In this document: one piece after another, positions 1 to 32,750 of the stretch
Layout of the letters: the number at the start of each line of letters is the position of its first letter
How positions within the stretch are numbered: the stretch's first letter is position 1
DNA from: a virus
Direction: 5' to 3' (one strand)
DNA length: 32,750 nt
IMG/VR virus record: IMGVR_UViG_3300040770_000333
Coordinates: 1-32,750 of that record
The notes under the pieces: generated by a model
Seen by the model: only the letters and a program-made list of their open reading frames with translations
What the model was told of the DNA's origin: nothing
The model's database searches: none
Translations under genes and position numbers: made by a program

Positions 1-55
1 ATGAAAACAAGAATTTTAGTATTGCTTTTACTAGCATTTTCAAGCGTTACGATCG
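1..55. repeat. Terminal direct repeat copy 1, identical to 32696-32750; overlap of a circular assembly
   Basis: The 55 nt atgaaaacaagaattttagtattgcttttactagcattttcaagcgttacgatcg occur exactly at both window ends. The CDS beginning at 1 therefore really begins at 32696 of the circle. Confidence 0.9.
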
Positions 56-2013
56 CGCAGACTACATTAGCTAATAAGCTAAAAATTACAGGAAACTCAA
101 CTAGCACTACAGCTACAAAAGTAAATGTGCAAGAGGATGATGGAACGGTTAATACAAAGCCGCTTAGTGACTTTGGAACTGTTACAAGTGTAACAGGAAC
201 CGATGGAATATCCGTAGCTAACGGAACAACTACGCCAGTTATAGGAATAAGTACTATTTCCCAATTAAAGGTCGCTGGATTAGTTACTGATTTAGGTTTA
301 AAACTAGATAAAGGTAGTTTTATAGGAACTGCAGATAAGTTGGTAGATGTTATAGAAGTAGTAAATTTTTTAGCATTACCAATTACAGGAGTAGCGGGTA
401 AAATATACGTTACCAATGACGATAACAAAATTTATAGATGGAACGGAACTATTTATGTTGAGTTATCGGTTACAGATATAAGTGGTAAAGAAGATAAAAC
501 CAACAAACAAAACGACCTTACAGCAGATGTAACTAATTTAAAATACCCAACAGTTACGGCTGTTAATGATGGATTTATTAATTCAATTAATTCTTCAATA
601 TATGCTTGGGGAGATAGCTTAACTTTTGGGACTGGTTCAACTACAGGGAATGATTACCCTTCAATATTATCTACTCTTGTAAATTGGAAAGTTTACAACA
701 AAGGCATTCCGGGCGAAACTTCAACACAAATAAAAGATAGATTTGTTTCTTTTTACACTGCAAATTCAATTGAATTAAAAAAACCTATAATAATTTGGGC
801 AGGTAGAAATAACTACCCAGATGCAACAACAATAAAAGCAGATATTGCTACTATGATAGCTATGTTGCCACATAAAAACTATTTAGTATTAGGGATTACC
901 AATTCAAATCCCGGAGAGCCAATAGGCAACAGCGGATATACTCAAATAGTTACTTTAAATAATGATCTATCGATTTTGTATCAGGGTAGATTTTTAGATG
1001 TTAGAAAATGGCTTGTAGCTAATTACAACCAATTATTGCCCCAAGATGTAATAGATTTCGGTTTAGATGTACCACCTACTTCTTTATTGTCTGATAATAT
1101 ACACTTGAACAATAAGGGTTATAGATTAGTTAATGATTTGATTGTAAAAAGTTTCGCCTATTTAAGTAATTCGTCTAATGCTTCTTTTAACTCTTTAAAT
1201 GCAAGAGTCTTATTTCTCCCAAATACAGTTAATTCTATTTTAAAAACAGGTGTGAATGGACAAGTTTCCAACGCTGCTATTTATGAAAATAGTTTTAATT
1301 TAGGACTTGGATTTTTGCCAAACGCAATATCCGACACTCAAAATTTTGAGTTTATAAACGGAGGTACAATTGCTAGTAGGGTTGCGGTTCCTCAATTTTC
1401 TATATCGTCAAATGCTTACGGTACTTTTTACGCTTCAAAATACAAAACATCAAATTTTTCAAGCCAAATATTATTAAATGGAAATGCTGGAACTTTTGAA
1501 ATTAGTACCGCACCTTCTGGAATAATAAACGAATCTATAATATACACAAATAGATTTTATGTGGCAAATGATGGGAAAATAGGCATAGGAACAACTTCGC
1601 CAAATGCAAAATTAGATGTAAACGGAACATTTAACGCTACAGGAGCAGCCACATTCTCATCAAGTGTTACGGCAGCAAATGGAACGGCTTTAACTCATTT
1701 AATTACTAAAGGTCAAACTTTATACAATAACCTATCAATAACAGCAAATAGAACGGTTACAATAGCTGATTTTGTAAATACGAACGAGTTGATAATATTT
1801 GCTGATGCAACAGCAGGAAACTTAACTGTAGCACTACCAAGCGCAAGTTTATTAAGTGGATATTCTGTAACGATTAAACTTACTGCCTCAACAGCAAACA
1901 GCGTAACAATAACAGGAAATGCAAATATAGATGGCGCTAGTACTTTAGTGTTAAGCGGTCAATATTCTAAATCAAAAATAACAAGCAACGGAACTCAATA
2001 CTTTATACTATGA
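1..2013 (+). CDS. Tail-fibre-like protein with an internal SGNH/GDSL esterase domain and a signal-peptide-like N-terminus
   Basis: 670-aa ORF. SGNH blocks are visible: IYAWGDSLTFGTG (GDS), NKGIPGETS (Gly block), WAGRNNY (GxN), DNIHLNNKGY (DxxH). A fibre-type motif GKIGIGTTSPNAKLDVNGT is present, and the termini are Thr/Ser/Asn-rich and look beta-rich. The N-terminus is MKTRILVLLLLAFSSVTIAQ. Confidence 0.7.
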   Translation: MKTRILVLLLLAFSSVTIAQTTLANKLKITGNSTSTTATKVNVQEDDGTVNTKPLSDFGTVTSVTGTDGISVANGTTTPVIGISTISQLKVAGLVTDLGLKLDKGSFIGTADKLVDVIEVVNFLALPITGVAGKIYVTNDDNKIYRWNGTIYVELSVTDISGKEDKTNKQNDLTADVTNLKYPTVTAVNDGFINSINSSIYAWGDSLTFGTGSTTGNDYPSILSTLVNWKVYNKGIPGETSTQIKDRFVSFYTANSIELKKPIIIWAGRNNYPDATTIKADIATMIAMLPHKNYLVLGITNSNPGEPIGNSGYTQIVTLNNDLSILYQGRFLDVRKWLVANYNQLLPQDVIDFGLDVPPTSLLSDNIHLNNKGYRLVNDLIVKSFAYLSNSSNASFNSLNARVLFLPNTVNSILKTGVNGQVSNAAIYENSFNLGLGFLPNAISDTQNFEFINGGTIASRVAVPQFSISSNAYGTFYASKYKTSNFSSQILLNGNAGTFEISTAPSGIINESIIYTNRFYVANDGKIGIGTTSPNAKLDVNGTFNATGAATFSSSVTAANGTALTHLITKGQTLYNNLSITANRTVTIADFVNTNELIIFADATAGNLTVALPSASLLSGYSVTIKLTASTANSVTITGNANIDGASTLVLSGQYSKSKITSNGTQYFIL

Positions 2014-2588
2014 GATATTTAATAATTTTAATATTTTCAGTTTATTCATTTTCGCAGTCGGCTAGCGATCCAAGATTGAGAGTAAGCGTGTCACCTAATA
2101 CGGTTTTAACTACTACGTTTCAAACAATTAATTTTAACGGTACTGAATCATTAAACGCAAATCTTTTTGGAATACACCCACCAACAGGAAAATTTTTATT
2201 TGATTATGATACTGCAACAAGTTTGTTTAAATATTACGGTAATTACGATCAAGGTTTTTTCATATCGTTTCAATTTAAAACAACAAGTACGGTATTAACT
2301 ACTAGAGCAAGTTTGCAGTTACGTTTTGTAATACCTAATGGAGTAAGTCCAGGAGTAGATTTATACTTTCCATTTTCGGGACAAGGGGACTATGTAGATT
2401 TAAGCGAAGTTACTTTATTGTCGGTAGCTCAAAATAACATACCATTTGAACAAAACATTTATACAAATGCAGCATTAAGAATAAACGGATTTAAAATACA
2501 AGTTAGAATATCTAATCCTTTAGCAGGTATTGGTACTGTTACTTTAAATTACGCATCACTTAGAATACAGGGAATTAATAAAAACTAA
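2010..2588 (+). CDS. Hypothetical protein with a signal-peptide-like N-terminus (fibre-associated?)
   Basis: 192-aa ORF with an ATGA start/stop overlap with the upstream fibre gene. Hydrophobic N-terminus MRYLIILIFSVYSFSQSA. Confidence 0.55.
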   Translation: MRYLIILIFSVYSFSQSASDPRLRVSVSPNTVLTTTFQTINFNGTESLNANLFGIHPPTGKFLFDYDTATSLFKYYGNYDQGFFISFQFKTTSTVLTTRASLQLRFVIPNGVSPGVDLYFPFSGQGDYVDLSEVTLLSVAQNNIPFEQNIYTNAALRINGFKIQVRISNPLAGIGTVTLNYASLRIQGINKN

Positions 2589-2600
2589 ACACAAATACAC

Positions 2601-2825
2601 ATGGAAAAATTAAAAAACTGGTGGTTTGCAATCGTAGGATTTGCATTAATCATTTTAGATCAAGGATTTGAAGTCTTAAATCCATTTTTAGTAGAGGTAG
2701 GAATCCAACAAAAATGGATTGGTATTTTAAAAGTAATTTTTGGTTTATACGGTGTTTATAAATTGAAAATTCAACTACCTACTAGAAACCCAGACAAGCT
2801 TCAAGAAAGAGTAAATAAATTATAA
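2601..2825 (+). CDS. Small membrane protein, putative holin
   Basis: 74 aa with two hydrophobic segments (WWFAIVGFALIILD; WIGILKVIFGLYGVY) and a charged C-terminus. It lies two genes upstream of the endolysin. Confidence 0.45.
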   Translation: MEKLKNWWFAIVGFALIILDQGFEVLNPFLVEVGIQQKWIGILKVIFGLYGVYKLKIQLPTRNPDKLQERVNKL

Positions 2826-2840
2826 AAATATTTTTTTAGA

Positions 2841-3473
2841 ATGTTAGAAATTACAAAAGAATTAATACTTCCAATCATTTTGGTTTTAATACCAATCATT
2901 AGTCTCCATATTGAAAATAAAAGGCTAAAAAAGAAAAATATTGAGCTAAAGGAAGAAGTAAAGGATGCCTCGATCAGTTTAGAAATAAACCTTGAAATCC
3001 TTAACTATATTCAAGAAATAGCTTCTAAGATTTTAAAAAACACAAATACTGATCGGTTTTTAATACTTACCGCAACCAATGGGAAAACTGATTTGAAATA
3101 TGCTAATGCTATCTACGAACATCACGACATTTCGCCAAAAATTAATCTTTCTGTTGGGGCAACATTAAAGTATAAAAAATTCAAGTTTGATTCTGCTTAC
3201 AAAGAAATGTTAAAGCAGTCAGAGCAATGGGGAATGGTTAGTTATGATGTTAATAAAATGGATGGTTGCGATTTAAAGGACATATATAATTCAGAAGGTG
3301 TTTTGTTTTCAAATATTTTCTTTTTGATAAGAACAAAAATTGATGAAGATAATGATCGAATGTTTTATTGCTCTGTTGGTACACATGGAGACAAACCTTT
3401 TACACAGGCTGAAACTATGATAATGAGAGCGCATTTGAACGGATTAAGAACAAGATTGCAAGAAATGATTTAA
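2841..3473 (+). CDS. Membrane-anchored hypothetical protein inside the lysis cassette
   Basis: 210-aa ORF with an N-terminal TM segment (ELILPIILVLIPIISL) followed by a charged helix. No recognisable catalytic motif. Confidence 0.5.
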   Translation: MLEITKELILPIILVLIPIISLHIENKRLKKKNIELKEEVKDASISLEINLEILNYIQEIASKILKNTNTDRFLILTATNGKTDLKYANAIYEHHDISPKINLSVGATLKYKKFKFDSAYKEMLKQSEQWGMVSYDVNKMDGCDLKDIYNSEGVLFSNIFFLIRTKIDEDNDRMFYCSVGTHGDKPFTQAETMIMRAHLNGLRTRLQEMI

Positions 3474-3485
3474 AAAAAAATAATT

Positions 3486-4061
3486 ATGAAAATAGGTGTC
3501 TCAGAAAATAGTTTTAAAAAAGCAGCTACAAAGTTAGGATGTGAAGTCGCTATGATTAAAGCGGTTGATGCTAAGGAAAGTAAAGGTGGTGGCTTTTTAC
3601 CTAATGGTGATGTCAAGATTTTATTTGAACCTCACATATTTTGGAAGTATTTAAGGATGGCAGGAATTACTCCAGTGCTTTCAGATATCTGTTACCCTAG
3701 GTGGGGAACTAAACCTTATGGTAAGGAAAGTCAGCAACACACAAAGTTGCAAAGAGCTGTCCGTATAAGCAGGAATATAGCTTTGATGTCGGCCTCTTGG
3801 GGAAGGTTTCAAATAATGGGTTTTAATTTTAAAGCTTGTGGTTGTAAAAACATCCAAGAGTTTGTGAATAAAATGATGGAAAGCGAGGAATCTCAGTTGG
3901 AATTATTTGTGAACTACATACTTAGTTCCTATTTAGACGATGAACTTCAAGAATTAGATTTTCAAGGTTTTGGACTTGGTTATAATGGTCCTCTTTATTT
4001 TAAACACGAGTATCATACAAAATTAAAAAATCTGTATTTACAATTTAAAAAGGAAGCATAA
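3486..4061 (+). CDS. Endolysin, N-acetylmuramidase family (DUF3380/PF11860-like)
   Basis: 191 aa. The stretch GGGFLPNGDVKILFEPHIFWKYL ... WGRFQIMGFNFKACG resembles the DUF3380 muramidase family. Its position after the holin-like gene fits. Confidence 0.75.
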   Translation: MKIGVSENSFKKAATKLGCEVAMIKAVDAKESKGGGFLPNGDVKILFEPHIFWKYLRMAGITPVLSDICYPRWGTKPYGKESQQHTKLQRAVRISRNIALMSASWGRFQIMGFNFKACGCKNIQEFVNKMMESEESQLELFVNYILSSYLDDELQELDFQGFGLGYNGPLYFKHEYHTKLKNLYLQFKKEA

Positions 4062-4750
4062 TGAAACAGATAAATTTATTTAGTCAGTCGTTAAAGGAAG
4101 CAGCAAAATATATTGGCTGGGTTTTGTTGTTTATTTTTTTATGGTTTCGGGGTTGTTCTGGTGACACTCCAAAACCACAAACTACAAAAGTTACTGTTCC
4201 AGAAGTGAAAGCAAGTTTTGAAGCTAAGAAACCTAATCACGAGCTAATTGAAAAGGTCAAAAAAAGACCAACAAAATCACTAAGAAATAACTTTAATAAG
4301 AGTTCAAGTGTTGATTTTGTTGATAATGAAAAGACCAAAGAAAATGAAAAATTAAAATCTGATTTCGCAAAAGAAACAGATTCTTTAAAAAAAATAATAG
4401 CTTACAATAAAGCGGTTAAACTTAATAAATTCTCAACAAAGTTTGAAGATGAAAATTTATTACTAAACATCGATGGAATAGTACAAGGAGAAGTCCAAGA
4501 AGTTACGCCAAATTATACAATAAAGAAAAAGGAAGTATCTGTATCGGTTAAACAAAAAGAAACAGTATTTAGGGTATTAGCGGGTGGAGCTGTAGGAATT
4601 AACAAAGGCCTGAATCAAGCGGCGTATCAATTAGACCTTAATTTTCAAAATAGAAAAGGAAATATTATTTCTGCTGAATATTTAAACGTTGGAAATCAAG
4701 ATTTTGGAATGTTAGGCTATAAGCATTCTATAATTAATATTAAGAGGTAG
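4061..4750 (+). CDS. Membrane/lipoprotein-like protein, possible spanin-type lysis accessory
   Basis: 229 aa with a TAATG overlap with the endolysin. Hydrophobic N-terminus ending in FRGCSGD (a possible but atypical lipobox). The middle is Lys/Glu-rich. Confidence 0.45.
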   Translation: MKQINLFSQSLKEAAKYIGWVLLFIFLWFRGCSGDTPKPQTTKVTVPEVKASFEAKKPNHELIEKVKKRPTKSLRNNFNKSSSVDFVDNEKTKENEKLKSDFAKETDSLKKIIAYNKAVKLNKFSTKFEDENLLLNIDGIVQGEVQEVTPNYTIKKKEVSVSVKQKETVFRVLAGGAVGINKGLNQAAYQLDLNFQNRKGNIISAEYLNVGNQDFGMLGYKHSIINIKR

Positions 4751-4772
4751 GTTTTTTGTTTTTTTGTTGAGT

Positions 4773-4809
4773 AAAGCAGTTCTTAAATGAGCTGCTTTTT
4801 TTGTTTTTT
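4773..4809 (+). terminator. Rho-independent terminator of the fibre/lysis operon
   Basis: Stem AAAGCAG (4773-4779) pairs with CTGCTTT (4792-4798) and is followed by a long T tract. Confidence 0.65.
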
Positions 4810-4814
4810 AAAAG

Positions 4815-5050
4815 ATTGTCGGAATTATATCGGAATTTAATATTAATAAAAAAAGCGATAAACCTTTATATCATTGGGTTTATCGCTTTTTAATTGTGAC
4901 CACGGTGGTATTCACGAAGCCTAAATCAAATTAAATGCAATTAAACAAAAACATAGTAAAATTGAGTACTTAATCGGTTTTGTGTATGTTTTTATAAAAC
5001 TATATTTAAATGTATTTAATTAGTTGTCGGAATAATGTCGGAATTTAATT
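4815..5050. other. Candidate attP region with arm-type integrase binding repeats
   Basis: Two 26-nt direct repeats match at 24/26 positions: TTGTCGGAATTATATCGGAATTTAAT (4816-4841) and TTGTCGGAATAATGTCGGAATTTAAT (5024-5049). Each holds two TCGGAAT units 11 bp apart. They flank a roughly 180-bp non-coding core immediately upstream of int. The core contains ACCAC-G-GTGGT (4899-4909). Confidence 0.5.
4847..4892. terminator. Strong bidirectional hairpin terminator inside the att region
   Basis: Perfect 11-bp stem AGCGATAAACC (4854-4864) / GGTTTATCGCT (4877-4887), flanked by an A-run upstream and a T-run downstream. Confidence 0.6.
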
Positions 5051-5077
5051 TACCTTTACATTCCTAAAATTAAAAAT

Positions 5078-6268
5078 ATGGCAACTATTAAATTTTTATT
5101 AATCAGCGAGCAAAACCCATCTTATATTTATTTGCGATTTATCGATGGCAGAAATTTTGATTTTAAGGTAAAAACTAATTTCATAATAAACCCGATAGAC
5201 TGGAGCCAAGCAAAACAAAAACCCAAAAATTTAAAGAAAGTCGATTTTAAGAATCTCGATACCGAGCTTCAGAACTTAAAAACAAATTTACTACAACATT
5301 TTAATACTTCGACTGAAACTATAAATTTATTATGGTTAAAGAATTTCATTAACCCAAAAAATGAAAGTAATGCCCCAGATGAATTAATATTGTATTTTGA
5401 TTATTATTTAAAACTTCGAAAAAACGAACTCACTTTGGCGACCACTAAAAAAATAAATGTGGTTAAAAATAAATTGATCCAAATTGAAAAGTTCGCGAAC
5501 AAAAAATATAAAATCAAAGATGTTAATTTAGTTTTCAAAAAAGAATTTGAGGACTGGAACAAATCAAAAGGGTATGCGGACAATACTATTTCAGAAAATC
5601 TAAAAGAAATAAAATCTATTTGCCGGCACGCTGGAAAACACGGCGTGCCCATAAGTAATTTACTAAGTGATATTAGCACCACGCAAACTAAAGCGATCAG
5701 CATTTTTTTAACCTTTGAAGAAATCGAAAAAATACAAAATGCAGCATTAGAATTTGATTACTTACAAAATGCTAGGGACTGGCTTATTATCTCATGTTAC
5801 ACAGCGCAACGAGTGTCTGATTTTATGCGTTTCAATACCGAAATGATACGAGAGCAAGACGGAAATAAATTAATTGAATTTACGCAGCTTAAAACGGGCA
5901 AGATTATGACATTGCCATTACACCCAAAGGTTATTGAGGTCCTGAACAAACGCAATGGAGATTTCCCACACGCCATTTCCAGCCAGAAATACAACGACTA
6001 CATAAAAAAAGTATGTGAGATCGCAGAAATTAATGATACGGTGTACGGTGGAAAAATGGAAAAGAACCGAAAATTATTTAAGCAGTATAAAAAACATGAA
6101 TTGGTTACTTCGCACATTGGCCGCCGATCCTTTGCCACTAACTTTTACGGAAAAATACCTACTGCATTACTCATGGGTGCAACTGGCCATACAACCGAAG
6201 CAATGTTTCTTGTTTACATAGGAAAAAGCAACACCGATAAAGCTGTTGAATTGAGTAAGTATTTTTAG
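5078..6268 (+). CDS. int: Tyrosine recombinase / phage integrase (Bacteroidetes type with an N-terminal arm-binding domain)
   Basis: 396 aa. Catalytic signature is visible: TAQRVSDF (Arg I), SHIGRRSFAT (H-x-x-R), GHTTEAMFLVYIG (His ... Tyr). It is adjacent to the att-like repeats. Confidence 0.9.
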   Translation: MATIKFLLISEQNPSYIYLRFIDGRNFDFKVKTNFIINPIDWSQAKQKPKNLKKVDFKNLDTELQNLKTNLLQHFNTSTETINLLWLKNFINPKNESNAPDELILYFDYYLKLRKNELTLATTKKINVVKNKLIQIEKFANKKYKIKDVNLVFKKEFEDWNKSKGYADNTISENLKEIKSICRHAGKHGVPISNLLSDISTTQTKAISIFLTFEEIEKIQNAALEFDYLQNARDWLIISCYTAQRVSDFMRFNTEMIREQDGNKLIEFTQLKTGKIMTLPLHPKVIEVLNKRNGDFPHAISSQKYNDYIKKVCEIAEINDTVYGGKMEKNRKLFKQYKKHELVTSHIGRRSFATNFYGKIPTALLMGATGHTTEAMFLVYIGKSNTDKAVELSKYF

Positions 6269-6281
6269 GTTGAAAAAGTTA

Positions 6282-6761
6282 TTAATTAAGCAGAGTGTCG
6301 TTACCGAAATCTATTTTTAATAGTGTTGTAATTAATTTTTCAACATCTTTTAAAGTCAATGTAGTGTATGCATCACTATCAGATGATTTTTGTAAATATA
6401 ATGCAGTACTAAAATCGTAAAGCGCTAAATTATATCTTTTTCTATTCCATTTAAGATCAATTTTTTCCTTTGATTGCATTTGTGTTTTTGCAGTATTCAA
6501 ATCTTTAATAAATTGAGTTATACTTTCTTTGTCGTTAAAAGCAACTGATTTAATATCTGTAATTGACTTGTATTTTTCATTTTGAAAACCTAAATACAAC
6601 AAGTATCTAATTTCTTTAGTTTCTAATTCAGTAGATTTATCGTATAAAAAATTAATTTTCCCTATTTTTTGATCTATTAATTTTTCATTTTTTGTTTGGC
6701 CGAAACTAATTGCGGTTACTAATAATAAAATCCTTAATGTAATTTTTTTCATCTTTTTCAT
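6282..6761 (-). CDS. Secreted/periplasmic hypothetical protein co-oriented with the repressor (lysogenic-conversion or superinfection-exclusion candidate)
   Basis: 159 aa with the signal peptide MKKMKKITLRILLLVTAISFGQ. It starts 8 nt downstream of the repressor stop on the minus strand. Confidence 0.6.
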   Translation of the reverse strand: MKKMKKITLRILLLVTAISFGQTKNEKLIDQKIGKINFLYDKSTELETKEIRYLLYLGFQNEKYKSITDIKSVAFNDKESITQFIKDLNTAKTQMQSKEKIDLKWNRKRYNLALYDFSTALYLQKSSDSDAYTTLTLKDVEKLITTLLKIDFGNDTLLN

Positions 6762-6769
6762 TTTTTTAA

Positions 6770-7405
6770 TTAGAATAAATGGCTTGACGCCTGAACTTTG
6801 AATATTGCAGAAATACTGCTTTTTTTTATTTGTTGTGGTGGGAACTCCTCTTTTTTGCTGTCAGTAGGTTTACTAATTAATGTAAAATACTCGTCAGTAT
6901 CTCCCTTTGTAATCACTTTTATCATTCTAAAATTATCATTAGTTACAATAGCGTAAATCTCTCCAAAAGGGAAAAACTCCTGCCAGCTATTTATTTTTAT
7001 CAATCCTATTGCGTCTCCGTGACATATAACTTTTGCCATTGATTGACCCGATGCCCTTACCACATAATCACAACCTTTAAAAAACGGATGGCTAATATAG
7101 GAATCTGGTCTAATTTGATTGTTGTTTTCAATTACCAAAAAGCTTGCTGTAAAATCTATATCATAATATGGAACGCCTTTGTAATATTCCGCACCTGGTT
7201 CCGTAATTAAATTATTTGAATGATTAGTTTTATCAAGTTCGAAATCAAACATTTTTTCGATTTCTTTAATCTGTAAATTACTTAAACTTTTTCGATTAAC
7301 AGCCATTCTAAAAGCCTCTCCTTCCATACCAATAATAGATCCCAAGTCTTTATTGCTAAGCTTTTTTGTTGTCTTATGTAGCGCTAGTAATTTGTAAAAA
7401 TCCAT
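6770..7405 (-). CDS. cI/LexA-like repressor (HTH plus S24 peptidase domain)
   Basis: S24 motifs are present: VVRASGQSMAKV (nucleophilic Ser in G-x-S-M) and FRMIKVITKG (general-base Lys). The N-terminal HTH-like region is LSNKDLGSIIGMEGEAFRMAV. The start is set at the internal Met (MDFYKLL, 7405). The ORF-track extension to 7543 runs through the promoter/operator region. Confidence 0.75.
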   Translation of the reverse strand: MDFYKLLALHKTTKKLSNKDLGSIIGMEGEAFRMAVNRKSLSNLQIKEIEKMFDFELDKTNHSNNLITEPGAEYYKGVPYYDIDFTASFLVIENNNQIRPDSYISHPFFKGCDYVVRASGQSMAKVICHGDAIGLIKINSWQEFFPFGEIYAIVTNDNFRMIKVITKGDTDEYFTLISKPTDSKKEEFPPQQIKKSSISAIFKVQASSHLF

Positions 7406-7757
7406 ATCGATTTTATTTGTAATGATTATAAATAAACCATAATTCGAAATTTTGTTTGATTTATTTGTTTGAAATCGAACAAGTGTTTGTATATTTGCCT
7501 TGTACAAATGCAGATACGCAAATGTAGCGAAGTTCTTTGACATATAGAAAACAAAAAAACTACAAAAATTAAAGCCTGTGGGTTAAAAAATTCCCTATTT
7601 GAAATATGGCTGAAAAATAAAAAACGCTGTTGGATTTGAAATATGAATCTGCTTTCAATGCAACAACGGCACTAAATTTAATTTACGGACGCCGAATGTA
7701 CGACTAAAGATTATATAAAACGCTTAGAATCAGTATAAATAAAAAACAAACAAAAAA
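7406..7757. promoter_or_regulatory. Divergent genetic-switch region (repressor versus cro-like gene) with repeated operator-like motifs
   Basis: A perfect 12-bp direct repeat ATTTGAAATATG occurs at 7597-7608 and 7634-7645, with a related TTTGAAAT near 7469. -7-box-like TAnnTTTG motifs occur on both strands: TATATTTG near 7490 on +, and TACATTTG on - (complement near 7524-7531). Confidence 0.4.
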
Positions 7758-7994
7758 ATGGAAACAAAATCACTTAGTGAGGAAATCAAACATATTATAA
7801 GAAATGATATTCCTCTTAGAAAAAAAATAGCCGTGCAACTAGGTATCGAACAAAGGACAGTTTACCATTATGCCGCTACAAAAAAGAGAGAAAGGGCGTT
7901 GACTAGATACCCAATAGTAATTGAAATTCTCAAAAAACACACGGGATTTTCAGAAAGTAAAATCTTAGTTAAAAATAAAATCAAAACAGCATGA
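7758..7994 (+). CDS. Cro-like small HTH regulator
   Basis: 78 aa and the first gene divergent from the repressor. HTH-like segment KKIAVQLGIEQRTVYHYA. Confidence 0.5.
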   Translation: METKSLSEEIKHIIRNDIPLRKKIAVQLGIEQRTVYHYAATKKRERALTRYPIVIEILKKHTGFSESKILVKNKIKTA

Positions 7995-8078
7995 GAGCAT
8001 TTCTAAAATTGTTTCGATTGATTTATTCAAGACTTCAAGAACAATCCAGAAACTGTCCATCAGAAACAAAATGGTAAT

Positions 8079-8336
8079 ATGGAAGCAATTCAATTTATAC
8101 AAGTGAATCCTAAAGATTTTCAAAATGAGATTATCAAAGGGATTTTGGAAATTATAGCAAAGCCTAAAGATGACGAGGTTCTACTTACTCAAAGTGAGGT
8201 TTGTGCTTTTTACAAAGTGTCAAAACCTACAATCATCAAATGGCAAAAGGAAGGAAAAATAAAAGCGTACTCGATAGACAACGAACGCCGATATAAGAAA
8301 AGTGAACTACTGGACACATTAGTTTTAATGAAATAA
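8079..8336 (+). CDS. Excisionase-family (HTH_17/MerR-like) DNA-binding protein
   Basis: 85 aa. LTQSEVCAFYKVSKPTIIKWQKEGKIKAY matches the helix-turn-helix pattern of the excisionase family. Confidence 0.55.
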   Translation: MEAIQFIQVNPKDFQNEIIKGILEIIAKPKDDEVLLTQSEVCAFYKVSKPTIIKWQKEGKIKAYSIDNERRYKKSELLDTLVLMK

Positions 8337-8364
8337 AAAAACCACTTCGCGAAAAGTGGTTTTA
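8335..8364 (+). terminator. Hairpin terminator after the xis-like gene
   Basis: AAAACCACTT (8337-8347 region) pairs with AAGTGGTTTT (8354-8363). An A-run lies upstream and a T-run downstream. Confidence 0.5.
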
Positions 8365-8410
8365 ATCAAATTTTAAAAAAGCCGAGCAGGCATAATCAAA
8401 AAACAAAGAT

Positions 8411-8713
8411 ATGGAAATTCAAGAAAAAACACATGATTTCACATCACAAAAAATAAAAGTACAATATAACGGTCAAGTTCAAACTCTTTCATTCATAGAA
8501 ATTGAAGCGATATTAGATGAAAAAGTAAATATTAGGTCAAGTATTCCTTTTGCTGTTTGGAGTAAAAAAAGAATTATAACACAATCTAGAACGCTTTCAA
8601 ACTTCGCTCAAAACTTTGCTTATTTCCTAAGGCAAAAAATGTATTTCGATTCGGAAACGGTATTTGTAATGAATATTCAGGTAGGCGGTGTTCAACTTTT
8701 TAATCTTAACTAA
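8411..8713 (+). CDS. Hypothetical early protein
   Basis: 100-aa ORF in the same-strand early operon. Confidence 0.5.
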   Translation: MEIQEKTHDFTSQKIKVQYNGQVQTLSFIEIEAILDEKVNIRSSIPFAVWSKKRIITQSRTLSNFAQNFAYFLRQKMYFDSETVFVMNIQVGGVQLFNLN

Positions 8714-8714
8714 G

Positions 8715-8921
8715 ATGAAGCTAAAAAAAATAAAATCAGAAATAAAAGCAGGAAAAAAGGCTTTAAAAATGTACGACAATATTACAGACAAGTACCCAAG
8801 AGAGGAACGAAACAAAGATGTTTTTGAAATCAATGAGGAATTGAATCGCTTGCAAAATCTACATGATTTAAAAGTAGAAAAAAAGATTGCTAAACTTAAA
8901 AATAATTTGGCATGGTGTTAA
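8715..8921 (+). CDS. Hypothetical early protein (Lys-rich, coiled-coil-like)
   Basis: ORF 8688-8921. The start is placed at the Met at 8715, directly after the upstream stop at 8711-8713. Confidence 0.45.
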   Translation: MKLKKIKSEIKAGKKALKMYDNITDKYPREERNKDVFEINEELNRLQNLHDLKVEKKIAKLKNNLAWC

Positions 8922-9124
8922 AAGATTCAATTTACAAAACGCCTTCGGGAAAATTGTTACAAGTAGTTGAAGTAAAAGATAGTGGTTTTCATCACTTAAT
9001 GAAAATTGACAAAGAAGGTAATCCTATTCAAGAAATTAGAAACCGATCAGGTCACGTTGTTTACAGGACCTACTTTGTCTATTCAGAAGAAACGATTAAT
9101 TCATTTAAAAAGCAGAGATCATGA
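8912..9124 (+). CDS. Hypothetical early protein
   Basis: 70-aa ORF with a short overlap with both neighbours. Confidence 0.45.
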   Translation: MVLKDSIYKTPSGKLLQVVEVKDSGFHHLMKIDKEGNPIQEIRNRSGHVVYRTYFVYSEETINSFKKQRS

Positions 9125-9285
9125 AAATAGAAATAAGAAAAGTTGATGGTAAGTGGCTAATTAACGGAATGCCATACAATCAAGTAAGTGACAAAGAAAA
9201 GCAATTCTTTGATGAATTTATCCTTTACATGAGATGGGAAAAAGGAAAAGAAGATCATGACGAAAAAATAAAACAAGCATCATGA
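9121..9285 (+). CDS. Small hypothetical protein (54 aa, below the ORF-track cutoff)
   Basis: ATGA overlap with the upstream stop. Translates as MKIEIRKVDGKWLINGMPYNQVSDKEKQFFDEFILYMRWEKGKEDHDEKIKQAS. It fills an otherwise non-coding gap. Confidence 0.4.
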   Translation: MKIEIRKVDGKWLINGMPYNQVSDKEKQFFDEFILYMRWEKGKEDHDEKIKQAS

Positions 9286-9401
9286 ATTACGATGAAGAAA
9301 AAACCAACAGATTATTTAGTGTGTTTTGTTACGCTATGCTTCTTGCACTTATTGCGGGAGTATTATTAGGATCGTTTATCACTTATTTTTTAGTGAAGTA
9401 G
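9282..9401 (+). CDS. Small single-pass membrane protein (39 aa)
   Basis: ATGA overlap with the preceding small ORF. Translates as MNYDEEKTNRLFSVFCYAMLLALIAGVLLGSFITYFLVK, with one clear TM helix. Confidence 0.35.
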   Translation: MNYDEEKTNRLFSVFCYAMLLALIAGVLLGSFITYFLVK

Positions 9402-9456
9402 AAATAAAAAAAGTAAAATAATAATAATAATAATCAAATTTAAAACAGAGCTTAAA

Positions 9457-9888
9457 ATGGAAAATCAATTATCAAAAAAAGAAACATCTTCATTGCAGTC
9501 ATTTGATCTAAGTGGCGAATTACCAAACTTACAACAAGCAAAAGTATTGCCAGCTGATCTAACGAGTGAGTACTGGACGCCAACAGTTGAAGGGGAGTTT
9601 AAGTTTGGCTTTTTTCAAGAAGTAAAGTCAAGTACTTACACTGATGAAAAAAGCGGAGAACAGATAGAGCTGCCTTGCATTATTTTCTTAGTTCAAGATG
9701 CAAAAGGAGATTTGAAAACAATACGAAATGGTTCAAAAAGACTGGTTGCCTCTTTAGAAGATGCAGTTAATTCAGGTAAAATTCAACAAGGAACTCCTTT
9801 GAGAATTGAGTACTTGGGAAAAGAAAAGAACGCTACTAATGCTTTCAAATCTGACAGATGGAGTGTAAAACCATTAATCATAGGATAA
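9457..9888 (+). CDS. Hypothetical protein translationally coupled to the exonuclease (possible recombination partner)
   Basis: 143-aa ORF. Its stop overlaps the exonuclease start (TAATG at 9886-9890). No family recognised. Confidence 0.5.
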   Translation: MENQLSKKETSSLQSFDLSGELPNLQQAKVLPADLTSEYWTPTVEGEFKFGFFQEVKSSTYTDEKSGEQIELPCIIFLVQDAKGDLKTIRNGSKRLVASLEDAVNSGKIQQGTPLRIEYLGKEKNATNAFKSDRWSVKPLIIG

Positions 9889-11096
9889 TGGAATCGCAAA
9901 CTTTAAAACTGCCGAATCTACATTCGGCAGTCATTTCAGATAATGAAATGCTGGACAAATCAATAGACTTTACTAGACCATTAGCAGAATACCCCACGGT
10001 TCAGAAAATAGCAGAATTTCTCAAATTAGACATTAAGCCAAAACACATTTATACCGAATCATTAAACATCAACGGTTTAGTGGTTCAAGATGCAATGGAA
10101 AAATATCTAGAAAATAATGCTTTAAGTTCTTCAATGTTCAAAGCGGCCTTAAAAACTCCATTACATTTTGAGTTCGCAAAAAGTGAGGATAAAGAAGAAT
10201 TGGAAAAAATTAAAGGTACTCCAGCTTATTTTAATCTAGGTACTTTTTTGCACCAGGCAATTTTAGAACCAACAAAATTTAGCCGTGTAATAGTTGAACC
10301 AGACTTTAAACTTAACACAACCGAAGGTGTAGAATCCATGATTAAATTTTGGGAAGATAAAATACAATCAAATGGGTTTGCAGTTATTGAAAATGAAGAA
10401 ATTGAACATGCATTAGCAATTGGACTTACCAAAGAATCTATCCTGAAATTAGGATTAAGCTTGGATAAAATTGACGGTAAAAGAAAGTACTGTGATTTGT
10501 TGAAAAAGCATTCAGACTTGGAGCCAGTTACTACTGAAAATTTCTTAAAAATTCAAATTCTAAAAAAGCATTATGAAAATTACGGGGGCGGCATCTTAAA
10601 AAGGTTGTTACACCATTCTAAACGTGAAATTTCAATGTATCTAAAGGATAAATCCACGGGATTGAACGTAAAAATAAGGCCAGATGCAATTCAGTTTGAA
10701 GAAAACATAGGTGTAAATGCTATTATATCTGTAAAGAGTTCAGGAATTGAGGATTTGAAAGCTTTTTATTATCAGGCAGCAAAACTGAATTATGATCTTT
10801 CTGAAGGGATGTACCAAGAAGTAGCGACTTCATGTACAGAGAGAGATTTCAATACTACAATTATGGTAATGCTTCAAACTGTAGCTCCTTACGCTATTGC
10901 TATTCTAGTATGGTCCGCTGAAGATATAGAAATGGGAAAACACAAGTATCATTTTGCTTTAAATAGTGCAAAGGAAATTATTGATAAAAAATCTATAAAA
11001 GGATACGAGGTTTTTTCAGAAGAAGAAAATTTCGGACTTATACAAATGAGTTTACCAAATTGGAACCAACAAGAATACTTACCAGTAAATATTTAA
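9888..11096 (+). CDS. PD-(D/E)XK exonuclease, RecE/Exo VIII-like (DUF3799-type)
   Basis: GTFLHQAILEP is typical of this family's N-terminal motif. IRPDAI ... AIISVKSSG fits a D ... (D/E)-x-K-type nuclease core. The start is set at the Met overlapping the upstream stop; the ORF track begins at 9858. Confidence 0.55.
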   Translation: MESQTLKLPNLHSAVISDNEMLDKSIDFTRPLAEYPTVQKIAEFLKLDIKPKHIYTESLNINGLVVQDAMEKYLENNALSSSMFKAALKTPLHFEFAKSEDKEELEKIKGTPAYFNLGTFLHQAILEPTKFSRVIVEPDFKLNTTEGVESMIKFWEDKIQSNGFAVIENEEIEHALAIGLTKESILKLGLSLDKIDGKRKYCDLLKKHSDLEPVTTENFLKIQILKKHYENYGGGILKRLLHHSKREISMYLKDKSTGLNVKIRPDAIQFEENIGVNAIISVKSSGIEDLKAFYYQAAKLNYDLSEGMYQEVATSCTERDFNTTIMVMLQTVAPYAIAILVWSAEDIEMGKHKYHFALNSAKEIIDKKSIKGYEVFSEEENFGLIQMSLPNWNQQEYLPVNI

Positions 11097-11108
11097 ATAA
11101 AAAAAAAC

Positions 11109-11396
11109 ATGGGAAAATCAAGAACTATGAGTATTTGCGTTTCAGATATTCCAAAAGAAAAGCTATTAAAGCACCAAAACGGGAAAGTGTATTTATTACT
11201 ACAAACTTATGATTATGACGCACCAGACAAGTTTGATAACGATTTTTCAGTTTCGATGCAACTTACAAAAGAAGAACAGGAACTAAAAAAAGCGGGCGGC
11301 GAAGTGAAGAGAACTTTTCTAGGAAACGGTAGAATCTGGGAAGATCAAGGAATGCAAGCTTTGACAGCAGAAGAGGCAGATGACTTACCATTTTAA
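11109..11396 (+). CDS. Small acidic-tailed protein with an SSB-type C-terminal tip (DDLPF)
   Basis: 95 aa ending in ...TAEEADDLPF, which resembles the conserved SSB C-terminal interaction peptide (D-D-D-I/L-P-F). It lies in the recombination/replication block. Confidence 0.5.
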   Translation: MGKSRTMSICVSDIPKEKLLKHQNGKVYLLLQTYDYDAPDKFDNDFSVSMQLTKEEQELKKAGGEVKRTFLGNGRIWEDQGMQALTAEEADDLPF

Positions 11397-11419
11397 ACTA
11401 TTGACTTAACATTTTTAGT

Positions 11420-11719
11420 ATGGCAAATTTTTATAAGTGTTCCAACGGTGAAAAGTTCACAACTGCCCAAGTGGAATATAGAATGAGAATTGCCAAAGCT
11501 GCTGCATTAGAAAATCAATTTAATGAATTTGATTATAATTTTTGCGAAGAGTGCGGACGAAATGCTTCAAACACAAGGTTAGATTGTTCTCATGATATTT
11601 CAGTAAAAAAGGCTAAAGAAAACGGACAAACTGAACAATGCTGGAATGTAGGTAACATCACTATTCTTTGCAGGGAATGCCACCAAGAAAAAGATAAACT
11701 TAATACGCAATTCACATGA
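11420..11719 (+). CDS. HNH endonuclease
   Basis: 99 aa. CEECG ... CSHDISVKK ... NITILCRECHQEKD gives the CxxC ... H ... N ... CxxCH HNH zinc-finger pattern. Confidence 0.8.
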   Translation: MANFYKCSNGEKFTTAQVEYRMRIAKAAALENQFNEFDYNFCEECGRNASNTRLDCSHDISVKKAKENGQTEQCWNVGNITILCRECHQEKDKLNTQFT

Positions 11720-12084
11720 AAAATTTCGACATAACAAACCAAGCTGTTACACAAGTAAAAGAGAATAATCGGAAATACTATGAGCAGGTAATTTTATTTG
11801 CCCAAAATTGGGTAAAAAAGCAATTTAAGGGCTTTACAAGCGAGAATTTAAAAGAAGCCTACTACTCGCATGGAAATTTAAAACCAATCGAACCTAGAGT
11901 ATTCGGAGCCGTTTTTAGAGAGCTTTCAAAAGAAGGTTTGATATTTAAAAATGGTTTTGAATTATCTAAAAACCCAAAATGCCATTCCAGACCGCAACAA
12001 ATTTGGATCAGCAAAGAATACCGGTTAAAACAGCAGAATAATAGAAAAGTAGATCATCAAACATTAGGATTATTTAATAATTAA
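11716..12084 (+). CDS. Hypothetical early protein
   Basis: 122-aa ORF with an ATGA overlap with the HNH gene. Confidence 0.5.
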   Translation: MKNFDITNQAVTQVKENNRKYYEQVILFAQNWVKKQFKGFTSENLKEAYYSHGNLKPIEPRVFGAVFRELSKEGLIFKNGFELSKNPKCHSRPQQIWISKEYRLKQQNNRKVDHQTLGLFNN

Positions 12085-12097
12085 AAACCAAAAAAAA

Positions 12098-12544
12098 ATG
12101 TCACATTTTAAAATTGGTCAGCATTACGACCGAGCATTTCAAGCGATGCAAGCTTCTGAAATCAAAGATAACTTAGAAGCAGTTGCTTATGGTATTCAAG
12201 AATCAAGTTACACAAAGAATCTTACTGAAGATGAAATTGTCGAGCGAAAAGATGAGTATTCAGCTATTGGAATTCAACTTTCCGAAATAGCAGAACAGAA
12301 ATCAGAAGCAATGAACCGATTTAAAAAATTAGAGAAGGAACCAAAAGAAAACGCATCGATTCTTTTGAAGTCAATAAAATTCAAATCCGAGCAAATGCAT
12401 GGAAAGTTGTTTTTAGTAGATGACCAAGAAGCTGGAATGATGTACTTTTTTGATGTAACTGGAATTTGTGTAGATGCTAGGCCATTGACCAAGCAAGAGA
12501 AACAAACTAAAATAAAAACACTAAAAACAGCAAGCAATGAATAG
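12098..12544 (+). CDS. Hypothetical early protein
   Basis: 148-aa ORF in the same-strand operon. Confidence 0.5.
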   Translation: MSHFKIGQHYDRAFQAMQASEIKDNLEAVAYGIQESSYTKNLTEDEIVERKDEYSAIGIQLSEIAEQKSEAMNRFKKLEKEPKENASILLKSIKFKSEQMHGKLFLVDDQEAGMMYFFDVTGICVDARPLTKQEKQTKIKTLKTASNE

Positions 12545-13256
12545 CGATAAAGTAGTTACAACCATGATTGAAAAAGAGGTGAAACAAGTGATTATTCTGG
12601 AAGGAAAAGCACCAGAACAATACAACAACCAACCCGTAAATATTTCGGGCAATATCGATGCTCCTTCAAGGTTTATCGAGGGAAGAAAAAAAGATTTTGA
12701 AGATAGCAGAAAACATTGTAAAGTTTCAAAAACTGATGGTATAATTACCTTGATTTTGAACGAACAAAGCGTAGTTGATAAATATGTGGTTCAAGGTAAA
12801 ATTGAAGTGGCAAAGAAGTTTACGTCACTTGGAATTAACAATGATAAAATAAGCTATGAACCCGAAGAATTGGCAAATAAATTAAAGCTTTTACGCTCCA
12901 TGTTTGTAAGTAATATAGAGCATTCTAACATATGCTCAACTCTTAGAAATTTAAAAGCAAAAATCAATTCTCAAATAGAAAGCCTGAACGACAGAAAAGG
13001 GAATGTTACTGAAAACTTTAAACAAACGGTACATAGTAACATGCCAGATTCAATTAAATTAAAACTACCTCTTTTAGAAGGAGAAGAACCAATTGAAATT
13101 GAAGTAAATGTTATTCTTGAAGCAAACGGTGGTTCAGGTATTCTTTGTTCCTTAGAAAGCATTGATGCTGCCGAATTAATAGAAACACAATTTTCAGAAC
13201 GTGTGAATCAAGAAGTCGAAAAAATCAAATCATTTGTAACTGTTATTGAATATTAA
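12537..13256 (+). CDS. Hypothetical early protein
   Basis: 239-aa ORF overlapping the upstream gene by 8 nt. Confidence 0.5.
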   Translation: MNSDKVVTTMIEKEVKQVIILEGKAPEQYNNQPVNISGNIDAPSRFIEGRKKDFEDSRKHCKVSKTDGIITLILNEQSVVDKYVVQGKIEVAKKFTSLGINNDKISYEPEELANKLKLLRSMFVSNIEHSNICSTLRNLKAKINSQIESLNDRKGNVTENFKQTVHSNMPDSIKLKLPLLEGEEPIEIEVNVILEANGGSGILCSLESIDAAELIETQFSERVNQEVEKIKSFVTVIEY

Positions 13257-13308
13257 TCTTAATCGGGAGTGTAAAAGCTCCCTATTAACAGAAACAAAGT
13301 AAAAATGT

Positions 13309-14178
13309 ATGGCTAGACCTAAAAAAGAAAATGCGGAATATTTTTCACATGATTCCGGGATGAGGAATGATCCTAAGATAAAAGCTTTGAGAAGAAGGTT
13401 TTCAATTGGTTATTCAGTTTATAACATGTTCTTGGAGTATTTGACCGATTGCAGTTTTTTTGAATTTGAAATGAATGATTTGCAATATGAAATTTTAGCT
13501 GGAGACTTTGATGTTGAAACTGAAACTTTAATTCAAATTTTGGATTACTGTGTTAAAATAGGGCTATTAGAACGACAAAATAATGTCTTTTTTTCGAATG
13601 GATTAAAGAAAAGACTTCAAACAGTTTTGGATAAGAGAAACAACTCAAAAAACAAGTTTCTGAATCAGAAACCAACCGAAAAAGCAAAAGAAGTACATGA
13701 AAGTGTAGTTTCTGTGACAGAAACTACACAAAGTAAAGTAAAGGAAAGTAAAGTAAAGGAAAGTATAGTTCTTTTAAAAAAAGAACCAAAAGAGGCGATT
13801 ATTGAGGTTGTAAAAATACAATATCCATTTTTTACAGAAAATTTTAAAACGCAATGGCAGCTTTGGAAAGTTTATAAATCAAAGGAATTTAATTTTAAAT
13901 ACAAATCAATTGAAAGTGAACAAGCTGCGCTTACAGAATTATCAAATCTTTCTCAAAAAAGCGAAAAAAAAGCTATTGAAATTATAAACCAGTCAATGGC
14001 AAAGGGCTGGAAAGGATTTTTTGAATTAAAAAATAATACTCAAAATGGAAAACAATTTAATAATTCAGGACCAAGTACAAATACGGGGTACAAACCTGCC
14101 ACAGTTGATCGAGAAAGACTTATTCAAGAGCTTACCTATGATGCTGCAAATGGAAATATCCCAGGTCAATATCAATAA
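13309..14178 (+). CDS. Replication-initiation-associated protein with a DUF4373 (Lin1244/Lin1753-like) N-terminal domain
   Basis: The N-terminus MARPKKENAEYFSHDSGMRNDPKIKALRRRFSIGYSVYNMFLEYL matches the characteristic YFxHD ... DxKI ... G pattern of DUF4373 phage replication proteins. It contains a KVKES x2 mini-repeat. Confidence 0.6.
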   Translation: MARPKKENAEYFSHDSGMRNDPKIKALRRRFSIGYSVYNMFLEYLTDCSFFEFEMNDLQYEILAGDFDVETETLIQILDYCVKIGLLERQNNVFFSNGLKKRLQTVLDKRNNSKNKFLNQKPTEKAKEVHESVVSVTETTQSKVKESKVKESIVLLKKEPKEAIIEVVKIQYPFFTENFKTQWQLWKVYKSKEFNFKYKSIESEQAALTELSNLSQKSEKKAIEIINQSMAKGWKGFFELKNNTQNGKQFNNSGPSTNTGYKPATVDRERLIQELTYDAANGNIPGQYQ

Positions 14179-14218
14179 TGCTCCAGCAGAGACAAAACTA
14201 AATCTTGCCGATGATGTG

Positions 14219-14884
14219 ATGAGATTGTTGCAGGTTCGAGAAAGAAACTCTGAAATGGCAAAGGATTGGTTATTGTTTATTTCTACTTCAAATTTTAAGA
14301 TTACAGCTGGTGAAATTTATTTGGCATTTAAGATGGCTTTGAGTAGAGAAATTTTGGATTCAAACGGAAAGGAAATTGATTTGTTCCCAGAATTAAGCAA
14401 CAACACCACGGGAAAAGTTATTTCTGCATACCTAAAACACAAAAACGAAAGTTTAAAGTATCAGAATGCAAAAGAAAAATTAAAGTGCCTTGAAACGCCT
14501 AAAAAAGAGTTTACTGAAATTGAAATAAAAAGCATTCGAGAAGATTTTTTAAAAACAATCTTTGATGAAATTACTTTAAATGGTTTTAGTATTGATGCTC
14601 ATCATTTGTTTTTAGACTTAGAAAAGTCTGGAAAACTTATAATTTCAATTGAAGAAAAGAAAAAGCTTTATAATCAACAACTTCAAATTTATATTTCTGC
14701 CCAAAAAGAAGAGATAAGATTGAAGGGTTCATTTTCAGTAAATCATTTGCTAAAAGACTTTGATAAAAGAATAAATTCTGGAAAACCATTGATTTATGTG
14801 GTCAATAAATGCAGAAGTATAACAGTTTCAAATTACTTGAAAAATCATTTAGAAGATTTCGAAGTTTTCAAGAAAGCGTTGTAA
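14219..14884 (+). CDS. Hypothetical replication-module protein (start uncertain)
   Basis: ORF 14045-14884 overlaps the upstream gene by 134 nt. In-frame Met codons lie at 14138, 14141, 14150 and 14219. The first Met past the upstream stop was chosen. Confidence 0.45.
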   Translation: MRLLQVRERNSEMAKDWLLFISTSNFKITAGEIYLAFKMALSREILDSNGKEIDLFPELSNNTTGKVISAYLKHKNESLKYQNAKEKLKCLETPKKEFTEIEIKSIREDFLKTIFDEITLNGFSIDAHHLFLDLEKSGKLIISIEEKKKLYNQQLQIYISAQKEEIRLKGSFSVNHLLKDFDKRINSGKPLIYVVNKCRSITVSNYLKNHLEDFEVFKKAL

Positions 14885-15090
14885 TGAAAGCTAAAATACT
14901 CCAGATCGTAAACAAAAAACACAGAGCAAGCAAAGGGAGTTGTGGAACTTACTTCAAAGATTTTATAAAAGAATTACAAATTCCATTAACCGAGTTTGAA
15001 CAGATCATTTCTGAAATGTACAACAATGATGAAATCCAAATCAGAGAAGGGATAAATGGGTTTCTAGTCATGAAAAAAGCAAAATTATGA
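14884..15090 (+). CDS. Hypothetical small protein
   Basis: ORF 14809-15090. The start is set at the Met in the TAATG overlap with the upstream stop (14882-14886). Confidence 0.45.
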   Translation: MKAKILQIVNKKHRASKGSCGTYFKDFIKELQIPLTEFEQIISEMYNNDEIQIREGINGFLVMKKAKL

Positions 15091-15275
15091 ATGATCCCAA
15101 CCAAGTAATTATTGCTAAGGCAATTTCAAAAGAGAATACCTATTTCATTTTCAGAAAAAATTCAGAAGAGGTAACACTTTCTTTAGAAGATACAGGATTA
15201 AAATCCAATCACAAACTAACTAACTCGGAAGTTCAATTCTTGAAAGAAGAATATTCATTTTTCTTTAAAAAATAA
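15087..15275 (+). CDS. Hypothetical small protein
   Basis: 62-aa ORF with an ATGA overlap with the upstream gene. Confidence 0.45.
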   Translation: MNDPNQVIIAKAISKENTYFIFRKNSEEVTLSLEDTGLKSNHKLTNSEVQFLKEEYSFFFKK

Positions 15276-15302
15276 AAATTTTAAACCTAAAAACTAATAG
15301 TA

Positions 15303-15473
15303 ATGAGTAAAAATAACCATTGTAACGTGTGCGGTTTTCCAGAAGAATCCTGCTTACACCAGCTTTTTAAACAGGCTAAAATAAGAGATACAAGGCTAAA
15401 CTGCATGTTGTGGTTCTCAATAGGTTTTGTTGCTGCAATAGGAATTATATTGATTGAAATATTGTGGGATTAA
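15303..15473 (+). CDS. Small CxxC-containing membrane protein (56 aa, below the ORF-track cutoff)
   Basis: Translates as MSKNNHCNVCGFPEESCLHQLFKQAKIRDTRLNCMLWFSIGFVAAIGIILIEILWD, with one TM helix. Its stop codon TAA is part of the GATTAAC box of the first attC-like site. Confidence 0.4.
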   Translation: MSKNNHCNVCGFPEESCLHQLFKQAKIRDTRLNCMLWFSIGFVAAIGIILIEILWD

Positions 15474-15597
15474 CGGACGTTGTCGCCACTTAGCTAGGTT
15501 GTGGAGTTATGAAAACGATTACTTTCTGCTTAATGTAAAAGTTTTTTAGAAACGGAAATTCCACTAAAACCGCAATCTTGCTAAATGGCTGTTGGCG
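15468..15597 (+). repeat. attC-like site 1 (130 nt imperfect hairpin)
   Basis: AAC box GATTAAC (15468-15474). 20-nt arm GCCACTTAGCTAGGTTGTGG (15485-15504) pairs with CCGCAATCTTGCTAAATGGC (15570-15589) and has a C.A mismatch at stem position 5. One nt (T) follows, then GTT box GTTGGCG (15591-15597). Confidence 0.55.
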
Positions 15598-15610
15598 GTA
15601 GGTTTTATTT

Positions 15611-15913
15611 TTATATAGATTCAAAAATCGCATCGTTTATTTTTTTTCGGCTTTCTGGGTTTATTAAATAGGATTGTAATAAGTTATATAAATCCATATT
15701 TCCAGAACTGCCACCACTAATATTTAAAGTGTCACAAAAAACAGTTACCGCACTTCTTATGTCATTTGTATCGATTGTTTGAGTTTGTGACCCACTTATT
15801 TGTTCTTTGACTTTCTGTAATCTCGGTTTTCCGTCAAATTGATATTGGCTAAACTGAGATAAAAAGTCAATTAACTTTTCGTGTCGAATTTGATGTTCAT
15901 TTATACGTTCCAT
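15611..15913 (-). CDS. Cassette-1 hypothetical protein (minus strand)
   Basis: 100-aa ORF with no competing plus-strand ORF in an AT-rich background. It is divergent from the mini P-loop gene, with only 18 nt between their start codons. Confidence 0.5.
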   Translation of the reverse strand: MERINEHQIRHEKLIDFLSQFSQYQFDGKPRLQKVKEQISGSQTQTIDTNDIRSAVTVFCDTLNISGGSSGNMDLYNLLQSYLINPESRKKINDAIFESI

Positions 15914-15931
15914 TATTTTAAATTATTTATT

Positions 15932-16180
15932 ATGAAAAAATCAGTTTTATTATTTGGGCTTAGAGCCTCAGGAAAAACAACTAAACTTAGAGAAATTCTC
16001 TCTGAAACTCCAACCTCTTTTGTGCTAGATGGAGCAATATCTGTTAAAGAAATATCTGCTCTTTATTCGCAAGCAATTAATGCTAATTCATTTTGTATTG
16101 TAGCAACTTTATTGGATGAGTTAGATTTTCCAAGTCATGTATTGTCAAATTTTGAGCTTATACGTTGTGACTTTCGCTAA
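15932..16180 (+). CDS. Cassette-1 miniature P-loop NTPase-like protein (82 aa)
   Basis: The Met at 15932 gives MKKSVLLFGLRASGKTTKL (Walker A GxxxxGKT), followed later by FCIVATLLDE (Walker-B-like hhhhDE). The ORF track starts further upstream at 15881. Confidence 0.5.
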   Translation: MKKSVLLFGLRASGKTTKLREILSETPTSFVLDGAISVKEISALYSQAINANSFCIVATLLDELDFPSHVLSNFELIRCDFR

Positions 16181-16186
16181 ACTTAC

Positions 16187-16319
16187 TGCCAACGGTCGCA
16201 GGCTTGCAGAAGTGGCAAAAAAGTAAGCCTTAATTTTCGGTTAAAGACCGAGCCACAAAGACACAAAAACAACTTTAAATTAAACCTGAACTTGCCATTT
16301 TTGCAAACCTGTGTTAGCA
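16187..16319 (+). repeat. attC-like site 2 (133 nt imperfect hairpin)
   Basis: TGCCAAC (16187-16193), 5-nt spacer GGTCG, then arm CAGGCTTGCAGAAGTGGCAA (16199-16218) pairing with TTGCCATTTTTGCAAACCTG (16292-16311). The stem has a C.A mismatch at position 5 and two G.T pairs. One T follows, then GTTAGCA (16313-16319). Confidence 0.6.
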
Positions 16320-16346
16320 TTAGTGCGGTTCTTAAAAATAAAAATT

Positions 16347-16808
16347 ATGAGCTTTTTAAAAGAAACTTTAGAAACTGTGCAATGTGATAATTGCAAAACT
16401 ACCTACCAAGATGAAAGTACTGGTTACGCTTTTTGGCTTGATAAAAACGATGCTTGGGAATGTTCTAATGAAGATGGTTGGACAGAAAATAGTGAAAAAC
16501 ATTATTGTCCAAAATGCCACAATTACAACGATGAAGATGAATTGATAATAAATACAGAAAGAACAAAAATAGACAAAAGTGTTTTTCCTGAACATTTATT
16601 GGATAATATAACTGCTGAACCTTTTGATTATTTTTTAGGAGTTGATACTTATGATAAAAAAGCATTGGCTTTATGTCTATCAAGAAAAACAGAAAAAGGA
16701 GTTGAAATTTTATTATCAAGGGTTTCACAAGACGAAGTTTCTTTTGAAAATGAAGTAAAATTATTATCAGAATTATTTAATGCAAACGTCTTAAGAACGC
16801 AATCGTAG
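16347..16808 (+). CDS. Cassette-2 protein with an N-terminal zinc-ribbon-like CxxC ... CxxC motif
   Basis: The ATG at 16347 gives MSFLKETLETVQCDNCKT ... HYCPKCHN. The ORF-track start at 16311 is a GTG that lies inside the GTT box of attC-like site 2. Confidence 0.55.
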   Translation: MSFLKETLETVQCDNCKTTYQDESTGYAFWLDKNDAWECSNEDGWTENSEKHYCPKCHNYNDEDELIINTERTKIDKSVFPEHLLDNITAEPFDYFLGVDTYDKKALALCLSRKTEKGVEILLSRVSQDEVSFENEVKLLSELFNANVLRTQS

Positions 16809-16814
16809 CATTGA

Positions 16815-16947
16815 TGCTAACGTTTCGCAGCCTTGCTTTGTACCGACCAAGTACAGACTATTTTTCGGATGAACACCAGTAACAACAAACACAAAATAAT
16901 ACCAACCAAAGCCAAGTAAAAGGTATAGAGCAAGACTGCTGTTATGC
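16815..16947 (+). repeat. attC-like site 3 (133 nt imperfect hairpin)
   Basis: TGCTAAC (16815-16821), 5-nt spacer GTTTC, then arm GCAGCCTTGCTTTGTACC (16827-16844) pairing with GGTATAGAGCAAGACTGC (16922-16939). The stem has a C.A mismatch at position 5. One T follows, then GTTATGC (16941-16947). Its central region shares TTTTCGG and ACAAA-ACACAAAA blocks with site 2. Confidence 0.6.
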
Positions 16948-16972
16948 GTTCGGCTTTTTAAAACTGAATATT

Positions 16973-17218
16973 ATGTATAACTTATCAATTAATCCTGAAA
17001 AATGGGTGAAAATGTCAGATTTAGAACTAGAAATGAATAAACCATTTTGGTTTAAAAAACCCGATGGTAAAATAGTAATGGGCGCACCATATTCAAATGG
17101 ATATAGTTCTGGAATAGCGGAGGTTTATTTAGCAGAAGATGGCTTAAAAATAAAAACTAATACGTTTCTTATTTTACGAGATAGTCTAATTCAAGAGGTT
17201 CTCGAAGCTGACGCATAA
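16973..17218 (+). CDS. Cassette-3 hypothetical protein
   Basis: 81-aa ORF. Its last codons and stop (GACGCATAA-C) form the AAC box that complements the GTTATGCGT at the cassette start. Confidence 0.5.
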   Translation: MYNLSINPEKWVKMSDLELEMNKPFWFKKPDGKIVMGAPYSNGYSSGIAEVYLAEDGLKIKTNTFLILRDSLIQEVLEADA

Positions 17219-17283
17219 CTTCTTTATATACGTAACCATTGTGGTAATAAACAAATAAAACCAAAGCATATGATTACCACAAT
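17211..17283 (+). repeat. Terminal AAC half-site plus a perfect 11-bp hairpin spanning the next start codon
   Basis: ACGCATAAC (17211-17219) is followed by ATTGTGGTAAT (17238-17248) / ATTACCACAAT (17273-17283). The ATG of the next ORF (17270) lies in the loop. No clear GTT box follows at the spacing seen in sites 1-3. Confidence 0.4.
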
Positions 17284-17530
17284 AGAATTTAAACAAGGTT
17301 TCATTTATAAGGGGGTAAGGCACGCTTGGAAGAAAGGAAAATTATACAGATTACCATTCAAAAGAAACAAAAGAACTTATGGATTAAGAGAAATACCGAT
17401 GTATGTATTTAAAACAACCGCAGTTTATAATATCCAAAGAGATAAAATAACATTTTTAAAACTGAAACAAAGAACGGAATGTGTTACTTGGGAAGTAGAA
17501 ATTTTAATTGATGATGAATATCCATTTTAA
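17270..17530 (+). CDS. Hypothetical small basic protein
   Basis: 86-aa ORF and the last gene before the early/late terminator. Confidence 0.45.
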   Translation: MITTIEFKQGFIYKGVRHAWKKGKLYRLPFKRNKRTYGLREIPMYVFKTTAVYNIQRDKITFLKLKQRTECVTWEVEILIDDEYPF

Positions 17531-17613
17531 ACCGCAACACCATGAAATAATCAACAACTCCCAAAGCGATTGTATAAATAAATTTTATGTTTTCTGACGA
17601 GAAAATCGCTTAC

Positions 17614-17651
17614 GAGCAACCAGTGAACAATAGTATCTGGTTGCTTTTTTG
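17614..17651 (+). terminator. Rho-independent terminator separating the early/cassette region from the late operon
   Basis: GCAACCAG (16-23 of the 176xx line, i.e. 17616-17623) pairs with CTGGTTGC (17637-17644) and is followed by TTTTTT. Confidence 0.7.
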
Positions 17652-17699
17652 AAAACAATAAAATATTAAATTAAGAATATATTGTAATAGTTAATTTCG

Positions 17700-17707
17700 T
17701 AAATTTG
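17700..17707 (+). promoter_or_regulatory. Bacteroidetes-type -7 box (TAAATTTG) upstream of the late operon
   Basis: Matches the TAnnTTTG consensus of Bacteroidota sigma-A promoters. It ends only 5 nt before the ATG at 17713, which would imply a near-leaderless transcript. Confidence 0.3.
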
Positions 17708-17712
17708 TTATA

Positions 17713-18180
17713 ATGATTAAAAGGAAAATAGATAAAGAGACCGCAATAAAATCAATACTTTCAGATTTAAAAAAAGGTATTGACAAGAAGTCTATTTTCG
17801 GAAGGATTCGGAAAAATTCGGAAATTCCTAAAAGTACTATTTATGATTGGTATAGAGTGGCTGAAACAAAATACAAAGAGTTCCTTTCCGTAGCAAATCC
17901 AATCATTGAAGCTAAAGAAATTGAAGCGTTAGGACAAATAGCAGTTTCAAATATTTTATCAAAGCTAGAGAGACAATTATTACTTTCGGATATTGCAAGA
18001 GGAAATGTAAAAGTTTGGAAAGAAGCATTATCTAAAGATGGAAAAGTAAAGCTTAGTTATTACGACCCAGTTAAGTATATAAACGAACTCAACAAAATGG
18101 ATGGGGCGTACATTGAAGATCAAGGAAATGACAATGATATAACTGAAATTAAAATTACAAGAATTGGTTCGATAACATAA
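17713..18180 (+). CDS. HTH-containing protein, possible small terminase subunit
   Basis: 155 aa and the first gene of the late operon, two genes upstream of terL. N-terminal HTH-like segment IPKSTIYDWYRVAE. Confidence 0.35.
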   Translation: MIKRKIDKETAIKSILSDLKKGIDKKSIFGRIRKNSEIPKSTIYDWYRVAETKYKEFLSVANPIIEAKEIEALGQIAVSNILSKLERQLLLSDIARGNVKVWKEALSKDGKVKLSYYDPVKYINELNKMDGAYIEDQGNDNDITEIKITRIGSIT

Positions 18181-18190
18181 AATTACATCT

Positions 18191-18586
18191 ATGAAATTAA
18201 TATCAATGACCGATTTTGTTTTGCATGAACAAAGATTTAAAGAAGATAGCGATTTAGCTGTTTTTAAAATAACTAACTACGCAAACTTCCTTAAACAACC
18301 TTTAGAGTTATGGATGTTTGTTCCTTGTAATAATGATGGTAATGTTTTGGATAGACCAAAAGAGCATTTAGAGAATAGAAGCATTTACTATAATGAATTA
18401 AGAGAATACCAACAAGAAAAAGAAAAATGTTTGTTTGAAGGATGGCAGTATTGCGATAAGTCCAACACAATAAGAGACGGTGTATTTACTTTGAGTTTAG
18501 AAAAAATAAAAGATTACACAATTGAATATTTAATTAATTTGGATATTACATTAAGCGAATCTGCAATTAAAAAATTAGGCATTTAA
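18191..18586 (+). CDS. Hypothetical protein
   Basis: 131-aa ORF between the putative terS and terL. Confidence 0.5.
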   Translation: MKLISMTDFVLHEQRFKEDSDLAVFKITNYANFLKQPLELWMFVPCNNDGNVLDRPKEHLENRSIYYNELREYQQEKEKCLFEGWQYCDKSNTIRDGVFTLSLEKIKDYTIEYLINLDITLSESAIKKLGI

Positions 18587-18602
18587 GCAGTTGATTTAAA
18601 AT

Positions 18603-18635
18603 AAAACTTGGTGAAGTTGCCAAGAACCTTACAGA
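18603..18635 (+). promoter_or_regulatory. Conserved stem-loop leader, copy 1 (upstream of terL)
   Basis: CTTGG (18607-18611), loop TGAAGTTG, CCAAG (18620-18624), then AACCTTACAGA-ATG. It is near-identical to 21772-21806, with a compensatory stem change. Confidence 0.5.
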
Positions 18636-19838
18636 ATGGAAATAAACCTTAGTTTACTTGGTCATCAAGAAGATTTTGTATTCTCAAATGCAAAGCACAC
18701 CATATTAGTGGCTGGTTTTGGTAGCGGAAAAACAGAAGCTGCAATAGTGAAATCAGCTATTAAACTAATGACCACCGCTTCTAATCTAAACATTGGTTAC
18801 TACCTTCCCAATTACCCACTAATCAACGATATTGCAGTCCCTCGTTTTCAAGAGTTTTTTGAATATCACGGTATTGAATATAAATACAATTCAAGCGAAA
18901 AGGTTTTTAGGACAAAGTTTGGAAAATTGTTACTTCGAAATATGACGAAACCCGAAACAATAGTAGGGTATGAAACATTCTATTCTATTGTTGATGAAAT
19001 CGATATTTTACCAAAAGCCAAAGCAAAAGCAGTTTTTAATAAAATTATTGCAAGGAATAGACAAGTATGCTCAAAAGGTCAAAAGAATTCGATTGATCTG
19101 GTATCTACTCCAGAAGGTTTTAATTTTCTTTACAATTTTTCCGTAAAAGAATCCAGTACCGAAAAGTTTCTAATTAAAGCCAAAACAAACGACAATCCCT
19201 TTTTGCCTGATGACTACATTACTACATTGTCAGCACAATACACCAAAGAAGAATTAACCGCATATATAAATGGCGAATTCTGCAATCTTACTAGCGGTTC
19301 GGTTTACAAGTCATATGATAGAGAAAAGCACAACACCAACAAACTTGCTGGAATAGATTTATACATTGGTATGGATTTCAACGTTCAAAACATGCACGCA
19401 ATTGTTCACGTCATTGATGGTGGCGCAATGTATGCAGTAGATGAATTTGTAAAAATATACAACACGCAGGAGCTTTGCGATCAGATAAGGGAACGATACC
19501 CAAACCAAAAAATCGAAATCAATCCAGATGCCAGTTGCAGAAACAGAAATACTGCTGGACTATCTGATTATGATATAATTATAGATGAAAAATATAATTT
19601 TGAAGTAAACATACGCAGGAAAAACCCCGAAATTTTAAATAGGGTTCGAGGTGTAAATAAAGCGTTTGAGGATGGGAAATATTTTGTAAATTTGAGCAGA
19701 TGCCCGAACTATTCTGATGCGTTAAGTCAGCAAACGTATGACAAGGGATTACCTGATAAAAAAAGCGGGCTTGATCATATCAATGATGCTGGCACGTATT
19801 GTGTAATAGAGCAAATCTATATAAGTGGATTGGATTAA
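18636..19838 (+). CDS. terL: Terminase large subunit
   Basis: 400 aa. Walker A is VAGFGSGKTEAA and Walker B is FYSIVDEIDI. The C-terminal acidic nuclease-like motifs (IGMDFN, INPDAS, HINDAG) are arranged as in TerL. Confidence 0.85.
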   Translation: MEINLSLLGHQEDFVFSNAKHTILVAGFGSGKTEAAIVKSAIKLMTTASNLNIGYYLPNYPLINDIAVPRFQEFFEYHGIEYKYNSSEKVFRTKFGKLLLRNMTKPETIVGYETFYSIVDEIDILPKAKAKAVFNKIIARNRQVCSKGQKNSIDLVSTPEGFNFLYNFSVKESSTEKFLIKAKTNDNPFLPDDYITTLSAQYTKEELTAYINGEFCNLTSGSVYKSYDREKHNTNKLAGIDLYIGMDFNVQNMHAIVHVIDGGAMYAVDEFVKIYNTQELCDQIRERYPNQKIEINPDASCRNRNTAGLSDYDIIIDEKYNFEVNIRRKNPEILNRVRGVNKAFEDGKYFVNLSRCPNYSDALSQQTYDKGLPDKKSGLDHINDAGTYCVIEQIYISGLD

Positions 19839-19941
19839 TAAATATAAACTATGAAAGCATTATTTAAAAGTAGATTTCCATTCGTGGAATTACCAAACGA
19901 GGAACTGAATAAAGAACAATTAGCAATTAAAAAACAGTACA

Positions 19942-20556
19942 ATGATTTGGAAAAAACCAAATTCAATCAGTTACGAGAAGTTCACAGCGATGACAAACGA
20001 ACTAGGAGAAAATCCGAGCGATGAAGAATCAGTATTTGCGATTCTAAAAACTTTTTATTCTAATGATAAAAGACAATGGAATGTTTGTATTGAAGAATTT
20101 AATAGATTGATTTTAGAACCTTATTTGGCGCCGATAAAATTAGATTTAGATTTTGAAAACGAACCAGCCGAATACTACATAATTGCTGATTTGTATTTGT
20201 CAAAATTGGATTTAGTAAGTTTGTATAATCATTTAAGCGGGAAGAATGTCAAGGATATTTCAATAGGATTTGCCAAAAGAGTAAAAGAGGAATTTTTGCA
20301 GAGTGTTTCACATTTTAAAGAGAAATACGAATGGATTTTTAACCCGCCAATATTACCCGGTGTAAACAAACATTCAATAGGTAGTCAGTTAAGAACCGAG
20401 TTTCAGCAACACTATGGAGCGTATGCAGAAATAACCTATCTACTAAGCAAAGGCGATGCAATGCGATTCGATACGGTTAACAAAATGAAGTTAGAAGATT
20501 ATTTGTCATTGGGGGAATATTTGCTTAGAAAGCGAGCAGTTGAATCAGTTGAATAA
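19942..20556 (+). CDS. Hypothetical structural-module protein (5' end ambiguous; see the A6-tract finding)
   Basis: 204-aa ORF. A 57-codon ORF (19851-20024) in another frame fills the gap after terL and overlaps this start. Confidence 0.5.
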   Translation: MIWKKPNSISYEKFTAMTNELGENPSDEESVFAILKTFYSNDKRQWNVCIEEFNRLILEPYLAPIKLDLDFENEPAEYYIIADLYLSKLDLVSLYNHLSGKNVKDISIGFAKRVKEEFLQSVSHFKEKYEWIFNPPILPGVNKHSIGSQLRTEFQQHYGAYAEITYLLSKGDAMRFDTVNKMKLEDYLSLGEYLLRKRAVESVE

Positions 20557-20566
20557 AAAATAAACT

Positions 20567-21019
20567 ATGAACGAATTAGAAAAAGTACGCAATCACATTA
20601 TCACAAAGTTTCAATCTGATCCTTTGGTTAACACCGTGACCACTTTAAGCGACGACCTTATTGACACTAACAAAGAGACAATCTATCCAGTAGTGAATGT
20701 TGATTATGTAGACAATGATATTCAAGAAGATCAGATACTTTTTTTCTACAAAATAAAAGCACTGGACCAAAATGACATTTATACTAAGAGTACAGATTCA
20801 AAACTGCAAGAGGACACCAACCAAAGTGATATTTGGAATGAGACTTTTAATATCTGTCAATCGTTTATCAATTCATTTCGTCAGTATGCCGATAATGATA
20901 TTGAAATAAATAGCAAGTCAAAAGTAACGGCAATCAAAAACGAAAACCTTAATGGTTTATCTGGCCATACTTTTGAAATTGTATTATCAATCCCAAACGA
21001 AGGTAGCTCATGTCCGTAA
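20567..21019 (+). CDS. Hypothetical virion-module protein
   Basis: 150-aa acidic ORF in the late operon. Confidence 0.5.
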   Translation: MNELEKVRNHIITKFQSDPLVNTVTTLSDDLIDTNKETIYPVVNVDYVDNDIQEDQILFFYKIKALDQNDIYTKSTDSKLQEDTNQSDIWNETFNICQSFINSFRQYADNDIEINSKSKVTAIKNENLNGLSGHTFEIVLSIPNEGSSCP

Positions 21020-21390
21020 GATTAGAAGATGAAGCACGTGCTCAACGGGTAGTTGAAAAGTCAAAACGTGAAGCACAGATCGATACTGGACGTTTAAAGC
21101 GTTCTATTAATCAGAAAGTTCAAAGGGGTGTTATTGTTTTTCGTGAATATTACTACGGGGAGTACGAAGATTCAAGAGGAAGAAAAAACTCGACACTAGA
21201 GGAAAACGCAAAAGCAATGATGGGTAATATCCCCTATAAAATTGAAAGACTTGACGAGGAGGGTTCTATTGTGCAAGGTGTAAACAAAGCAACAAGCGGA
21301 CGTATTCTATCATACGAACGCCAAAATAAAAGAGAATCTAAAGCAAAAGCATTGATGTTATTGTTAATATCCAAATTAAAAAAAAGATGA
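21010..21390 (+). CDS. HK97 gp10-like head-tail joining / tail-completion protein
   Basis: The motif IDTGRLKRSINQKV resembles the dTGxLrxSi signature of the HK97 gp10 family (PF04883). Confidence 0.45.
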   Translation: MSVRLEDEARAQRVVEKSKREAQIDTGRLKRSINQKVQRGVIVFREYYYGEYEDSRGRKNSTLEENAKAMMGNIPYKIERLDEEGSIVQGVNKATSGRILSYERQNKRESKAKALMLLLISKLKKR

Positions 21391-21767
21391 CGAGGAATCC
21401 AAAAAGCAACGTTAAAATTATAGAAGCAGGATTGATTTATTTGGGTGATCTTGTTTATAATGAAGCAAGAGAAGAAGTGCGAGTTTCAGAAGACACATTC
21501 GATTCAGAAGGTAACATTACAAACAGAGGTGGTTCGTTAAGGGATTCGATTTTACCATACGCCAAAAACAGAAGGCTTACTTTATCGCAGTTGAATTATG
21601 GGAAATGGCAAAAGCCAAAAGAGTTGGGTAGTACACCATGGAACCCACCAGCAAGTGAGACATCTGAATTATGGGATAACCCAATGGCCACAAGTATAGC
21701 AAAGAATATTCCAGCAACAATAAACACGATTTCAAAAAGTTTGATTAAAAATATAGTAGGTAAGTAA
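21387..21767 (+). CDS. Hypothetical head-tail module protein (second gp10-like motif)
   Basis: 126 aa with an ATGA overlap. The segment RGGSLRDSILPYAK weakly echoes the same motif. Confidence 0.4.
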   Translation: MTRNPKSNVKIIEAGLIYLGDLVYNEAREEVRVSEDTFDSEGNITNRGGSLRDSILPYAKNRRLTLSQLNYGKWQKPKELGSTPWNPPASETSELWDNPMATSIAKNIPATINTISKSLIKNIVGK

Positions 21768-21771
21768 ATTA

Positions 21772-21806
21772 TAAACTCGGTGAAGTTGCCGAGAACCCTA
21801 GAAGAA
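21772..21806 (+). promoter_or_regulatory. Conserved stem-loop leader, copy 2
   Basis: CTCGG (21776-21780), loop TGAAGTTG, CCGAG (21789-21793), then AACCCTAGAAGAA-ATG. The stem covaries with copy 1 (T:A changed to C:G). Confidence 0.5.
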
Positions 21807-22970
21807 ATGAACATCACCAGCCTTTCGCAAGTTGCTTTCTGCAACTCTCCAGTAATCGTCCGCATAGATTTACTTACTGATTTCCCAGCTTATGTACCCT
21901 CAAATATTAATACTCGAATACGCTTACAATTAGTCACGTTCGATATTAATGACGCACTAGAAGAAACCAATGTCAACACTTATGTACTTGACAAAGCAAG
22001 AGTTTCCAATGACGACAAGTACGTGTCTTTTGAAATACAAGATTATTTAAAAAATGATTTGATTCGAAAAGAAAATCTTAACAATGTAGATTTTCCAGTA
22101 CTGCTTTATCATAATACTTCGCTACCATACGTGCAAGGTATGGCGTTATTTTATCGATACTCTTACTATGCGTATGATGAGACAACAAGTGTTGCAGCAA
22201 TCAATGTAACGGACAAAGTAGCAACACTAGGTTACAGATGGAGAAACGAGCAAAACCCTTTTTACGGTTCATTTGTTGGAAACTCAAACGGGTTTAATGT
22301 GGCTCAAACTCCAGTTAAAAAATACGCTGAATACATTCCATATTACGCCAAACAAGATTTTAACTTTGGAATAAACAGAACATCAAACAATTTTATCACT
22401 ACAACCAAAGTAAATCCATCTGAAACGGTTTGCGTGAAAGACCCTTTACTTTTCATTTATATAGACCGAAACGGATTATTTCAGTACCTAACTACTACTG
22501 GAAAAATACTGATTAATGATGAGGTTAAACGCCAAGAAAGTAACAAAGTATTCCGAGATTCCGCAATGGTTAACACCGAAAGCACGCATTTCAAAAACAC
22601 GAACATAGAAGAAGTTTTTCAAACGTACACCGTGAACACGGGCATACTAGATGAAAGTATGAACGCACTTATTGAAGAACTTATTTACTCCCCAAAAATA
22701 TATTTGGTTCGATTTTATGGCGAACGCTGGAAAGTAGAACAGCAAGGAATCACAGTTGACAATGATATTATCACAATTGACAATGAAACGATCACAGTTG
22801 ACAGCGATACCGTGACACTTTCAGATGTGGGTTATTATTCGACTTATTTACAGGTTCCGGTAACTTGTGTTGATAATGATTTCGTGCAGAAAAACAACAA
22901 AAACGATAAAAGTGATATTTCATATACTTTAAAATTCAAGGAAACCGCTTCTAAAATAAAAAATCAATAG
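21807..22970 (+). CDS. Large structural protein of unknown role
   Basis: The ORF track starts at a GTG at 21780, inside the conserved leader hairpin. The ATG at 21807 (MNITSL...) sits where the terL ATG sits relative to the leader. Confidence 0.55.
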   Translation: MNITSLSQVAFCNSPVIVRIDLLTDFPAYVPSNINTRIRLQLVTFDINDALEETNVNTYVLDKARVSNDDKYVSFEIQDYLKNDLIRKENLNNVDFPVLLYHNTSLPYVQGMALFYRYSYYAYDETTSVAAINVTDKVATLGYRWRNEQNPFYGSFVGNSNGFNVAQTPVKKYAEYIPYYAKQDFNFGINRTSNNFITTTKVNPSETVCVKDPLLFIYIDRNGLFQYLTTTGKILINDEVKRQESNKVFRDSAMVNTESTHFKNTNIEEVFQTYTVNTGILDESMNALIEELIYSPKIYLVRFYGERWKVEQQGITVDNDIITIDNETITVDSDTVTLSDVGYYSTYLQVPVTCVDNDFVQKNNKNDKSDISYTLKFKETASKIKNQ

Positions 22971-22971
22971 T

Positions 22972-25167
22972 ATGGAATTGTACATCGAAAAAGAAACACC
23001 AGGGGTTTATGGACTTATTGATACTTTTATAAATGAAAATGTTTCTTTGAATACTAAAACGTTATACACACAAGATATAACAGCAGTTTTCAAAGGTTTC
23101 ACGAACTCATTTAGCGTACAGGCTTCGCCAAATAATGTAAAACTATTGGGGTATTTTGGATTTACCGATCAATTGCAACCAACCAACATTCAAAAAAGAG
23201 CCAAACTATACCTTGATGGGAATTTATTCAAAGAAGGTATTGTCACATTAGAGAATGTAAGCTGGATAAATACCACGCCTTCGCTATTTCAATTATCTTT
23301 TTCAGACGGTCAAAAGAATTTAACCGAAATATTAGGGGAAGATACTTTGGCGATGCTAGATGGCGGGGATTTGTCTTGGACAACAAAGAACATTCAAAAC
23401 GGTCTAAAATCTATTCAAAGTACTAGCGATGGTTTGCGCTGGTTTATTCCTTTGGTTTCTGTAAATCGAATTTTTACTATTTATAATTCATTGGTGGCAT
23501 TGCCAACTGATAATATCAACTTTTCAAATTCAAAACCAATTACTAGCGAAAATGTGTTATTGCCATCGGAGATAAGACCCGCTATGTTTATGAGCGAGAT
23601 TTTAGAATCTATAAATAAAAAGTACGACATTAAAATTGATCCTAAGCCATACATCGGAAGCAATACACAACTGACTGATTTATGTACGATGTGCGTTTCT
23701 GCAAATGTGGCCATTAATGAAGTAAAAGCAAAAGTTACTAATTCTACTTTTGACTTTGACAAGTTCAGAGAGGAAAGATTCGATATTATACCAAAGCCAG
23801 CAATTAACGCTTTTGAACTGAATTATTTAGGTTATGGTCCTGGTGCAGAGCATCAAGCTACTTTTGACATGATAATTCAATTAGCTAAAAAATCAGCATC
23901 GGTATCGTACCAACCATTAACGCAAAGACCAATCATTAATACAGAAGAAGCAATTTCATCTTACATAAACAATATTGAAGTTTGGGAAGTTTTTGAAACT
24001 GGAGAAAAGAAAAAAAAATTAAATTATACAATTACATCTGGTTCAGAAATAAAAAGTTCTAATTTAAGAATTAGAATAGGACTAGACGTGTTTACTCCGG
24101 AAGGTGGAAACGCTCCGAGTACCTTAGTCAAGCCATTAATATCTGTATATGTATCAGCAGACAATTTATCAGAATGGAAATTCACAAACTATTCCTTCAA
24201 TTGGAGTAGTGAGAATTGGATTAAAGGCGTAATAAATAATGTACAGCCGACAAATACGCCAACTACGGTAAATTTATTCAAGTCACTTCCAGAAATGAAA
24301 GTGATTGATTTTGTAAAGTCAATTTACACCATGTTTGCGTACAAAAAATTCAAAGATGAGGTACTAAATGATTTCTACTATCAGCAAAAAACAGTCATTG
24401 ATACCCAACACAAAGGGATTAGAGTTGAAAATGACTTGACACCGTATGCTGATTTGTCTAAACTTACTAAAAAAACAAATACCAAATATGATGGGTACGA
24501 CTTGAAGCACGTTACTAGCGAGTATCAATCTAACAAGGCTTTTTTATTAGCTAATGGAATGGAGTATGGACAGCTTAAATTCCCATTAACAGGAAAACCA
24601 AAGACAGAATTCAAGATAGAAACGAATTTCACGGCTCCATGTTTTAATCCTATTGCTTCAGATGCAGATACAGTCGTAAATACGTTTTATCCTTTTGATT
24701 CAGAACCTAAATTGAATGATATTGAAACTAGATTCATTTACGATACGATCACAAAAGAGTTTCCAATATTCTATTATCATGGTGTACAAACAATTTCTAC
24801 GGCTTACGCTTTTGTTGATACCGATTTGAAGCAGTTAAAACCAATAAATCTATACCATAAAATAAGCCATAAGAGCAACAAAATTTTTACAGGCGCATCA
24901 AATTATATTTCCAGTCTTTTTAATATCGTAACAGGGGATTTTATCGACCAAAACACGCTTTACGTTCAAGGCTACAAAGAATATATTGAAGATACATTAT
25001 CCGGTAAGAAATTAATTCACACCATTGATTTGACTTTACCAAACATTCAGATTCAAAAATTTGAAGACAGTCAGGAAATCATAATCAAAGAAACAAAATA
25101 CACCGTACTAGAAAGTACTATTTCATTAACTGACGGAAAAACAAAACTAATCCTCTTAAATAAATAA
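22972..25167 (+). CDS. Large tail/baseplate-type structural protein
   Basis: 731-aa ORF, tightly packed (1-nt gap) in the late operon and upstream of the tape-measure-like gene. No catalytic motif seen. Confidence 0.5.
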   Translation: MELYIEKETPGVYGLIDTFINENVSLNTKTLYTQDITAVFKGFTNSFSVQASPNNVKLLGYFGFTDQLQPTNIQKRAKLYLDGNLFKEGIVTLENVSWINTTPSLFQLSFSDGQKNLTEILGEDTLAMLDGGDLSWTTKNIQNGLKSIQSTSDGLRWFIPLVSVNRIFTIYNSLVALPTDNINFSNSKPITSENVLLPSEIRPAMFMSEILESINKKYDIKIDPKPYIGSNTQLTDLCTMCVSANVAINEVKAKVTNSTFDFDKFREERFDIIPKPAINAFELNYLGYGPGAEHQATFDMIIQLAKKSASVSYQPLTQRPIINTEEAISSYINNIEVWEVFETGEKKKKLNYTITSGSEIKSSNLRIRIGLDVFTPEGGNAPSTLVKPLISVYVSADNLSEWKFTNYSFNWSSENWIKGVINNVQPTNTPTTVNLFKSLPEMKVIDFVKSIYTMFAYKKFKDEVLNDFYYQQKTVIDTQHKGIRVENDLTPYADLSKLTKKTNTKYDGYDLKHVTSEYQSNKAFLLANGMEYGQLKFPLTGKPKTEFKIETNFTAPCFNPIASDADTVVNTFYPFDSEPKLNDIETRFIYDTITKEFPIFYYHGVQTISTAYAFVDTDLKQLKPINLYHKISHKSNKIFTGASNYISSLFNIVTGDFIDQNTLYVQGYKEYIEDTLSGKKLIHTIDLTLPNIQIQKFEDSQEIIIKETKYTVLESTISLTDGKTKLILLNK

Positions 25168-25169
25168 CC

Positions 25170-27005
25170 ATGTCTGAAAATTTAGAACCAATCAAACAAG
25201 TAATACAGATTGATGTAAAAGAATCTGGAGCTGACGAAGCACAAAAGAATCTAGGTAAATTAGATAATACTGTTTCAAATGTTACTAAAAAAACAGATTC
25301 TCTATCTAAGACACAAAAAGAAAATACCGATGTCGCTAATAACTCTACAAAAGCAAGCAAGGCACAAAAAGCAGGGTTTGAAGATTTGGGAGGAGGTATT
25401 GGTGGCACAATTTCGCAAGTTAAGGCGTTTAGTAAGCAGTTGTTATTGTTGTTGGCTAATCCTATTATATTGTTTTTGGCTGCAATTGTAGCGACGTTAG
25501 CATTAGTATTCAAAGCGTTCACAAGTACCAACGCTGGAGCTGACAAGTTAGAACAAATTATGTCCGCAGTTGGTGCGGTAGTAGATGTATTAAGGGATAG
25601 ACTTTTGCAATTATTTAATGCTTTGACTTCATTTGATTTCGACGGTATAGTAGCTTCATTTTCTGGGGTTGGCGATGAAATATCAAAAGAAGCTAAACGA
25701 GCCGCAGAATTAACAAAGTCTTTACAAGATGTTGAAGACGCCACAAGAGATTTAGGAGTAAGCAGAGCTAAACTAAATAGAGATTTGGCAGCTTCAAAAG
25801 AAATAATTACAGATGAAACTGCAAGTTATATAGAAAAGAAAAAAGCGATTGAAGAGGTTAAAAAAGCAGAAGAGCAACAAACGTCACAAGAGTTAGCAAA
25901 TGCAAAGAAAAAACTAGCAGCAATAAAAGAACAAAATTCATTATCGGATTCAAGCGATGAAGCATTACAAAAACAAGCAGATGCAGAAAGCGCAGTATTT
26001 GCATTGCAGCAAAAAAGCGCAGAGGACAGAAGAGCAATACGAAAAACAGAATTAAGAGCAGATAATGAAGAAAAAGCAAGGCTAAAAGAAATACAAGACG
26101 AACGCAATAGGATTTCAAAGGAGCGTGTAGAGAGAGCAAGACAGACAGCAAAAGAATTGCTTAAAATAGAACAGGATTACCAAAAGCAATATTTAGCCAC
26201 GCTTGCAGAAGCAGAGAAGAATAGGAATAATTTACAACTAGAAATTGATAATGCTATTTCAGCAGCACAAGACAAAAACAATGAAGCATTAATAACAGCT
26301 CGTGAAGTAGAGATACAAGCAGTAAATGACAAATATTTTAGACTTTTAGAATTAGCCAAACAATTTGGTAAAGACACTAACGAATTAGAAATAGCGCAAC
26401 TAAACGAAAAGAATGAAATAAATTTAAAGTTCGATGCACAAGAAAAAGAAAACAAAGAAAAGTTAGCCGCAGAAAAGAAGCTAATAGACAAAGCAGAAGC
26501 AGATCAAAAAAAAGAAAATCAAGATAGATTGGTAAGTCAGGGCGAGGCTTTATTGGGAAACATACAAAAGTTAGCGGGTAAGAATAAGCAAATACAAAAA
26601 GCGGCAATTATTGCAGAAGGTGGAGTATCTGTAGGTAAATCTATTTCAAATACGGCAGAAGCGGTTACTAAAGATTTGACAAAGGGCGCGCCTTTTTCTG
26701 CTCCTTTGGTTGCTCTTGATTTAGCAGTAGGAGCTACTAGTGTAGCCAGTATTGTAAAAGGAACATCACAAGCATTGAAATCTGTAGGAGGTGGAACAAT
26801 AAGCAACGGTGGCGGGGTATCGAGTGCAGCACCAACCCGTAACATTGCACAAGTAGGTTTCCAAGGCAGTAGCGAAAATCAGATAGGCAATGTCATTGCT
26901 CAAAGGAACAAAGAACAACAGCCAATTCAAGCGTTTGTAGTTTCACAAGCGGTTACAGATCAACAAGAACTTGACCGCAAAAAAATATTAAACAATAGTT
27001 TTTAA
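25170..27005 (+). CDS. Tape-measure-like protein
   Basis: 611 aa. It has a hydrophobic segment (LLLLLANPIILFLAAIVATLALVF), a very long Glu/Lys/Ala/Gln coiled-coil region, and a Gly-rich C-terminal part with a second hydrophobic stretch. Confidence 0.6.
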   Translation: MSENLEPIKQVIQIDVKESGADEAQKNLGKLDNTVSNVTKKTDSLSKTQKENTDVANNSTKASKAQKAGFEDLGGGIGGTISQVKAFSKQLLLLLANPIILFLAAIVATLALVFKAFTSTNAGADKLEQIMSAVGAVVDVLRDRLLQLFNALTSFDFDGIVASFSGVGDEISKEAKRAAELTKSLQDVEDATRDLGVSRAKLNRDLAASKEIITDETASYIEKKKAIEEVKKAEEQQTSQELANAKKKLAAIKEQNSLSDSSDEALQKQADAESAVFALQQKSAEDRRAIRKTELRADNEEKARLKEIQDERNRISKERVERARQTAKELLKIEQDYQKQYLATLAEAEKNRNNLQLEIDNAISAAQDKNNEALITAREVEIQAVNDKYFRLLELAKQFGKDTNELEIAQLNEKNEINLKFDAQEKENKEKLAAEKKLIDKAEADQKKENQDRLVSQGEALLGNIQKLAGKNKQIQKAAIIAEGGVSVGKSISNTAEAVTKDLTKGAPFSAPLVALDLAVGATSVASIVKGTSQALKSVGGGTISNGGGVSSAAPTRNIAQVGFQGSSENQIGNVIAQRNKEQQPIQAFVVSQAVTDQQELDRKKILNNSF

Positions 27006-27040
27006 TATAGAAAAAAAATATTAAATAATAGTTTTTGATA
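26979..27040 (+). repeat. Tandem duplication of the 3' end of the tape-measure gene, including its stop
   Basis: AAAAAAATATTAAACAATAGTTTTTAATA (26979-27007) is followed by AAAAAAAATATTAAATAATAGTTTTTGATA (27011-27040). Copy 2 would encode (Y)RKKILNNSF-stop in frame after the TAA. Confidence 0.6.
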
Positions 27041-27127
27041 GATATTATTTATTATCTTTGATGTAATAACCGTGTGATGATGCACGGTACAAAGTCTGCT
27101 AATGACCACAACCGAACTAAAACACAA

Positions 27128-27167
27128 AAAAAGGAATGCTTACTTCATTGTAGGTGTTCCTTTTTCG
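27128..27167 (+). terminator. Hairpin terminator between the tape-measure and protease/scaffold genes
   Basis: AAAGGAATGCTTAC pairs with GTAGGTGTTCCTTT (including G.U pairs) around the loop TTCATT, followed by a T-run. Confidence 0.5.
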
Positions 27168-27181
27168 CATTTATGCCAGTT

Positions 27182-28180
27182 ATGAAAGTATTGAAATACA
27201 AATATAATCCAGATAAAAAGGGGGTGTTCCGTGTTTCTATTGTTAAAAATCCAGCAGTAGGCGAAGGGGATTTAGTATTGATGTCTGCACAAGAAATCAA
27301 AGGAGTTTTTTACGCTCCAGTAATGATTCCAGACTTAAAAATACAGCGAATTGATGAAGCCACAGGAGAAAAATACATGGTGTATTACGATGCTGAAACG
27401 GTGGAACAATTAGCAAACAATTATTTTAAGCAAAATGGGAATGCCAATACCAATATTGAGCATGAGCAAGAAGGAATCGAAGGTGTTTACCCAGTTGAAA
27501 GCTGGATTGTAAAAGATTCTGAAAACGATAAGAGCAATGCGCTTGGAATGCCAACGCAAAAAGTAGGTACGTGGATCATGGGGTATAAATGTGATTCACA
27601 AGAAGTACTGGAAAAAATAAAAAGTCAATTATTACAAGGTCTTTCGATTGAAGGGCTTTTAGATACAGAAGAAGATACGGATAGTCCGATCGCTAAATTT
27701 AATAAACACTTTATGAAAAAGACACCGTTAGAATTTGCCAAGCACTTAGCAAATGTCATCATGTCAGCTGTTACGGATGAAGAAAAATCCGTAGAAAAAA
27801 CAGCAGAGGAATTAGCAGCCGAAGAAGAAGCCAAAAAAATGGCAGATGAAAAAACTGCTGAACAAATTGCAGCCGAAGAAGAAGCGGCCAAAGCAAAAGT
27901 AGAGCCTTCTGAAATGGAAAAAGAATTGGAAACGGCAAAAGCTACCATTGTAGAATTGCAAAAGAAAGTTGATGATTTAGAAGCCGAAAAAGCAAAGAAC
28001 GAAAACGAAGCGACTTTAATGTCTGCGCAGTTGGAAGAAGTAAACAAGGCTTTTACTAGCTATAAAGCAGTAAAAATGTCCTCTCAAAAATTAGGTGACA
28101 CGCCAAAAGAAGCAATAGTATTAACGCCAGCACAAGAAAAGCAGGCAAAATTCTTAGAAAATGTCAAATCGAAACTCTAA
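27182..28180 (+). CDS. Putative prohead protease (XkdF-like) fused to a coiled-coil scaffolding domain
   Basis: MKVLKYKYNPDKKGVFRVSIVKNPAVGEG resembles the N-terminus of XkdF-type phage proteases. The C-terminal third is an E/A/K-rich coiled coil. It lies just upstream of the capsid gene. The ORF-track GTG start at 27074 crosses a terminator hairpin, so it was rejected. Confidence 0.5.
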   Translation: MKVLKYKYNPDKKGVFRVSIVKNPAVGEGDLVLMSAQEIKGVFYAPVMIPDLKIQRIDEATGEKYMVYYDAETVEQLANNYFKQNGNANTNIEHEQEGIEGVYPVESWIVKDSENDKSNALGMPTQKVGTWIMGYKCDSQEVLEKIKSQLLQGLSIEGLLDTEEDTDSPIAKFNKHFMKKTPLEFAKHLANVIMSAVTDEEKSVEKTAEELAAEEEAKKMADEKTAEQIAAEEEAAKAKVEPSEMEKELETAKATIVELQKKVDDLEAEKAKNENEATLMSAQLEEVNKAFTSYKAVKMSSQKLGDTPKEAIVLTPAQEKQAKFLENVKSKL

Positions 28181-28523
28181 AAAAAGTACAGCTCCAGTTG
28201 CCAAAGCACAAGAAACTGTACAAGCAGAAGAAACGATAGTTGAAAATCTGACTGTCAATAATGCTGAAACTGTACAAGCAGAAGAAACGATAGTTGAAAA
28301 TCTGACTGTCAATAATGCTGAAACTGTACAAGCAGAAGAAACACACGAATTGCAAGCAGATGACTACATCTGTCCACTAACCGTAAACTACGCAGAATTA
28401 GAAGCGATTTTATCTGCTTTGGGTGAAAATGTGACTGACTATGTAGGCGACAGACTTCCAGCAGATGAAGTCAAAAGAATTGAAACTGATTTCGAAATTT
28501 ATTTACTAACTAAACACAAATAA
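28161..28523 (+). CDS. Acidic repeat-containing head-module protein
   Basis: 120 aa containing ETVQAEETIVENLTVNNA repeated 2.4 times. It lies between the scaffold and the capsid gene. Confidence 0.55.
   Translation: MSNRNSKKSTAPVAKAQETVQAEETIVENLTVNNAETVQAEETIVENLTVNNAETVQAEETHELQADDYICPLTVNYAELEAILSALGENVTDYVGDRLPADEVKRIETDFEIYLLTKHK
28212..28342 (+). repeat. Perfect 54-bp tandem repeat, 2.4 copies, in-frame
   Basis: GAAACTGTACAAGCAGAAGAAACGATAGTTGAAAATCTGACTGTCAATAATGCT occurs at 28212-28265 and 28266-28319, with a 23-nt partial third copy at 28320-28342. No mismatches. Confidence 0.9.
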
Positions 28524-28527
28524 CACG

Positions 28528-29562
28528 ATGGCAGATTATTCATCAGTAAAAATTAGAGGCGAGCAAATTTTGCCGTTTCAAACTCTTTTGTTAACAAAAG
28601 ATAGTTCCGTAGCGGATGGCTATGTAGGTTTTGAACCGGGAGCGAAAGAAGGTTCTGTTTGGACAGAATCAAACGAAACTGTAACCGAAATTGACTATAC
28701 TGGAGCACCAGTAACAGAATCGGACTTAGATGCAATGGAGATTTTTGACAACAAAATCTACTACGCAATCACAGAGTATAGAAAAGTAGTGAAACAAAAC
28801 AACCTTACCAATACCATATTTTCAGAAGATATGGGAGCAGGAGCAGAAAAAAGAGTTTCACAAACTTTCTTGAATTATGCATCTGAATCATTTTCGGGAG
28901 CAATTGCTAATCAGCAAATGATTAACAGATGGCAAGGAATCACTACTGCAACTAAAGCCGCTATTGCTGCATTAACTCCGGGCGCAGGTCAAGGATCAAT
29001 TTCAGCAGCAACACAAGCTAAAATTGCAGCATTGCCAATTGCAAAAAGAGACGGATTTTTCGCAACCATGGTTTACAACACATTCAGGACTGATGCGGTT
29101 GCTGGACTTGGTGAGTATATCAAAGTGGATGGAACAACAATTGACGCAACGAATATTGCTGATCAATATAATTCTTTGTACAACAAGATACCAGCAGACG
29201 TATTGAATGATACTGACAAACCAGTAGTTATTGAAGCACCATTGGCACACCGTCAATTGATGCGTACTGCGAACAATTCAGTTGGGGCGGCATCAAATCA
29301 AAACTTCTTGTTTGAAAATGATGCAGTTGATTCTAGATGTTCATACAACGGCGTTATGGTTTCATTTGTAAACTTACCAGCAAACGTAATGATTGCACAT
29401 CCTTCAAAAGCATTATTCATTAATGCAGATGCTAAAAATGAAAAATCAAACTTCATGGAAATTGGAAAGATGGCTAACGGTTCTGACTGGGTTTATTTCA
29501 AAAACGTATGGGCTTACAATCATGCGGTAATGAACCAAAACAGAAACGTGTTGTACTCTTAA
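28528..29562 (+). CDS. Putative major capsid protein
   Basis: 344 aa. It follows the protease/scaffold genes and is followed by a GC-rich hairpin. Size and position are typical. No motif-level proof. Confidence 0.5.
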   Translation: MADYSSVKIRGEQILPFQTLLLTKDSSVADGYVGFEPGAKEGSVWTESNETVTEIDYTGAPVTESDLDAMEIFDNKIYYAITEYRKVVKQNNLTNTIFSEDMGAGAEKRVSQTFLNYASESFSGAIANQQMINRWQGITTATKAAIAALTPGAGQGSISAATQAKIAALPIAKRDGFFATMVYNTFRTDAVAGLGEYIKVDGTTIDATNIADQYNSLYNKIPADVLNDTDKPVVIEAPLAHRQLMRTANNSVGAASNQNFLFENDAVDSRCSYNGVMVSFVNLPANVMIAHPSKALFINADAKNEKSNFMEIGKMANGSDWVYFKNVWAYNHAVMNQNRNVLYS

Positions 29563-29567
29563 TTATA

Positions 29568-29590
29568 ACGGGGGAGAAATCCCCCTTTAA
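29568..29590 (+). terminator. GC-rich hairpin after the capsid gene
   Basis: GGGGG (29570-29574) pairs with CCCCC (29581-29585) around the loop AGAAAT, followed by TTT (a short T tract). Confidence 0.45.
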
Positions 29591-29604
29591 TACCTAAAAA
29601 ATAT

Positions 29605-30174
29605 ATGTGTACAATAACATTAACAAAATCACGCAATCTTAATTGTGTGAACAAATTAGTAGGAGTTCGAAGTATTTCGATTATTACCTACGAACCGTTA
29701 AATCGAGTAGCGACAACTGCAGGGGGAGTGGTAACGCTTCCTGATTATATGCTGACTGAAACATTGCCAGCAGGTGCTAAAATTGCACGTTTTGACGTGA
29801 AAAATACCACTACCAACTATAACGATACGCTAACTCAAAACATGGACACACGTTCAGGAGGTCGTAAAGGGGAATTGTCATTGGTTTTGGTTTCTGCAAC
29901 TGGATTAGATAACGTTACCCTAGCTGAAGTTGTGGATCAAATCACAAAAACCGAATTTGTCGGATTTTTAGAAATGAAAAACGGTGACACTTTCGCGATC
30001 GGTTCGGGTTATGGTTGCATGATTCCAACGGTTGTGGATTCCACAGGCGCACAAGCAGGAGACTTAAATGGTGTTACTATTACAATCGCTACAGATGAAG
30101 CGGAAAGTTTTAGAAAATACTGGTTAACTGAACCAGCAGTAGCTCAATTGCTTGCTTCTACAATGGCATATTAA
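29605..30174 (+). CDS. Hypothetical abundant structural protein (flanked by terminator-like hairpins)
   Basis: 189-aa ORF bracketed by the hairpins at 29568-29590 and 30179-30206. Confidence 0.5.
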   Translation: MCTITLTKSRNLNCVNKLVGVRSISIITYEPLNRVATTAGGVVTLPDYMLTETLPAGAKIARFDVKNTTTNYNDTLTQNMDTRSGGRKGELSLVLVSATGLDNVTLAEVVDQITKTEFVGFLEMKNGDTFAIGSGYGCMIPTVVDSTGAQAGDLNGVTITIATDEAESFRKYWLTEPAVAQLLASTMAY

Positions 30175-30178
30175 TAAT

Positions 30179-30206
30179 AAGGGCGGTTAATCCCGTCCTT
30201 TTTTTA
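30179..30206 (+). terminator. Rho-independent terminator
   Basis: AAGGGCGG (30179-30186) pairs with CCGTCCTT (30193-30200), including one G.U pair, around the loop TTAATC, followed by a T7 tract. Confidence 0.6.
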
Positions 30207-30216
30207 CATTTTCCCG

Positions 30217-30522
30217 ATGAAAGTAGTTACTCAACAAAATCCAATATTACAATTAGTTCCTAGATATTATCCATCGGTAAATGATGAGCTTATTTTAGAT
30301 TTTGAAAACGGAATTATTGTGCCATTTACGTGGATTTTAAACAAGAATCTAATAGTAATTACAATAACTGACACTTCATTTTTAAAACAGCGAGAAAACT
30401 ACTCTTTCACTTTGTATAATAGCAATGAGATCATTTATAAAGGCAAAATTATTTTCTTAAAAAACGGTACAGACATTCAAAATTACACTAACAATTCACA
30501 AGACAATAAAAGATGGCAGTAA
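30217..30522 (+). CDS. Hypothetical protein
   Basis: 101-aa ORF overlapping the next gene by 10 nt. Confidence 0.45.
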   Translation: MKVVTQQNPILQLVPRYYPSVNDELILDFENGIIVPFTWILNKNLIVITITDTSFLKQRENYSFTLYNSNEIIYKGKIIFLKNGTDIQNYTNNSQDNKRWQ

Positions 30523-31676
30523 CAGAATCAGAAAACGTTTATTCTTTTAGTGAAGAAGTAGTCAAGATGTCTGCATGGCAACCTATCGACATAAAAGCGA
30601 ACCTTACTCAAAACGGGGTCAATGCAGTGTGCAATGGGTTTAATAATTCCAATTACAAGACATTACGGGATGCGTATGATGACAGCCCAACAAACCAAAG
30701 TATTATCAATTCCTTTGTTAATTTCATGTATGCTGACGGATTAAAAAACGTCGGTTCAGATTTAGATATTTCAAAATACTTAGACGAGGATACTGTAGAA
30801 TTAGTTTGTTTGGATGCAAAAATGTTAGGTGGTTTTGCACTTCAAGTAATTTGGAACGACAATGATAAAGATCGTGAAATTTTAAGATTTGAGTATGTGC
30901 CTATTGAAAATTTTGCAGTTGAATTAGAAGACAAAACGGTACATCCTAAAGTAGTTGGTTATTGGTATTCTTGGGACTGGTCACAAAGCGGAATGTACAA
31001 TCCAGTGCCATGTAAAAAATTCAATGGTACTTTTCAAGGTGGGGTTGAAATTGTAATTATTCAAAGAGTAACTAAAAATAAATTTTTCCCTTTGCCGGAT
31101 TATTTTTCTGGAATTAATTACTGCATTGCAGAAGGGTTCTTAGGCCAAAACACCAAAACACATTTTCAGTTCGAAAATAAAATTACTACGGTTATCAATT
31201 TCAATGGAGGTAAACAAGCTGCTGCAAGCGAAGAAGTAAAAAAGAAAAAAGCAGAAGCAATCAAAAAAGATTACACGGGCGGTTCTCCAAAACATCATGT
31301 AGTAGTATCGTATAACTCCGATGGGTTGGATGCTACGACTATAGATCAAGTGGAAACACCAAACCTAAACCAACAAAATGTATTTTTTGCTGAAGAATGC
31401 GAACGTAAAATTATAGTGGCTCATTCAGCTCCAAAGATTTTATTTTCTGGATCAAATAATTCAAGCGGTTTTTCATCCAACGCCGATGAAATTTTAGTAG
31501 CGACAAAGGAAATGTATCGAAGAAACATAAACCCGCTTAGAAAAGTAGTACTTGATGGATTGACAAAGTTATTCAAATTGATAGATGTTGATGTAGTGTT
31601 GGAGTTTCAAGATTTTGAGGAGTTTAGAAAAGTAGAAGAAGTTGCACCAAGTAAAGAAGAAGAAGAAACCGTATGA
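30513..31676 (+). CDS. Putative portal protein
   Basis: 387 aa. The N-terminal third (NQSIINSFVNFMYADG ... LDAKMLGGFALQVIWND ... ILRFEYVPIENF) follows the general pattern of portal families, and the C-terminal tail is acidic (KEEEETV). Weak, pattern-level evidence only. Confidence 0.4.
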   Translation: MAVTESENVYSFSEEVVKMSAWQPIDIKANLTQNGVNAVCNGFNNSNYKTLRDAYDDSPTNQSIINSFVNFMYADGLKNVGSDLDISKYLDEDTVELVCLDAKMLGGFALQVIWNDNDKDREILRFEYVPIENFAVELEDKTVHPKVVGYWYSWDWSQSGMYNPVPCKKFNGTFQGGVEIVIIQRVTKNKFFPLPDYFSGINYCIAEGFLGQNTKTHFQFENKITTVINFNGGKQAAASEEVKKKKAEAIKKDYTGGSPKHHVVVSYNSDGLDATTIDQVETPNLNQQNVFFAEECERKIIVAHSAPKILFSGSNNSSGFSSNADEILVATKEMYRRNINPLRKVVLDGLTKLFKLIDVDVVLEFQDFEEFRKVEEVAPSKEEEETV

Positions 31677-32137
31677 CAAAATTATTCATTACAGCCGAAA
31701 ACGTAAAAGAAACCACATCGATAAGCGGTGCTACTGATAACGATTCTATTACTCAAAAAATATATTACGCTCAAATTACGGATATGGTTCGGGTTTTAGG
31801 ACAAGAACTATACGACAAAATCTATGCAGACATTGATAATTTGACAGGCGAGTACTTGAATATTTTCACAAAGTATCTAATTGATATGCACGTGTTTTAT
31901 ACAGCACATTATTTCACGCTTTTTAACGAAGTGAAGCAGTCTAATGTGGGTAATACTATAATGTCAGTCACTAATGGACAACCAACACAAAAGACAGTAC
32001 AACTAGCAGAGCAGTATAAAGCATTAGCAATTTCAGTTGAAAATAACTTTCGTGCTTACATGGAAAATTCGACTATTACAGAATGGAATTACACCAAAAA
32101 AGGAGAAGAAACCACCAATTTTAATGAATTCTACTAA
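31673..32137 (+). CDS. Hypothetical head/tail connector-module protein
   Basis: 154-aa ORF with an ATGA overlap with the putative portal. Confidence 0.45.
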   Translation: MTKLFITAENVKETTSISGATDNDSITQKIYYAQITDMVRVLGQELYDKIYADIDNLTGEYLNIFTKYLIDMHVFYTAHYFTLFNEVKQSNVGNTIMSVTNGQPTQKTVQLAEQYKALAISVENNFRAYMENSTITEWNYTKKGEETTNFNEFY

Positions 32138-32688
32138 TGGCACAGCAACATATAAATTTTAGCCAGCCTAATGATGGTCTGGGCGACACGTTAAGAGAAT
32201 CGCAGATTAAAGCCGAAAGCAATTTCAATGAATTGTACTCAAACAAAGTTGACAAGGTTTTAGGTCAAGGATTATCTGATACAAATTTCACACAATTAGA
32301 AAAAGATAAGCTTGAAGGATTACAAGAAGGCGGCCAATTGCAAACCGATTGGGATCAAGGCGACAACACCCAAAAAGATTATCTAAAAAATAAGCCCGAA
32401 AATGTTTCTGAATTTTTCAATGATTCAGAATATGTCGTAGATGTTCCCACCGCTGGAATTTTTGCACGTTCATCTGGGGAGTGGATAGACTTAGCAACTG
32501 CAAACCCTTTCAATACTTTCAAACCTATTCAAAAAGGATTTGGCAACGTATTACAAACACCTGAACCTGGAGATATTTATTGCGGTTGGAGCAACGACGG
32601 TACAATACGATATACAGAGGCATTATATATTTCTGGTCCATTAAACGATTCAGATAATTTCACACCATTAGTACAAACAGAAATTTAA
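32137..32688 (+). CDS. Tail-fibre-associated protein
   Basis: 183 aa. NKVDKVLGQGLSDTNFTQLEKDKLEGL resembles the K-x-D-K ... G-L-S-x-N-D/F-T ... E-K-x-K-L motif recurrent in phage tail fibre N-termini. It lies directly upstream of the fibre gene that starts at 32696/1. Confidence 0.5.
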   Translation: MAQQHINFSQPNDGLGDTLRESQIKAESNFNELYSNKVDKVLGQGLSDTNFTQLEKDKLEGLQEGGQLQTDWDQGDNTQKDYLKNKPENVSEFFNDSEYVVDVPTAGIFARSSGEWIDLATANPFNTFKPIQKGFGNVLQTPEPGDIYCGWSNDGTIRYTEALYISGPLNDSDNFTPLVQTEI

Positions 32689-32695
32689 AATAACC

Positions 32696-32750
32696 ATGAA
32701 AACAAGAATTTTAGTATTGCTTTTACTAGCATTTTCAAGCGTTACGATCG
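32696..32750. repeat. Terminal direct repeat copy 2, identical to 1-55
   Basis: Exact 55-nt match to the window start. It contains the ATG and signal-peptide codons of the fibre gene. Confidence 0.9.

Follow-up and report, generated by a model that had tools for sequence, protein, structure and literature searches.

A probable integron-like cassette array in a flavobacterial phage and related elements in Bacteroidota

Organization of the locus

The window, i.e. the whole stretch of 32,750 nt analysed here (virus record IMGVR_UViG_3300040770_000333), belongs to a flavobacterial phage and carries three attC-like sites, termed E1 to E3, which are all intergenic, lie on the + strand and fall inside 1.5 kb. 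The folded site E1 (15472-15593) is arranged as an AAC (15472-15474), a 10-nt spacer, a 20-bp imperfect stem (15485-15504 / 15570-15589) enclosing a 65-nt loop, a T and a GTT (15591-15593). E2 (16191-16315; AAC 16191-16193, GTT 16313-16315) has arms at 16198-16218 and 16292-16312 and a loop of 73 nt. In E3 (16819-16943; AAC 16819-16821, GTT 16941-16943), the arms at 16827-16844 and 16922-16939 flank a 77-nt loop with a 16-codon uORF inside. The window was scanned at full length and on both strands for an AAC and a GTT that flank, each across a spacer, a stem-loop with a stem of no less than 14 bp. E1 to E3 were the top three matches (scores 17, 14.5 and 14; runner-up 12), and 60 dinucleotide-preserving shuffles yielded an expectation of 0.17 matches per window with a score of at least 14, compared with the three observed. 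The initial annotation had placed the elements at 15468-15597, 16187-16319 and 16815-16947, and the scan bears this placement out. The folding energy of each element alone was not significant (z -2.3 to +0.4), and an Rfam search returned no match. The signal resides in the common architecture and covariation of the sites, not in the folding energy of single elements.

The distal boundary of the array is the AAC box of E1 (TATTGTGGGATTAAC, 15460-15474, +), which includes the TAA stop of the backbone ORF 15303-15473; the array is taken to start here because inspection by eye revealed no complementary GTT box just upstream. Cassette 1 (15475-16193, +) comprises the E1 hairpin, a GTT box (15591-15605), two ORFs (15611-15913, - strand, 100 aa; 15935-16180, + strand, 81 aa with a weak P-loop match) and an AAC box (16179-16193). 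Searches with its proteins yielded no function, and its limits are putative, as they are drawn from breakpoints elsewhere in the family. Cassette 2 (16194-16821, +) contains E2, a GTT box (16313-16327), ORF 16347-16808 (phrog_17873; 153 aa with a Zn-ribbon-like N-terminus) and an AAC box (16807-16821). Cassette 3 (16822-17219, +) consists of E3, a GTT box (16941-16955), ORF 16973-17218 (81 aa) and the terminal AAC box (17205-17219). The cassettes of the window recur in other arrays, where they are bounded by boxes. A homologue of cassette 2 is found in the array L370 (75% over 16265-16825) with boxes that are different but co-vary, and the ORF body of cassette 3 occurs with identical boxes in L372 (83% over 16935-17219), followed there by another hairpin element instead of a terminal site.

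The array ends in a degenerate attI-like terminal site (AAC|TTCTTTATATACGTAAC, 17220-17236, +) after which neither a hairpin nor a recombinase gene is found. Its assignment is made with moderate confidence, since it reflects a resemblance, judged by eye, to recombinase-proximal sites of relatives, namely TAAC|TAYTATATGTA (58 distinct loci), AAC|TTCTATATGTA of L354 and AAC|GCCCCTATATACGCACC of Leef_1. This remnant, like the recombinase and attI-like site of related phages, did not figure in the initial annotation. A perfect 11-bp hairpin (ATTGTGGTAAT / ATTACCACAAT, 17238-17283, +; z -1.1 / -1.9) extends across the beginning of ORF 17270-17530. The family features are missing from it, and it probably stands outside the cassette system. 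A tblastn search of the window for the array-linked recombinase detected no homologue. The sole tyrosine recombinase of the window (5078-6268), located 9 kb away, is an ordinary phage integrase of 396 aa with PF13102, which adjoins an S24 repressor (5078-7543 together) and serves lysogeny. The resulting layout, three sites in 1.5 kb without an array-linked recombinase, resembles that of a CALIN, for which two or more attC sites within about 4 kb and the lack of a nearby intI are required.

Complementarity of the cassette boxes

The 13-15 nt that follow each GTT are complementary to those ahead of the next AAC. Over 13 nt, the boxes at 15591 and 16193 form 11 Watson-Crick and two G.T pairs, the boxes at 16313 and 16821 likewise form 11 and two, and those at 16941 and 17219 form ten Watson-Crick pairs and one G.T pair. 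The complementarity within cassettes noted in the initial annotation is therefore real and longer than first given. Across the family, at least 13 of 15 positions match in 98 of 236 adjacent element pairs, compared with 0.26% when pairs are drawn at random and 0.6% within the same element; box pairing is thus a property of the cassette, not of the hairpin. It had been reasoned that chance complementarity would disappear in homologous arrays. It persists there through compensatory change, as seen for the homologous cassettes of the window (GTTAGCAT.../...ATGCTAAC) and of L370 (GTTATGGTTAGTGC.../...GCATTAACCATAAC). The boxes agree with the integron-type RYYYAAC / GTTRRRY pattern, including complementarity from one end of the cassette to the other.

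A family of elements in Bacteroidota

Phage and genome contigs of Bacteroidota contain 487 non-redundant elements of this kind, which are defined by the order TAAC|G, about 5 nt, a covarying stem of ~20 bp, loop, T and GTTA, with boxes paired cassette-wise. E2 and E3 match this definition fully, and E1 matches it with a 10-nt spacer. Elements fall into two length classes of ~85 and ~124 nt. At 17 of the 18 stem positions, 88-100% of the elements are paired, with three to six pair types each, compared with paired fractions of 0.4-0.7 in shuffles; the stem is marked by a conserved C.A mismatch (position 5) and an invariant G.T pair (position 14). For 30 natural copies including E1 to E3, RNAalifold predicted 19 pairs, 18 of which show compensatory changes. 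E2 shares 83.8% identity over 154 nt (16191-16344) with an intergenic element of 16 Muminvirus records.

Chance hairpins, ordinary intrinsic terminators or duplicated intergenic repeats could be invoked on account of the weak folding z-scores of single elements and the missing Rfam match. The excess of matches over the shuffled expectation, the hundreds of family members with covarying stems, loops of 62-78 nt without a T-run after the stem and stem sequences that are not alike between copies all run against such origins, of which the initial annotation had dismissed simple terminators and duplicated repeats. We give them virtually no credence, as the shuffle test, the size of the family and the stem covariation refute them.

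The sense strand forms the stabler fold in 106 of 109 reconstituted sites under DNA parameters, a test that is partly biased because the scanner rewards G.T pairs. Long loops contain an ATG in 74% of cases, and in some cassettes the start codon lies inside the loop, so that the 3' arm and the GTT box are translated. The E2-like element and its leader are conserved up to the start codon ahead of unrelated ORFs. Inspection by eye for Bacteroidota promoter motifs gave no clear picture. DNA-modification genes dominate the cargo of the family, which suggests that it serves anti-restriction.

Breakpoints between close relatives

Comparison of near-identical phages shows that each gain, loss, swap or reordering of a cassette ends within TAAC|G of an AAC box. 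Such breakpoints were seen in Muminvirus (an indel and swaps), in the contig pair L332/L333 and in cultured Polaribacter Freya isolates. L332 and L333 carry the same cassettes (97.7-100% identity) in different order, and their arrays adjoin an attI-like site and a recombinase that are 98.8% identical. Compared with Freya_10, 4,921 bp are missing from Freya_1 and 3,185 bp from Freya_5, both with the junction (box)AAC|ACCCCTATAAC, so that differing cassette blocks are joined exactly to the terminal attI-like site. Judged from these genomes, activity appears to be ongoing in the Freya phages, in which whole cassette blocks differ.

The alignment of relatives that had been suggested at the outset hence places presence/absence breakpoints exactly at the boxes. 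Two details of the initial annotation do not survive it. Recent crossovers map to TAAC|G of the 5' box instead of G|TT of the 3' box, and, since they lie inside the 5' AAC box, the hairpin belongs to and travels with the ORF downstream of it, not the upstream ORF to which it had been assigned. Some older boundaries are located at the GTT box or the start codon and not at the AAC box, for example in L046/L047, in cassette 3 of the window versus L372 and in E2 versus Muminvirus. The boxes provide 13-20 nt of imperfect similarity at the junctions, which leaves room for short-homology recombination.

The recombinase and attI-like site of related phages

Many arrays stop ~50 nt ahead of a gene for a ~270-aa Xer/IntI-related tyrosine recombinase. 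The AAC box that partners the last cassette abuts a conserved hairpin-less site, TAAC|TAYTATATGTA, which is found ~50 nt before the recombinase ATG and resembles attI. Among loci collected by the recombinase alone, 38 of 57 have a same-strand element no more than 2.5 kb upstream, and an element of any kind follows downstream in 4 of 72. One attI-like site shared by four loci has four different neighbouring cassettes. The array-linked recombinase contains PF00589 and PF13495 with the catalytic R-K-HxxR-H-Y residues, and its top matches are XerA (PDB 5HXY, E 1e-34) and NF040815. Among NCBIfam models, XerA/'integron integrase' and TIGR02249 fit best, and the scores fall below the integron-integrase cut-offs (170 versus 265 for TIGR02249; 103 versus 435 for NF011946). 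The IntI-specific insertion is absent, as recombinase residues 179-202 align to residues 181-247 of VchIntIA (2A3V). An array-linked recombinase is not encoded in the window, in Muminvirus mumin6-1 or in P12002L. Muminvirus arrays still differ between species, which implies a trans-acting enzyme or another process there.

The small recombinase might instead be a lysogeny integrase and the conserved site its attP, with the cassettes being morons near attP that are moved by other means. An attP beside int is the usual phage layout, and the terminal site may loosely resemble a dif-type core, as in E. coli dif. Genes of cultured relatives are annotated as 'integrase', and a related small enzyme of cultured phages (~30% identical) has been read as a lysogeny function, indicating temperate potential (PMC8776804). 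Against this stands the array side of the site, which is always a cassette AAC box with partner GTT box and hairpin and never constant phage or host DNA. Different cassettes also occur at identical sites, the Freya cassette blocks are joined exactly to the conserved site, and the window has its separate integrase and S24 repressor. We regard this possibility as quite improbable, and the lysogeny and cassette roles of the recombinase are not mutually exclusive.

It is somewhat less improbable, while still unlikely, that the elements act in cis as RNA or regulatory modules (5'-UTR, intercistronic, perhaps promoter/leader or processing) whose exchange is a by-product of general or short-homology recombination at the conserved boxes. 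The structure lies on the sense strand with an invariant pair that is compatible with G.U, the elements are situated directly upstream of ORFs, and the loop ATGs, including start codons, and the leader shared by unrelated ORFs fit a role in expression. Array variation in virulent phages without the recombinase and the similarity at the junctions point in the same direction, and 'mobile regulatory cassettes' have a precedent in the PeSLs of T4-type phages (PMC2839356, PMC4122927). Such modules do not account for a tyrosine recombinase and a conserved hairpin-less site being placed strictly at the array end, breakpoints confined to 4 nt (TAAC) even at terminal-site junctions that share only AAC, the private co-varying 15-nt inverted repeat around each ORF and the changed order of cassettes that are 100% identical. 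The elements could function both as RNA and in recombination.

Comparison with known systems

The family shares with integrons arrays of mostly single-ORF cassettes with one folded, imperfectly palindromic site each, RYYYAAC / GTTRRRY-type boxes that are complementary within the cassette and not across the hairpin, and a crossover compatible with AA|C (= G|TT) at the inner R-box edge. Further common features are conserved non-Watson-Crick marks, an unpaired spacer between duplexes, a variable loop, cassette order shuffled among relatives and, in the relatives, a hairpin-less primary site beside a PF13495 and PF00589 tyrosine recombinase. Unlike in integrons, the family recombinase is devoid of the IntI insertion and scores below the NCBIfam integron-integrase cut-offs, the site is located upstream of its ORF with opposite ORF polarity, ORFs are co-directional with a recombinase at the 3' end of the array, and the coding strand folds better, the integron substrate of IntI being the folded bottom strand. 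The R box measures 13-15 bp versus 7 bp in integrons, an asymmetric bulge (5/1 nt) and two length classes exist, start codons often lie within the site and the carriers are phages of Bacteroidota. The only complete integron of Bacteroidota in the IntegronFinder 2.0 report is that of Salinibacter ruber (PMC9024848).

In the window, no IntI-type integrase adjoins the array. Integrons are further defined by a crossover at G|TT of R', with attC 3' of the ORF, whereas the recent breakpoints of the family lie in TAAC|G of the 5' box, which puts the hairpin 5' of the ORF. The array is thus integron-like and not an integron. The core reading of the initial annotation, that a temperate Bacteroidota phage carries an array of integron-like cassettes, holds to this extent. 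The orientation of ORFs towards the AAC box that it had likened to integrons is a superficial similarity, since the polarity is opposite relative to the recombining box. On the other strand, the chemistry of a crossover at TAAC|G equals AA|C, with ORF polarity inverted.

Sites without a recombinase make the window CALIN-like, with the attC status of the sites depending on the canonical model. The initial annotation named no well-characterised, functional cassette array of this kind from a phage genome; phage CALINs had already been published in 2023 in Front Microbiol, including the Polaribacter phage site P12002L_attC1, which was detected by HattCI only, treated as a canonical attC and was the only site that failed to recombine with IntI1 (PMC9892861). 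By eye, P12002L_attC1 (TGCTAACGGCTACGGCTAAACGG...CCGTTTTAGCCATTGTTAGGC; compare L048 3891-3960) appears to be a short-form member of the family. The N6_N4 methyltransferase that it flanks matches Muminvirus gp007 at the N-terminus, and the P12002L CALIN and the window array are both phage-borne and lack an integrase. The same study screened 10,705 phage genomes with IntegronFinder2 and HattCI, listing no Flavobacterium or Muminvirus phage and mentioning no Flavobacterium phage in its text or tables, and differs from the present analysis in that it does not cover the family with its recombinase and attI-like site, the crossover at the AAC box or the long-loop form (PMC9892861). No paper describing a Bacteroidota phage cassette system was found in the literature.

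PeSLs are composites of an early promoter and a terminator stem-loop that are alike in sequence from copy to copy and are thought to recombine via this homology. As here, they are intergenic stem-loops that flank small accessory ORFs in hyperplastic phage regions, insertions, deletions and replacements between close relatives stop at the motifs, and circular intermediates have been proposed (PMC2839356, PMC4122927). In the present family, by contrast, stem sequences vary from copy to copy, junctions are confined to a fixed 4 nt, each ORF has private complementary boxes, and the arrays are linked to a terminal site and a tyrosine recombinase of their own. With its two domains, this recombinase is a 'simple' Xer-type enzyme like those of Xer/dif, IMEX and archaeal XerA. 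Unlike Xer, it is phage-encoded beside multi-copy hairpin sites and tied to cassette turnover, not to chromosome dimer resolution.

Single-strand transposition of the IS200/IS605, PATE or MITE type, with an HUH enzyme cleaving 3' of TAAC and box pairing as a guide, is very improbable. Hairpin-defined ends, fixed tetranucleotide TAAC| junctions and a guide-like complementary box that could position cleavage recall IS608 (TTAC|). Non-autonomous units are common to phages and hosts in both cases, and MITE surveys report many MITEs shared by Flavobacterium phages and their hosts (PMC11602168). The 16 largest protein clusters near arrays, however, contain no HUH/TnpA-like gene, the recurrent enzyme is a tyrosine recombinase, each unit has a single hairpin instead of one at both ends, and the units bear ORFs in ordered arrays.

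Proposed mechanism and implications

We consider it likely that 15472-17236 is a three-cassette array of an integron-like cassette system of Bacteroidota phages, including the mechanism outlined below. This reading draws on the observed sites, covariation, box pairing, TAAC| breakpoints, cassette permutation and linkage of array, recombinase and attI-like site; by association, the array-linked recombinase would be the catalyst. Each cassette would consist of a G, a 5-nt spacer, a ~20-bp stem with a 20-80-nt loop, a T, the GTT box, a leader, one or more ORFs and the AAC box. When the cassette is circular, or single-stranded with the ORF looped out, the AAC box (consensus A..ATTG-NNNN-TAAC) would pair with the GTT box of its own cassette (GTTA-NNNN-CAGT), forming a 15-bp 'R box' stacked beneath the hairpin. 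The resulting attC-like fold would comprise an outer duplex, an asymmetric 5/1-nt bulge, an inner duplex with the C.A and G.T marks and a variable loop. Folded single-stranded DNA is the presumed substrate, and the strand used is most likely the sense strand. The Xer/IntI-related recombinase would cut and exchange strands within TAAC, where the outer duplex ends on its inner side. In this way cassettes would be excised, inserted and reordered, with other AAC boxes and the attI-like TAAC|TAYTATATGTA site as targets.

The phage of the window has lost the system's own recombinase and, as its terminal site is degenerate too, the array may be a CALIN-like relic or reliant on a recombinase in trans. 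On balance, we lean towards the view that Bacteroidota phages hold an integron-like gene-capture platform of which we found no description, characterized by a simple Xer/IntI-related recombinase that lacks the IntI insertion, an attI-like site with no hairpin and folded sites that lie upstream of their own ORFs and are co-transcribed with them. This platform may be independent of, or sister to, classical integrons, and the window would represent a recombinase-less array, the cassettes of which co-infecting phages could perhaps still mobilise in trans.

Genomic setting and the three hairpin elements

The window represents a temperate phage or prophage of the Flavobacterium type (~31% G+C), in which a 396-aa integrase (5078-6268) adjoins an S24 repressor (6770-7543, minus strand) and is followed by early and replication genes and then by the large terminase (18636-19838). 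The array lies between the last early genes and a putative small terminase (TerS, 17713-18180), which was assigned by its position and its match to the TerS region of relatives and has no family match; this placement agrees with the early/late junction named in the initial annotation. The 330-bp gap between the preceding plus-strand genes and the integrase (4750-5078) likely serves as the prophage's attP region and is distinct from the cassette array. In the replication region, two long plus-strand ORFs, encoding a Lin1244_N protein (13309-14178) and 279 aa (14045-14884), overlap by 134 nt in different frames, and the second may use a later start or involve a frameshift. An exact-protein look-up of TerS and the 279-aa ORF found no identical protein on record. 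Inside ORF 15087-15275, a sub-threshold Rfam match to Gut-1 RNA (15118-15189, minus strand; 23.9 bits, gathering score 50, E 0.18) probably reflects chance.

Three plus-strand hairpin elements, E1, E2 and E3 (AAC boxes at 15472-15474, 16191-16193 and 16819-16821), are built alike: an AAC and a short spacer lead into an imperfect stem of 18-21 bp around 65-77 nt, followed by one base and GTT. Their stems differ in sequence and keep the same geometry. They rank 1, 2 and 3 in a custom scan that covered the whole window on both strands, and the three matches of this type compare with 0.17 per window in dinucleotide shuffles, a control by which chance was rejected. Over 13 nt, the GTT boxes pair with the next AAC box through 11+2, 11+2 and 10+1 Watson-Crick plus G.T pairs. 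Both the position and architecture of the elements and the complementarity of the bases after each GTT to those before the next AAC, as first described from the sequence alone, are thus confirmed. Intrinsic terminators were rejected, as the elements have no T-run and loops of 60-80 nt. Single-sequence folding energies are unremarkable, with z-scores too weak to argue from, and an Rfam search of 14500-18500 gave no meaningful match. A scan for GTT...AAC inverted repeats lacking the hairpin returned hundreds of matches versus ~144 in shuffles and was uninformative beyond yielding the three pairing counts.

A conserved element family in Bacteroidota and their phages

E2 and its leader (16191-16344) have an intergenic counterpart, at 83.8% identity, in 16 records from the genus Muminvirus (virulent Flavobacterium phages). 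The 5' consensus TAACGTTTYGCRGCYTTG occurs in at least 118 stretches of viral contigs and at least 120 of prokaryotic genome contigs, the latter overwhelmingly from Bacteroidota (Flavobacterium, Kaistella, Chryseobacterium, Chitinophagaceae, Sphingobacteriaceae, Saprospiraceae). Scanning of the loci bearing it yielded 487 non-redundant elements, often in arrays of 5-12, with lengths clustering at ~85 nt and ~122-126 nt and the consensus A..ATTG-NNNN-TAAC | G(T/G)TT(T/C) - stem - loop - stem - T - GTTA-NNNN-(C/T)(A/T)GT.

Across 140 diverse copies, pairing reaches 88-100% at 17 of the 18 stem positions, against 0.4-0.7 paired for shuffled partners, and each of these shows 3-6 pair types; position 5 is a conserved C.A mismatch (64%) and position 14 a nearly invariant G.T pair (137/140). 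Independently of this count, RNAalifold on 30 natural copies including E1-E3 returned 19 pairs, 18 of them with compensatory changes. An additional role of the elements at the RNA level is possible. Of 109 reconstituted sites folded with DNA parameters, 106 were more stable as the sense strand than as the complement, in a test somewhat biased by the scanner favouring G.T pairs. The 15-nt boxes behave differently from the stem: within one element they are paired at 0.35-0.81 of variable positions, about the shuffle level, versus 0.61-0.82 when the partner is the AAC box of the next element, and 98 of 236 adjacent pairs match at 13 or more of 15 positions versus 0.26% of random pairs. Thus, as in integron cassettes, a separate inverted repeat brackets every ORF.

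Several features of the loops were also recorded. Family-wide, long loops (n=322) show weak 19-nt and 37-38-nt periodicity and motifs such as GCACAAATGTT; since the two size classes lie ~38 nt apart, this suggests that loops are built from ~19-nt repeat units. In several cassettes the start codon lies inside the loop (3895-4012 and 2496-2621 of the Muminvirus record L046, 5972-6097 of the related record L047), so that the 3' arm and GTT box are translated (e.g. ...QPFCQTRVSG). The window (16292-16387) has a counterpart in the 3' arm of E2, whose translation would give a similar peptide, LPFLQTCVSI, in a frame other than that of the real ORF. The loops of E1 and E3 hold uORFs of 9 and 16 codons.

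Exchange boundaries in near-identical genomes

Breakpoints were mapped in three independent sets, namely Muminvirus, the contigs L332 and L333, and Polaribacter phage Freya. In Muminvirus (four species, backbones 99.7-100% identical across the array region), all three differences examined, a 500-bp indel with gp008, a methyltransferase swap and a three-way divergence, end inside YTAAC|G(TT). L332 and L333, which have a recombinase region in common at 98.8% identity, carry the same cassettes (97.7-100% identical) in a changed order, with every boundary at TAAC. Among cultured Freya isolates of one species, DNA of Freya_10 is absent from Freya_1 (4,921 bp) and Freya_5 (3,185 bp), and both junctions read (AAC box)AAC|ACCCCTATAAC. 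The ten isolates are graded in length between 43,978 and 48,920 bp. At the three junctions examined (Freya_1, _5, _8 and _10; MT732463, MT732467, MT732470, MT732472; records L373/L375-L379), what varies are blocks of small ORFs that directly precede the 'integrase' and are joined at AAC|ACCCCTATAAC.

As breakpoints fall inside TAAC|G in all three sets, the exchanged unit is [G-hairpin-GTT box-ORF-...TAAC]. The hairpin had originally been thought to travel with the ORF upstream; the breakpoints place it with the downstream ORF. The expectation that boundaries in related genomes coincide with AAC/GTT-type boxes held, with recent ones in TAAC|G instead of at G|TT. A minority of breakpoints, from older and more diverged comparisons, fall at the GTT box or the start codon, perhaps because the other strand is sometimes used or other processes act. 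Cassette exchange in general may alternatively arise by short-homology recombination at the conserved boxes; the closest phage analogy, the PeSL cassettes of T4-type phages, are thought to act via homology. For the window's exact array, TerL relatives (L001-L020) were of little use for mapping breakpoints, showing no DNA similarity upstream of TerS and elements in L010 only (two).

An array-linked recombinase and its terminal site

Clustering of ORFs from element-bearing loci identified a tyrosine recombinase of ~270 aa that is encoded right after the arrays in the same orientation and has PF00589 and PF13495 domains and all catalytic residues. The family models matching it best are XerA/'integron integrase' (188 bits, cut-off 220) and the integron integrase TIGR02249 (170 bits, cut-off 265), the second match falling into two parts as the IntI-specific insertion is absent. 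A search of viral contigs by recombinase alone, using alignment A3 since A2 was too diverse, gave 80 loci. Of 57 informative loci, 38 have a same-strand element no more than 2.5 kb upstream, and 4 of 72 have an element downstream; these frequencies are lower bounds, since half or degenerate elements fall below the thresholds of the scanner. The AAC box of the last cassette is located ~50 nt before the recombinase start and is followed by a conserved motif without a hairpin, TAAC|TAYTATATGTA, in 58 distinct loci; in four loci, the same motif and recombinase adjoin four different cassettes. In a few recombinase loci (L083 1067-1202, L136 11283-11418, L290-L291), a very strong hairpin (score 21) scoring best on the opposite strand occurs ~60 nt upstream of the recombinase start and may represent a different arrangement of the terminal site.

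From evidence that is comparative throughout, we infer that the recombinase acts as catalyst and single-stranded DNA as substrate, and likewise which strand is used. HUH/IS200-type transposition was rejected, no such gene appearing among the 16 largest protein clusters near arrays, as was homing endonuclease mobility, since the HNH genes of Freya and Muminvirus lie outside the cassettes.

The end of the array and its cargo

No homologue of the array-linked recombinase is present in the window. Cassette 3 is followed by GCATAAC|TTCTTTATATACGTAAC (17213-17236), which by eye resembles the terminal sites of the record L354 (AAC|TTCTATATGTA) and Leef_1 (AAC|GCCCCTATATACGCACC); next come ORF 17270-17530 and the putative small terminase. 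The order at this place in Freya is array, integrase, HNH, several ORFs and small terminase, and the window array is read as having lost its recombinase. Close behind the terminal site, the start codon of ORF 17270-17530 is bracketed by a perfect inverted repeat of 11 bp (ATTGTGGTAAT / ATTACCACAAT; 17238-17283), which is not a family element.

Cassette 3 (16822-17219) is 83% identical, with identical boxes, to a cassette within the longer array of L372, and for cassette 2 (16194-16821) L370 has a counterpart at 75% identity with different, co-varying boxes. No recognisable function was found for the window's cassette proteins. Family cargo consists mostly of DNA-modification enzymes (N6/N4, C5, MT-A70 and D12 methyltransferases, Mom, a PAPS-reductase-like protein), and backbone genes (Erf, terminase) never stand directly behind an element. 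The Muminvirus N6_N4 methyltransferase behind an E2-like element (L046 3153-3890) starts MIDIRLSDNLELMAEI, and the methyltransferase of the 'CALIN' (attC cluster without integrase) of Polaribacter phage P12002L (NC_028924) starts MIDIRLSDNLDLMAEM; judging from these N-termini, one cassette gene may be common to phages of different host genera.

Relation to integrons and implications

The system works like an integron and is not a member of the integrons. Read on the opposite strand, its layout is the same, with an integrase pointing away, a primary site, the array and crossover at G|TT of R', except that ORFs in the cassettes face the other way. In Bacteroidota, essentially no integrons were reported by IntegronFinder 2.0 (PMC9024848). 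A phage screen lists no Flavobacterium phage and detected P12002L_attC1, the sole site not recombining with IntI1 (PMC9892861), which looks like a short-form family member. This screen is the closest work found in a literature search that returned no description of the cassette system. The small recombinases of the cultured phages Freya, Leef and Ingeline, related to the array-linked one, were read in published work simply as temperate potential; for annotation, array-linked 'integrase' genes need not signal lysogeny.

Integron surveys have recovered almost nothing in Bacteroidota and scattered sites only in phages. If the proposed mechanism is right, a major phylum of aquatic and gut habitats has phages with cassette-exchange machinery of their own. 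Standard tools would miss it, since the recombinase has no IntI signature and the sites seem to go undetected by the attC model. Cultured phage-host pairs are at hand for tests (Freya, Leef_1, Ingeline, Muminvirus), the Freya isolates being a ready-made model. If true, such a system would account for fast anti-restriction turnover, with methyltransferases and additional small accessory genes exchanged during one bloom season, and it offers a natural comparison for the origin of folded single-strand sites and of integron integrases from Xer recombinases.

Follow-up and report, generated by a model that had tools for sequence, protein, structure and literature searches.

The window analysed here, the whole of a 32,750-nt stretch of viral DNA (positions 1 to 32,750 of IMG/VR record IMGVR_UViG_3300040770_000333), carries on its plus strand three hairpin sites built to a common plan: nnnYAAC, a G followed by a 4-nt bulge, a stem of 18-20 bp, a loop of ~75 nt, the return stem, a single T, and GTTRnnn. 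Site 1 (15466-15602), the first of the array, begins with an R''-like box (GGGATTAAC, 15466-15474, AAC at 15472-15474) within the backbone open reading frame (ORF) 15303-15473, and continues with a 10-nt spacer (15475-15484), stem arms at 15485-15504 and 15570-15589 that enclose the loop 15505-15569, the T at 15590, and an R' box (GTTGGCGGTAGG, 15591-15602, GTT at 15591-15593). Site 2 (16182-16324) comprises an R'' box (CTTACTGCCAAC, 16182-16193, AAC at 16191-16193, crossover after 16193), the spacer GGTCG (G plus 4 nt, 16194-16198), stem arms at 16199-16218 and 16292-16311, the T at 16312, and R' (GTTAGCATTAGT, 16313-16324, GTT at 16313-16315). Site 3 (16810-16952) has R'' (ATTGATGCTAAC, 16810-16821, AAC at 16819-16821), the spacer GTTTC (G plus 4 nt, 16822-16826), stem arms at 16827-16844 and 16922-16939, the T at 16940, and R' (GTTATGCGTTCG, 16941-16952, GTT at 16941-16943). 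YAAC and GTTR, which fit the RYYYAAC and GTTRRRY R boxes, occur in each of the three sites and in the whole of the family described below. The sequence-only reading had described stems that differ in sequence and keep their pairing, a C opposite an A at the fifth stem position (15489/15585, 16203/16307 and 16831/16935), and spacers of 5 nt against 1 nt in sites 2 and 3 and of 10 nt against 1 nt in site 1; all these statements were rechecked in the sequence and are correct. The spacer of site 1 departs from the family standard, and the covariance model aligns the crossover box of this site to GG-ACG at the usual distance, because of which the 10-nt spacer may instead represent a degenerate GAC box followed by a spacer of 6 nt.

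The sites delimit three cassettes, all on the plus strand. Cassette A (15475-16193) contains hairpin 1, an ORF on the minus strand (15611-15913, 100 aa), an ORF on the plus strand with a weak P-loop match (15932-16180, 82 aa), and its own R'', which is the R'' of site 2 and matches R' at 15591-15602 in 10 of 12 positions by Watson-Crick pairs and in the other 2 by G.T. Cassette B (16194-16821) contains hairpin 2 and ORF 16347-16808 (153 aa, with CxxC pairs and without any Pfam match), and ends in the R'' of site 3 (16810-16821), which again matches its own R' (16313-16324) by 10/12 Watson-Crick pairs and 2 wobbles. Cassette C (16822-17219) contains hairpin 3, ORF 16973-17218 (81 aa), and an R'' (CTGACGCATAAC, 17208-17219) that pairs with R' 16941-16952, 9 positions being contiguous. 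No hairpin follows the last AAC: the array end (TTCTTTATATACGTAACC..., 17220-17269, plus strand) belongs to a recurrent 'class 2' of ends (TnnTnnATATACGCA), also found in other viral contigs (L061, L097, L022, L070 and others); next comes a small conserved ORF (17270-17530), which is not a recombinase and is 49% identical to one in contig L066.

The architecture of the window sites is highly significant. Against the covariance model R2, built from 65 IMG/VR sites only and with no window site in its training set, sites 2 and 3 scored 108.1 bits (E 1e-23) and 89.6 bits (E 4e-19) on the plus strand, and site 1 scored 50.3 bits (E 4e-11, over 4 kb). Read on the opposite strand, sites 2 and 3 gave no R2 score, and the rest of the 32.7-kb window held no further match to the model. 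Thermodynamic stability by itself is unremarkable, with DNA folding z-scores of -1.3, -2.7 and +0.4 for sites 1, 2 and 3. A generic scan for AAC-stem-GTT was dropped as not specific (17 matches in the window against 4-7 per shuffle, with similar scores) and was replaced by a scan anchored on AACG/TGTT together with covariance models. An Rfam search of the whole window found no match to any family at gathering score, and a tRNA search was negative.

Beyond the window, the sites make up a large and apparently undescribed family of recombination sites in Flavobacterium-type phages: pattern matches were observed in at least 120 IMG/VR viral contigs, each Muminvirus genome carries 14-17 sites, and the structural scan returned 243 matches against 1 in shuffles. 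The sites vary very little in length (118 or 124-127 nt). The proposed selection on structure is borne out by 68 sites, 65 of which were not chosen by sequence pattern, with compensatory double changes at 18 of the 19 long-stem pairs counted, including the C.A position. Long-stem cells are paired in 93.9% of cases, as compared with 65.5% in shuffles (0/500) and 34-48% when the partners are slid; it must be noted that the sites were found by a stem-based scan, which inflates pairing percentages. The C.A mismatch, which had been suggested to be fixed, is common (43/68 sites) but not invariant, as the remaining sites have a Watson-Crick pair at stem position 5. The most conserved non-canonical pair is instead a G.T wobble at stem position 14 (64/68 sites, all three window sites among them), which the sequence-only reading had missed. 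The 5/1 spacer geometry, from which a distinct class of sites had been surmised, turned out to be the family norm (220 of 237 sites) and is also the modal class in a looser scan. The family is asymmetric with respect to strand: only the coding strand has G.T wobbles, at positions 11, 12 and 14 of the stem and at position 11 of the R helix, and the opposite strand is not scored by the covariance model.

In 93 of 228 sites (41%), the start codon of the next gene lies inside the loop and the right arm is then translated, therefore constraints at the coding or RNA level act on the element as well. The idea that every loop holds a promoter (the Bacteroidetes -7 element TAnnTTTG, the conserved left-arm TTG serving as -33) was not supported, as the motif was found in 11 loops against 9 shuffled ones and with a spacing of ~24 nt, not ~19. 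Apparent 'half sites' in Muminvirus, with a left arm only, proved to have their right arms farther downstream, sometimes within the annotated start of the next gene. An inversion switch, with inverted repeats around each gene, was likewise discarded, as the genes all face the same way with respect to the hairpins.

The sites bound mobile cassettes. Four Muminvirus genomes that are 99.6-100% identical in their shared parts differ by five cassette insertions or replacements, whose breakpoints lie in 5/5 cases exactly at ...YAAC|, 5' of the hairpin, where shared identity extends over only 4-8 nt; four of the five events fall within the last three array positions. In integrons the crossover occurs at G|TT of R', and a cassette consists of a gene followed by attC. 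In the phage arrays this convention is reversed: on the coding strand, crossover takes place at the AAC (5') flank of the hairpin, which therefore precedes the gene, with genes starting in or after it. Each R' box matches the R'' of its own cassette across the gene, in 10-11 of 12 positions in 17 of 20 tabulated cassettes; in IMG/VR arrays 57 of 119 pairs of consecutive sites match at 7 or more of 9 positions, as compared with 2.1% of shuffled partners, and among sites less than 400 nt apart the proportion of matched pairs is 33/38. Within one site, R'' and R' match no better than shuffled partners (3.52 vs 3.49). Some cassettes contain several genes, or a chimeric hairpin without pairing. The cargo consists mostly of DNA methyltransferases, which suggests exchangeable anti-restriction genes.

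Many arrays are physically linked to a tyrosine recombinase. They end in YAAC|TAYTATATGT, and 52-53 nt further on begins the gene for a small enzyme that resembles XerA and IntI; at nine loci selected by pattern this gene directly follows the last cassette. When loci were fetched by the recombinase protein alone, the junction YAAC|TAYTATAT.. was found in 65 of 67 (consensus YAAC|TAcTATATgTa, 52-53 nt before the recombinase start). Of the 46 loci where 2 kb or more of sequence precedes the recombinase, 33 have 1-8 sites upstream of it, on its own strand. No site was found downstream of the recombinase or on the other strand at any of the 66 loci scanned, i.e. the gene lies downstream of the array and is co-oriented with it, and on a 293-kb Flavobacterium contig array, junction and recombinase are contiguous. 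Among array ends, three or more classes can be distinguished by sequence, only one of which is linked to the recombinase, and the class found in the window is a different one. The enzyme has 266-294 aa with the catalytic R..K..HxxR..H..Y residues present, and is closest to XerA and IntI (XerA structure 4a8e, E 6e-57). Integron integrases (the IntI clade) carry an additional domain of ~35-45 residues in the catalytic domain. This insertion is absent from the phage enzyme, which has 21 residues where VchIntIA (2a3v) has 64 (180-243) and scores 141 bits, in two pieces, against the cut-off of 265 of TIGR02249. Close relatives occur in at least five contigs among 185,579 bacterial and archaeal species representatives and at no fewer than 80 viral loci, the latter collected with an alignment of five recombinase sequences. 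The array-linked recombinase is not the lysogeny integrase, because at three loci (L135, L136 and L138) a second, large integrase comes after it, a homologue of the integrase encoded in the window; its contiguity with array and junction on the 293-kb contig points the same way. The attC-like reading of the sites is thus supported by the boundaries of mobile cassettes and by the dedicated tyrosine recombinase that adjoins many arrays.

The window itself holds an orphan array, the equivalent of an integron 'CALIN', because its three cassettes are present and a recombinase of the array-linked family is absent; the family is absent from Muminvirus as well, therefore any activity in these genomes must be in trans or historical. 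Arrays without an integrase (CALINs) are also known among integrons. In 16 Muminvirus genomes there is a site with 84% identity to site 2, and sites at more than 15 IMG/VR loci with different cargo share 77-96% identity with it, a situation that resembles the near-alike sites on unrelated cargo of the Vibrio VCRs. When the cargo genes of the window were sought as cassettes elsewhere, only a weak match was obtained (ORF B, 32% over 59 aa), and among the parts of the window cassettes only the hairpin modules recur elsewhere. Of the phages related to the one in the window, the closest (L003, 83% aa identity) has no cassettes, and its homology ends at window position 15280, therefore it provided no empty-site comparison for this array.

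Taken together, we consider it probable that phages carry an integron-like cassette system and that the three sites serve it as attC-like recombination sites. The data show the family of sites, its covariation, the boundaries of the cassettes, the pairing of R' with R'' across each gene, and the linkage to the recombinase on the DNA; the role of the linked recombinase, the single-stranded substrate and the formation of circles are inferred, with neither an experiment nor an excised circle to support them. A cassette begins with the G that follows a YAAC, ends with the next YAAC, and comprises, in order, a 4-nt bulge, a hairpin of ~120 nt whose stem of 18-20 bp commonly has C.A at position 5 and the G.T wobble at position 14, the 12-nt R' (GTTRnnnnnAGK), usually one gene, and the 12-nt R'' (MTTnnnnnYAAC), complementary to R' of the same cassette. 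According to the mechanism we propose, R'' and R' would pair in the excised circle at the foot of the hairpin, rebuilding a continuous R helix, the bulge and the L helix; the tyrosine recombinase would cut after AAC, one base pair from the bulge, and new cassettes would enter at the downstream end of the array, at the attI-like YAAC|TAYTATATGT. The folded coding strand is the likely substrate, since the wobble pairs become mismatches on the other strand; this evidence, from wobble pairs and model scores, is indirect. A folded single-stranded attP is recombined by XerCD in CTX-phi and the IMEX elements, where host enzymes insert the whole phage genome into the host dif. The inferred phage reaction resembles it in that a Xer-type recombinase would act on a hairpin of one strand of phage DNA and exchange one strand, and differs in that the enzyme would be encoded by the phage and would transfer single-gene cassettes inside one phage genome or from one to another. 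Ordinary Xer recombinases act on a single double-stranded dif-type site of 28-30 bp; unlike them, the enzyme described here is encoded by phages, was rarely found in bacterial genomes, and terminates multi-site arrays of ~125-nt hairpins.

The system shares with integrons the tandem array of mostly single-gene cassettes, one imperfect-palindrome site per cassette with R boxes of the RYYYAAC / GTTRRRY type and the crossover inside the R box, an R box that would be rebuilt only in the circular form (R' matching R'' of its own cassette and not of the neighbour), conserved non-canonical stem features combined with strand asymmetry, and a simple tyrosine recombinase from the Xer/IntI branch that is devoted to the array and located by what may be an insertion site of its own, at the end where the array seems to vary most. 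The agreement of the R boxes would also fit ordinary attC sites of bacterial integrons, carried by phages as CALINs and moved by an IntI of the host, and so would published work on one such phage. Qi et al. 2023 (PMC9892861) described CALINs in phage genomes, especially in Polaribacter phage P12002L, a related flavobacterial phage, treated their sites (IntegronFinder/HattCI calls beside methyltransferase genes) as canonical attC of bacterial origin, noted 'divergent directions', and showed one site to be recombined by IntI1 in vivo. The P12002L array resembles those analysed here in its flavobacterial phage host genome, methyltransferase cargo and attC-like hairpins, and our scan of this genome found sites of the same general design; they differ, however, in the 6/0 spacer and the ACAAC / GTTGT boxes, and our covariance model detects none of them. 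We nevertheless hold an ordinary integron origin to be very unlikely, given the reversed polarity of crossover and hairpin, a bulge of 4-5 nt on one side against 0-1 nt on the other instead of a roughly symmetric unpaired spacer, a gapless stem in which the C.A mismatch and the G.T wobble replace the extrahelical G and T, and a linked recombinase that lacks the IntI-specific insertion, scores best as XerA-like, falls below integron-integrase cut-offs and has close relatives at no fewer than 80 viral loci against at least five bacterial or archaeal contigs. Further departures from integrons are the R helix of 12-13 bp, the long and nearly fixed site length (~125 nt), the position of the recombinase gene downstream of the array and co-oriented with it, the frequent start of the next gene inside the site, and the bearers, which are phages of Flavobacteriia.

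Alternatively, the hairpins could be primarily RNA elements of a polycistronic early transcript (processing sites, terminator-like stabilisers or translational gates), with shuffling as a by-product of homologous recombination between repeats. Such shuffling has been attributed to the promoter-early stem-loops (PeSL) of T4-type phages, promoter-bearing repeats that flank genes of hyperplastic regions and that are likewise conserved intergenic stem-loops around small, variably present genes. The better structure on the coding strand owing to G.U-type wobbles, the co-orientation of every site with the genes and the start codons within loops are all compatible with this explanation, and hairpins of different cassettes, which can be 77-96% identical, would permit homologous exchange. 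We regard it as unlikely, however, as the breakpoints fall at a fixed tetranucleotide with minimal identity and not in the long conserved hairpin, the place expected for homologous recombination, and as R' pairs with an R'' several hundred nt away across the gene and not with the adjacent one, a feature without obvious RNA rationale that a circular cassette requires. The close association of the arrays, in one direction only, with a tyrosine recombinase and a conserved junction sequence, the absence of an Rfam match, and the lack of an enriched promoter motif, by which the sites also differ from PeSL, point the same way. Insertion always immediately 3' of a short YAAC beside a hairpin, and the strand-specific structure, might also recall non-autonomous hairpin transposable elements (IS200/IS605-like PATEs or MITEs) inserted 3' of TAAC by a single-strand HUH transposase. 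We find this extremely improbable: no HUH or TnpA-like family is linked to the arrays, the recurrent neighbour being the tyrosine recombinase, each unit has one hairpin and a complementary far end instead of two subterminal hairpins, and the units carry ordinary phage genes and stand in tandem arrays.

We are thus inclined, without being certain, towards the view that phages of Flavobacteriia own an analogue of the integron, in which a XerA-like recombinase devoid of the IntI insertion captures and reshuffles single-gene cassettes, largely DNA methyltransferases and other counter-defence genes, via ~125-nt coding-strand hairpins of reversed polarity and a dedicated attI-like site, either as an independent invention or as a relative of the transition from Xer to IntI. 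No description of the present system was found in the literature, the closest being that of Qi et al. 2023 (PMC9892861), where the phage recombinase, the AAC-side boundary, the R'/R'' rule and the family size are not reported; a prior description cannot be excluded, as subscription journals were little covered.

If this interpretation is true, present integron-finding tools under-detect and mis-orient such sites, and the recombinase and its site would offer a compact, possibly orthogonal pair for genetic engineering. Integrons are regarded as a bacterial, and recently also archaeal, invention defined by IntI, and to our knowledge only occasional integron fragments have been reported in phages; the folded-hairpin cassette strategy would then have evolved or persisted outside the IntI clade, which bears on the origin of IntI from Xer recombinases. 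Nilsson et al. 2020 associated plating efficiency with whether such methyltransferase genes are present, and the cassette system would explain the rapid change of the methyltransferase repertoire, and hence of host range, in flavobacterial phages.

The window has a G+C content of 33% and derives from a phage or prophage of Flavobacterium type, which is temperate, since it encodes a large tyrosine integrase (5078-6268, with Phage_int_SAM_5 and Phage_integrase domains) and, divergently on the minus strand, a CI/LexA-like repressor (6770-7543). The repressor is followed by replication genes, small early genes and structural genes, and the three attC-like hairpin sites occupy intergenic gaps in the run of small genes at 15.4-17.2 kb (sites 1-3, + strand, at ~15466-15602, 16182-16324 and 16810-16952). 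The sequence-only reading had all their arm sequences right, and we confirmed its C opposite A in each stem (15489/15585, 16203/16307 and 16831/16935) as well as the spacers of 5 + 1 nt in sites 2 and 3 and of 10 + 1 nt in site 1. Read outward from the stems, the sites have the general form nnnYAAC-G-(4 nt)-stem...stem-T-GTTRnnn; for site 1, the box preferred by a covariance model built from 65 IMG/VR sites, none of them from the window (R2), is not the AAC 10 nt away but a degenerate GAC at the usual distance. Single-strand folding of the three sites recovers the long stems; their free energies are ordinary overall (z = -1.3, -2.7 and +0.4), and searches against Rfam and for tRNAs returned no match. 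Outside the sites, ORF 13309-14178 contains a palindrome cluster (13655-13729) built on AGTTTCTG...CAGAAACT, including a perfect 13-nt inverted repeat (13703-13715/13717-13729), which looks like iteron or origin-type repeats inside a replication-protein gene.

After the hairpin of one site, the 12 nt beginning with GTT (R') are reverse complementary to 12 nt at the next site, ending with AAC (R''), and the window therefore contains three units, 15475-16193, 16194-16821 and 16822-17219, each consisting in order of a hairpin, R', one or more genes and its own R''. In these units, which we call cassettes A, B and C, R' GTTGGCGGTAGG is matched by R'' CTTACTGCCAAC, R' GTTAGCATTAGT by R'' ATTGATGCTAAC, and R' GTTATGCGTTCG by R'' CTGACGCATAAC (17208-17219), respectively. 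Apart from one C.T in cassette C, the three helices deviate from Watson-Crick pairing only by G.T or T.G on the + strand, and no hairpin follows the last AAC (17219). The hairpin of cassette B, together with R' and ~25 nt, recurs at 77-96% identity in more than 15 other loci, where the cargo is unrelated. Cassette A carries two small, divergently arranged ORFs (15611-15913 on the minus and 15932-16180 on the plus strand), the latter with a weak match to a P-loop family (AAA_14), and might represent a module of two genes under a promoter of their own.

Blastn finds an 84% match to site 2 in 16 Flavobacterium phages of the genus Muminvirus, whose DNA is otherwise unrelated to that of the window. 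Nilsson et al. 2020 (PMC7077304) described these phages and the variation in their methyltransferase content, but left the repeats undescribed. Their leftward early region comprises ~17 genes, many of them for DNA methyltransferases, with the same type of site before nearly every gene; R2 finds 14-17 sites per genome, all on the coding strand. Five events, each an insertion or replacement of one to three genes, distinguish four Muminvirus species that are 99.6-100% identical in the aligned parts, and in all five the breakpoints lie exactly after YAAC. For example (^ marks the crossover), mumin has TTGCCACTAAC^GTTCTCGTGGC where filifjonk has TTGCCACTAAC^GTTTCGCGGC...(1.58 kb)...TTGCTTATAAC^GTTCTCGTGGC. 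At the end of the Muminvirus array stands ...CTTATAAC^TACAATATTACATG, the point at which an additional cassette is inserted in one genome. Because the breakpoints are all at YAAC^, the unit is [G-spacer-hairpin-R'-gene-R''], with the crossover on the AAC side, in agreement with several methyltransferase cassettes whose start codon lies within the hairpin loop, so that the right arm and R' are translated. The cassette present or absent among the species (4190-4709 in the record of mumin6-1, L008; 3714-4219 in filifjonk in the tabulated orientation) has a chimeric hairpin with a left arm of type GTGGCTTTAATACAGTTGCG and a right arm of type GCAATTGCCACAAGATGC, which cannot form a stem.

A degenerate pattern derived from the Muminvirus and window sites matches at least 120 stretches of IMG/VR contigs, and an anchored stem scan of these loci yielded 243 sites, compared to one in shuffled sequence, with sharp length peaks at 118 and 124-127 nt. 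The 5/1 spacer asymmetry, proposed from the window alone as the mark of a distinct class of sites, is indeed a class feature, being present in 220 of 237 unique sites and modal also in a looser scan. To avoid circularity, covariation was analyzed in an alignment (A1) that adds to the three window sites only sites not matched by the search pattern (n = 65). RNAalifold predicted from it the long stem and a 5-bp R helix (T-A, A-T, A-T, C-G, G.T), with compensatory changes at 17 of 23 pairs. The proposed selection on stem structure is borne out: 93.9% of the cells are paired versus 65.5% in shuffles, and 407 versus 108 show double changes (0/500 shuffles in both cases), while sliding the partners by 1-3 columns reduces pairing to 34-48%. 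The C.A pair at stem position 5, which had been taken as fixed, is frequent (43/68) but not invariant, as 25/68 sites have a Watson-Crick pair there; G.T is found at position 14 in 64/68 sites and at position 11 in ~40%. Collection of the sites by a stem scan inflates the pairing percentages by ascertainment, but has no bearing on the pattern of compensatory changes, on the constant location of the non-canonical pairs or on the shuffle control of the loci. R2, which rests on the 65 foreign sites alone, assigns 108.1, 89.6 and 50.3 bits to the window sites and has no further match in the window; nor does it find any site in L003, the closest relative of the window phage.

The signature of a circular cassette holds generally in IMG/VR arrays. 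In 57 of 119 pairs of consecutive sites, at least 7 of the 9 variable positions of R' agree with the reverse-complemented R'' of the following site, a level reached by 2.1% of shuffled partners and by 33 of the 38 pairs less than 400 nt apart, whereas R'' and R' within one site match no better than shuffled partners (3.52 vs 3.49 of 9). Among 67 well-matched cassettes, 53 have G.T at position 11 of the R'/R'' helix. According to ORF clustering, the commonest cargo are N6/N4 DNA methyltransferases (53 loci), and C5 and other methyltransferases are also common. At 93 of 228 sites the loop contains the start of the next ORF (at least 50 aa), which then continues across the right arm and R' in either of two frames; at the remaining sites the start codon lies at a median of 36 nt past GTT. 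Loop starts are exemplified by the minus-strand sites 32208-32331 and 35231-35348 of mumin6-1. The two frames give N-terminal peptides such as ..HFAKPVL.. or ..QPFCQTRVSGS.., so that one DNA element lends a leader peptide to unrelated proteins. As the loops show no enrichment of the Bacteroidetes -7 promoter motif, the cassettes are probably expressed by read-through transcription.

One ORF cluster, found in 9 of the pattern-selected loci, comprises small tyrosine recombinases, whose gene in all nine is co-oriented with the array and directly follows the last cassette, with the junction ...YAAC^TAYTATATGT...(~53 nt)...ATG. In a second set of at least 80 viral loci, retrieved by the recombinase protein alone, the upstream region was usable in 67, of which 65 carry aTtnnnnaTAAC^TAcTATATgTa, mostly at a distance of 52-53 nt from the start codon. 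One to eight strict sites lie upstream on the same strand in 33 of 46 loci with at least 2 kb of upstream sequence, and none downstream or on the opposite strand in the 66 scanned loci. Five IMG/VR contigs (L134, L137, L138, L186 and L188) start exactly at (C)TAAC^TACTATATG, the junction of the array and the recombinase leader, which suggests that population heterogeneity upstream of a fixed point breaks assemblies. Close homologs occur in at least five bacterial-genome contigs, mostly Flavobacterium MAGs, one of which (293 kb) has array, junction and recombinase contiguous in mid-contig. At least three sequence classes can be distinguished among the array ends, the third being TAnnnGCTAACCnCTATAAAnGTATTAC. 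The three window cassettes are an orphan array: its end, TTCTTTATATACG, belongs to class TnnTnnATATACGCA (window 17220-17530; also L061, L097, L022, L070 and L066) and is followed by a conserved small ORF (17270-17530, 49% identical to an ORF in L066), not by a recombinase.

The recombinase comprises Phage_int_SAM_4 and Phage_integrase domains (Pfam), and the catalytic residues R, K, HxxR, H and Y are all present. Among NCBIfam models it best matches that for XerA/integron integrase, under the cut-off, and among solved structures XerA (4a8e, E 6e-57). The integron integrase model TIGR02249 matches in two pieces, under the cut-off, and the alignment to VchIntIA (2a3v) is split into two blocks and sets 64 residues of IntI against 21 of the phage enzyme, from which the IntI-specific insertion is therefore absent. 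In L135, L136 and L138 the small recombinase is immediately followed by a large integrase homologous to that of the window, and is therefore not the lysogeny integrase there. Distant homologs (32-36% identity), annotated as 'integrase', are encoded by Cellulophaga phage Ingeline and Polaribacter phages Freya and Leef. The region directly upstream of the small integrase gene varies by 0-4 kb among the ten Freya isolates, and in Freya_10 (L231, 1-4147) it ends with ...TTGTTGCTAAC^, ~55 nt before the start codon. A genome scan of Polaribacter phage P12002L (L132) revealed a sister variant of the site with a 6/0 spacer and ACAAC / GTTGT boxes (~31121-32924 and 39126-40948). In this phage, Qi et al. 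2023 (PMC9892861) reported IntegronFinder/HattCI 'attC' calls flanking methyltransferase genes, and recombination of one site by IntI1. The family, the cassette boundaries, the R'/R'' rule and the linked recombinase are not described there, nor in Nilsson 2020 or Bartlau 2021 (PMC8776804). We found nothing closer in the literature, but subscription journals were mostly outside the scope of the search and an earlier description cannot be excluded.

The best-supported reading of these data is an integron-like system. A cassette would be excised as a circle, with R'' and R' pairing at the foot of the hairpin and a recombinase of Xer/IntI type cutting after AAC, and would re-enter the array at its downstream end, in an attI-like site. 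The wobbles turn into C.A mismatches on the other strand and the model scores are strand-specific; the resulting preference for the coding strand suggests a folded single strand as the substrate, as in integrons and CTX-phi. That a single strand is the substrate, that the linked recombinase is the enzyme and that circles exist are all inferences. In its occurrence with unrelated cargo, the cassette B module resembles the attC sites of Vibrio chromosomal integrons, which are nearly identical to one another. In contrast to integrons, however, the phage recombinase lacks the IntI insertion, the spacer geometry is different, extrahelical bases are absent, the crossover takes place at the opposite side of the site and the recombinase gene is placed differently. 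By its defining features the phage system is not an integron, yet on this reading it would work like one.
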